Positions 1 through 64,000 of a stretch of DNA of 64,000 bases are shown piece by piece. Both the position numbers and the translations under genes were made by a program. Position 1 is the first letter of the stretch; every line of letters begins with the position of its first letter. The stretch covers positions 39,122,001-39,186,000 of the forward strand of contig OX597826.1 in the NCBI GenBank assembly GCA_951406725.2, written 5' to 3'. This DNA comes from Octopus vulgaris. Lineage: Eukaryota. The notes beneath the pieces were generated by a model. That model made no database searches and was not told the DNA's origin. It was given only the letters and a program-made list of their open reading frames with translations.

Positions 1-150
1 AGATGATGTCTGTGATGAATTATGAATAAAGTTACAATTTGTTTGATGTACAAGGAAGGAGTTTCAGATGATGTCTATGATGAATTATGAATAAAGCTAC
101 AATTTGTTTGATGAACAAGGAAGGAGTTTGAGATGATGTCTGTGATGAAC
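1..150. repeat. 65-bp tandem minisatellite (about 2.3 copies, runs off window start)
   Basis: Unit agatgatgtctgtgatgaattatgaataaag...caaggaaggagttt starts at 1, 66 and 131. Confidence 0.9.
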
Positions 151-589
151 TCTGAGAGCTTGTATTCTGCAATAGAAAACAAGAAACAGATTTCTAAAGT
201 TATATACTGTGTTACAACTTACATTGAACATACAAAATGCTTTAGATGCTTTTAGCCATCATGAACAAAACTATATTGGGACACCAACACTTTGTAGTTG
301 AGATGCTGTGTTTTATGTAGTATCAAATAGTGTGACTAAAGAATTAAGATAACATCATTACAACAAAAGAAAACTGAGAGTTTGTTCATTCACTCATTTC
401 ATTGTCCATTTGTTTCACTAGCCTTTACTTGCTTTTCAAGTAAGAGATCTCTTATTTCATACTTCATTTCTTCTTATTTCATATGTCATTTCTTCGAAAG
501 TGTAGAAGTTAATGATTTCTTGACAGAAGTAACAACATCACTCATAACTTCCAAAGTGCAAATACAAGCAAATACATACACAAACAATG

Positions 590-1086
590 GGTTTCTCTAC
601 CAAATTCAAGCTCACTCACAAAGCTTTGGTCAGCAGGAGGCTATAGTACAATATAAAGGTCCAAGATGTTATGCAGGGAAACTGAAGTGAAACCTGAAGT
701 CACACAGTTGAAAGAATTCCTTAACCGTGTGACAAGAAGTGTACTTCCCCACCTCATGGTTCTGGGTTCAGTCCCACTGCGTGGCAACTTAGGCAAGTGT
801 TCTCGGGCTGACCAAAGCCTTGTGAGTGGATTTGGTAGATGAAAACTGAAAAAAAACCCATCATATGTGTGTGTGTGTATGTGTTTGTTCTCCACCATCA
901 CTTGACATCTGGTGCTTGTATTTACGTCCCTGTAACTTAGTGGTTTAGCAAAAGAGATCAATAGAATAAGTACCAGGCTTAAAAAATGAAGTAAGTTCTG
1001 AGGTCGATTCATTTGACTAAAAATTCTTCAAGACGTACCCCAGCATGGCTGCAGTCTAATGACTGAAACAAGTAAAAAGTAAAAAA
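590..1086 (+). mobile_element. SINE family A copy (about 725-1086, +) preceded by an inverted degenerate fragment (about 590-724, -)
   Basis: ggttcagtcccactgcgtggca...aagccttgtgagtggatttggtaga...(TG)n...cagcatggctgcagtc...gactgaaacaagtaaaa; same layout as the 20220 and 33700 copies. Confidence 0.85.
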
Positions 1087-1131
1087 AGTTTAAAAAAATA
1101 CAGCCACGTCTATACTAAATAAATAACTTTT

Positions 1132-1162
<31 letters not shown>

Positions 1163-1517
1163 GCAGGCACACACTCTTTTATGAATAAAAAACAGTTTTG
1201 TTTTTGTAATGTTAAAACTATGACTAATTTCATTGACACACTCACATACACACACAGGTTGCAGTAGTTTGCTAGTATAACAGATATGATTGGTGGGCTA
1301 GTAAGGGGGCTAGTACTGGCGGCAGCAGCAGCAGCAGTAGCACAGCAATAGTACAAGTGTTATAGTAGTAGTAGTAGTTATAGTTAGTGGTATGTGTTGG
1401 GTGTATGAACTAATAATAGGTATGGTAGTATACAGACTGAAAGAAAAAGATGTATGTGTGTTTATTAAATACATACATATACATATATAAAGAGGAAGAG
1501 AGAGGGGGAGAGCTGAT

Positions 1518-1563
<46 letters not shown>

Positions 1564-1907
1564 CTGTGTGTGTGTGTGTGTGTGACTGTGTGTATGCAAG
1601 TGTCTTAATTTAGCTTCAGGCTACAACAGGTTGTAATAGTGTAGTTGTTGGGACATGAGTGCATTCATGTATAAATGTTGAGAGTATTGAGTATTTGAGG
1701 AAGAGGATAGAACATCTGTGACCTTTGTACGACCTGATCACCTCCTGCTTAAACTATTGAGAGGGTAGTAGGGTAGGGGAGATGGGTAGAAGATACTGAG
1801 AAAGGAAAGTGTCTACTGAGCCAGTGGTTGTTATATACTGATATTGTCTAGCCCTATGTCAGCCCTGATTGAATAGACATATGATCAAAGCATTCCAGTG
1901 GTAATCA

Positions 1908-2142
1908 TACCTATTTCTTTACTACCCACAAGGAGCTAAACACAGAAGGGACAAATAAGGACAGACAAACGGATTAAGTCGATTACATTGACCCCAGTGC
2001 GTAACTGGTACTTAATTTATCAACCCCGAAAGGATGAAAGGCAAAGTCGACCTCGGTGGAATTTGAACTCTGAACGTAGGGACGGACGAAATACTGCTGA
2101 GCATTTCACCCGGCGTGCTAACGATTCTGCCAGCTCGCCGCC
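1908..2142 (-). mobile_element. SINE family B (tRNA-derived head; central gcctttcatcctttcggggtcgataaa domain)
   Basis: Reverse complement of the 2603 and 34701 copies. It splits an older unclassified repeat (about 1845-2285). Confidence 0.85.
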
Positions 2143-2602
2143 TTTCCATTGTCTTCCTAAGACAAATGCAGCCAGAACTACAATGACCAATGAATCCTCC
2201 TTTTAAGAAGGAATGGTGTGATATGAGGAAGATTTGGCTGCTATTTCTAGCAGGTAATGTGATTCTAGAGGCTCCTACATTGGTTCAAGGTTGACAATAA
2301 ATAGATTATTAATGCATAGAAAGAAACAATACGGTAAACATGGTTAAATCCCAAGATTCAGTCAAGAATATCATACCATATGTCAACAAGAGTTGATCAA
2401 ATGTGGGCCAGAGAGAACATGACTCTTCATAAGTAATCATAGAGGAAACTTTCAATTCAAAAGATGAAAAAAAAAAAGGGAAAATAGATAAAATCTGTAA
2501 GTAGGAAACTTAGCCAGGAACCTCAGATGACATATCGTGATAGAGGACAACCATGTAATTTTCATGGAATTCATCAAGGACCTTTGACCATTGTATGGTA
2601 TC

Positions 2603-2834
2603 GGCGAGCTGGCAGAATCGTTAGCACGCCGGGTGAGATGCTTAGCGGTATTTCGTCTGCTGCTACGTTCTGAGTTCAAATTCCGCCGAGGCCAACTTTG
2701 CCTTTCATTCTTTCGGGGTCGATAAAATAAGTACCAGTTACGCACTGGGGTCGATATAATCAACTTAATCCGTTTGTCTGTCTGTGTTTGTCCTCTCTGT
2801 GTTTAGCCCCTTGTGGGTAGTAAAGAAATTGGTA
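2603..2834 (+). mobile_element. SINE family B
   Basis: A box tggcagaatcg, B box gagttcaaattcc, tail tagccccttgtgggtagtaaagaaat. Confidence 0.85.
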
Positions 2835-4086
2835 AAGAGTGCTAGACTACAGTGTGACAAACATTATTTAGCCACTATGTGGTGTATAGTACTTGACCAA
2901 TACTTGACCAGTACTTGACCAAAGCATCATGTACTGACCCACATGTGACATTTGACTACTAATACTACACCATCACTACAAAACAACAACCACCAATACT
3001 CTTAACACGTGTATTTGCTGAATGGAAAGCTTTTAGGATGACAAATCTTTTTTGTTAGCTGTTTCCCTCTCTTCTCTTCTTGATACTATCACTTTTTTCT
3101 ATCTCCTAGTGGTGGTGATGGTGGTGGACATAGTGATGGAGGAAGTGGAAAACGAAATGGATAGAAAATGTAGAAGTAGAGAGATACAGAGAAAGGTGGG
3201 GGGGGGGAGAACCTGCAGCCACCTCTTTTTGCTAGAGAAATATATAAAGACAAACAAGTATTATGTTGTCTTACTCCCACTTACATCCACTCCCTACATA
3301 TCCCTCCCAGCCACATGCATTGAATCACATAACCAGAGCACCATCATCTGCCAACAACAGCAACAGCAGCAATAAAAAGGTGGTGGTAGCAGTGGAAGGT
3401 GGGAGAGTTCTGCCTCCTGAATGAGACAAGCAAGAATTCAGTTTTTATTCATTCATCGAAAGGAAGGAAGGAGAGGTTAGCTACAAGAGGAGAGGGTGAG
3501 ACTGAGAAAGGAAGAGGATGCCTGGGACTGAAGGCTTTAACAATGTAAATAAACTATGACCATCACTCCAAACAATTAGTGAAATCCAGCTGGCCAGTTT
3601 AACACCACTGATTGTTAGTTGCCTTTAGCAGAGTTCACTCTGTTGCAAGGCTCCAGTTTGAGGATACCTTCCTCCAACCCTCACTTAATTTATGATTTGT
3701 AGGCACATGGTATTTTGTTATGCAATCATAATATGCTACAAGGTATATTAAACGTTTTTATCAGTGCTGGCTATAATTCCTACATAAAATCTGTAGAGAT
3801 GACCATAACACCACAATTCCACCAGTCTTGGAAACCCTAGAAAGGTGTTTAAGCACTGCTTTTCCTCTGAACTAAAAGATAATAAAAAAGTGAAACAAAG
3901 ATTTTTATATGGAGGTGGGTGTTGGGGTGATAACACTTCAGTACCTTAAGTAAAAAAAGACGCATTGGATTAAGTAATCTAAGAGACACTAAGCCTAAAT
4001 AAAAGACTAGATGATCATTGCTGGAAACTTTTGATCATAAATTATTTGATCAGGATCGAACAGGATTTAAACAAAAATTAACTTAA

Positions 4087-4305
4087 CCCTTTAGCATTCA
4101 GTTAATCTGCCAAATGTAAAGCCTGTTTAATTACATTATTTTAAACTAATTGTACAGCATCTTGTAACTCTGGGATATTGATGATGTCCCTGTTTATTTT
4201 TAGAATGACTTTGTAGGGTAGGTGTGAGAGGTCAGAGCTGGCTGGTTTGAGAATAAAACAGGAAGACAATTTTGGCCTGATATGGCCGGTTTAAACACTA
4301 ATGGG
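4087..4305. mobile_element. piggyBac-type MITE
   Basis: TTAA at 4083-4086 and 4306-4309; termini CCCTTTAGCATT / AACACTAATGGG form an imperfect TIR. Confidence 0.6.
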
Positions 4306-4552
4306 TTAAAGAACCATTTCCATCTAATGCCAGAGCGGAAACAAGTGTAATTATCCATTAAAGAAACATGATTAAAAAACACACAAAAAACACCCCCAAA
4401 ACAACAACAACTACTACTGCTACTGCTGCTGAAATGGTATTTGGTATTTGTTGAAGTCCTTATTGTTCTGAGGCCAACTTTGTTTCTCATCCTTACAGGG
4501 TCAATAAACTAATGTACCAATTAAATATTGTGTCAAGCTCCACTGACTGCTT

Positions 4553-7455
4553 TGACATGGTTTTTACAGTTGGATGCCCTTACTAATGCCAAACACTTTA
4601 TGTGGCATGAGCACCAGAGAGGTTACCATGTAACTTGCGAGACAGGATACTTCAACTGAATGAGGAGGAGTATTGAAGGAAGTAGCTTTGTGCCAGATGA
4701 TGATAGGTTAAAGTATGTTAGAGGGACAGAAATAGGTGTCTTGGAGACTAACTAGTTGAGTTGGAAAAAGGTGAAGCGGGGGAATGAAAGAGAGAAGAGA
4801 TGTAAGGAGGGAGAGATAGATAGAGAGAGAGAGAGAGGGAGGACACTTAAGAAGATGTGTCAGGGCACATCAAGTAACAGGAAGTGTTAAATAATAGTAG
4901 ATGATTAGATAGGGTGAGAGGGCAGCTAAGTTCCCAAGAGTGCAAAAGATAAGTGGGAGAGTAGGGAGGGGAATGCAGAGCATGGTGAACATGAGTGGAA
5001 GGAGGGACTATTAAGAAGGTGAGTTGTAAGGAAGAGATTTGTTAGGGACAGATTGTGTGTAGTACAGGAGGCATAGACATAAACAATGAACCTCATTTTT
5101 ACTTAGCTGGACAGGTCATCTTGGGCACTGAAAATTATCTATCATCTCAGTCTTTTGTCATCTCCTCAGTGAGGCTGAAATAACTGAAGGTCATTTCTCA
5201 CCACTTCATCACATATCTTACTGGACTTCCTCTTCCATGGATTCCATCCATATTTAGCGATCAGCACTTCTTTATACAGCTGTCCTCATCCATCTGCATA
5301 TATGACCACACCAGCAGAGTCATCGGATCTTTTCCTTTTGACCGGCACTTTTCAACACAATTTCTAGTTAACTAAACACTTTTAAACTTTGTGTACTGGT
5401 AGAATGTATCAAAATAAAACATTTTTTCCTCTTGGCTTTCTTGAGAAAATTGTAATTTGCAAGTTTAACGTAGTTTAATTTTTCGAATTTTAACCAATCC
5501 TATGCCCTCTATTTACCTAAAATCATTTGCTGCGTCTAAAACTGAGACAACATCCTGTCACTAACCGTAACCCTCACCCTAACCCTAAATTTTAGCCTTT
5601 CGTTTTTTTTTCTTCTTAATTATTAAATTAATTTAATTGTTACGCGTGTCTAAAATTATTCATTTTGTTTTTGTTTTAAGGTTTTGCTTTTGTTTTTAAC
5701 CTTTCGTTTTTTTTTTCTTAATTGTTATCCTTAAATTAATTTAACAATTAAGAAAAAAAAACGAAAGGCTAAAATTTAGGGTTAGGGTGAGGATTAGGGT
5801 TAGTGACAGGATGTTGTCTGTTTTAGATGCAGCAAATGATTTTAGCTAAATAGAGGGCATAGGATTGGTTAAAATTTGAAAAATTAAACTACGTTAAACT
5901 TGCAAATTACAATTTTCTCAAGAAAGCTAAGAGAAAAAAATGTTTTATTTTGACACATTCTACCAGTATACGAAGTTTAAAAGTGTTTAGTTAACTAGAA
6001 ATTGTGTTGAAAAGTGCCGTCTGCATACATGACCACACCAGCAGAGTCATCTCTCTTGCACACTACATATGATGTCTATTATGCTCAATTTTTCTCTCAA
6101 CACATTCACATTTTGTTATACATGTATACTGACATTGCACATCCAGTGGAGGATGCCATCTCCATTTCTTTCAAACCTTTACATGTCCTCTACATTTACA
6201 ACACATATCTCACGACCATGTTTGTACACAGGTATCATACAATCTGCCTTTCACTCTGAGGGAGAGGCCCTTTGTTATTAAAAAAGTGACAGCTCTCTGA
6301 ACTTTGCCCAGCAAGTTCATATTTCAGAGCATCCACCTCCACTTGCTAATCTGGTCACCTAGGTAACAAAAACCGTTTACTACTTCTAAGGATCTTTCTG
6401 GGCATTGGAGGAAATCTGTTTCTTGTGTGTTCTTAGTTTTATTGTTTCTGACTATTTGTTCACACACAAAGACTACTTTCTCTGTTACCCTTCTGTGATT
6501 CCATCACACATCTTATGTGTCCATAGCTTGCACAGGGTACACTGTATAGAATTTCTACCAACACCTTTTCTACATATTGAGCAGAGCCATTTCTGTGAAG
6601 GAATTAGTAATTTATCTGCTTTCTTGCTTGCTAGATCTTTGGTCTTTGTTAAGTCTTTCATCTACGGTCCTTTGATTCTAGGCTTTGCCTCTACATTTGA
6701 ACTTTCTTCTCTAATTCTATTACAAATTCAGCTATAAGAACAAGGTCATCAGCATAGAGGAGCTCCTATAAGCAACCAGTCTACCAATCTTAAACTCCTC
6801 TGTTATAGACTGGAGGACTGTGATAAATAAGATGGGGCTGAGAACTGAGCCTTGGTGAACTACCTGCATGCTGAATTCCTGTACCCCTAGCTTTTGCAGT
6901 GATCACCAGGTGAGAAAGTGATGGACCTTAACAAATATCAAAAAAGTACAGCAGTTTATTTTGGTTAAATACTTCTCCTGCAGTTGCCTTACCAGGAAGA
7001 TAACATCAGTAGCCCTTTTTCCTGGTACAAAACCAAACTACATCTCATGAAGGTTAACTCTCTTCCTAATTATTTGAGCTATGACCCTTTCTGTAACTTC
7101 CATGATCCAATCCAACAATGCGATACCTCTGTAATTACTATCTAAGGTGTCTCCTTTAGCTTTGAAGTAGTTGACTCTGACACTGCTACATCAGTCATTG
7201 AACATAACCTCTTCCTAAATAACTACATGGGAAACTAGGCTGTACCCCATGCCATCAGATATTTTAAGCATCATCCTGGTGGTCATTCCTGATGGACCAG
7301 GAGCTTTTCCTGACTTCATGACCTTAATTGCCTTATCTATGATACTGCTGTCAACTTGGATAGCTGGTCCCTCTGTTGGGTCCATATCAGAAAGATTATC
7401 CTTCTCACAAGTATTCTCCACAAACAGCCTTTCATTGTGGCACCCTAATGCCTCT
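4553..7455 (-). mobile_element. Decayed 5'-truncated RTE-clade LINE, interrupted by a MITE
   Basis: Minus-strand DPTEGPAI...KAIK.MKSGKAPGPSG, ELLYADDL and a decayed PHD region, all homologous to the 56347 copy; 3' tail motif near 4560. Confidence 0.85.
5325..6019. mobile_element. Fold-back MITE with about 300-bp TIRs (GGATC-terminal family), right end truncated
   Basis: About 5340-5630 is the reverse complement of about 5730-6019; homologous to 21492-22259. Confidence 0.9.
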
Positions 7456-8742
7456 TATATATATACATAACATGTTTCTATACAATTTCCATCAAAGAAA
7501 TTCACACAAAAGGTATATTAGTTGGCTTGGGGCTATAGTAGAAGACATTTGCCCAAGGTGCTACACAGAGTCAATTTTTCAAAGGTTGTTTTATTCTGGA
7601 ATTCACTAGAACATTTTTGCATTATTCAATCTTCTGTTTCAAATATTGCTGTTGTTATTGTTTAACTTTGAATGAGTGGACCAAGGATTAAATGTATTCC
7701 ATCATGAACATTCATCTTTTGTTTATCAAAGATTACATAGCTCAATCTTTGTTTTCCTGTTTTAAAATTAGTTCCAATCAAATGCTAGAGTTAATCAAAT
7801 TATAGTTCTCTTCCTTGTGCCTATGAGTGTCAGACGAAATGCTTTGCAATATTTCTTCTGGCTATTTACTTTCTGAGTTCAAATCCTGCCATGGTCAACT
7901 TTGCTTTTCATCCTTTCAGGGTTGACAAAATAAAATACCAAACTAGAGCTAAAGTCAATTTAATCAACAAACATTCTCCCCTCAGACTTGCTAGCCTTGA
8001 ACATAGATACAATTATTACAATTGCTCAAGTTTCACTTGTAAAGGAAGGCAAGGGTGGAGAAGAAGGTACTGTCCTTATTGAACGGTGCCTGAAATATAA
8101 GTCTGAAGACTTGTCCTTGATGTTCAGAGAACTCTTAAATGACAAATAAAGGAAATCATCATCATTATTATTAATGTTTTGGTGTTCATGGACATGCCTA
8201 TGGAATTTGGTTTATTCCCAAGCTTTTACAGAATGAAATGTTTTCTTTTATTTTGTCAATGAAAGACATTGGAGTATTTCAGTGGCCACCCCTATTACCA
8301 TGGGTGAAAAAAACAATGTCTCTTAGACATCTTTATATTAAATCTTGCAGACATTCATTCATTTGTTTCAGCATAGTTTTTTTCTTCTGAGAGAGTGGTA
8401 AGAGATGCTAAGTACAAAAATGATAGCAGTGTACATACTTGCAAGAGCTCTGAGGAAAATTTTAAACATTGTGAAAACAAAACACAAATAAAAATAGGTA
8501 AAAATAATTACAAGAAAGCAGATGCAATTATAAACAGGGTTATTAACACTTTGAAAAAATACCCAGAAAAAATATCAATTCTACAAGTGAATACATTTGT
8601 AAACACAGACTTTCATATAGCAACACATATAAATAACATGGACAAAAAAAATTAACAATGGAGGAAGTAACTTTTCTGGCAGCACCAGCCAGAAAGAATG
8701 AGCAGGTTCTTTGAAAAAGGAGAACATGGGACTAATTCTGCC

Positions 8743-9012
8743 TCATCATCATCATTGATGTCCGTTCTCCATGCTAGCATGGGTTGGATGGTTCAACTGG
8801 GGATCTGGGAAGCCAGAAGGCTGCACCAGGCTCCAGTCTGATCTGGCAGTGTTTCTACAGCTGGATGCCCTTCCTAACGCCAACCACTCCGAGAGTGTAG
8901 TGTGTGCTTTTTACGTGCCACCAGCACAGGTGCCAGATGGGACTGGCAACGGCCACGATCGGATTGGTGCTTTTTACATGCCACCGGCACGGAAGCCAGT
9001 CAAGGCGGCGCT
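8743..9012 (-). mobile_element. RTE LINE 3'-end fragment
   Basis: (CAT)n tail followed by ccatgctagcatgggttgga...ctggatgcccttcctaacgccaaccactcc, the reverse complement of the RTE 3' end. Confidence 0.85.
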
Positions 9013-9430
9013 TAAAAGAAGAGCAAAGATGGTTCTGACGGCTCTCAAAGAACATAGAACAAACCCAGAGCTACACCACATTGTAGGTGCAGGGAGAAAG
9101 ATAACAAAGTCAGTTGTTGTTACATAAAGGCTATTTAGGGAATTTCTGCTCAGAAGAAGTAGAAAAACAGAGAAAGTGAAAAAAAGTGAACATCAACAAT
9201 CAACCAACAACAATGAGTCCTAGAGATGGCTGTTACCATGGAACAACAGAGTGCAACCTTGTAGATAATAAAAAAAAAAAAAAGATTGTTTCAGTGCCAG
9301 GAACCAAGCGGGAGGTGACAAGTGTTGTGGGATGTCTTGTCAATCCCAGGTGGCAGTTTCACAGGTATGTATGAGTGGCACTTTGTGTGTGTGTCTATGT
9401 GTGTGCGTGCATTTGTTATTTGGAATTGCA

Positions 9431-10022
9431 GTATTTGTCTTGAAATGGCATTTCATATAGATGCACAGATGTATCAGTAGCAATTGAAAAGTGTCAAGCA
9501 GCAGTGGAGGAATTGTTAGATCACAGGATTTCTGTGTATTTGCACATCATCAGTAGCAAGAATCCACTATCAATCACATGCTTTGACAAATTTCATGTCT
9601 ACTGATATAGGAAAACAATTGTAAACAAATCACTTGTGTTGCAAATAGCTGATAGGCTGGACAAAAATTCGTTATTAGTGTTAGAAATAGTATTAGATTT
9701 GAATAGCAATCTTTATATCTTGCTTAATATGGATATACTGTAAGAGAACCACAATATTGTGGTGTTTGTCTTGAGAAATTATCTCGTATAGATGTATAGT
9801 ACTAAAAAGCACAGAGAAGTAAGTGTCCAACAGCAGAAGTGGAATTATTAGATCCTGGAATTTCTATATATCTCTATCATTAATAGTAAGTATCTACTAT
9901 CAACTGCATGCTAAGACAAATTTTGTGACTACTGGTATAAGAAATAGTGATTAACAAAGTTCTGGTGTTGCAAACAGCTAGAGGGCTGGGTAAAAATTTA
10001 TTAGCAATAGATGCAGTATTAG
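9431..10022. repeat. Old tandem duplication, period about 330 bp
   Basis: 9431-9700 aligns with 9762-10022 (gtNtttgtcttga...aagtgtc...ggaattNttagatc...gtgttgcaaaNagct...agtattag). Confidence 0.7.
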
Positions 10023-10585
10023 TCTCAAATAGTTTTGACCCAACCAAAATTAGATTTGAATTTTAAGCTTGTATTCAATAATGTAGAGGGAATGGAATTA
10101 TACAGAAATGGTTTTATACCACAATATATCAACTTGACCATCAGAGGACAGAAGTGAGTTTAGCTCTACAAATAAAATCTCTAACCAGGTTAGACATCAG
10201 TTACTTTATTTGAGACACTAACACTACTTGGAAAGGCATGAATATCACAGCCTTCGGTACCCACCTCAAATTCATCTTGAAAGTGTTTCTATTTATGAAA
10301 GTATTACAAGACTGGTAGGAGATGACTAGAAAATCCACTCCCACTGCTACTTAACATAACTGACTAGGCTGACTGTAACACCATGGTTAAAGAAGACTAA
10401 AAGGTGATATTAACATTAGTGTACAGAAGAATGTGGAATATTAAACACCCACTGACAGAATGTAACTTAATTTGGAGTGAGTTATAACATCTGAAGATTT
10501 AAAACTTTGGAAAGCTGGTGACCTTATAGAGGCAAAAACAAAAGGCAAACATTGTACAACAATCACTCACAGACAGATAGACAGA

Positions 10586-10599
10586 CAGAGAGAGAGAGG

Positions 10600-10682
<83 letters not shown>
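10586..10682. repeat. (GA)n microsatellite
   Basis: Seen directly. Confidence 0.95.
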
Positions 10683-11374
10683 CTTTTTTAATGGACTGCA
10701 GCCATGATGGGGTACCTCTCTCGATAATTTTAGTCTGCTGATGTTATAGAGAGAGATACTCTCTATCAGTAGTTCTCAACATGACTCCTTACCAAAAAGG
10801 AGACCAAATATAATCACTGGTACACTCTATGTGGAAAATTTTACAAAAGAAAGAAAACGTATGTTAGAATTTAAAAAAGCATCTACAGTCTAGGATTATA
10901 TTTTTTTTAAAAATGCAGTGAACCACCACACTACTATCCATCATTTGTAAAATGGCTTCTTTAAAAACAAGCAACTATGGACATGTCTGATTGATGGACC
11001 AAATGAAGAAAATAACAGGAAATGCTTTACCACAAGTTATTAGGAAGAGAATTAACTTAGATGAGATGTACTTCAGATTTTTGTCAAGATAGGGAACCAT
11101 CAAATAACTTCTTCCTTCTGAGACGACTACAGAAACAGTTCTTAGCTAAATGTAAGCCCCTAACCCTCATAGACTTTGAGATAGTGTGGTAGTTACTAAG
11201 AAAAATTGATGTAAATGAGTGGACCTGTACAAATCATGTAGTACAGATATGCTGTCAACAACAAGGTAAGAATTAGCAACAAATTTAATGAGAAATTTAC
11301 AGTGCAGGACTTTAGGGCTCATTGAAAGGTTTTGGCTTAAGCACTATTTACCTAAACACAAACACCTGGACATG

Positions 11375-13195
11375 TAACCAGGACTTCATGTAACCAAGAG
11401 TTGCCTCATTAATTCCTAACTCTTGCAAATCCCTCCACAGCATGTCCTGTGGTATGTGGTCACATGCCTTTTTAAGGTCTACAAAGTAAGCATACACCTC
11501 TTGGTAATATTCCCATGATTTCTTGAAGACCAGCCACAGTGTGAATATCTAACCAGACAGAAGCCACAATGTTCTTCAGCAAGCTTGGGTTCCATGATTT
11601 CCCTACATCTCTTTTCCAAACACCTAGTGTAGACTTTATCAGGGAAATTACTCAACAAGCAGGGCATACACCCTTGTCTCCCTTTTTGAAAATTAGAATT
11701 ATCTCTTCAGATTTCTATTGCTTTGGTATTTTTTCAGTGGTCCAAGCCACCTGGCATACATGAGGCAGCCAGAGAATACCTTCTCTATTCAAAGATTTTA
11801 ACATCTTATGTCAAATTTCATCTCCAGCAGCCTTGCTACAGTTGAATGTTTAAATCACTCTATGATTTCAACCTCTGTGAAGTTAATTTTTGCCCCTAGA
11901 TGTACCTTGTGTCTACCGGAAGATTTTATCATGGCTGGATTTAGAGATCCATAAAGTATTCTTTCCACCTGCCAAGAATGCACTTCTCTGTTGAAAGAAC
12001 CTTAGCCAAATTTTCAATGGCAGGTGTAGAAGAGGGATTCTTGATACAAAGACAGCAGCTGGCCTGCCAGACTACTTCATTAGGCAATCTAAAGTCAGAA
12101 TGTACCTAAACTCCAAAGTCATGCCATGACTCAGCTTTGGACGTTTTTACTGTCTCCTGCAACATTTCACACCTCTGTGTACAATTTGTGCATATGCTTA
12201 GGCTTGGATGGCATTTTCAATTTCTTGGTTAATCAGAAGGTTCTTTTACTACCTTGTATCACACCAATCTGATTTAAAGCCAAAGAAAAAAACTCTCAAA
12301 CAAAACAATCTCCTCCCTGTAGGTTTTGGACTGTTGGCAGGGGTCTGTATTACTTTATCTTTTCAAAATTTTTATGAACTGTTATTGTCATGTGCAGCCA
12401 TAGCAGAAGTGGTATCACAATTAGTGTGTGTAGGATTGACTGGTTGTTATATACAGACATGGTACTACTTGGTCCATCAGAAGGTGATCTGTGCCATGCA
12501 CTGAGTGAGCTCACTGCCAAGTACTGCAAGGCAAGGATAAGAATTAGTGTTGCAAAGACTGAGACATTGGTTTTCTGAAGAAAGTTTTCCCAGTGCATTC
12601 TGCATGTCAGTAGAACATACTTTGAGACAAGTGGAAAAGTATCTCAAGGCCATATTCACAAATGTTAGGAATACTGAATTAAATGCTAGAATTGCAGGCA
12701 CTGGTACAGTAATGCACCAATTTCAGTATTTGATCTTCAGAAGAGGAGAAGTTGGTAAAAAAGTCAAACTCAATTATCTTTAATTCAGTTTCTCTGCTTA
12801 TCCTCACCTATGGTAATGAATGTTGGGTAAAGACTGAAAGAGTGACATTGCGAATACAGACAGCTGAAGGTTCTTCAAAAGGATCTCTGGAGCAATGTTA
12901 CTTAACAGTTTGCATAGCTTAGAGATCAAGGAGCTTCTCCAGGTCAAACTTCTCTAGTGCTATGGACATGTGATTAGAATATCATAGGAAAGAACTGCAA
13001 GAAGGATTCTGCAAACCAAACCAACTGGCAAGAGACTTAGGAGTGGATCAAGAATGAGATGGTTGGATAATATCTATAGTCTCAGCTTGTTATGCTTGGG
13101 AATCCAGCAGGAAAAAGTTGATTGTTTCCAATAGGACCCGCCAGTACCTAAGGACTCTATTCTCATGACCCTTCCAAGAATAATGGGTAAAGATG
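11375..13195. mobile_element. Second RTE-like LINE family, decayed, with an inverted 5' part
   Basis: 11375-12290 (-) encodes the RT N-terminal part (KVYTRCLEKRCREIMEPKLAEEHCGF, YACFVDL.KA). 12390-13195 (+) encodes the later part (LLYTDMVLLG, ISVAKTE, QVEKYL, LTYG.ECW). Confidence 0.65.
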
Positions 13196-14034
13196 GATGG
13201 GTGAATGGAGGTATTTAGAGCTCAGCAGTATATTATTATTCTCCAGCCCTTAACAGAAGAGTTTAAGACTTATCTGTAGGAACTTGTGTTTGCCAATGAT
13301 TTAGTTCTTAGGGCAAAATCTATGGAAAAATTAGTGAAGATATTCCTAACATGGAAACAAATGTTAGAATTGAGAAGGCAGGAATGAAAATTGCCTTATT
13401 GTCATCTGAGGTTAGGCCATGTTTAATATGAAGGAATGGAATATGGTGTACTCAATGTAAATTGTAGAAGGACCACTTATTTTATGTGTGTCATCTCACC
13501 TAATTGGAATGGGGAGAGTTCCAGATGTTTTTGTGGGGGAAGTCCATTGTGAGAGTTTAAGTTGCTTTCTATTCATGGCAAACGTAATTTGTTTTGGATG
13601 AGATCAATACCACATCAACTAAGAGGACGAAAGACAAACAGTTTAGAACAGAATTCCTCTTAGTACAGAGTCAGCTTATGTTTTTTTACAGTGGTGCTTC
13701 TGAAATGTTGCTCCAATTGGCACACTGCTTCATCTCGTATTAGAGACTTATCAGTGTTAACAGAGCCCCTAAGGCTCTATTTCCTGCCCACATGAAGGCT
13801 TGTGATAAGAAATATTTAAACTCAGAACAAAGAATCAGAATGGAAACCACAAGTCATCTCACCCAATGTTCTAACAATTCCATCAATCCACCCATTGAAA
13901 TTTGTCTTAATCAATCTTTCTGGAATTTGAGCTCAAAGTACAAAAATCTGCAACAGAACTGCAAGCATTCAGTATTAACCAGGATGAAACTGCCAATTTG
14001 GTTTCTACTATAGAATTCAGTACAGTATCAAGTG

Positions 14035-14365
14035 GTGAAGGCGCATGGCTCAGTGGTTAGAGTGTCGAGCTTACGATCGTGAGGTTGTGAGTTCAAATCC
14101 CGGACTGGGCTGCGTGTTGTGTTCTTGAGCAAGACACTTTATTTCACGTTGCTCCAGTTCACTCAGCTTTGGAAGTGAGTTGCAACGTCACAGGTGCCAA
14201 GCTGTATCGGCCCCTTTGCCTTTCCCTTGGGTAACACTGGCGGCGTGGAGAGGGGAGGCCGGTATGCATGGGCGACTGCTGGTCTTCCATAAACAATCTT
14301 GCCCTGGGCAGGTAACTTTCTAGGTGCAAACCCACGGCCAGTCATGACCGAAGGGGGTCCCCCCA
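14035..14365 (+). mobile_element. SINE family C (tRNA head plus CORE-like gtgttcttgagcaagacacttt)
   Basis: A box tggctcagtgg, B box gagttcaaatcc; target-site duplication atcaagtg at 14027-14034 and 14366-14373. Confidence 0.85.
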
Positions 14366-14758
14366 ATCAAGTGATGAGAGTGAATATTTAGAGACGAGAT
14401 CAGTTATTTTGGTGTTTTGGTTCAGACAAATAGTGTAAGGATAATATTACTCAAGAGACAGTTGTCTCTAACTAATACATAACAAACAGATATATGATCA
14501 AAGATATATCAACCACGATATCTCATCTTTGCATACTCATAGGGCTACTTAGTCCATGTCTCTGTTTTTATAAGAGACATGTGCTCCTTTTTTAAGATGA
14601 TATGAGGTGATGAGGAAATTGAAATGTGAAGTTCCCTTATTGTTTAGTTTATATTTGTGTCAAAAGCCAGTATTACTCAATATTATACATTGAATAAAGT
14701 GGTAAACTGGCAAAACCATTAGCACACCAGAAAAAATGCTTTTTGTAGTCGTGTAGGA

Positions 14759-14817
14759 CTTCAAATTACACCCTGCTGCATTAGATAATATCTAATGCAG
14801 CAGGGTGTAATTTGAAG
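14759..14817. repeat. Perfect palindrome, 29-bp arms with a 1-nt loop
   Basis: cttcaaattacaccctgctgcattagata-a-tatctaatgcagcagggtgtaatttgaag. Confidence 0.95.
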
Positions 14818-15136
14818 GAGATTTGGCTGCTATTTCTACCAAGTTGAATGGCCACATAAATGCATGCACTCATTCATTGGCTTGAATGTTGTTGGTGTTT
14901 ATGATGCAAAAGGAGATCAAATTGAATTTAGGTCAACACTGAAAAATAAAAATATACTTAATTGATCTATGTAGATCAACTTAAGCACAATTAGTTATTA
15001 TGTAATAGCTACATAATTGCAATGTCAAAAACTTAACAATTATTACAGTTGTTGCATTGGGTCCCTAATCAAAGGACATAATTGTGCTTGTTCCTAGTTG
15101 ACTATACTGATGATAAATGTTTTTTTCTTTCTTCAG

Positions 15137-15176
15137 GGTTGAATGTGTTTAATAGTAAGAAAAGACAGGAAACTAT
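15137..15176 (+). CDS. Possible 40-bp internal micro-exon of an unidentified host gene
   Basis: Strong acceptor tttttttctttcttcag, open frame LNVFNSKKRQET and donor gtgagt, in non-repetitive sequence. No partner exons identified. Confidence 0.35.
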
Positions 15177-15396
15177 GTGAGTCATGAGACCCCATCTCAC
15201 CACAATATCATAAAACTGAATATAAAACTTTAAACATTATATACACACCATATTTATTTGTGTCTAATATGCACTGTTTTCCAAATTTTAAAACTTAGAC
15301 ATTAGGGGTATGCATTATATTAAGAATATGAACATGACAACTAAATGCTACTCATGTCTTAAATTATTTTTTACAAAAATATAAAAATTCTTTACA

Positions 15397-15453
<57 letters not shown>

Positions 15454-16754
15454 AGTTTGTGTGTGTGTGTGTATGTGTACATATGTTCCTTATGGATCTT
15501 AAAACTGAGTTGCTGATTTTGACATATGAGGTATCAAAAGATTCAGAACTCTTTTTTACTACAAAAATAACCTCAAAGACAAGGTCGGGTCGCACAATTT
15601 TGAGGTCTTTAGCTGAGGGAAGCAACTCTGCCTGAACAATCTTTATGCCTTAGATAGCGCATAATGAGAAAGTGTTTAAAATATATGGAGTTTTACTAGG
15701 GAATGAAACTTCAAAAGTATACTGATAACTTTATTAGTATTATTTAGTAGATAATCTTTTAAAGTGAAGTATGTTTGTGTTTTGTTTAGCCCAGATTTGC
15801 CTCTAATGTAGCAGAACCAATGCATAGTTTTTTTTTGTTTTCCTGAAATACTGTAAATCTGTGTCTTTCTTTTGATGAAAGGGTGTGTTTTAAGCTGCTA
15901 TTTGTAGTAGCTCAAGTTACCACAGACACCTTTGTGTGTGTATGTTTTACTGTGGTGACAAAGATACTTTTTCTCAGAATATTTTGCAAAATAATTTTCA
16001 AAAAAATCTGGGCGTCTTTATTACTGCTAACCATTCAACCTCAAATTACAATTGAACCTCAAATTACAATTGCTAATTGTTTGAAATCAAGTAAACTGAG
16101 ATGTATATATACTGTTATCATATAGAGTGGTAGTTGAATATGAAGTTTTGAACTTATTATCTTGTGGTTAGTAATCCATTACCTTAAATTTGAAACCATT
16201 AAGTCTTTAAACATTATTTCACTGGGCTTGGTCTTTTGACTGTTGCCATGATGGGGTATCACCTTCAAAAATTTAATTGATCATACTGACCTCAGTATGT
16301 ATTTCAATCTGGTATTTATTTTATAGATCTCTGCTCGATGAACTGCTAACTTTCAGACATAGTAGAACACAATACTCGACCTAACAACAAATGTAAACAC
16401 ACACACATATATTAGGTGCAAGAGTGACTGTGTGGTTGAGAAGTTTGCTTCCCAACCACATGGTCCCACGTCCAGTCCCTCTGCATGGCATCTTGGGCAA
16501 GTGTTTTCTACTATAGCCCTAGGCCAACCACAGACTTGTGACTGAATTTGGCAGTGTTGTTCATCAGAAAATAACTGAAAAACAATGTTTATAAAGAAGA
16601 GTTGCTTGCTTCATACTCCTTGTGTACCGATTCTGCCCATAAGCAACAAATAGTACAATGTGGCTATTGGTCATAATGACTAGGCAATGCCAGGGTGCAT
16701 TGCTTGTATATTATATAACAAAAAATAAATTACATACATTTTCAATATATAATG

Positions 16755-17400
16755 TCGTGATGCACTTGGACACATTATCAGACATGTTTCCTGGGATCAT
16801 TAGGTATTTCAGCATCAGGCATTCTCACCCAGATGACCCAGCCGAGGTTGATCAAGACCAAGCTGAAGCAGCTTCTACTGCCTTCACAGCCAACTGATGA
16901 CCTTCTACCTATTGGTCCCTATAGTGTCAAGCATACTGTAAACTCTGTAGAGGAACTGGTCTGCAAATCCTCTGCATCCCACCTCAATGGGACTACACCT
17001 TGCTTGCCAGCCATTTCTTTGGCGTAATTCCACTGATTCAGCATATATTCTCCCCTTGCTCTTGTTAGCCACCTCAATGCAGTCTTCCAAGGGAATGAAT
17101 AGTTCCAACAGAACTACCTGTTTCAATGTTTCTGACATCAGTACCATATCCAGTCCAGTGATGTTGAGGTCACAATTTCTGGGAACTTCAGAGGCTTTCC
17201 TTGGTCAACTAACAGCTTCCAGTCATTTGCTATTGCAAAAACAGATCTGAAGAGTCAGACCTAGCAGTGTGCATCTTCTACTCGCTAGCTTTGACAAAGG
17301 TGATCAACTTCATAGAGCAGAGATGCTTGCAATGACTAATCATACCTTGTATAAGTAATATGCTGTTTGTCAGACAGTTTTGCTTCAAAACAAAACTGAA
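16755..17400 (-). mobile_element. Hero-clade (R2-group) non-LTR retrotransposon 3' remnant with restriction-like endonuclease
   Basis: MVLMSETLKQVVLLELFIPLED...GWQARCSPIEVGCRGF matches the Hero RLE pattern (LLELTVPWE...GW...PVEVGCRGF); Hero-like 3' UTR ctcggctgggtcatctgggtgag. Confidence 0.75.
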
Positions 17401-17467
17401 CATGAAACTCTGAGTAACAGTTTTTGTGATATTTTTGTTGCTTTTTAATAAAGTATATATATATATA

Positions 17468-17732
17468 TCATCATCATTTAGCATCCGTTTTCCATGCTAG
17501 CATGGGTTGGACGGTGCAACTGGGGTCTGGGAAGCCAGAAGGCTGCACCAGGCCCAGTCTGATCTGGCAATGTTTCTAAGGCTGGATGCCCTTCCTAACG
17601 CTGTCCACTCTGTGAGTGTAGTGGGTGATTTTTACGTGCCAGACGAGGCTGGCAAACGGCCATGATCAGATGGTGCTTTTTACGTGCCACCTTCACGGAG
17701 GCCAGGCGAGGTTGGCAACGGCCACGATCGGA
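17468..17732 (-). mobile_element. RTE LINE 3'-end fragment
   Basis: Same tail as 8743-9012, flanked by (TA)n. Confidence 0.85.
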
Positions 17733-18384
17733 TATATATATATATATACTTTATTATATATATATATATATATATATATACTTTATTATTATATGAAAAT
17801 AGTAAGGGATTACCCCAAAATGATTACTGATTTGTTCTCAGTTAGGTATTCAAAATAGATTATTCAACAGTTAACACATAAATCTAATAAAGTTCTTATA
17901 AGAATTTAGAGATATATTTTGTTGGATAATTCTGAATATATTACCTTAACCATATAGGTTTCCTGGAGTATATAATACCAACAGTATTAATAATAAGGAT
18001 CATTACAAAGTTGCATAGCATTACCTTTAATTCTTTTGGCTAAACTACCTCGCTTGGTAACAGGTGGGGGTTGGCGTCAGGAAGGGCATCCGGCCGTAGA
18101 AAGCTTGCCACATGCTTAGCGCTGCATATATATGCATACAACTTTACGCAGACCATCACGTTTCAACTGCACCGATTAGTAACCATTGCAATTGCAACCT
18201 TACTATAATACTGGTGCAGTTTCTTCAGGGTTTTTACTTAACATCCTTTGATTTAACTGTTTAAAATTTTTCGCTTATCTACTTTGCATGGGTCTATGTA
18301 AAGCTGTGTATATATTAAAAGAATTAAAGGTAATGCTATGCAACTTCGTAATAGTCCTTATTAATAATACTGTTGATATAAGAG

Positions 18385-18865
18385 AAGTGAGGCATAAGAG
18401 GAATTAGTTGCAGTGTGCAAGAGAGAAGACTGCACTGGTTTGGTCATATGATGCAAAAGTCTGCCGACAGATCCTTAAAGAAGTGCTGATCTCTCAAAGT
18501 ACAAGTAACATATGGAAGGGGAAAACCCAGGAAGACATGGGATGAAGTACTGAAGAATTACCTCAGAATGCTGAACATTTCAGGTGAGATGATAAAGAAC
18601 CGAGATGCCTGGCACCTTAGTGTACTCAAGAAGACCTGTACTCCAAAGCAGACGTGTTAAGACGGGTCCCTCTGGTGGTGTAAAGCACTTGTGGCGATGC
18701 CACATAAAAGGACCCATGTGGTACCATGTAAAAGCACTCAGTACACCCTACAAAGTGGTTGGTGTTAGGAAGGGAATCCAGCTGTAGAAGCCATGCCAAA
18801 TCAGACTGGAATCTGGTGCAGCTCCCTAGCTTGCCAGCTCTGGTCAAACCACCCAATCCATGCCT
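18385..18865 (+). mobile_element. Decayed RTE LINE 3' portion
   Basis: RRLHWFGH...GRGKPRKTW motif followed by the gtggttggtgttaggaaggg tail. Confidence 0.75.
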
Positions 18866-18867
18866 AC

Positions 18868-18898
<31 letters not shown>

Positions 18899-19228
18899 AA
18901 AAAGGGGGTGTATTTCCGTGCAGGAAAAAATATAGGCAAATTTGTTGTTGAAAATGCACCTAAATTAGAAAACCTAATTTACTTATACCAAACCAGTTTC
19001 AACATGTTTTCCTAATTCATAATTGTAAATTTTTACCATTGATAAACAAAAAATATTGTTGAAACTAGTTTGGTATGTATATATATAAATAAATTTATTT
19101 AAAAATAATTATAAGTTTTTCAGATTTAGGTGCATTTTCAACAACAAATTTGTCTATATATGTCGGGTTGGATGAGTGCTGAAGAAAGAGCAACAATCCC
19201 CAAAATATGACATATACACTCAATACCC

Positions 19229-19625
19229 ATGTGTGGTAAGTAGCTTGCTTACCAACCACATGGTTCCAGGTTCAGTCCCACTGTGTGGCACCTTGGGCAA
19301 GTGCCTTCTACTATAGCCTCGGGCCAACCAAAGCTTTGTGAGTGGATTTGATGGACGGAAACTGAAAGAAGTCATTCGTATATGTGTGTGTGTGTGTGTG
19401 TGACTGTGTTTGTACCCCCAACATCGCTTGACAACCGATGCTGGTGTGTTTACGTCTTGGTAACTTAGCAGTTCAGCAAAAGAGATTGACAGAATAAATA
19501 TGAGGCTAGGCTAACAAAAAATAAGTTCTGGGGTCTATATGCTTGAGTAAAGGCGGTGCTCCAGCATGGCTGCAGTAAAATGACTGAAACAAGTAAAAGA
19601 ATAAAATAAATGAATAAATAAATAA
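19229..19625 (+). mobile_element. SINE family A
   Basis: Head, internal (TG)n and tail all present. Confidence 0.9.
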
Positions 19626-19963
19626 ATATATATATAAAAGATGTGATTCTTGTTTCAGCTTATCAAACTTCAACCTTTGATGCTGATAAATTATTATTAT
19701 TCCTGAACTTTATTTTTTATACCTACCATGGACAGCTCAAAGCTTACAAACTCCTTACACTAAGATCCATGTTGTTGCTGAACCTCAAGTCAGCTCTCAT
19801 CAAGCGGACCCTTTGGACAAAAGCATTTCAGCTGTGGCTATCCTGTCTGATTTTCAGACACTGTCTATCAAGAAATACATTAATCACAAAGCTCTCTTTT
19901 TAAGGTAGTAAGATGAATTTCTATTTCTAACAGGTTACTAGTGAGTATATAGGATAGCAGTCA

Positions 19964-20000
<37 letters not shown>

Positions 20001-20219
20001 CATGTATGTGTCTGTTTATGTTTACACTCTGACTTAGCAGTTTGAGAATAAGAATCAATGAAATAAAGCACCATGTAAATAAAAATATTGGTGTTGATAT
20101 AATCAATTCCTTGAAGGCAATGCCCCAGCATGGCTACAGTCCAATGAATAAAATTGACAAAAGAATAGTACAAGAACACAAGACATAAACACAAAATAAA
20201 CAAAACCAAAACAATGCGC

Positions 20220-20377
20220 AGGAATGGCTGTGTGGTAAGTAGCTTGCTAACCAACCACATGGTTCCGGGTTCAGTCCCACTGCATGGCATCTTGGGCAAG
20301 TGTCTTCTGCTATAGCCCCGGGCCGATCAATGCCTTGTGAGTGGATTTGGTAGACGGAAACTGAAAGAAGCCTGTCG

Positions 20378-20430
<53 letters not shown>

Positions 20431-20640
20431 CTGTGTTTGTTCCCCTAGCGTTGCTTGACAATCGATGCTGGTGTGTTTACGTCCCCGTAACTTAGCGGTT
20501 CGGCAAAAGAGACCGATAGAATAAGTACTGGGCTTACAAAGAATAAGTCCCGGGGTCGATTTGCTCAACTAAAGGCGGTGCTCCAGCATGGTCGCAGTCA
20601 AATGACTGAAACAAGTAAAAGAGTAAAAGAGTAAAGAGTA
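20220..20640 (+). mobile_element. SINE family A
   Basis: Head, internal (TA)n and (AAAAGAGT)n-like tail. Confidence 0.9.
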
Positions 20641-21491
20641 GCAGACTATCAGGAGTCCTTTAACTCCATCTCTACCACTGGTGCCACTGAAATGGCTGGG
20701 GAAAGAACGAAGAAGGAAAAATTGCTACCTCTCTCCCTTTCTTTCTTTTTCACACACACACACACATACACACACACACAACTTATATTACATGTATTGT
20801 TTGGTAAATAGTAATGTTTATTTAGAACATAGGATAGTCAAAAATTTCAGGAAGTAGAATTTTGATACACTTAGACATTTTACATACACACACAAACGGA
20901 ATATGAGTTGAATGAAACCTTGTTTAGAACAAGCCAAAATATTCATGAATACACATACATGCACTCGCACACATTATATATGAATATAATGTATATTTGC
21001 GATACAAACACATTTGATACCATACTGGAAGTACTACTCATCTTTCATCTAGAACAACACTACTGTTACACACACACACACACATACACACACACACACA
21101 CATGCATACACATCCTTGATTTCATTTGTAAATAGCCTAGATTTACACATCCATATAACCCAAAATAAATACATGAATTGTTTCTACTGCTACTACATCA
21201 GTCTCTGCTCCAGTGATGCAGCCACAGCCTGTAGTCACCCTACTTCACCCCCCCCTACACACACACACACACACATACACACAAAATACTCCCCTTTTTG
21301 TTATCCCTACTTTGTCTTCACAACAGATTCTTCACTAACCTTTTCCTTACTTGAATATTCTGCCCCAGAATCGTTTCCCCAGGAAATTATTTCCTTCCCC
21401 TCATTTCATTTTTACAAATGACAATTTAGAGAAATGCAAAGTGAACTGAAAACATCTCACCAAAGGGTACTGTTTTTCTATCTCTCTTTTC

Positions 21492-22259
21492 GGATCTTTT
21501 CCTTTTGAACGGCAGTTTTCAACACAATTCCTAGTTAACTAAACACTTTTAAACTTCATATACTAGTAGAATGTGTCAAAATAAAACATTTTTTTCTCTT
21601 GGCTTTCTTGAGAAAATTGCAAATTTGTAAGTTTAACGTAGTTTAATTTTTCGAATTTTAACCAATCCTATGGCCTCTATTGAGCTAAAATCATTTGTTG
21701 CATCTGAAACTGAGACAATATCCTGTCACTAACCCTCACCCTCACCCTAAATTTTAGCCTTTCGTTTTTTTTTCTTGATTGTTAAATTAATTTAATTGTT
21801 ACGCGTGTGTCTAAAATTATTTGTTTTGTTTTTGTTTTGAGTTTTTGCATTCATTTTAGCCTTTCGTTTTTTTTTTTTTCTTAATTGTTAAATTAAAATT
21901 ATTTTCCATTGCTTTCGTTTTAGCCTTTCATTTTTTTTTGTTTTTTTTCTTAATTGTTATCCTTAAATTAATTTAACAATTAAGAAGAAAAAAAACGAAA
22001 GGCTAAAATTTAGGGTTAGGGTTAGTGACAGGATGTTATCTATTTTAGACGCAGCAAATGATTTTAGCTCAATAGAGGCCATAGGATTGGTTAAAATACA
22101 AAAAATTAAACTACGTTAAACTTACAAATTACAATTTTCTCAAGAAAGCCAAGAGAAAAAAATGTTTTATTTTGACACATTCTACCAGTATACAAAGTTT
22201 AAAAGTGTTTAGTTAACTAGAAATTGTGTTGAAAACTGCCATTCAAAAGAAAAAGATCC
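21492..22259. mobile_element. Complete fold-back MITE, GGATC termini, 8-bp TSD (Merlin- or MULE-like)
   Basis: ggatcttttccttttgaacggcag / ctgccattcaaaagaaaaagatcc; TSD ctcttttc at 21484-21491 and 22260-22267; TIRs about 300 bp. Confidence 0.9.
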
Positions 22260-22974
22260 CTCTTTTCTTCTGGAGAGAAGTAATAAATAAGTTTTATAAA
22301 AATTCTTTAAATGAAGATTAATCTAATAGTGAAATACATCTTCCTGAAACAGACATTTAAAGAAAGATTATAAGCTCTCTAACACCATCCCCTCTACCAA
22401 CTAATTAATAATTATGTCAATAAGGAAGCCTCTGTGTGGAGGACCAATGGGGTAGAAATAGCAGCCACATTTCCTTCAAATCACAACCTACTGTTTTAAA
22501 AAAGAAAGAAAGACATAATAGAGAATTTAGCCCTGTATAACACTGTTTGAATATCTGATAGGTTTGTCACAGCTGGAATGACTTCCTTCATTACACTGTA
22601 CTGATGGAACTGAACAAGCTTTAACAACAACAAATTGATAATTTCTAGCATAGCCATAATGTCACTGGTTTGTGAGGCTGGAAAGAGTAGCGCATTTAAT
22701 TAATTTTAATGAACTCCACAGTGCTTCAACAGGGACTGTTTTATTAACTCTAATTTAATGGAAGGTAAAGTTGTTAAGAGTAGAAAATGGACTTGAAATG
22801 TAAAGGCATGTGACTAATTACTGCAAAACATTTTGTCTGATGCTCTACCGATTATGTCATTCAACAGGCCTCGTTTGGCTAATTAAAGAAAATTAAAATA
22901 TAAAATACAAAAATATACACATACAACTTAAATTTCTATTTATACATTTTTCTCTTTTCATGATGATGGTACAT

Positions 22975-23232
22975 ATATACAACTACTGCTCAAAGTCAAG
23001 GGAAGGAGACAGTAACATACATACATACATACATACATACATACATGTGCACATGCACACACACACACACACACACACACATGACAGGCTTGCTTCTGTT
23101 CCTTTCTAACAAATCTACTCAGTTTTGGTTTGCAGGTTGGACAGAGGCTATAGTAGAAGACACTTGCCCAAGGTGCCATGCTGTGAGACTGAACCTGAAA
23201 CCATGAGGTTGGGAAGCAAATTTCTTACCATG
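22975..23232 (-). mobile_element. SINE family A, degenerate
   Basis: gctatagtagaagacacttgcccaaggtgcca...gaacctgaaaccatg is the reverse complement of the family A head. Confidence 0.75.
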
Positions 23233-23508
23233 AATATATATAATCTGAGCAATGATTTTTCCAACTACCACTTTTTCCAATGTCTTGAAGAACTCATAAC
23301 ACCAAAATATAGTAATACAAGGTAAAACTGCAACTTTGTTTTCTTCTCCAGTTTACTTTTTACCTTCTCACACTGCATTACACAATAAATCGCTGTAATA
23401 CACACACACACACATTTTATCTTTTACTTGTTTCAGTCATATTGACTGCATTTGCACTAAGTTCTAATGTTTTAGCCCGCTTCTGCTGTTTCTAGCATGT
23501 GATCATTG

Positions 23509-23807
23509 TTGTTCCTTCCCGAGCCATGCTTGGCTCATAAGGGCCAGTTTCCCAGTTTTCTTGGCGTATAGGTTCCCCACCTGGACAGGATGCTGGTCCA
23601 TCGCAGGTGAGCTGCATGATGCAGGAGGAAAGAGTGAAAGAAAGTTGTGGTGAAAGAGTCAGCAGAAGTTCGCCATTACCTTCTGCCGGAGCCACGTGGA
23701 GCTTAGGTGTTTCGCTCATAAACACGCACATCGCCCGGTCTGGAATTCGAACCCGCGATCCCTCGACCGCGAATCTGCTGCTCTAACCACTAGGCCATGT
23801 GCCTCAA
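23509..23807 (-). mobile_element. SINE family D (tRNA head plus V-SINE-like domain), 13-bp TSD
   Basis: A box tggcctagtgg, B box ggttcgaattcc, cctgcgatggaccagcatcctgtccagg; TSD catgtgatcattg at 23496-23508 and 23808-23820. Confidence 0.85.
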
Positions 23808-23820
23808 CATGTGATCATTG

Positions 23821-24025
23821 CATTGACCATGACAGAGAAAGTTGAGCAGAGAATCTGCATCAAATTTTGCCAAAAGCTTGGTGATACCTACTCAGAGGCT
23901 TACGCAAAGTTTTCAAAAAGACTTCATCGTTCTCAACACAATCAAGGAGATCTTGTGCAACTGAAACCTGGGTGTCTTTTTGGTCAGCTGAAAGCAGTTT
24001 TGGCACAAACTTGGCAGACACATGT
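23821..24025 (+). pseudogene. mariner transposase N-terminal remnant
   Basis: MTEKVEQRICIKFCQKLGDTYSEAY matches the mariner EQRxCIKFCxKLG N-terminus; the rest is scrambled. Confidence 0.65.
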
Positions 24026-24179
24026 CAGGATGGAATATGAAGGCAGCTAATACATAAGTAAGAGATTGAATATTTCCAACACAAGTATTATCTAATCAGT
24101 AAGAAATTAACATCTTCCCAAAAACCTGATTTAATATTATAAGAAATGAACATCAAATGGTGCTTACAGAACCAGTATT

Positions 24180-25095
24180 TCATATGTAGTCCTTTGTTAT
24201 GAATCATGGGCATTGACAAGCCCTGACTATTTTGAGGGAATTTTTCAACTCAAATAGTGATGTCGGATTACAAGCAGCTACTTTCTGTTTCAGAATAACC
24301 CAACAATGCCTTATTGGGTTGAAATCCAGGGAGTTTCCCAACAACGGAGCCAAGATCTCATACCCACAATTGCTTAGCCACTGCTTTACTGCTTGTCTCA
24401 TGGCATGGCATGCCATCATGCTGGAAGTGTGTACACTGCTTGATCTCCATAAATGGTGGGACTTTCGTTTGTAGAATTTCAAAGTAATTAGTTCCCTTGA
24501 TAGTTGCACCCTCTGGCATAAACCATAGTCTGCATTTTCCACCAGCACAAATAGCTCCCCACACCATAACTTTTGGAGCATTTATAACACTTGGGATAAT
24601 GTAATGAGGATTATCACTTCACTTAGGAAGTCATCTCACATGTCTACAAAATGTATAAAATTGTGACACCTGTGTTTCATCCAAAAACAACTAATTTCCA
24701 TTGTTTAACTGATTTTTATACTTTTGGCAAAATGCCAAACAATCTGCAATATTTTTCAAGACTAACCTTTGTTTCCTTGAAGGTTTGTAGGACTTAAGGC
24801 TGGCATCAAATAATTGTCCTTTCGCTAGAAACCTTGAGTAGCTTTGGAAGGCTTTCTGGGTAACTTTTTGGCAGCTAGAATGATAGCATTGTCCATTTGT
24901 TTGGTGGTGGTTTCTAGGTGACCCATAGGCTTGTCAAATCCATATTTTTCAGTAGATGTCAAGTTGTTTATTGACCTTGAAACAGTTCTCAGTGCCAATT
25001 TCAATTTTACACCAATTTGTCGTGTGCTGTATCCTTCTTCATACAGAATTTTTATTTGAGCATGACTTTCCAGCAAAATTCTTCAACCAGGCATT
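24180..25095 (-). mobile_element. Tc1-family transposase pseudogene
   Basis: HTH (LYEEGYSTRQIG), MVWGAI...FQHDGMPCH and NSLDFNPI(R)HCWVILK (degenerate SPDLNPIE); frameshifted. Confidence 0.85.
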
Positions 25096-25559
25096 CTTTA
25101 CAATGACAGGAAAATATCAACAAGAATGAGTTACCATGAAATATCTTAGTGATAGTTTATCAGAGATTGGATCAGTCAATCAGAGCATATCAACCAAACA
25201 GGGCTCAGTAATCATGCAGAAAACACATAAGGAACAGATTTGAACAATTGACAACATAAAAAATAGCATCTTGTAAGAGCAGTATTTATAACTGTGAATG
25301 TGTATGTGTGTGTATCAGTATAAAAACCCCCCAAAGAAATGCAAATGGGTGTATTACATTGATTTTGATTGCCTAACCAAATTACCAATAGCCTTTCCAT
25401 GGTAATAATTAAAACACCATGTTGATTTGGAATAATTGGAGCATTCATTAGGACAGACCATTTTACTTGCTCCATTATTTTCACTTTGCCCTTTAAAATT
25501 CTTCCAGTCATTGACTGTAACCTAACACTGTGCCAGTTTCTGGCAATATTTAGTCTCTG

Positions 25560-26300
25560 ATTGTTTTATTATTTCCACTTCAGTTTTAATTTTGGTCATA
25601 TTCCTTTTCTTTGAGGTTTCAGCATCAGTTGCTTTGGCTACGAGAATGAGAAATCTTAGCTACAAATAACACCAATAACACATACAACAGAGTATTTTTG
25701 GGACTTTGCAGCAGCCACAAATTTGGTCTGTAACCCTCAGTAAGAACTTTCAGTTGTCCTCTAAGTTTTATGTTTCCAACTTCTCCTTTTAGTCAAAAGC
25801 TTCTATTAGAATATCTCTAAATTTTTGTCAGTTTACTGAGCCTTTGAGCTTCTATAACCTCCTTCACCTGACAGGCTTGTTTCTCAGAGTCCTTCTAACT
25901 CTAATGAAGTCACTAACCTATATTGGATTGTACATTCATGTGGGAAAGACTTTGCATCTACAAATACCTATCAATCTTATTTGTCTGGTGAGGATGTAAT
26001 CAATCTGGCTTGTGTGTCCACTAGACTGATAGGTGATCAGATGGCTAGCTTTTTCCTGAAGTTAACGTTGCAGATCACCAGATCATTTACATCACAGAAT
26101 TCTGGGGCCTTGTTCACTACTCAGCGTTAGAGCCAAAACCACAACTTCCATGCACACCATGAAATCCATGAGAATGCAGCCCAACATGTTTAGTGAAGTC
26201 ACCAGCCACAATAACCAAATCTCTGTCAATTGTTGTTGAGGTAGTCTACAGAATTAGTCCTTCTGATCATCTGTCAACCCAGACTATGAAGCATAAGTAG
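25560..26300 (-). mobile_element. RTE LINE AP-endonuclease remnant
   Basis: VAGDFTKHVG...EFCDVNDLVICN...HLITYQSSGHTSQIDYIL, homologous to 56817-57050. Confidence 0.8.
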
Positions 26301-27414
26301 AGATAAAATATACATACATTATACATATATCCATACAAACTGATTGCTAGATAGGTATTATTCTTCAGCAAGAATGTTGTTGGCAGTGACTTCGAAGTTT
26401 AAGCCAGCTAAGCCATCAGTGGACTGCAATAGATTAGAGTTACTCTTGTCTTTATATAGCCCCTGTTGAATTAAATTCTTCTTATTTAGGAATAACAAAT
26501 TTGTACTCTACATAAGTATACAGTAACCCATCAGGTTAATGTAAAATTGTTTTTATTATAACTGAATATAAAAACAAACATTAAAAAAGATAAATAGACT
26601 GACCGACACCAAGCATGGCCACAGCTGACAAGTATATGTAAGTATATATAATTTCACTTTACACAACTGTGAGTGGTACAAGATATTGGAATAAAATTAC
26701 ATCTAATTATACTTGACTTCTTCCTCTGCTTCCTCCAAAATCAAGTATATCCACAATGTATGGAGTTACTTGTGACTAACACAGAGTGAGGTTAAAATAT
26801 GTCCGACAATAGATTCCTTTCCTAGTTTAGCTCTGGAAAATTGTGTGTGTGTGTGTGTGTGTAAAAATATATGAGTATGTGCACATATATATTTGTAAGT
26901 GTGCATATACACGAGTGAGAGAGGTGGAGGGAGGGAGGAGAGAGAAAGAGATGAAGTCAGATAAGAGAGATTTAATATCTGTAATTTGACCTCCCAACCA
27001 AACAAAAGGCAGTCAAGTAAATTGTGGAAGGTTTAATAATTGGATATTAGACAACAATAAATGAGACAATGGCGTGTTGGGAATGGGGTGAATATTAGAC
27101 TGGAAGTGAGAAATTAAAAGTTGTGATCAGCAATAAAGGTCAAGAGAGAGGACTGGAGAGGAGAGGTCAGCTGGCAGTATATGTCCATTGCTATTTGACG
27201 GTTTAAGATCAAAGTTGTCCCATCCTATCTTTTATTCAAACATAAGTCTACCTAAGATTATATTATATCCAATGTGTCCTTCCTTTTTATTTTGAAGGTA
27301 GTTGTGAGTTGAGGGATATTTGGCTTCAAATGCCTTAGAAATTTTATAGAAAAGGAAACTTAGTTATATATGTATGTCCATTAATTGACACATCACTTAC
27401 ATGTGCATAGGATT

Positions 27415-27748
27415 GTGAAGGTGCATGGCTGAGTGGTTAGAGTGTCGAGCTTACAATCATGAGGTTGTGAGTTCAAATCCTGGACCGGGCTGCGTGTTGT
27501 GTTCTTGAGCAAGACACTTTATTTCACATTGCTCCAATTCACTCAGCTGTTGAAATGAGTTGCGACATCACAGGTACCAAGCTGTATTGGTCGTTGCCTT
27601 TTCCTTGGATAACACTGGTGGTGTGGAGAGGGAAAGCCGGTATGCATGGGTGACTGCTGGTCTTCCATAAACAACCTTGCCCGGACTTGTGCCTAGGAGG
27701 GTAACTTTCTAGGTGCAATCCCACGATCAGTCATGACCGATGGGAGTC
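27415..27748 (+). mobile_element. SINE family C
   Basis: Homologous to 14035-14365. Confidence 0.85.
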
Positions 27749-27767
27749 TCAGTATTATTACAATTAT

Positions 27768-28765
27768 TACTGAGTGAGAGAGTAAGGCAATGCTATCAAA
27801 GTGACACTGGTGTACGAATATATGAAGCCCAATGTACCTGTCATCATTACCCATCTGATAAAGGTATACTAGGCACATGTGTTACATCCATATGTGCGCA
27901 ACATGGTGATCTCATATCAAGATCAACAGTGCATCACCTTGCAGGTGGGACCCAGTTAGAATTTTCTTAAGGGTGGGTAGCCCATCCCACACAAATGGTC
28001 CCTGAATAAGGTTTGTTTAAGGATGATGAACAAAACACTCATGTTTCCAGAAGTGAATTATTCAAACCCCAAAGAATTCCTCTCCACACATGACTATGAT
28101 GCTCCCCTACTACTGTTTGAGATCAGAGGTACACATTTTGTGAGCCACTAACAGAGATGCTCAATTGGTTAATTTCAAGCAACTGACAAGCAAATATGAG
28201 GTATAAGGCAGAATTTTTACTGTAGCCCATCTTTTATTTTAAGACATGTACATGATAACACTTCTATTATTATCATTGAGTGAGAGAGCAGTGCATGCCT
28301 TCCAAGTGACACTGGGGTAAAATATACGAAGCCCAGTACACCCATCATAACTACCCGTCTGATAAGGGTACACCAGGCACCTGCATCACAACCATATGTG
28401 CATGACATAGTGATCTCATATTAAGATAAACAACACATGACCTTGCAGGTGGGGGCGTATTTGTTGTTTTCTTCAGGCCAAGTAGTCCATCCTGCTCAAA
28501 AGGTCCCTGAATAAGGGTTGCTTGTTGAATGAAACAGCCATGTTTCCAGAGGTGAATAATTCAAACCCCAAAGAATTCCTCTCAACACATGGCTATGATG
28601 CTCCTCCACTACTTCTGTTTGTTATCAGAGATGCACATATTGTCAGCCATTAAGGGACGTGCTCAACTGGTTAAGGTCAAACAACCGACAAGCAAATCTG
28701 TGGTACTGATTAGAATATTTGCTGTAGCTCATCTTTTACACCAAGACAAAACATGTACATAACAT
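27768..28765. repeat. Two tandem copies of an unclassified ~500-bp interspersed repeat
   Basis: Units start gagtgagagag at about 27771 and 28278, each preceded by (ATT)-like sequence; third partial copy at 35776-36101. Confidence 0.85.
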
Positions 28766-28969
28766 TATTACTATTATAACTAACTTATTCCTCTTCTATC
28801 CCTTGTTCTTGTTCTCCAGAGTTCGTCCACTCTGTTTCATTTTTTATCTTTTTTCCTCATGCACAATGACCAAATAGCAAAAAAAAACCCATCTCCCTCA
28901 CAGGGTGCATTCTGTGTGGTTGCCAGTTTAGTTGCAATTGGCCTGACTATTACGATTATTATCATTAAG

Positions 28970-29183
28970 ATGGTGAACTGGTAGAAATCTTTAGCATGCC
29001 AGGCAAAATACATAGCATTTTGTCCATCTTTACAATCTGAATTTAAATTTACTTCTAAACATCCTTTTGGGGGTTGATAAAATAAGTACTTGTTGCATGC
29101 TAAAGTTAATGTAATTGACTTAGCCCCTTCTCCCAAAATTTCAAGACTTGTGCCTATAGTAGAAAGGATTATTATTTTCACCA

Positions 29184-29224
<41 letters not shown>

Positions 29225-29600
29225 ATTATTGTTGTTGTAGCAAGTTGACAAAATCCTTAGCCCACTGGAGAAAATGTTTACCAGCATTTCTATTTCTTTA
29301 CAACCCACAAGGGGCTAGACACAGAGAGGACAAACAAGGAGACACAAACGGATTAAGTCAATCATATTGACCCCAGAGCGTAACTGGTACTTATTTAATT
29401 AACCCCGAAAGGATGAAAGGCAAAGTCGACCTTGGCATTTCATCTGTCTCTATGTTCTGAATTCAAATTCTGATGAGGTTAAATTTGCCTATCTTCCTTT
29501 TGGGGTCACTAAATTAAGTACTACTTAAGCACTGGGGTTGATATAATCAACTATGTCTGCCCCATAATATCAGGCCTTGTACTTATATTAGATGGGATTA
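28970..29600. mobile_element. Cluster of degenerate and nested family B SINEs
   Basis: Plus-strand copies near 28970-29165 and 29230-29600; an inverted tail fragment at 29290-29436. Confidence 0.7.
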
Positions 29601-30559
29601 TTATTATCAATAATAATAATAAGTGCAATTTGGTGTAGGGTTTAAAAGTTCTCTTCACAATTGTCTTTGAGTTCAGTCTCACAGTGTGGAACCTTAGGTA
29701 AGAGTTTCTGCAATAGCCCCGGGGGTGACAAATGCCTTGTGAGTGAATTTTGTAGGTGGGAATTGTGTGTGTGTGTGTTCATGACCATTTTAGCAAAATG
29801 GTGTTGATGTCAACATTCCTTGTTGACGCCATGAGGTTGTTGTATGCTTTTGAAAACTTTTGGAATAAAAAAATCCCTTACTTAAAAAAAAAGTAAGGGT
29901 TGGCCGTAAAATCGTGATGAAACGTCGCAATAAATCAGTAATGGCTGTAATATCTTACAGAACATCTGTAGAGATATAACCATAACATGTAAATAAACAA
30001 GTAGATATGAAAAATTAGTAGATTGAAAAGTAAACCAGTGACATTTGGGTTTACATTGTTGATTAAGAGGAAAAAAATCTGCATGATATTTTTTTGTTTG
30101 TTTTATAAATATGAAATTAGAGAAGAGTTAACATAGTAGACTACTTTTAAACTACCAAGTACATTTAACCTAATGCTAAATACCAACTACACTTAAACTA
30201 ATGTTAAATACCAAATACACTTAAACTACTGTTAAAACTATTGTATTCACTTAGACTACTGTTAATTAAGTATCATGTACAGTCAGTCTTTTAGTCTTTC
30301 ATTGGTTTATGTTATTGGGCAATGACTATGCTGAGGCACTACTTTTAAGGATATATTGTGTCGATTCCATTGGCACCGTAGCTTCTTACTTCAGTGTGGA
30401 ATATATTTTAACAACTTCTATTTGTCAAAGCACTAAGTTTATAAGGCATAAAAAGAAGGACAATATAACCAATGCTGGTCTTTAGTCCAATCAAAACACA
30501 CCCAAACACATATGTCAGGCCTTTGCAAAGCTTCCATCTAAATACCACTTACATATTTT

Positions 30560-31678
30560 CTATTTTTATCTTTTATCTGTTTCAGTCGTTAGAAGACAGC
30601 TAGGCTGGAGCACCACCTAGAAAAGATTTTAGCCAAATAAATTAACCCTTGTACTTATTTTTTTAAAGCCTGGTACTTATTCTATCAATATATTTTGCTG
30701 AACCACTAAGTTACAGGAATGTAAACAAACCAACAGTGGTTGTCAAGAGGGTGTAGACAAACACAGATATGTACGCACACGTGTGCATACACACATAAGG
30801 ATAGGTTAGGCAAAGTTCAGAGAGCTTCTTCCTTTGCTGGTAACTAAGGGCCTCTCCCTCAGAGTGAAAGACAGATTGTATGATGCCTGTGTTCATATAT
30901 GGTAGTGAAACATGGGCTTTGTGTGAAGGCTTGAAAGAAATGAAGCTAACAAGCTTTGTTGGATTGGTAATGTTAGTGTCCATGCACAACAGTGTGTAAA
31001 TAATTTAAGAGGAAAACTGGGCATCAAATGTTGTGTGCAAGAGAGAAGACAGCACTGGGATGGTCATGCGATGCATATGGATGAGGACAGTAGCATAAAG
31101 AAGAGCTGATCTTTAATTGTGGAGAGAACCTGTGGAAGGGGTAGACACAGAAAGACGTGGGACAAGGTGGTGAGAAAGGATCTTTGGTCACTGGGCCTCA
31201 CTGAAAAAATGACAAGGGACCAGGAGTTGTGATTTATTGTACTCGAGATGTGCCAAGCTAAGTAAAATCATTGTCATCCATTCATATAAGCTTGTCCTTT
31301 GCAGGTGCTGGTTCCACATTAAATGCACTTCTGCTGGTACTGCACACAACACTCTGTAAAGTGGTTGGCGTTAAGGAAGAGTATCCTGCCATAGAAACAT
31401 GTCATAAGAGACAATTGGAGTCTGGACAGCTCTGCAGCTGGCCAGACACCATTTCAAACCATCCAATCCATTCCAACATGGAAAACGGACGTTAAACAAC
31501 GATGATGATAAATATATAGTGGTTTCTTTCAGTTTCTATCTACCAAATCCACTCACAAGGTTTTGTTCAGCTTGAGGCTATAATAAAAGATACTTGGTCA
31601 CAATGCCACACAGTGGGATTGAACCCAGAACCATGTGGTTGGAAACCAAGCTTCTTACAACACAGTCATGCCTGCAGC
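30560..31678. mobile_element. Minus-strand SINE A split by a plus-strand RTE 3' fragment (30795-31510)
   Basis: SINE tail at 30560-30775 and head at 31520-31678; RTE AKFREL, YGSETW and (GAT)n tail lie between them. Confidence 0.75.
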
Positions 31679-31796
31679 TTATTTAGTTATTATTTTTTTG
31701 CAACTGTACTATTAAGCTAGAAAGGGTCCTTAGACAAGGCACTTTACATACTATTGCTTCAGTCTACTCAGATGACAAAAAAAGCATTAAGATTTA

Positions 31797-33328
31797 CTCT
31801 AATTGCTGAGTCACTATCAGAACTAGAGGAGAAGTTTCAAGTGTTGAAACAAGGATTAGAATTGAAGGGCCTTAGAGGCAACCTAGCTAAAACCAAAAGT
31901 CCTAACAAGTAGGAAGGCAGGCAAACCACAAATCCCTTCAGGTAGATGGCCCTGCTCGATCTGTAGAAAGGCGTAGGTAGAAACTCTATAAGATGTACCC
32001 AGTGTAAGCTATGGACACATAAGAGGTGCAGCAACGTCAAGAGAAGGCAAACTAGGAAGATAGTTTTTGTATGTGGCAGATGCTCAGGAGCAATAAATAA
32101 CACTGAAAATGTGCAGAGAACAACTTCCGCCACATTCCAGGGAGAAAAACTACAAGTAGTTCATAGCTTCCGTTACCTAGGTGACCAAGTCAGTTGCGGG
32201 GGAGGGTGCGCTAAAAGTGTAGCTGCTCGAATAAGAATAGCCTGGGCAAAGTTCAGAGAGCTCTTACCTCTGCTGGTGACAAAGGGCCTCTCGTTTAGAG
32301 TAAAAGGTAGACTGTACGACACATGTGTACGAACATCCGTGCTACATGGCAGTGAAACATGGGCTGTGACTGCTGAGGACATGCATAAGCTCACAAGGAA
32401 TGAAGCCAGTATGCTCCGATGGATGTGTAATGTCAGTGTGCATACTCGACAGAGTGTTAGTGCCTTGAGAGAAAAGTTGGACCTAAGAAGCATCAGATGT
32501 GGTGTGCAAGAGACAACAGCGCTGGTATGGTCATGTGGCAAGAATGGATGTGGATAACTGTGTGAAAAAGTGCCACACCCTAGTGGTTGAGGGAACCTGT
32601 GGAAGAGGTAGACCCAGGAAGACTTGGGATGAGGTGGTGAAGCATGACCTTCGAACATAGGGCCTCACTGAGGCAATGACTAGTGACTGGGAACTTTGGA
32701 AATATGCTGTGCTTGAGAAGACTTGGCAAGCGCAAGTGAGATCATAACCTTGTGGCCTATGCCAGGGGTGTAAAAGTCCACTTATGCATATCTTTCCTTC
32801 ATTGGACACTAAACTCTGCTTGCGAAGACATGTTGAGGCAAGTGAAATCGAAATCAAATTCGATGACTGGCATCCGTGCTAGTGGAGTGCTAAGAGTACC
32901 ATACGAGTGTGATCATTGCCAGAGCAACAAGCTGACCGCCATGCCGATGGCACGTAAAAATCACCATTCGAGTGTGATCGCTACCTGTGTCGCCTAATTG
33001 GTACTTGTGCTGGTGGCACGTGAAAAAAAATTAGAGCAAGGTCATTGCCAGTGCCGCTAGACTGGCTCCTGTGCAGGTGGCACATAAAAAGCACCATTTG
33101 AGTGTGGCTGTTGCCAGTACCGCCTGACTGGCCCTCGTGCTGGTGGCATGTAAAGCACCCACTGCACTCTCAGAATGGTTGGCGTTAGGAAGGGCATCCA
33201 GCTGTAGAAACTCTGCCAGATCAGATTGGAGTTTGGTGCAGCCATCTGGTTCACCAGACTTCAGTCAAATTGTCCAACCCATGCTAGCATGGAAAGTGGA
33301 CGTTAGACGATGATGATGATGATGATGA
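31797..33328 (+). mobile_element. 5'-truncated RTE LINE (RT C-terminal half, PHD insert, 3' UTR repeats, (GAT)n tail)
   Basis: ORF 32111-32557 (SFRYLG, AWAKFRELLP, LHGSETW); close to 58480-60043. Confidence 0.92.
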
Positions 33329-33699
33329 GAATATCCAGTGTGTGCCAAGTTAGTGCAGCAATGTCAATAAATCAGTGATACTAGCAAAAACATTATATCA
33401 GGAAAACGGATACTTCAAGTGATGGAGTACCATGCACCACCTCAAACCCTTTATTACATAACCACAATATGAGCCAGATTTTATTTTATTTTCCTTGAAA
33501 ATTGTCCCTCAAAAAAAAAAAAAAAGAGATAATCTTATGTCCCCGCCCTCTTACAAAGTCCCTATGAATCCTTCTTTACAAAATATAAGAGATTTTAGGA
33601 GGACTCAGATATAAAGAGGTAATTTGTCTTGTTTTTAAGGACAATTTTGGGGAAGGAGATGGTAACAAAAATAAATAAATAAGTATGTATATAGGCATA

Positions 33700-33857
33700 A
33701 GAGTGGCTGTGTGGTAAGTAGCTTGCTTACGAACCACATGGTTCCGGGTTCAGTCTCACTGCATGGCACCTTGGGTAAGTGTCTTCTACTATATAGCCTC
33801 AGGCCGACCAAAGCCTTGTGACTGGATTTGGTAGACAGAAACTGAAAGAAGCCCGTC

Positions 33858-33925
<68 letters not shown>

Positions 33926-34142
33926 TTATGTGTCTGTGTTTGTCCCTCCTAACATTGCTTGACAACCGATGCTGGTGTGTTTACATCCCCATAACTTAGC
34001 GGTTTGGCAAAAAAGAGACTGATAGAATAAGTACTAGGCTTACAAAGAATAAGTCCTGGGGTTGATTTGCTCGACTAAAGGCGGTGCTCCAGCATGGCCA
34101 CAGTCACATGACTGAAATAATTAAAAGGGAAAAGGGAAAAGA
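33700..34142 (+). mobile_element. SINE family A
   Basis: Complete copy with a long internal (TA)n. Confidence 0.9.
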
Positions 34143-34700
34143 GGTATAAAAGAAAAAACACATGTATTGCAATTCTTTTGCATGTAGCTCTAAGTGTTAA
34201 TTAAAAGGCTTTTTGAAATGTGAACTCTACAGAAGTAAGTACAAGTATGGCTACGTGGTGGTTATGAAATTTACTATGCAGCAATGTGGTCTTGAGTGCA
34301 ATCTTAATGCAAAGCATGTTGGGAAAAATGTCTTCAACTATATCATCAGATTGTCCAATTCTGTGTGAGTAGAACTGGTAGATGAAAACTGTAGAGAAAT
34401 GTGTGAGAATTTGTATATGTGCTTGTGCGTATGCATATGCACATTCTTATGCCCTGTAACTCAGCAGTTTCACAGAGAGAGATTAGATTTAGAACATAAT
34501 TACTAGTTTTGATATGATCCTTTGATCTATCTCCAATTGATGTCCAAGTATGGCTTACAGTTCAATGAATGAAGAATAGAAGACTATTTCAACTCTAAAT
34601 CCCAAGAGCCAACAAGAATTTCAGTTGTTTGATGAATAGAATTACATTAACATAATAACAAAGTAGAATTAGTGTCAGTGACACAGTGGTATCCAATCAA

Positions 34701-34931
34701 GATGGCGAGCTAGCAGAAACGTTAGCACGCCAGGCGAAATGCTTAGCAGTACTTTGTCTGCCGTTACATTCTGAGTTCAAATTCCGCTGAGGTCGACTTT
34801 GCTTTTCATCCTTTCGGGGTCGATTAAATAAGTACCAGTTATGCACTGGGGTTGATATAATCGACTTAATCCGTTTGTCTGTCCTTGTTTGTCCCTTTTG
34901 TGTTTAGCCCCTTGTGGGTAGTAAAGAAATA
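34701..34931 (+). mobile_element. SINE family B with 13-bp TSD
   Basis: ggtatccaatcaa at 34688-34700 and 34932-34944. Confidence 0.9.
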
Positions 34932-36602
34932 GGTATCCAATCAATAGGACTTGCACACATTTTCCACCAGTGCAGTTTCACTCACAAGGCTTGTAATGAT
35001 ACAAAGCAATTGTAGAAAATAAATATTCAAAGAACTATAGGTTGGAATCTAACTTGGAACAATCAGAAATAGTTACAGTAGTGTTAAACTCAGTGAAAAA
35101 AAAAACAGTGTTAAACATTCTTTGATTTAGCAAGCAAGGGAGACAACATGTTTCTGGTTTCTAAGCTATCACCAGTGGGAGTATATTATTTACTGTTTGT
35201 TGGTCATGTATAGTTCCTGCTTCATATCATAATCTTGTTGAAGCTGCCTGGTTTGAAAATGTTCTCAACCTTCCTTACAAAAACAAAAGCAACTACATTA
35301 AATAAAACTGAGATAATTTTTAAATAGTAAAAAGGCAAAAAACTTGCCAAAGTAGTTGATTAAAGCAGTATGGTACTACATTAAAAAATATCTCATAGTC
35401 ACCACTTTCTTGTTTTGATATTTTACTGTTTTATTTACAATCAAAAACTAAAACTAACAGGGACACAATTTACAATGAGATGTCAACACCAACAGATAAT
35501 TAAACATTTTGGATTAAGATTTGTAGCTGTTATTATTACTATTAAGGCTGGTAGGTTCATTACTGCACCAGATGAAATGTTGATCAGCATTTTTTCTAGC
35601 TTGACATTCTGAGTTAAAATTTTGTCAAGATCAACATTGCCTTTCATCCTTTTGGGGTCAAAAAAATAAGTACCAGTTGAGCACTGGAGTTGCTATAATC
35701 AACTGGCCCTCTTCTCCAAAATTTCAGGCCCCTGTGCCTATAATAGAAAGGATTATTATTATTATCATTATTATTGAGTGAGAGAGCGGTACATGCCTTC
35801 AAAATATACGAAGCCCAGTATACCCATCATGACTACCCATCTGATAAAGGTACATCAGGCACATGCATCACAACCACATGAGCACAACATGGTGATCCCA
35901 TATCAAGACAAACAGCATATGACCTTGCAGGTGGGGCCCACTTAGAATTTTTCTCAGATCGAGTAGCCCATCACACTGAAAAGATCCCTGAATGAGGGTT
36001 CTTTAAGGGTGTTGAAACACCGGTGTTTCAAGAGGTGAATAATTCAAACCCCAAAGAATTCTTCAACACATGGCTATGATGCTCCACCACTATTTCTGCT
36101 CTTATTTTGTAACAGAGTTCAAGGTTGTTTTCACAATAAATGGGTTTGATAAGATTACCTCTTTATACAAACACACACACACACAGTGTGTGTGTTATGA
36201 AGTGAGTGAATTAAAGGTGGTATCTGTACTTAAGCAAAATTCATAGAAGCATCAACATAAGAAAAATTATAGAGATATGGGGTGAGGGGGGGGAGAGGAA
36301 AACACGAGAGAAAGAGAGAAGGAATGAGACTGAGAAAGGAATGAGTTGAAGTAAGTGGAAAAAATTGCGAGAAAGAGAAAAAAGAAAGCTGTTAAAATGG
36401 GTAGTAATGGAGTTAATGATGTAAATAGGTAACTAATAAAGAGCAGTTATGAAGGATTTTGACAGCCAATATTCTCATCGAGTTTTCTCAAACCTTCATT
36501 GAGAAATCACAAGGAGCAGTGCTAAAGGAAATCTGTTTTTAAGGAACAAGTATCCATCTCTACTACGGTCAATACTGACTTCCTCTGCTCACAGACTCAA
36601 CA

Positions 36603-37010
36603 TTTTATCTTTTATTCTTTATTTGTTTTAGTCATTAGACAGTGGCCATGCTTGGAGATAGCTTAGAAGGATTTTAGTCGAATGAATCGATCCAGTACCA
36701 TTTTTCTTTAAAGCCTGGTGCTTATTCTATTGGTATTTTTGCTGAACCACTTAGTTACAATGATGTAAACACACCAATACTGGTTGTCAAGTGGTGATGG
36801 GGATGAACCAGATAAAAAGACACACATACACACACACACACATATATACATATGATGAGCTTCTTTCAGTTTCCATCTACCAAATCCACTCACAGGGCTT
36901 TGGCCAGCCTGAGGTTAAAGTAGAAGACAGTTGGCCAAGGAGCCATGCAGTGGAACCAGGAACCATGTGGTTGGGAAGTAAAACTTCTTATCACACTGTG
37001 ACGGCTGTGC
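36603..37010 (-). mobile_element. SINE family A
   Basis: Reverse-complement head, internal (CA)n and tail. Confidence 0.85.
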
Positions 37011-38226
37011 ATATTTTTCTGTCTGATTGCCAGCCCATCCGGCTGTCTCTCTACTTTGTCCTCATTTTTACAAGTCAAGTACAATCATTTTCAGCTGCAG
37101 TCAGTTATGTTCCTGAGCCATTTGATGAGCACTGAGAAAGAGAGAAGGGAGATAAGGAGAGAGATAGAGAGAAAAAGAGAGAGAGAGAGAGAGGGAGAGA
37201 GAGTAGAGGGGAACACATTAGCACTACAAAGCATGTGTGAGAGAGACTGTGTATATTTTATGTGTGTAGTGTGTGTTGAAATAGGCCTCATACAGATAGG
37301 GTAAAACTGAGAAACCGATAAAGAGAAGGGAGAAAGAGAAGACAGAGAAGGGAAGAGAGAGGGATGGTGGATGTGTGTGACTGTTTTAAAATGTGTTTGT
37401 CTCATTATGAAATTTCCTACAAAATGCTAAAAAAGAAAAAAAAGATGAACTTTGCTCATTCAAATAAAATGTCTCCTCTCACTAAGAGGGAGAATAAAGT
37501 GTTGGATTTCACCATCATGTTCTTTTATTGTGGCAGTTCCACTTCAGACTCTTGTCAAATATCCAACTCATTCACTGCAGTTATCCCTTAGCAAGAACAA
37601 ATGACCCTTTACCATACTTAAACTTACAGGTCACAGTGTCTTTCTCCCCATCTATCTCTCTTTTTCACAAACACATGCGCACACCAACAGCCAGACAAAG
37701 ACCAAACTATAAGAACTTCTACACTGCCATTCAACTTGCTAGAAATATCAGCCAAAATATCCTTCAACTCACAAGCCACTGACTTAAGAAACAGGAGGAC
37801 AATATAAGTAAATCTTGAGATTAGGTGGCCACAAGTGGAACAAATTTGACTGATGGGTTGAGCTTGGGCTGAACCAGAGATGAATTTATGTTCCATGTAA
37901 ATGGTACAAAGGGCAAGAGGCCCAACAAGGTCTCTAGATTTTTGTATGTTTTAGTCTAGTCTCAGACACTGAGTGGCTCAATGAACTCTGAACCACCACA
38001 CACAAAGGTAGATGGCCAAATGATTAGCTAACACTCACAGATCGCACCTGGTCCAGGTGTCAAGCCACTTCGAAAAAATAATGAGATTTCTCACTACCTT
38101 TATGATTTATAGAGTGACTACTTCATTTTATCATCAGTACCTTAGTCAATTTATATACCAAATATGTATGGCAGAATTCTGTATATATTACGGTATATAT
38201 TCTGTATATATTATGGCAGAATTATG

Positions 38227-38298
<72 letters not shown>

Positions 38299-38434
38299 TA
38301 TAATTTCAAAATGTTAGGGAATAATAAGTATCCCAGGTTATCAGGACATTTACTCTTTTACACTTTACTAATGCAATGTAAACAGTATCATTTATAATAT
38401 TATTACAAATTTGTAATAATATTCTAGACATATA

Positions 38435-38472
<38 letters not shown>

Positions 38473-38493
38473 AACAAGGATATCTAGAGGTAA

Positions 38494-38580
38494 TGCAGTA
38501 CGATCGTTTCATGTGACTCCATTTAATTGAACAATGTAAACATTACATCAATTTAAAATGTAGAGCAATCTTCAGCTGCA
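38494..38580 (-). ncRNA. Type I hammerhead ribozyme with an extended stem II
   Basis: Minus strand: tgcag-CTGAAGA-[58-nt hairpin]-GAAAC-gatc-GTA-ctgca. Stem I tgcag/ctgca pairs fully; stem III is palindromic (ACGATCGT). Confidence 0.8.
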
Positions 38581-38840
38581 CAAAAGACATAGAATTTAAT
38601 TAAATTTGAAGGATACATTAGTATAATTTTACCCCAAATCACCAAGAGGATAAGGACATATACAAAGAACATGTTTTACCAACAACATCAAAGTTGTAAC
38701 TGAAATTTTTTCAAGATGACACTGTCTGTCACTGATTTTTCTGATATTTAGTTTTATTATGGGGGCAGTGGATCAGTTTTAATTTATAGGCTAGTTTTAT
38801 CAAATCCTTTGCATATTTCAGGCTGAGAAAAGACAGAGGA

Positions 38841-38844
<4 letters not shown>

Positions 38845-38879
<35 letters not shown>

Positions 38880-39050
38880 AAATCCATTCTGTCTGTCAGT
38901 CTGTGTGTCTTCTAGGATCTCGGGCATCCTCCATCCGATTGCGCTCAAATTTGATACGTAGATACCGACGGTATCAGGGCATGTATAAGTTTTGAAAAAA
39001 TTACGAAAATTGATTCCATGTGAGAATGCGATTGATAAAGCCGTGGGATG
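38845..39050 (+). mobile_element. Possible non-autonomous Helitron/Helentron-like element
   Basis: (TA)n then tataaaatcc, (CTGT)n, ccgattgcgctcaaatttg and aagccgtggg; this layout resembles HINE/DINE-like elements. Confidence 0.4.
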
Positions 39051-39749
39051 TACGCGCAAGTACATCAGCTGTTGCACCGGTACAATAAATACCGAAAACT
39101 TACAGAAAAAGGACTCCATCAACTGCCAGGAGGGTAAGCTAGAGGTAGGAGATAGCTGTTGTCTGGGTGACCAAGTTAGTAGCATTACACTTTCGGAGTG
39201 GTTGGCATTAGGAAGGGCATCCAGCCATAGAAACCATATCAATTCAGGCCGGAGTCTGGTGCAGCCTTCCAGCTTGCCAGCCCAGGTCCAAACCAATTCA
39301 ATCCGATAGTTTAACCCAAAAGTTTTACCCGAGGAATATGAGGATCTGATACAATAACAAGCGACATCAGCTGCTGTTGGATGCAGTTTTTAGATGCTGA
39401 ATATAAAAAAAAAACAAAAAAAAAACAAAACAAAAACAGGCAAAAGACAAGCAATATTTTGCCTACTATATAATGATATATTTAGATATTTAATATTTCT
39501 GATTATACATAGAAGCATTATATCATATTGTAATCTAATAAATTTCTGCAATAGTTATTTTAAAAAATTGTTTTGATACTCTTGTATCACAAAGTAAACA
39601 AAACTAGAGTGAACTCCCTAATGCTTATGGATTTATTAATAATAATAATAATAAGATTTAAAAAAAGTTAAAAATCTATCAATAAAGTTAAAAAATAAGG
39701 TTAAAATCAAGCAATTTTTAAAGTTGAAAATATTGCCCTACTAATAAAT

Positions 39750-41320
39750 AAACCAGCCAGCCAACCCGCCTACCTAGCCACCCATCCACCAATCTTACCT
39801 ACAGAATCAACTTCCCCTCCCCATTTCGTCACTGACCTCATCCATTGAGAAATATAAACATCGTAAGTATGTCAGTTGTCAGTGGTGATATGGTGGTAAT
39901 GGTAAATAGTATGTAGATGTATGTATGTAAACGCATTTAAATCGACACTAACCAACAGCTAAATTACAGGCACAATAGGTGAATAATTTGTCAGACGGCT
40001 TTCGACATTTTTTACGGAGAGGGTTCGTGAAGTATGTCATTCACGGCGTGTGTCAATATATGAGCAGAGACAGAGAAAATATGTATGAGCAAGGGTGCTA
40101 CAAACTGTTGTTTGCACCGATGCTCGCACACACACACACATACGAGACAGAGATTGGAATGAGGACGGGACAGTAAGACAGTAGGAGGGGTAATATAGAG
40201 GGGCGGGGATGTGTACAAGTGTATGTGTATTTATATTTCAAGGCCAGACATCAAAGACCTCTTGAAAAAAAAAACTCAGTATGTCTTCTTCCCCTTTAAC
40301 AATAGGAGACGGCACTGTCCCTCTACACGATATAAAGAATAATATCCTCGGATCTTTTCGGTTTGAACGGCAGTTTTTAAAAATAATTTCCACGTAACTA
40401 AACACTTTTAAACTTCGTATACTGGTAGAATATGTTTATAAAACATCTTTTTCTCTTGGCTTTATTGAGAAAATTCTATAGTTTATAAGATATTTGTTGT
40501 TTTTTTTTCTTCAATTTCTGCAATTTCAACCAATCAATGACGTCTATTGAGGTGAAAACATTCTGTGCCGTAAGAATATGTCCCTCGTTTAAGAAACAGA
40601 TTGGGTTTATTTACATTTCTGAAGAAAAAAGATACCCTTCCCCCCACCCCTAACCCTAACTAACCCAAACCGTAAAACAGATTGAAATGCAATAGATCAA
40701 TACTAGGGTCATAATTACGGGTGACAATTTCATACGATACCGCTAGAAAAAACTGCCGTTCAAACCGAAAAGATTCATACCCTCTGTTTTACTACACCAG
40801 TCTATTTGATAAGATACGAAACCTATGGTGATTATTGTGGTCTGCGATGAGGGATGAGAGAATTACAAGTTTCGGGGCTCCGCTCACGCAAGGGAGGGAG
40901 AGAGAGAGAGAGAGAATATATAGAAGTGATATCTAAAACAAAATATGAGAATTGAAGAACCCAGAGGTCAACTACAAAATATATTTTTTAAAATATATAA
41001 GAAAGAGTATGGCAGTCCTTGACTACGGGACCACCCAAAAAAGGCCAGTCAGGGCTATGCAGGAAATATTCCATCAACTTCGCCGAAATGAAACAAATAA
41101 CAAACTTACAAATTACGCAAGTACTGGATCCCAACCCCCATGCGTCTTCTGCAATAAGATTGCAGCAACTTTTTTTTAAACCTCTATCACGGAAAAACTC
41201 AAAGAAAAAAAAAAGACTCCATGACCTTCGCACAGTAACTGGGCAAAATTCTCCAAGGAATACTAGACAAATCTTCAACATACAGACGTATTCCGTTTCT
41301 CAAGTCCCTACTTAAGTGGG
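39750..41320. promoter_or_regulatory. CpG-richer unique region, possible promoter or first exon
   Basis: Many CG dinucleotides outside recognisable repeats. Donor-like sites at 39863 (+, gtaagt), about 39798 (-, ag/gtaaga) and about 41109 (-, gtaagt). Confidence 0.3.
40350..40776. mobile_element. MITE, short-TIR relative of the GGATC-terminal family
   Basis: ggatcttttcggtttgaacggcagtttt / aaaactgccgttcaaaccgaaaagattc; TSD atatcctc / ataccctc (7 of 8 match). Confidence 0.85.
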
Positions 41321-41383
41321 TATGATGTCTCAAAATATGACTTAAATTATATTACACACACACACATTGGAAAATGTGTGAGA

Positions 41384-42075
41384 TCCTTGCACACCACATC
41401 TGATGTTTCTTATGTCCAACTTTTCTCTCAGAGTGCTTACACTCTGTTGTGTATGCACACTAACATTACAAATCCAGCTGAGCATATTAGCTTCCTTCCT
41501 TGCAGGCTTATGCATGTCACAGCCCAGGTTTCACTGCCGTGTAACATGGCTGTTCGCACACATGCGTCATACAGTCTACCTTTTACTCTGAGCGAGAGGT
41601 CCTTTGTCACCAGCAGAAGTAGGAGCTCTCTGAACTTTGCCCAGGTTATTCTTATTGTAGCAGCTACACTCTCAGAGCATCCACCCCTGCTACTGACTTG
41701 GTCACCTAGGTAACAGAACTATCAACTACTTGTAGTTTTTCCCCCTGGAATGTGACAGAAGCTGTTTTCTGCACATTTGCAGTGTATATTGCCCCAGAGC
41801 ATTTGCCACACACAAATACTATCTTCCCAGTTAGCCTTCCTTTGATATTGCTGCACCTCTTATGTGTCCATAGCTTATACCGGGTACATCTTATGGAGTT
41901 CTACCTATGCCTTTTCTACAGGTCGAGCAGGGCCATCGACCTGAAGGGATTTGTGGTTTGCCTTCCTACTTATTAAGACTTTGGTTTTTGCCCGATTGAC
42001 TCTAAGGCCCTTCGTTTCTAGACCTTGCTTCCACACCTGAAACTTCTCTAGTTCAGATAGAGACTCAACTATTAG
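41384..42075 (-). mobile_element. RTE LINE internal fragment (RT C-terminal part plus PHD)
   Basis: SLSELEKFQVWKQGLETKGLRVNRAKTKVL on the minus strand. Confidence 0.9.
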
Positions 42076-42429
42076 ATCAAGGTCATAAAAATCTATATGT
42101 ATACACATACACAGATATACACACATTCATACCTACATACACATGTATATACATATATACACACACACATAAATATCCCCCCAGCTCACATGACCCCACA
42201 CCTCTGTCCACGTACCCAACACCATTATCATCACTGCCCAATGTCCATTTTCTATGTGGATGCTAAATGATGATGATGATAATGAGGAATGCATGTGCAA
42301 ATATGGGCACATATGAGGCAGAAAAAATACACACACATGGGTGTGTGTATACAAACACACATACATATTTACACATATCCACACACATGTATAAATATAT
42401 GTATGTATACATATGCATGTATATATATG

Positions 42430-43682
42430 TGTCTTTATTGGCCACACAGGGTTGAACACAGAATGGACTAAATACAAAGTAGAGCTTTTCTTTTTGGGAG
42501 GATTAAGAGAAAAAAATGGTGGGTCGAATTTCGATCAAAAGGGATCGTGGGGAAAAAAAAAAGCCAATCAATAGGGATTGTGTATCACAGAAATGTCAAT
42601 GCAAAAATGGAAAACAGATTAGGTTTATCCGTGGAAAGAAAAGCCTACGGAAAAGACCACAGTAACCTTGGGCAATAAAGTCACGCAAAAAAAAAACATT
42701 GCAGTAAGTGACTCTCTTTTCCTTTCTTTTTTTGGTTCATAGCATTATGCTCAAGCTGGCTCCGTCATTCATACATGCTATCCTTGCTACATTCACCCAT
42801 CTGTTTTTGAAACATTCACTAGACAAAACTTCCCTCTCTACTCTCACCTTCCTCTTCAAGTGATACTTGAAGAAGTTGATGAGAGATTAACCAGAGAGGC
42901 AAGTGTTTGTCTCTAGGCCTTTCAGACACGTCCACCATACACATTCTTTCGCCCTATGCCACAAGTACGATTATAATGGCTCTTCCTTCCCGTTTCAAGG
43001 AAGGAGGCGCGACAATATTCACGATAGACTCGGTTGATAAACATACTTGTCCCACACACTGTACAAGTGCGTGCAGGACGGTTTCGTTGCTCTGACCGCA
43101 TTTCGGCCCCATGTTTCTCAAGCCATACCTGTAGAGCTTATCCCGAATGGGTAGCGCTTCTTGATACCACTGCCAGGTCTGGGATCTCTGTAAGTTGTCC
43201 ATAGGTCCCGGTCCGAAAGTCTTCTTGAACAGGCGGGTCAGGTATTCCTCGTCGATGCCCAGGTTCGCCCCGAGATCGTCGTCGTACCCCACCCCCTCCA
43301 TTAATCCCCTACAGAATGCTTTGGTTGTGTTGAAGTCGCTTAAGGTTGACCCGGGACAGCATAGTTGCTTGAGAGCAACGCGACACTCGCAGTGTCATTC
43401 GCCCTACCTCGGCCTGTTTTTGATCCAAGACTGCAGTTCAGTCATGGAGACGAGCTGCAGGAAAGCGCGCTTCACAAACGGCGACCACATCTGTTCACCG
43501 TTGTCTACTTAGAGCCGGAGATGTCGTAGTCTCAGCGCGTGTCTGCGCATCATCAACCACGGCATGCCCAGCCCTCCTTCTAACGGGTATTGGCAGCAAA
43601 CGGACTGCCTGACCATCGGAACACATCCTTTCCACAAGAAGCAGAAGAGGATATTTTCTAGTTTGGTGATGGTAGGGTCGGG
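42430..43682 (-). mobile_element. 5'-truncated L1/Tx1-clade LINE (ORF2 C-terminus plus 3' UTR)
   Basis: LFCFLWKG...PLEGGLGMP...ALPIRDKL...KCGQSNETVLHALVQC (degenerate CCHC); AATAAA on the minus strand at 42434-42439. Confidence 0.8.
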
Positions 43683-43717
43683 ATGATGATGATGATATAT
43701 ATATATATACATATATA

Positions 43718-45547
43718 CAGTAGATTCTGCTTTATAAAACCACCTGCTTAATGTATGCAAAATGGTTGGGATGGAATTTTTACACATAAAATCTCTCATT
43801 TAATAAATCCAAACCATCACTTAATAAATCCTGTTGTCACTGCTCCTCCAAAAGTTTCAAGAAGTGGCAGTGAATGAATAAAATGCTTTATTTTCTGCTC
43901 TTACATACTGACAGGTAGGCTTCAGCAGCCACAGCCAGCCAGCTGTCTTGTGGTACACTCCATCATCCAAAAATAGATCAATAAAAGTAGTTCCTGGCGG
44001 TGGATGATGGAGTCTACCACACAACACTGTCATTCAAGCGAGAAATATTTATTGGATGATGATGTGTACCACGTGACAGCTGGTTGGTTGTGGCTGCTGG
44101 AACCTACCTGTCAGTATTTATGGGTGACAGAAAAGCGTCATTCGTCATTCACGTAGAGAGGCAGACATACACACAAGTTGTTCAAAATGAAAAGAGAGAA
44201 GCAGGACAAACCCGTGGCAGAAAAGATTCAATTGTTAGAACATTACAAAGCTCTTGGGAAAACAACTCAGTAGGAAGCAGCACACAGTTTGGAAATTTCA
44301 AGACGTCTGCTCCAGAATTTGCCAAAGATCATGATGGCTGTTCAAAGAGAAAGCACCAATGAGAGGGACAAGACCAACAAATAGACCGTACTCTCTACGA
44401 TTGGTTTCAATTTACTCGCTCGGGAAATATTCCTGTCAATGGCTTGATCCTAATGCACAAAGCCAACGCCATTGCTCAAGCTGCTGGACACTATTTAAAG
44501 GCATCCGAAGTTTAGTTTTACCATTGGCAAAAAAAAAAAAAAAAATACGGAATCTCTTTTACGGTTCTAAAAGGTAAGAGTTGTAGTTCACTAGTTCACA
44601 TTTTTCTCTTTAGAGAACACAAACTAAACATTTCATATTTTGCAGGTAATGCAACTGAAGCTGACATTGAAGGAGCCCATCAATTTTGTGAGACAACCAT
44701 GCAGCTTCTTTTAAAATCTTATCAGCCATAGGACATCTACAATGCCAATAAAACTGGGATATACTTACGTGCATCACCAGGAAATACGTATGTCAACAAG
44801 AGTTGCAATAAAACTGTGAGGGGCTTTAAGACGGCAAAGGACTGTATGACCTTGATCGTGGTCTGCAACATGAATGGAGACAAAGAAGACTTGCTCTTAA
44901 TCAGAAAAGCTGATTTGCCAAGATTCTTCAAAAATGTCAAAATGCTTCCGATTCAGTACGACTTTTCAACTAATGCTTAGATGACAGAAAAAAAATCTAT
45001 GGAAGATGGCTCAGATCTTGGGTTCATCGTTTGCAGGAATCTGACAATTGCTCTTCTCATGTAGTCATCAATGATCTCAAAAATATCACTTTAAAATTTT
45101 TTTCCTCCCAACATAATGTCAGTGCTGCAGCACTGTGACATGGGGATGATCAAGACCTTCAAAGCCTACTTCAGACATGAAATGTGCGAGAAGATCATTG
45201 ATGTAATGGAAGACACTGAACGTGACATTTTTGCCCAAGAAGTTGCAAGGCGGATCACTATTTTGGATGCCATGCACATGCTAAGCAAAGCTTGGAAGAA
45301 CACTTAACGAAAAATTCAATGCAAAGTTGCGAACAAAGCGTCCTACAAAGCAAACAACACTCAACAAAGTTTTCATTCAACGACATTGTTTCTAATGTTT
45401 TTATTTGTGTATTCACATATCTATGTATTTTAATAAATACACATGTTTAATCAATTGGTGAATTTTTTTCCCCCTGCTCATAAATCCCTTGTTTAATAAA
45501 TCCAAAATAGGTGGTCCCAAGATGGATTTATAAAGCAGGGTCTACTG
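43718..45547 (+). mobile_element. Tigger/pogo DNA transposon, full-length but decayed, containing a 72-bp intron
   Basis: TIRs cagtagattctgctttataaa / tttataaagcagggtctactg with TA TSDs. CENP-B/DDE_1-type motifs: PVNGLIL..KA, DIYNANKTG, DNCSSH, VLQHCDMGMIKTFKAYFR. Confidence 0.9.
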
Positions 45548-45652
45548 TATGCATATATATATATATATATATATATTCCAGAACTTGTTCCTTCACCCGT
45601 CTTTGTCTTTCGTTTTTCTCTTAATTTAAACTATATATAAATATGTGAGTGA

Positions 45653-45679
<27 letters not shown>

Positions 45680-45686
<7 letters not shown>

Positions 45687-47202
45687 CCAAGAGAGTTAGA
45701 GGTTGTGAATCCAACCAACTAAGGGATAATATCTATCCAATATACTGCTGGTAGAATACCCAGTTATTAAAACACAAGTGCTTTTTTCATTGCATAGCAA
45801 TTACATTACCCAGTGTAATGAATGGGTGAGTGTAAAAAGTTATTTTACTCTTAATTGATAAAGCAATAAGAAAATAGAGGGGATCATGAGTTGGTATTCA
45901 TCAACTTATAGACATTGTATTATGTCTATTTTTTTAAAAAAGACAATCATAGTAATATATATACATGTATAATATATTATGCTTTACATATATAATATAT
46001 AAAATATAAAAATACCAGTAATTATTAAAATATATAACGTAGAACATAGAAAGTAGGATAAAACCTTACAGCTGTTTCAGCCAAGAGGCCATAGTACCCC
46101 ATTCTACTTTAATCCCTCCCATAAGACTGCTATCAAATTATGGATAAGAAAGATACACCAGACCTCTTTGATATTACAATGGGATTGCCAGATTCTGCAG
46201 AAGTGACAGACCTGGTAGGTCTATATATCTTAGATAATATAGGTAGGGAATTCCCTGAATTAACTGGAGGTCTATATAGGGGATGACACACTATTCTTAG
46301 TTAAGAACCTTTCGAATAGACGTCTTGAACTGCTAAAAAAGCGTTTGCATAAATTCTTTAATATGGATAATTATTGAAAGCAAAAACTATTCTATAAACT
46401 ATTTAGATGCAAATTGTAACCTAAATACTGGACTCCATGAGCCTTAACTCTACATTAAGATATATTAATAATTCTAGTAACCATCCCTCACAAATAAAAA
46501 AAAAACCCACTACTAAATATAAGCAAAAGAATTTCAAACCTATCCTCTAATGAAGAGATATTTAATAAACATAAGGAAAAATACAATATAGCACTAAAAA
46601 ATGCAGGATATAAAGGTAATATTAAATACCTCCCCAATAATATTAACTATAATAGCCAGGATAGAGTAACTACTTCTAACCCACAAAATTTAGACAAATA
46701 TAACATTTCCAAAGATGAATATAAAAATAATAACAATAATAATAAAAAAGAAATATCAAAAATACAATAAGGCAACCCATAAAAAATAATAATAGTAATA
46801 ATAGACAGAATAATAACAAAAGCAACAATAATAACAATAATAAAATCATTAGTAATAATAGAAAATATATAGCATAAATAGTATTATTAAACATATAAAT
46901 AAGACTAATAACAGAGAATTTACACATAATATAAGTAACCCCAATAAGGGAAATAATAAAATAGATACTTTATGGTTAATAATCCCTTTTGCTATACAAA
47001 TCAAAAATAACAAATAACATAGTAAAAATAATTTTTAGTTTAATAAATATTTTACAAAAGGAAAAAACAAATATTGGGAGATAATAACAAAACAATAAGA
47101 ATAGGATATAGTAACTCATAACCTAGCTACCGTCATCTCCTCAATTAACAATAGAAAACTGGACACCTATCTAAGTAGAAAAAATAATAGAATACAAGCA
47201 TA

Positions 47203-47259
<57 letters not shown>

Positions 47260-47642
47260 CCTGAAACTGTGACAGGAAAAGATGATGTAACAGTACACTG
47301 GGACATGCCAATCAACACCGACAAAGAAATCAAGGCAAACAGGCCAGACAATGTGTCCATTAAAGAACTTGAGAAGTTATTTAAGTACAAAGACCTAGAA
47401 ATAGAAGTGACCAAGATGTGGGGAACGAAAAGCAGCACAGCACCAGTGGTGATTGGAGCATTAGGGCTAATTAAGCAAACTCCCTAGCAGTGTTAACAAG
47501 GGAGAACTTCAGAAAATAGTGTTGCTTGGTTTGGCACACATTTTATGCTGTGTACTCTCCATAATATGAGGACCTGCTGTGACCCTAGGGTCAAAGGATG
47601 ACCCCAGTTCAGCAGAAGACTACGGACCATATTTTATCTTTA

Positions 47643-47694
<52 letters not shown>

Positions 47695-48300
47695 GCAACA
47701 ATAGAAGTGTAAATAATAATAGTAATAATACTAACACTAATGATCATGATAGTATAAGCAATAATAACCTTATTAGGACCAACAATAGCCACAGAATTAA
47801 TAGTATAATAACTGTCAACCCCAATAACAAGCTCTACACAACCGCACAGAACATGTAATTGTAGAATAAGTAATAATTGTGAATTCAATAATAACTGCAT
47901 TAGAAAGGAGGTAGTATATCAATGTATAGTTAGTACACAATTTGACAGCAAGGTATATGTGGGTATGACAAAAAACAATATGAAACAGAGACTTAATTAT
48001 CATAACTATACATTTAGAAACAGAAATAGGAGAAATTCTGCAGGGTTAAGTAGCTACATATGGGAACTTAAGGATGGGGGAATTAACTATAATTAAAATT
48101 GGAAAATATTAACATCAGCACCTGCATATAATACTAAAAATAGAAAATGCTTGTTATGTATTACTGAAATTTTCTTTCTAATTGGGACTAAAATTCTGCT
48201 TATTAACAGCTTTAAGGAACGCAACGTTTCCTGTCTTCATAAAATTGGGCATACCTTTTCTAAATACCACTAGGACCTAGTATTAAAACACCCCTACTGA
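45680..48300 (+). mobile_element. Penelope-like element remnant (RT C-terminal half, Asn-rich linker, GIY-YIG endonuclease) with a probable inverted truncated pLTR at about 45680-46090
   Basis: DLFDITMGLPDSAEVTDLVGLYIL (46161), GLYR/DD, NYLD...SNHP, then CNCRISNNC...VVYQC...VYVGMT...R...H...LSSYIWEL...CLLCITE...CLH (47854-48273, one TAA). Minus-strand hammerhead 3' half GAAACAGCTGTA at 46067-46078. Confidence 0.88.
47259..47641 (+). mobile_element. R4/Dong-type non-LTR 3' fragment (restriction-like endonuclease) inside (AAT)n
   Basis: WDMPINTDKEIKANRPD...EKLFKYKDLEIEVTKMW...PVVIGALG; (AAT)n on both flanks. Confidence 0.8.
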
Positions 48301-48312
48301 CATAATAATAGT

Positions 48313-48627
48313 AATGACTGACCATGGGATTGCACCTAGAAAGTTACCCTCCCAGCACAAGTCCGGGCAAGCTTGTTTTATAGAAGACCAGACCATGCAT
48401 ACTGGCCTCCCCTCTCCACACCACCACTGTTATCCAAGGGAAAGGCAAAGGCAATACAGCTTGGCACCTGTGACATCGAAACTCATTTCTACAGCTGAGT
48501 GAACTGGAGCAATGTGAAATAAAGTGTCTTACTCAAGAACACAACATACAGCCTGGTCTGGGATTCAAACTCACAACCGCACAATCATAAGCTCGACACT
48601 CTAACCACTGAGCCATGTACCTTCACT
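48313..48627 (-). mobile_element. SINE family C
   Basis: Reverse complement of 14035-14365. Confidence 0.85.
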
Positions 48628-49712
48628 GAATAAACACACACACTGGTTTAATGCCACTCTTTTATTTTAACAACAACTCATTTGTTTAATGTGCATAGGT
48701 ACATGGGCGAGGGTAAAGAATACACACACCCGGCGTCTAGGGGTTAGGGATTTTGCTACACCAAAAAACGGGTGGTGTGCATATTCTTTACCTCCTCCAG
48801 TAAGTGTATATAGGGTAGTATTAGAATGAGAACAAGATATAAAGAAATGCATAAAAATAGGTCAGATCAGATGTGAGGGCATGCACCATGTTGCTGTAGT
48901 CAGCATTTGTCCATATTCCTGGCTCCACCCGGTCAACCTATTGAGCAGGGTTCCAGTCAGTCCCCATCTGACATGACAATACAGCATTTGGTTAACAAAC
49001 TGGAGCTGTTAACCCAGCTGGATCCTCAGTGAAGAGAACACATTAAGCAAGAAAATCAAGCAATATGGCCACATAGTCTGAGCTGCCCTCCCACCCCAAT
49101 CAAACAAGTATTAGGACTCAACCTAGTTTCAGAGTAGAGTTGTCGGTTGGAAATGAAATGCAACCAATGGTAGCCCATAATCAAGGGAAATCTAGGTACA
49201 AAAGTACCAGGTGATTCAGTAGTTGTGAGTTTTGAATCTAAAGATAAATACATGTAATTATGCAGAATTCCAAAATACAACCAAACACATCCATGCACAC
49301 ACGGAAGCACATAAACATCAGAACATACAATAACACACATCCTTACTCACACTAACATTTACAGACATGCACAAGCACACATATACAAATGTTTACCTAT
49401 TCAAAAAACAACTGGCTACACCACACACACACACCAGAACGTACAAAATAAACAAACATATGCATGCACACATAAATACTCACATACATACATACACACA
49501 CACACACACAGGACTAATTCTCAGACTTGAAACAGACCTTGAGGTGTGAAGGCATGTCCTTGATGAGGTCTGAATATCGCTGAAAGGACTCTGACAGAGG
49601 AAACAAAAATACTGATTGATGGATTTATCAACACATTAATCAAACAATTGAATAGTTGGTAAAATAAAGGTGATTTTATTTTACATAATGACCTTCTGTA
49701 GACAAAGATTTA

Positions 49713-49790
<78 letters not shown>

Positions 49791-49837
49791 GACGCCATGA
49801 TAGATCGTTAGCTCCTACATGCATTTTTTTCTCTGTA

Positions 49838-49875
49838 TCTTTCTGTCGAAGAGCGTAGGCTCGAAATGTAAAAGA
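49838..49875 (+). ncRNA. Minimal hammerhead-like motif with a non-canonical core, in a ~190-bp (TA)n-flanked element
   Basis: tcttt-CTGTCGA-a-gagc(gtag)gctc-GAAAT-GTA-aaaga. Confidence 0.5.
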
Positions 49876-49998
49876 CTGTTTCTATTTCTATTCCTGAGCG
49901 CCATACTAATACATTTGTTTGTTTGTACTCCACCTGCCTTCGTCTTTTGTTTATTTTCGTAAACCTTCCTGTTATATATATATATATACACATACATA

Positions 49999-50843
49999 CA
50001 GGGTGTCCCAAAAGTAACCAATGGGTTTCAGTTTTTAATAATTTCCTTAACTTTACAAATAAATGCATGAAATTTTGATACAATATAAAGAACATTATGG
50101 AAATTAATCATTTTAACCTTTTCCCTCTTTTTTCAGATTTTCATTTGCATGGGTTCATCAACAAACAAAATTGCCATTTTGGGAACTCTGAGAACCAAAG
50201 AACAGTACACCAGTGAGAAATGCACCCTGTAAGGTGCACAGTATGGTATGGAGTTGACAGCATATGAAATTATTGCTCCTTATTTCTTTGAAGATGATGA
50301 TGGACTAGAGAATGGTACAGAACCATGATTGAAACCTTTCTGCGCCAGGCCATTCAAAGTAGACCTCATACATGGTTCCAGCAAGATGAGGCAACTACTC
50401 ATACCACAAAAGAAACAATGCAGTTGCTACAGCAGTGCTTTGGAGAGAAAACAATCTCCCACTACAGCAATGTCAACTGGCCTTCACATTCCCCAGATTT
50501 GACTAGCCCAGATTTTTACTGAAAGAGAGGGTTTACGTCAACAAACCAGAGACCCTGGTGCAACTGAAGGAGAACATCAAAAGAGAAATCAGAGAAGTGG
50601 GGTCTGAAACTCTAAAGGGTGTTATGGTGCAAGTTTTGGAAAAAGCACAGGTGTGTGAAGCCAAAAGTGGATGCCATTTAAGTGATATCATTTTTCAAAT
50701 GTGATGTAGTGGTGTTGCAAAATTTAACTTGTGCATATTAATTTCCATTATGTCCTTGATATCATATCAAAATTTCATGCATTTATTTGTAAAGTTGAGG
50801 AAATTATTAAAAATTAAAACTAATCAGTGACTCTTGGGACAGC

Positions 50844-50846
<3 letters not shown>
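49999..50846 (+). mobile_element. Internally deleted DD41D (rosa/Visitor) Tc1/mariner element
   Basis: TIRs of about 110 bp (cagggtgtccc / gggacagcctg) with TA TSDs. WFQQD...WPSHSPDLTSPDF has 41 residues between the 2nd and 3rd catalytic D. Confidence 0.88.
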
Positions 50847-50885
<39 letters not shown>

Positions 50886-51560
50886 TGTAAATCTTTAACA
50901 GACTATGGTCTACAAAGTGCTGTCTCCTCCCCATTTTTCTATCATTACACTATGGTTCATGTCCCCCAGAGTTAGGGTATTTCATACCCACTTCACTTCA
51001 TGTTACCCAATCAACTCCAAGTGTCACCTCTAGCCACCCTTGTATATAATACCTACTATGGCACTAAACACAATCTAATGTCACTTCTCCCCAGAAGATT
51101 GGCCCTCTGGAAACATCATCCTGCACATAACTATGTTTCAGATGCTGACTGGCACCACCTTAAATGGACCATTAACACTGTCAAGCTCACTGGTCTTGGA
51201 GGGCCCACAAAGGGTATGGGCAGAGCCTTTTTCATTCTGATTCAACAGGTAAACATATAAGGGAAACAACACAAAAACCTAAGTCTGAGAGTAAAACGAA
51301 GGCTATATATAAATATATATAAATATATATATATATATGCAAGAAGAAAATGGAGGAAGAATAACAGGAAGAGGTTGGGCGTTTGCACTAGTAACCCATT
51401 AATTTAATTAGTTAATAAAGAAAAGTGGTAGTAATAATACATTTACGATTGTTTCTGTTTACCAGTCTTACATTATGTAAGACTCACCATGCTTGGTCTT
51501 TATTCTCATTACCAATGCATCTTTAGGTCTTTTGCTCTTCTTACCTCTACATATGACTCC

Positions 51561-51614
51561 ACATTCTGATGATGTCTACCACCATAACTGGTACACAGAA
51601 ACGACCGTAAATGT
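51561..51614 (+). ncRNA. Type I hammerhead ribozyme
   Basis: acatt-CTGATGA-tgt(c)tacca-ccataac-tggta(c)aca-GAAAC-gacc-GTA-aatgt; stems I and II pair. Confidence 0.8.
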
Positions 51615-51821
51615 ATTATTACTATCACTTTTCTTTAATAATAAATTAAATTAATGGCTTACTACCACAAATGACCAACCTCTTCCAGTTCTTCTTCCTC
51701 CGTTTTCTTCTTGCATATAATTTCAACTACAGTTAACCTGCTGAATTACCTTCCACTGCATACCTTTTACCAAGGACTGTACCTACGCAGGTAATCGCTA
51801 GGAGTACCTTTGGATTTAACC

Positions 51822-53694
51822 ATCCACTGATGCTATATTTCTGGTAAGACAGCTACAGGAGAAATATCTAGCCAAAGATAAATCTATGTACCTGGCTTTC
51901 ATTGACATGGAGAAAGCCTTTGACAGGGTCCACCAATCCCTTATCTGGTGGTCAATGAGGAAACTAGGGATAGATGAATGGTTAGTAAGAGCTGTGCAAG
52001 CCATGTACAGGGACGCTATAAGGTGAGGGTTGGCAACGAGCACAGTGAAGAATACCAGGAGTCCACCAAAGTGCAGTCCTCAGCCCCCTCCGATTTATCA
52101 TAGTCCTCCAGGAAATAACAGAGGAATTCAAGACAGGATGTCCCTGGGAGCTCCTCTATGCTGATGACCTTACATTAATTGCTGAGTCACTATCAGAACT
52201 AGAGGAGAAGTTTTAGGTGTGGAAACAAGGATTAGAATTGAAGGGCCTTAGAGTCAACCTAGCTAAAACCAAAGTCCTAATAAGTAATAAGGCAGGCAAA
52301 CCACAAATCCCTTCAGGTCCTGCTCGATCTGAAGAAAAGGCGTTGGTAGAAACTCTTTAAGATGTCCCCAGTGTAAGCTATGGACACATAAGAGATGCAG
52401 CAATATCAAAGGAAGGCTAACTGGGAAGATAGTTTTGTATGTGACAGATGCTCAGGAGCAATAAATACTGAAAATGTGCAGAGAACAACATCCGCCACAT
52501 TCCAGGGAGAAAAACTAGAAGTAGTTGATAGCTTCCATTACCTAAGTGACCAAGTCAGTAGCGGGGGAGGGTGCATTAAAAGTGTAGCTGCTAGAATAAA
52601 AAAAGCCTGGGCAAAGTTCAGGGAGTTCTTACCTCTGATGGTGACAAAGGGCATCTTGCTCAGAATAAAAGGTAGACTGTATGAAGCATGTGTACAAACA
52701 GCCATGCTACATGGCAGTGAAACATGGGCCGTGACTGCTGAGGACATGCGTAAGCTCACAAGGGATGAAGCCAGTATGCTCCGATGGATGTGTAATGTCA
52801 GTGTGCATACTCGACAGAATGTAAGTACCTTGAGAGAAAACTCGGACCTAAGAAGCATCAGATGTGGTGTGCATGAGAGATGACTGAGCTGGTATGGTCA
52901 TGTGGCGAGAATGAATGAGGATAGCTGTGTGAAAAAGTGCCACACCCTAGCGATTGAGGGAACCTGTGGAAGAGGTAGACCCAGGATGACCTGGGATGAG
53001 GTGGCGAAGCATGACCTTCGAACATTAGGCCTCACCAAGACAATGACTAGAGACCAGGACCTTTGGAGATATGCTGCACTTGAGGTGACCCAGCAAGCCA
53101 AGTGAGACCATAACCTCGTGGCCTATGCCAGGGGTGTAACCAGCCCACTTATGCGTATCTATCCTTCATTGGACACTAAACTTTGCTTGCGAAGACCTGT
53201 TGAGACAAGTGAAATTGAAATCAAAATCAAATTCAATGACTGGCAACCGTGCTAGTGGAGCGCTAAGAGCACTATCCAAGCGTGATCGTTGCCAGAACAG
53301 CAAACTGGCTTCCATGCTGGTGGTATGTAAAAAGCACCATTCGAGCATGATCGTTACCAGCATCGCCTTACTGGCACTTGTGCCGGTGGCATGTGCAAAA
53401 CATTCAAGCAAGGTCACTGCCAGTACTGCCGGACTGGCTCCTGTGCAGGTGGCACATAAAAAACACCATTTGAGCGCGGCCGTTGCGAGGACCACCTGAC
53501 TGGCCCTCGTGCCGGTGGTACATAAAAGCACCCATTACATTCTTGGAGTGGTTGACATTAGGAAAGACAGCCAGCTGTAGAAACTCTGCCAGATCAGACT
53601 GGAGCCTGGTGCAGCCATCTGGTTTGCCAGCCCCAGTCAAATCATCCAACCCATGCTAGCATGGAAAGCCGATATTAAACGATGATGATGATGA
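51822..53694 (+). mobile_element. 5'-truncated RTE LINE
   Basis: DAIFLVRQLQEKY, LAFIDMEKAFD, ELLYADDL, PHD insert, 3' UTR repeats and (GAT)n tail. Confidence 0.93.
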
Positions 53695-54074
53695 CATATA
53701 TATACATATATACTCATACATATATATATATATATACATATATATACATAAATATACATGTATATATACACATATATATATAAAATGTTATACATATACA
53801 CATATATATTTAAAATTGAATAAGGGTAGAAATTGATATTAATAAATTAAAACCACTGGCCTAGCATATTTTTTAAAAAATCCGAAGATTAAAAATTTTT
53901 TTACATACAAAATTTAGAGGACTAACCACTATAAGTGAACAGCCTGTATGCTAGAAATAGACGTCAAAATCGCCATTTTCCACAAAGAATGTGTTCTCAA
54001 GAAAAAATTCAGCAAAAAAACCAGTGAAAAAATAAGCAAGACAAATGAAAATATACAAAATAAAAGACAATTAC

Positions 54075-54149
54075 CTATGTATTAATTAGTTTCACTTGTT
54101 AATATTTATGTATATGGATACGTAAACATCTGCAAAATCATCAGCATAG
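54075..54149 (-). ncRNA. Type I hammerhead ribozyme inside a ~527-bp direct-repeat unit
   Basis: Minus strand: ctatg-CTGATGA-[44-nt hairpin]-GAAAC-taatta-ATA-catag. Direct repeats at 53808-53918 and 54335-54437. Confidence 0.72.
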
Positions 54150-55035
54150 TCTGTCGTTTACAAAACAAAGTTTCCAGAACTAGATACAGAACGCTCGACC
54201 AAAATCCAGCATGTATAAAGTTCTACAAATCATATTTATGTGTATCTTTCAAATGCCTTCACTTTGGCGCGCTGAGATCGGAAATTACTCTGCAGTTAAA
54301 CTACAGCAGTCAATTCACCGGCTAGAGAACATTTATTTAAGATTAAATAAGGGTAGAAATTGATATTAATCAATTAAAATCAGAGGCCTAGCATATTTTA
54401 AGAAAATCCGAAGATTTTTTTACATACAAAATTTAGATCGGACTGGAGCCTGGTGCAGCCTCCTGGCTTCCCAGAACCCGGTCGAACCATCCAACCCATG
54501 CTAGCATGGAAAACGGACGTTAAACGATGATGATGATAATTTCAATACCGGTTTCAGTCATTGGGACTTTTTCATCTGTATGGAAAACAATTAAATTTTG
54601 GTAAAGAAAAGCTTTTTAAAAAAATATTTGCATAGTATTCAAATACAATAGGCATTTTCCTTTTTACTGCTTGTCGTTTACTCTTGTGGTTTTGAGGTTG
54701 TTGTGAATTCTTGGCAGAGAAAAAATAGAAGGAAGAGGAGGAAGCAGATAAGAAGAAGAAGAATGCAGGAGTGCCATGATAGAAGTGGGATGTTAAATGG
54801 TCAAGTGCCCTGAAAGTGACTTGTGGGTGGCAGTATCAATTGAATTCTTGAGACATCTCTTTAGAATGTATTGTTTATAATATTTGCGTAGGTGTTATTC
54901 TAAAGAGCAATAGTAGTAACATAAGGAAGGAGGTGGCGGAAGAAGACGAAGAGGGGGAAAGAGAAGAGAGAATAATAAAGGATGCAGGTGGTATGATAAT
55001 AGTAGGATGTTAAATGGTCAAGTGACCTAAAAGTG

Positions 55036-55136
55036 TGTATATATATATATATATATACATAAATATATATATATATATATAAATATACATAAATATAAAT
55101 ATATATATATATCTATATATATATACATAAATATAA

Positions 55137-55167
<31 letters not shown>

Positions 55168-55192
55168 CATAAATATAAATATATATATATAC

Positions 55193-55225
<33 letters not shown>

Positions 55226-55572
55226 AATATAAACATACATAAATATAAACATAAATATAAATATATATATAAATATGAATATATATATATATATATACAT
55301 AAATATAAATATATATATACATAAATATAAACATACATAAATATAAACATAAATATAAATATATATATATATATATATATAAATATGAATATATATATAT
55401 ATATACATAAATATAAATATATATATATACATAAATATAAATATATATATATATATACATAAGTATAAATATATATATACATAAATATAAATATATATAT
55501 ACATAAATATATATATATATATATATAAATATACATAAATATAAATATATATATATATATACATAAATATAC

Positions 55573-55605
<33 letters not shown>

Positions 55606-55654
55606 AATATACATAAATATAAATATATATATATATATACATAAATATACATAA

Positions 55655-55701
<47 letters not shown>

Positions 55702-56019
55702 AATATATATATATAAAAATAAATATAAGAGAATGGTCACTATGTGGCTCATTCTAGCACTAGAAAATCCAAAAGGTTTCAACCACAAAAATACATGTTT
55801 CCCATGGGAAACATGTATTTTTGTGGTTGAAACCTTTTGGATTTTCTAGTGCTAGAATGAGCCACATAGTGACCATTCTCTTATATTTATTTTTGTATAA
55901 AATATTATAATATATTATAAAATATTATAATAATCCAGGTTTCTCGAGGCACTGGGCCACTTGGTGTTGAACAGATATACTATTAAATTAGTATCTAATT
56001 CTCTCACCCTTATTAATTA

Positions 56020-56050
<31 letters not shown>

Positions 56051-56051
56051 A

Positions 56052-56082
<31 letters not shown>

Positions 56083-56083
56083 A

Positions 56084-56114
<31 letters not shown>

Positions 56115-56193
56115 TATAAATATACATAAATATAAATATATATATATATATAAATATACATATATATATAAATATATATATATATAAATATAC

Positions 56194-56268
<75 letters not shown>

Positions 56269-56271
56269 TAT

Positions 56272-56304
<33 letters not shown>

Positions 56305-56316
56305 AATATATATATA
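55036..56316. repeat. Compound (TA)n / ACATAAATAT satellite tracts flanking a palindrome
   Basis: 55036-55714 and 56020-56316 are almost entirely A/T. Confidence 0.95.
55715..55894. repeat. Perfect spacerless 180-bp palindrome
   Basis: 90-bp arms centred on ccca/tggg (55804/55805). Confidence 0.95.
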
Positions 56317-56346
56317 ACTTCTCTTTCTTCTTTCCTTTCTTTTCAG

Positions 56347-59300
56347 GTACATGAAGCCACTGTCCCCTGTCCCAGGGTCTCACAGGCCCATACCTCCCAC
56401 ACCCTCAGGGTTGGCAGTCTCAATGTTGGCACACTGAAAGCTAGGTCTAGTGAGATTGTTGAGATGCTTGAATGGAGATGTGTCGATATGTGCTGCATCC
56501 AAGAAGTAAGGTGGAGAGGAGGTTCTGCTAGGTTCCTCACAGGCAAAGAACGTGGGTACAAGATTTTCTGGGCGGGGAACACTGACGGGGTCGGGGGCAT
56601 TGGTATACTTCTCGCTGAAAAATGGGTAGATAAGGTAATTGGGGTAGTCAGAGTATGTGACAGAATACTTAAGATTAGATTAGTGCTTCACCATGGGTTA
56701 GCAACCATTAAATCGGCCTATGCCCATCAGCTGGGGCTACCCGATGGACAGAAAGACCGATTCTATGACACACTACTGCAGACTACCTCATTGACGAATG
56801 ACAGGGACCTTTTTTTGTGGCTGGTGACTTCAATGGACATGTTGGACAACATACAGGGGGCCTCCATGGCGTACATGGAAGCTATGGCTATGGTTCCTGC
56901 AACGAGGAGGGAACCAGGCTGCTGGAGTTCTGCGATGCAAATGATCTTATGGTTTGCAACACTAACTTCAGGAAACCTACCAGTCACCTAGTCTCCTACC
57001 GATCGGGCCGACATAATAGCCAAATTGACTACATCCTTGCCAGAAAAAGGGAAAGATGGTTGCTTATAAATGCCAAAACCTTCCCAAAGAATGTATCCCA
57101 CAACATAGACTGGTAGTTAGTGACTTTAGGATCAGGATTAAGTGGACACCCAGAAGACGACCAACATGGAAAAGAAGGATCTGGAAGCTTAAAGGTCTTG
57201 CGAATGGACAGAGATTTAGAGAATATTACTCAAAGCATTTGACGAAATAGAAGAGGATATAGCTTCACATAGTGTAGAAGACAACTGGAGGTTTCTATGG
57301 GACAACCTGTTGAAAGCCACTAACCAGATCTGTGGATGGTGCAAAGTCCCCTCTCGACCCAAAATAACATGGTGGTGGAACAATTTTGTAGACAGGGCTA
57401 TTAGAGAAAAGAGACAGGCTTGGAAGGACTGGAAGAACGGTGGTAGCAGGGAATTGCATCAGACTGCCAAAAGAGAAGCTAGGAGACAGGTTTACTTAGC
57501 CAGAGGGGAAGCAGATAAGAAAAAATTTGCCAATGTTCTGTGCCATGAGGATCAAAGACTTGAGGTATTTTGTGCTGCAAGACAGTTTGTGAGAAAGAAT
57601 CGAGATGTTGTAGGAGAGAAATGTGTCTGCATGGATGATAGTTCTCTTGCGCTAAATGGGGCTGCAAAGAGAGAGGTTCGGAGACGCCATTATGAAAGGT
57701 TGCTGAATAAAGAAAATGAATGGGAGAAAGAGAGTCTGCTGAATGTTGACCCAACAGAGGGACCTGCTATCTGAGTTGACAGTACCTTGATAGATAAAGC
57801 AATTAAGAATATAAAGACAAGGAAAGCCCCTGGCCCATCAGGAATCATTGCAGAGATGCTCAAAATATCTGGCAGTGTTGGCTATAGCCTAGTCACCCGT
57901 ATAGTTAACCAGGTGATACACGAAGGAGTCATACCCAATGACTGGTGTAGCAGCATAATAGTCAACTGCTACAAAGGTAAAGGTGACGCTTTAGATACAA
58001 ATAATTACAGAGGTATCAAGCTGTTGGATCAGGTAATGAAAGTCATGGAGAGGGTCATAGCCCAACTAATTAGGGAGAGAGTCAGTTTGGATGAGATGCA
58101 GTTTGGTTTTGTGCCAGGGAAAAGCACCACTGATGCTATATTTCTGGTAAGACAGCTGCAGGAGAAATACCTAGCCAAAGATAAGCCCCTGTACCTCGCT
58201 TTCGTTGACACAGAGAAAGCCTTTGACAGGGTCCCCCGATCCCTTATCTGGTGGTCAATGAGGAAACTAGGGATAGATGAATGGTTAGTGAGAGCTGTGC
58301 AAGCCATGTACAAGGACACTGTAAAGTGAGGTTTGGCAACTAGTACACTGAAGAATTCAGGGTAGAGATAGGGGTCCGCCAAGGTTCAGTCCTCAGCCCC
58401 CTCCTATTTATCATAGTCCTCCAAGCAATAACAGAGGAATTCCAGACAGGATGCCCCTGGGAGCTCCTCTATGCTGATGACCTTGCTCTAATTGCTGAGT
58501 CAGTATCAGAACTAGAGGAGAAGTTTCAAGTGTGGAAACAAGGATTAGAATCAAAGGGCCTTAGAGTCAACATAGCTAAAACCAAAGTCCTAATAAGTAG
58601 TAAGGCAGGCAAACCACAAATCCTTTCAGGTAGATGGCCCTGTTCGATCTGTAGTAGAGGTGTAGGTAGAAACTCTATAAGATGTACCCAGTGTAAGCTA
58701 TAGACACATAAGAGGTGCAGTAATATCAAAGGAAGGCTAACTGGGAAGATAGCTTTTGTATGTGTCAGATGCTCGAGTGCAATAAACACAATGTGCAGAG
58801 AACAACTTCCGCTACATTCCAGGGAGAAAAACTAGAAGTAGTTGATAGCTTCCATTACCTAAGTGACCAAGTCAGTAGCGGGGGAGGGTGCTCTGAAAGT
58901 GTAGCTGCTAGAAAAAGAATAGCTTGGGTAAAGTTCAGAATGCTCTTACCACTACTGGTGACAAAGGGCCTCTCGCTCAGAATAAAAGGTAGACTGTATG
59001 TTGCATGTGTACGAAGAGCCATGCTACATGGCAGTGAAACATGGGCTGTGACTGCTGGGGACATGCGTAAGCTCACAAGGAATGAAGCCAGTATGATCCG
59101 ATGGATGTGTAATGTCTGTGCATTCTCGACAGTGTGTAAGTACCTTAAGAGAAAAGTTGGACTTAAGAAGCATCAGATGTGGTGTGCAAGAGAGATGACT
59201 GCGCTGGTATGGTCATGTAGTGAGAATGGATAAGGATAGCTGTGTGAAAAAGTGCCACACCCTAGCAGTTGAGGGAACCTGTGGAAGAGGAAGACCCAGG

Positions 59301-60043
59301 AAGCACGAGCTTCGAACTTTAAGCCTCACCAAGGAAATGACTAGTGACCGAGACCTTTGGAAATATGCTGTGCTTGAGAAGACCTGGCAAGCCAAATGAG
59401 ACCATAATCTCGTGGCCTGTGCCAGGGGCATAACCAGTCCACTTGTGCATACCTTTTCCTTCTTTGGACACTAAACTCTGCTTGCAAACCTGTTGAGGCA
59501 AGTGAAATCGAAATCAAAGTAAAATTCGATGACGGGCACGAGCACCATTCGAGCGTGATCGTTGACAGAGCGGCTAACAGTCTTCCGTACTAGTGGCACA
59601 TAAAGGGCACCATTCGAGTGTGATCATTGCCAGCTTTGCCTTACTGGCACTTGTGCCCTGTGCTAGTAGGGTGCTAAGAGCACCATCCGAGCATGATTGT
59701 TGCCAGAGTGGCTAATTGGCTTTCGTGCTGGTGGCATGTAGGAAGCACCATTCGAGCGGGATTGTTACCAGCATCGCCTTACTGACACCTGTGCCATTGG
59801 CATGTGTAAAAAATTCGAGCGAGGTCGTTGCCAGTACCACCTGACTGGCCCCCCGTGCCGGTGGCACGTAAAAGCACCTACTACACTCTTGGAGTGGTTG
59901 GCGTTAGGAAGGGCATCCAGCTGTAGAAACTCTGCCAGATCAAGACTGGAGCCTGGTGCAGCTATCTGGTTCGCCAGCCCACAGTCAAACCATCCAACCC
60001 ATGATAGCAAGGAAAGCGGACATTAAATGACAACGATGATGAT
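56347..60043 (+). mobile_element. Near-full-length RTE-clade LINE: AP endonuclease plus RT with PHD insertion; pseudogenised
   Basis: [77 protein letters not shown] (about 58470), FHYLS, HGSETW; several frameshifts and stops; (GAT)n tail. Confidence 0.95.
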
Positions 60044-60233
60044 AAATATAAATATATATATATAAAGTGGTAGGGTAGATATTTTCGCCAAGACGGTAGT
60101 TGAGTGCTGATTTTTTAGAGTTGCGGTAGTGAGATAAATTTTGTTTTTGAAAATTGTTGTTGGAAACTCATTTTGAATGTTGTATTAATTGTTGAATTTT
60201 TGAAAATTGTTTTGCTGCTGCCCACTGTTGGGT

Positions 60234-61606
60234 ATGCAAGCTGAGACTTACAAGAGAGTAGCAGGCAAAAGCATGTCTGCCGACGCGTTACAGTTGAAGG
60301 AAGTGAGAATTGAAAAAGAAAATCTTAAGAAATATTTTGACAGCTTTAAAAAAGGGGACTGTCTAAGAATCACATCGCTAATAGATGCAGTTCAAAAAGC
60401 TGAGAAAAGGATAATAACATATAGAACGTGAAATGTAGCCACAAAAAGAATTGAAGTGGCAGAAATAGAGGAGATAGAACAGTATCTAGAAGAAATAAAG
60501 GATAGAACCACCTTCTACACTAGAGGGAGAAAGTACGCCCCAGTTGAAGTACGCTTCAAAAACGAAGAAGACATGCAACAACAGCATTAAGAACAACTAG
60601 GTGGGTACTCCTACCTACTTACTGTGGTAGGCGAGCAATGAGAGTTCGAATTAGTAGGGTCACACCGGAAATGGACATAGAAAGACTGATAGCAGCAATT
60701 ATATATAATTGTAAGGAAGAGGTAGATATCCTCAAGGTAGAGAAGTCTAATGATATCAACTGGTGGGTTTATGCAGTAGAAGCACTAATACACATAACCC
60801 TGCCAGATTTGCACAACATCTCAGAGGAGTTGGTGTTCCCCGATGAGACCCAACTGAGAGTCGTGGTGGAGGAGAGACTTCTAGTATGCTATAAGTGTAA
60901 AAGCAGAGGGCACATGAAGGCAATGTGCCCTCTAAGAGAAATACATGAAGAAGAGATGACCTTAGAAGAATTCATGAGAGACGTTACAGCGGAGATAGAG
61001 AAAGAAAATGAAGGAAAAAGCTTGAAGACGAGAGAGTTGAATGCGGAAGAGGAGCTCATGACCATGGATAACATAGCAAGAGATGATGAGCTAGAGAAGG
61101 AGAAAGAAAAAGAGGAAGAGAAAAAGGAAGATAGAAAAAGAACACGGGTGGAATCACCACCTAAAAACCTAAAAAAGAAAAAAGGAAAAAAGAAGTCTGC
61201 TGAAGAGACAACAGAGAATCGAACTCAGGAGGTGAAACAAGCAACAGATAGATCAATTGAAGAGAAAATTGAAGAGTGGACAAAAAGGGTGGAGGAACGT
61301 CTGGAAGCTTGTAAAAAAGGAAGAAGACCTAAGGGTAGGAACTTTAGAGCAGTAATGTATTACCTAAAAGACAAAGAAATCGAAAAAAGACTAGTCATAA
61401 TGAAAGGGCTAATAAGAGTGAAGTTAAACCCTGGAATGTACAGCCATGAAATGAAAGCAGTATTGTTGGAGTATGAAACAGTGGATAGATTAACAGATTT
61501 ATTCCCGAGGACTCTTGTGTGTATCAGTCTCTATGTACATTACGACAGTTTGCCCAGCATAATGGAGCAGGAGCAAATGCTAGAATACATAACGGACGAA
61601 TACCTC
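60234..61606 (+). pseudogene. gag-like ORF1 with CCHC zinc knuckle (L1/Tx1-type), disrupted; no ORF2 follows
   Basis: ATG at 60234, in-frame TGA at 60429, frameshift near 60590. CYKCKSRGHMKAMC (CX2CX4HX4C) and a long charged region; it runs into a SINE. Confidence 0.7.
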
Positions 61607-61962
61607 GTTCAGTCCCACTGCGTGGCACATTGAGCAAATGTTTTCTACTATAGCCTCGAGCCGACCAAAGCCTTGTGAGTGGATTTGGTAGACAGAAACT
61701 GAAAGAAGCCCGTCGTATATATGTATATATACATAAGCATGTGTGTGCATATGTTTGTGTCTGTGTTTGTCCCTCCAACATCACTTGACAATCAATGCTG
61801 GTGTGTTTACATCCCCGTAACTTAGCAGTTCGGCAAAAGAGACCGATAGAATAAGTACTAGGCTTACAAAGAATAAGTCCTGGGTGTCGATTTGTTCGAC
61901 TAAAGGCGGTGCTCCAGCATGGCCATAGTCAAATGACTGAAACAAGCAAAAGAGTAAAGAGT
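61607..61962 (+). mobile_element. SINE family A, 5'-truncated
   Basis: Begins at gttcagtcccactgcgtggcac. Confidence 0.9.
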
Positions 61963-61967
61963 ATTAT

Positions 61968-62141
61968 CGGTGGCACGTAAAAAGCACCCACTACACTCAC
62001 GGAGTGGTTGGCGTTAGGAAGGGCATCCAGCCAGATCAGACTGGGCCTGATGCAACCTTCTGGCTTCACAGACCCCAGTTGAACCGTCCAACCCATGCTA
62101 GCATGGAAAGCGGACGCTAAATGATGATGATGATGATGATG
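61968..62141 (+). mobile_element. RTE LINE 3'-end fragment
   Basis: ggagtggttggcgttaggaagggcatccag...(GAT)n. Confidence 0.88.
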
Positions 62142-62276
62142 ATATATATATATATGTATATTTGGATCTACAACTTCAATATCCCTACATATCTTGCATC
62201 TATTTTTTTTCCTCCACCTCACTCTCTATTTTGTATCACATCTAAACTAACTATGACTTAACCATCCTCTCACACC

Positions 62277-62324
62277 GTCTCCGATGAAAGGATATAATAA
62301 ATATCCTGGAAACAGCTGTAAGAC
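62277..62324 (+). ncRNA. Type I hammerhead ribozyme (U4C core variant)
   Basis: gtct-CCGATGA-a-aggatat(aataa)atatcct-g-GAAAC-agct-GTA-agac; palindromic stem III ACAGCTGT. Confidence 0.72.
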
Positions 62325-62810
62325 CTTCTATCTATAAATGTTCTAATATCTACACAGCCTTGGTTATTTTTATCTCATTACACAAAAAATTCTTATATTT
62401 ATTTATATTGTTTTAGAACTCTGAAAACAAATACATTTTTCTGACTTTTAAATTTCTCATTAAGTTTTCTCAATGACATCATTGTAATTTCTAACTTTTA
62501 ATTTGTAATTCTAAATTTTTAATAAGGTTTTCTTATATTCACTATATCACCCTACATATTGAACTATTTCTTTCTAATATTTTCATATATATTCTTATTT
62601 GAGATATCTCTGTCTAGTATATTCTTCAATAATAGTTTTAATATGTTCTGAATGTCTTAATGTATTTGTTGTATTAATGTATGTCATAAATACAAGGTGA
62701 ATATCTAATTTTTGTTTCTTCTTTAAATTATATTATTTACTATCTAGTGTCTCAGGGTCAACCTGAGTACTTTGAAACAGTTTTATAATGTTTTGAAAGA
62801 AAAAGCAATA

Positions 62811-62849
<39 letters not shown>

Positions 62850-62861
62850 TTTATAGAAGGA

Positions 62862-62910
62862 GCTTCTACAGGACTAGAACTGTTTCATTCAAAAGAAATC
62901 ATCAGGAAGC
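62862..62910 (-). ncRNA. Type I hammerhead ribozyme
   Basis: Minus strand: gcttc-CTGATGA-t-ttc(tttt)gaa-t-GAAAC-ag(ttctagtc)ct-GTA-gaagc. Confidence 0.8.
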
Positions 62911-63164
62911 AAGTAGACAAGAGTTGTTTTGGCATTTATACATTTAGGCAGGTTTAAATGGGTGGTGGTGGGGGACTTTTTTGGGGGTAGGCATGGCGCT
63001 AAACTGTCATTATTAGGGGAGTGGTAAAAGGAATCGGTGGTAAAGTAGATAAAAGAATAAATAAAAGAATAAAAAATAAAATAAAAAAATAAAAAAATAA
63101 TAAAAAAATAAAAAATATAAATAGAAAAGTTTTAGGTAAGTGGGGAGACTCTCACTTGTACATC

Positions 63165-63946
63165 TACATATATATATACACATACACATATACACACCCG
63201 CATATTCACATATATCTATACATATACACACCCACATATACATACATACGTACACATACACATACATATATATATATATACATATATCTACACATACCCA
63301 TGTACGTACACACAGATACACATATACATACACATACATACACATATGTATACCCACTCGCACATATATATACAAATGCATATACATGCACGCACATACA
63401 CACACATTTTTTTCTCTTATTTTAATTTTATTAACTACTTTTGTTTATATCTTTATTTTTATCTTGACCGGTCAAACTTGTCCCAAGGGATCTCTAAAGA
63501 TTCTGTTTTTCTATCTACTTACTGATACACGCAAGCACTCACTCACGCACACACATTCACACGTACACTCACGCACACACATTCACACGTACACTCACGC
63601 ACGAGTTATATTCATACACGCCTACATCTACATACATTCATGTATATTCACATACACGCATACACATACATACCTCAACACACCCACAGAAGACTAGTCC
63701 AGAAGACTAGTCCATACATATACACTAATTAATATATATACACATATACATATACACATACATACACATACATACATATACATACACATATATATACATA
63801 TATATATACACATATATATCCATATACATATACATACACATATACACTCATACATATATACACATGCATGCATACACATATACATATACATACATATACA
63901 CATACATATATATATATATATACACATATATATATATATACATACA

Positions 63947-63981
<35 letters not shown>
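63165..63981. repeat. (CA/TA)n low-complexity tracts
   Basis: Seen directly. Confidence 0.9.
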
Positions 63982-63986
<5 letters not shown>

Positions 63987-64000
63987 GGGAAGCTTTATGA

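What the first reader, a model, noticed from the sequence alone, without database searches (positions are those of the whole stretch)
53808..54437. About 1.2 tandem units of a ~527-bp hammerhead-bearing monomer: retrozyme-like architecture
Seen: ~105-bp direct repeats 527 bp apart, bracketing one minus-strand hammerhead. It has a long stem II, and ATA in place of GTA breaks one stem III pair. There is no ORF, (TA)n lies at the boundary, and a second degenerate motif is at about 54541-54590. Established: retrozymes and pLTRs occur as partial tandems. Inference: genomic copy of a ~0.5-kb circularisable RNA.
Basis: partly seen in the sequence, partly recalled or inferred. Interest (0 to 1): 0.7.

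Follow-up and report, generated by a model that had tools for sequence, protein, structure and literature searches.

The report
Decayed hammerhead parasite of Penelope retrotransposons
This is one aged, mutated copy of a widely scattered, protein-free 534-base repeat that carries a predicted self-cutting RNA motif and was likely pasted into TA-repeat DNA by the enzymes of Penelope-type jumping genes; it is a known kind of element, and the circular RNA proposed for it is possible but untested.

Summary
Observation confirmed. 53808-54437 is 1.2 units of a 534-bp non-coding repeat with one minus-strand type I hammerhead. The repeat is dispersed genome-wide (225-653 exact hits of three 24-26-mers, controls 0). 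The fold shows compensatory changes in stems I and III. This copy is decayed (92% to consensus; G16.2 is A here, G in most copies). Copies carry Penelope-like (PLE) insertion marks: two fixed 3' ends about 93 nt apart (121 of 143 segments), TA targets (105 of 121), partial tandems, and inverted two-armed insertions with one end of each type (29 of 30). No copy runs into a PLE ORF and no partner PLE was identified, though young RT+GIY-YIG PLEs exist in the genome. No 5' end lies at the cleavage site (0 of 143; 90 span it), so the template was uncut or re-closed RNA. A circle is possible but not shown; no copy reaches two units. The second motif (54543-54578) belongs to a separate ORF-bearing PLE. 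Verdict: new member of a known kind (animal retrozyme / non-autonomous PLE). This scan noted similar families before on other DNA.

The parts
53696..53809 (.). (TA)n target microsatellite at the element's fixed 3' end; it follows the (GAT)n tail of an RTE LINE ending at 53692
   Evidence: 105 of 121 fixed ends in the family abut TA repeats
53808..54437 (-). Whole insertion: about 1.2 units of the 534-bp non-coding hammerhead repeat, 92% identical to the family consensus; RNA sense is the minus strand (inferred from the hammerhead and the fixed ends)
53808..53918 (-). 3' terminal repeat; its outer edge is 3' end type A (unit position about 1-7)
   Evidence: 67 of 143 segments start here
53901..53908 (-). 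Second fixed 3' end of the family (type B, unit position about 94-99); the 93 nt between A and B are the PLE-type 'tail'
   Evidence: 54 of 143 segments start here
53919..53945 (-). Short hairpin (unit position about 112-137); 5' ends of family copies pile up at its loop
   Evidence: 19 of 143 ends at unit positions 120-133 versus 24 in the 62 neighbouring nt, p about 1e-4; predicted hairpin
54064..54159 (-). Type I hammerhead: core 54144-54138 and 54093-54090, U10.1.U11.1 mismatch, long stem II, palindromic stem III, predicted cut 54080/54079; decayed here (5 differences from consensus, including G16.2 to A at 54082)
   Evidence: only strong hit of the family profile in the window
54335..54437 (-). 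5' partial second unit (pseudo-LTR); shares non-consensus variants with the 3' repeat across the family
54435..54537 (+). 5'-truncated RTE LINE 3' end with (GAT)n tail; independent insertion, different subfamily from 53591-53692, so not a target-site duplication
   Evidence: each is closer to copies elsewhere (90-91%) than to the other (86%); 'RTE' label recalled from the RT ORF fragments
54538..54720 (-). 3' end of a separate, ORF-bearing Penelope-like family with a minimal hammerhead at 54543-54578 (family core UUGAAAA, palindromic ACCGGU stem III; this copy has lost U3); about 60 terminal nt missing
   Evidence: 1090 first-look candidates; PLE protein matches on the same strand upstream in L102 and L103

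Best explanation
This is an aged, mutated copy of a dispersed, protein-free 534-bp hammerhead repeat that was likely reverse-transcribed into (TA)n DNA in trans by a Penelope-like RT/GIY-YIG enzyme, from an RNA that was likely longer than one unit or closed into a circle. Shown: family, two fixed 3' ends 93 nt apart, TA targets, partial tandems up to 1.85 units, two-armed inversions with one end of each type, no ORF, conserved hammerhead fold. Inferred steps: (1) a source locus is transcribed on the minus strand; (2) the PLE protein nicks AT-rich DNA and starts cDNA inside the RNA at site A or B; (3) cDNA runs through the hammerhead cut site and the unit junction, so the template was uncut or re-ligated; (4) synthesis stops at variable points, often at a hairpin 1.23 units from site A, close to where this copy ends; (5) in two-armed events the other DNA end primes at the other site. 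The palindromic, AU-rich stem III would favour cutting as a dimer, so single-hammerhead transcripts would stay intact and two-hammerhead ones would release a 534-nt monomer (untested). I put trans-mobilisation by a PLE at about 0.8 and a circular template at about 0.45. This copy is predicted to be inactive.
For: Copy counts 225, 501 and 653 for three exact motifs, reversed controls 0. 121 of 143 distinct segments start at site A or B; 105 of 121 on TA. Of 43 inverted pairs, 30 have both ends at A or B: 29 A+B, 1 A+A, 0 B+B, p 2e-8. Two internal RT start sites define the PLE tail in vitro (PMC11167929). Partial tandems, inverted 5' copies, one-sided tail and (TA)n bias are PLE traits (PMC8557442). 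Young autonomous PLEs with RT and GIY-YIG are present and also end on (TA)n. Redundant halves of one insertion share non-consensus bases 45 of 153 times versus 106 of 2514 with other loci. Compensatory U-A to C-G in stem III (25 vs 16 of 53 unselected copies) and stem I (37 vs 5), with N7 variable.
Against: No partner PLE was found: 0 of 30 GIY-YIG loci, 7 longer PLE loci and 3 further loci match the unit. A look-alike terminal motif shared with the neighbouring PLE was not significant (p about 0.23-0.36). The 93-nt tail is 2-3 times the reported 30-40 bp. Two-hammerhead loci are rare: 1 of 94 sampled loci, and 2 of the 20 best long matches have two intact cores. Only 34 of 76 hammerheads are intact and no copy is above 97% of consensus, so present activity is doubtful. 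Each compensatory change is probably one inherited event. 22 of 143 segments start elsewhere. In vitro, a PLE hammerhead was dispensable for insertion (PMC11167929).
Confidence: 0.8

Rival explanations
1. True rolling-circle retrozyme: two-hammerhead loci release a 534-nt RNA that is ligated, and every genomic copy, this one included, was written from that circle.
For: 90 of 143 segments span the cut site and 48 cross the unit junction; none ends at the cut site. Redundant halves share variants. Consensus folds far better than shuffles as a circle (z -7.6; plus strand -6.7). The fold was kept by compensatory changes. Short cDNA runs (median 5' end near unit position 225) would make copies over two units rare anyway.
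Against: No array of two or more units in 143 segments or the 20 best long matches. 5' ends pile up at 1.23 units, as a linear RNA start or an RT stop would give. This copy alone folds only slightly better than shuffles (z -1.9). Unprocessed RNA was the dominant substrate of a PLE in vitro (PMC11167929).
Confidence: 0.45
2. Linear template only: uncut read-through or pLTR-initiated RNA of 1.2-1.9 units is copied, with RT jumps regenerating the partial tandem; the hammerhead trims transcripts or merely hitch-hikes.
For: Modal full-length form of about 660 bp (7 of the first 30 loci end at 656-662). Upper length near 1.85 units. Hammerhead not needed for insertion in vitro (PMC11167929).
Against: A fixed 1.23-unit RNA cannot give the longer copies (for example L015 to position 990, L193 to 1045) without jumps. 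Compensatory changes show that the fold mattered in the source lineage.
Confidence: 0.4
3. Solo pseudo-LTR or 5'-truncated end of an autonomous PLE that was not sampled.
For: All insertion marks are those of PLEs. Only 150 of 6136 GIY-YIG candidates were scored and 30 fetched.
Against: The unit joins head to tail with no ORF in 48 of 143 segments. Within 600 bp beyond the 5' ends only 1 segment (L023) has a PLE protein match, 260 bp away, and no junction sequence is shared between loci.
Confidence: 0.1
4. SINE-like partner of the RTE LINE that flanks it on both sides, or a local duplication.
For: RTE 3' ends lie at 53591-53692 and 54435-54537.
Against: The two RTE pieces are different subfamilies and lie on the opposite strand. 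Family ends abut (TA)n and lack a (GAT)n tail. Hundreds of dispersed copies exclude a local duplication.
Confidence: 0.03

Closest known systems
Animal non-LTR retrozymes (Cervera and de la Pena 2020, PMC7229834; Li, Clavereau and Pollet 2026, bioRxiv 10.64898/2026.07.22.740005)
   Same: Non-coding, low-GC (31%), self-paired unit with one type I hammerhead; many solo or partial copies; co-exists with autonomous PLEs.
   Different: No dimer-to-multimer arrays found; unit 534 bp versus about 170-400 nt in the 2020 paper (within 51-972 bp in the 2026 preprint); no circle or cleavage shown; no sequence link to a pLTR found; U10.1.U11.1 and a long stem II.
EN+ Penelope-like elements and their non-autonomous derivatives (PMC8557442; PMC11167929; PMC4209133)
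   Same: Partial tandem forming pseudo-LTRs, inverted 5'-truncated arm, tail at one end only, two internal 3' ends, (TA)n bias, type I hammerhead with palindromic stem III.
   Different: No ORF; tail 93 nt rather than 30-40 bp; hammerhead is extended and lies between the terminal repeats of a modal copy rather than inside them; near-strict A+B pairing of arms, whereas the in vitro study saw no strand difference in start sites.
Plant LTR retrozymes (as summarised in PMC7229834 and the 2026 preprint)
   Same: Non-autonomous, hammerhead-bearing, with terminal direct repeats.
   Different: Type I, not type III; hammerhead not in the repeats; variable 5' ends and TA targets rather than LTRs with 4-bp duplications.

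Membership tests
Animal non-LTR retrozyme | Type I hammerhead in the unit | tested here: met
   Family fold with compensatory changes; 34 of 76 copies intact; this copy has a broken stem III pair
Animal non-LTR retrozyme | No protein coding | tested here: met
Animal non-LTR retrozyme | At least two consecutive whole units, each with a complete hammerhead | tested here: not met
   This copy has one. Longest copies are 1.8-1.85 units; 2 of the 20 best long matches hold two intact cores. Only 40 of 2992 candidates were scored
Animal non-LTR retrozyme | Low GC (<45%), highly self-paired monomer | tested here: met
   31% GC, consensus z -7.6; this copy z -1.9
Animal non-LTR retrozyme | Expressed as monomeric circular RNA | tested here: inconclusive
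   Only contigs of runs guessed to be RNA were available
Animal non-LTR retrozyme | Self-cleavage in vitro | not testable with these tools
   needs transcription assay
Non-autonomous Penelope-like element | Partial tandem (pseudo-LTR) and inverted 5'-truncated arm | tested here: met
   48 of 143 segments cross the junction; 43 inverted pairs in 94 loci
Non-autonomous Penelope-like element | Two internal 3' ends with an optional tail at one end | tested here: met
   67 and 54 of 143 ends; 29 of 30 A+B; tail 93 nt, longer than the reported 30-40 bp
Non-autonomous Penelope-like element | AT-rich or (TA)n targets | tested here: met
   105 of 121
Non-autonomous Penelope-like element | Autonomous RT+GIY-YIG PLE in the same genome | tested here: met
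   781-aa ORF with 456-bp repeats 99.3% alike
Non-autonomous Penelope-like element | Sequence similarity to the 3' end or pLTR of an autonomous family | tested here: inconclusive
   None among 40 PLE loci, a small part of 6136 candidates
Autonomous PLE (solo pLTR or truncated copy) | Repeat contiguous with an RT/GIY-YIG ORF | tested here: not met
   0 of 143 segments contiguous; one unrelated ORF fragment 260 bp away
Plant-type LTR retrozyme | Type III hammerhead inside both LTRs | tested here: not met
   Type I, single, between the repeats

The most novel reading that the evidence does not exclude
The family is a fossil record of a dimeric Penelope enzyme copying a ribozyme-made RNA circle: each subunit primes one end of a cut (TA)n site at a different fixed point 93 nt apart on the same circle, and a dimer-only hammerhead with a U10.1.U11.1 mismatch acts as the switch that cuts two-unit transcripts but spares the monomer.
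Probability: 0.25. Interest if true: 0.65.

Novelty: new member of a known kind. Interest (0 to 1): 0.38.

Why it matters
How animal retrozymes move, and what the hammerhead does in Penelope-like transposition, are open questions. This family gives countable genomic footprints that bear on both: near-strict pairing of two start sites in two-armed insertions (29 of 30), no copy stopping at the cut site, and both halves of a partial tandem coming from one template lineage. These can be tested directly in the existing in vitro PLE assay. The window's own copy is old and damaged and is not itself a good experimental object.

Tried and rejected
Rfam at E<=1 gave no hammerhead, only spurious miRNA hits. 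100-bp target-site duplication made of the RTE tails: rejected, different subfamilies. Second motif as part of the unit: rejected. Two hammerheads 3.7 kb apart as pLTRs of an autonomous element (L061): no ORF of 150 aa between them. Truncation at the cleavage site, suggested by the fall from 501 to 225 motif hits: rejected, 0 of 143 ends there. Terminal motif shared with the neighbouring PLE: not significant. The match of the core to RT 'YADD' codons is taken as coincidence, since nothing else aligns. RNA: no RNA holder listed on record; contigs of 6 runs guessed to be RNA and 1 unlabelled run hold short, varied fragments of the family, none spanning a unit; this is no evidence either way. One search used a mis-registered structure string and is void; one search is the corrected count, on an alignment in which 21 of 25 rows were picked by a motif spanning stem III, so the unselected counts weigh more. 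Look-ups by sequence in earlier findings returned nothing. A Penelope-specific Pfam family was not available, so GIY-YIG was used.

Full report
Observation. The window holds two direct repeats, 53804-53923 and 54331-54444, 84% alike and 527 bp apart. Between them on the minus strand lies a type I hammerhead: CUGAUGA at 54144-54138, GAAA at 54093-54090, predicted cut at 54080/54079. A (TA)n tract abuts the left end. There is no ORF over 79 aa. Rfam does not see the motif.

Family. A search of the window's own 2.8-Gb genome gave 3464 first-look candidates, 40 scored, with matches of 83-92% on most large contigs. Three exact motifs from different parts of the unit occur 653, 501 and 225 times, with reversed controls at 0. 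With mean identity to consensus of 91%, the family likely numbers in the thousands (inference). The unit is 534 bp, 31% GC and non-coding. The window's copy is 92% to consensus. The flanking LINE tails look like those of octopus genomes; that label is recalled and comes from no call.

The hammerhead. In 76 copies covering it, core positions are kept in 72-74, N7 varies U/C, and 34 have an intact core and proximal stems. Among the 53 copies not selected on the motif, a stem III pair is U-A in 25 and C-G in 16 (3 U-G, 1 C.A), and a stem I pair is U-A in 37 and C-G in 5 (4 U-G, 3 C.A). Each is probably one inherited event, so this is two or three events, not dozens. Pairing is 96% versus 25-47% for slid controls in a 25-row alignment, 21 rows of which were picked by a motif spanning stem III. 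Both stem III variants are perfect 10-nt palindromes that pair with themselves at -9.0 and -13.0 kcal/mol, while this copy's version gives -2.4. Stem II opens with U10.1.U11.1 in 66 of 76 copies; such a mismatch occurs in natural hammerheads (PMC3088659, passages). This copy differs from consensus at 5 positions, including G16.2 to A, so it is predicted to be inactive.

Insertion anatomy. I pooled 121 fetched loci from four searches (plus one; L061 left out as a duplicate) into 143 distinct segments in 94 loci. 67 begin at unit position 15 or less (site A), 54 at 82-107 (site B) and 22 elsewhere. 105 of the 121 fixed ends abut TA repeats. These are the 3' ends of the hammerhead strand. 5' ends vary; 48 segments run through the head-to-tail junction. 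There are 43 inverted two-armed insertions; of the 30 with both outer ends at A or B, 29 have one of each (p 2e-8). This is the PLE pattern: partial tandems, an inverted 5'-truncated copy, a tail at one end only, (TA)n bias (PMC8557442, passages). In vitro, the tail is the stretch between two internal RT start sites (PMC11167929, main text parts 1-2 of 4). Here it is 93 nt. 19 of 143 5' ends fall at positions 120-133, in a hairpin loop (12 of 100 without the length-selected loci). The window's '1.2 units' is therefore close to the family's modal long form, although an RTE fragment now overlaps its last bases.

Template. No 5' end lies at the cut site (0 of 143 at 269-275) and 90 segments span it, so copies were made from uncut or re-ligated RNA. 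In 27 loci with terminal redundancy the two halves are closer to each other than to other loci (6.9% vs 8.9%; 24 of 27) and share non-consensus bases 45 of 153 times versus 106 of 2514. That fits a circle, a template jump or a recent dimer equally. A search with the longest copy returned nothing of two whole units among 20 loci examined (40 of 2992 candidates scored); two hold two intact cores. Sequencing runs gave only contigs of guessed RNA libraries with short, varied fragments and decide nothing.

Partner. The genome has young autonomous PLEs: a 781-aa RT plus GIY-YIG ORF with 456-bp repeats 99.3% alike, ending on (TA)n (the Neptune label for it is recalled from its cysteine linker). None of 40 PLE loci matches the unit, no segment runs into an ORF, and no junction sequence is shared beyond 5' ends. 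A terminal resemblance to the neighbouring PLE was not significant. The partner is thus inferred by footprint, not identified.

Neighbours. 54435-54537 is a truncated RTE tail of another subfamily than 53591-53692, so they are not a target duplication. The second motif at 54543-54578 is the minimal hammerhead at the 3' end of a separate PLE family (1090 candidates) whose ORF lies upstream on the same strand in L102 and L103. Its family core reads UUGAAAA (a U3-A8 variant, label recalled) and this copy has lost U3.

Comparison and novelty. It works like an animal non-LTR retrozyme, which a 2026 preprint argues are non-autonomous PLE derivatives (10.64898/2026.07.22.740005, parts 1-3 of 5 read; its invertebrates were three insects and one anthozoan; supplements closed). 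It fails the strict two-unit criterion, and circles shown for coral, mussel and axolotl (PMC7229834, passages and sections 14 and 17) are untested here. Circular templates for PLEs were already proposed (PMC4209133, passages). Searches for penelope+hammerhead+octopus and hammerhead ribozyme+cephalopod listed no paper on such a family, and a 2026 octopus repeat annotation does not use the words ribozyme or retrozyme in its main text (PMC13282606, passages). Repeat libraries were not searchable. This scan's unchecked notes describe several similar families in this and related genomes; I had fixed my reading before seeing them and did not test whether any is the same family.

Verdict. A real but decayed copy of a PLE-mobilised, hammerhead-bearing non-autonomous repeat: a new member of a known kind. 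Interest 0.38, carried by the family-level footprints rather than by this copy.

Noticed in passing
L071 (G000:C1:183008429-183008902) and window 38456-38576: A second, younger hammerhead family (96-98% alike, 1867 candidates) with a long stem II and palindromic ACGAUCGU stem III, ending about 35 nt after the cut on (TA)n; an old copy lies in the window (72%). No PLE ORF is linked in 11 of 12 loci; the twelfth is L071 itself, where it follows a PLE end.
   Followed up: partly
L031:1381-1794: Chimera: a piece of that second family is joined directly, on the same strand, to the 5' end of a copy of the present family; possibly a template switch between the two RNAs.
   Followed up: partly
L069, L071, L072, L074, L079 (3' ends of the dominant autonomous PLE): Minimal hammerhead-like motif with core UUGAUAA and palindromic stem III about 100 nt from the (TA)n junction; a second 3' end about 45 nt further out in L074.
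   Followed up: no
L093:906-1985: The young PLE carries an upstream 359-aa ORF with no Pfam match, ahead of the RT ORF.
   Followed up: partly
window 55727-55880: Perfect inverted repeat with arms of about 70 bp between two long (TA)-rich tracts, likely a fold-back two-armed insertion of another element; gives spurious miRNA hits.
   Followed up: no
window 53808-53830 and 53901-53945: Both fixed 3' ends lie 14-19 nt downstream (RNA sense) of a hairpin followed by UCUA in the consensus fold; a possible RT start signal.
   Followed up: no
window 51800-53692 and 56266-60045: Two decayed RTE-type LINE copies on the plus strand (endonuclease and RT fragments).
   Followed up: no
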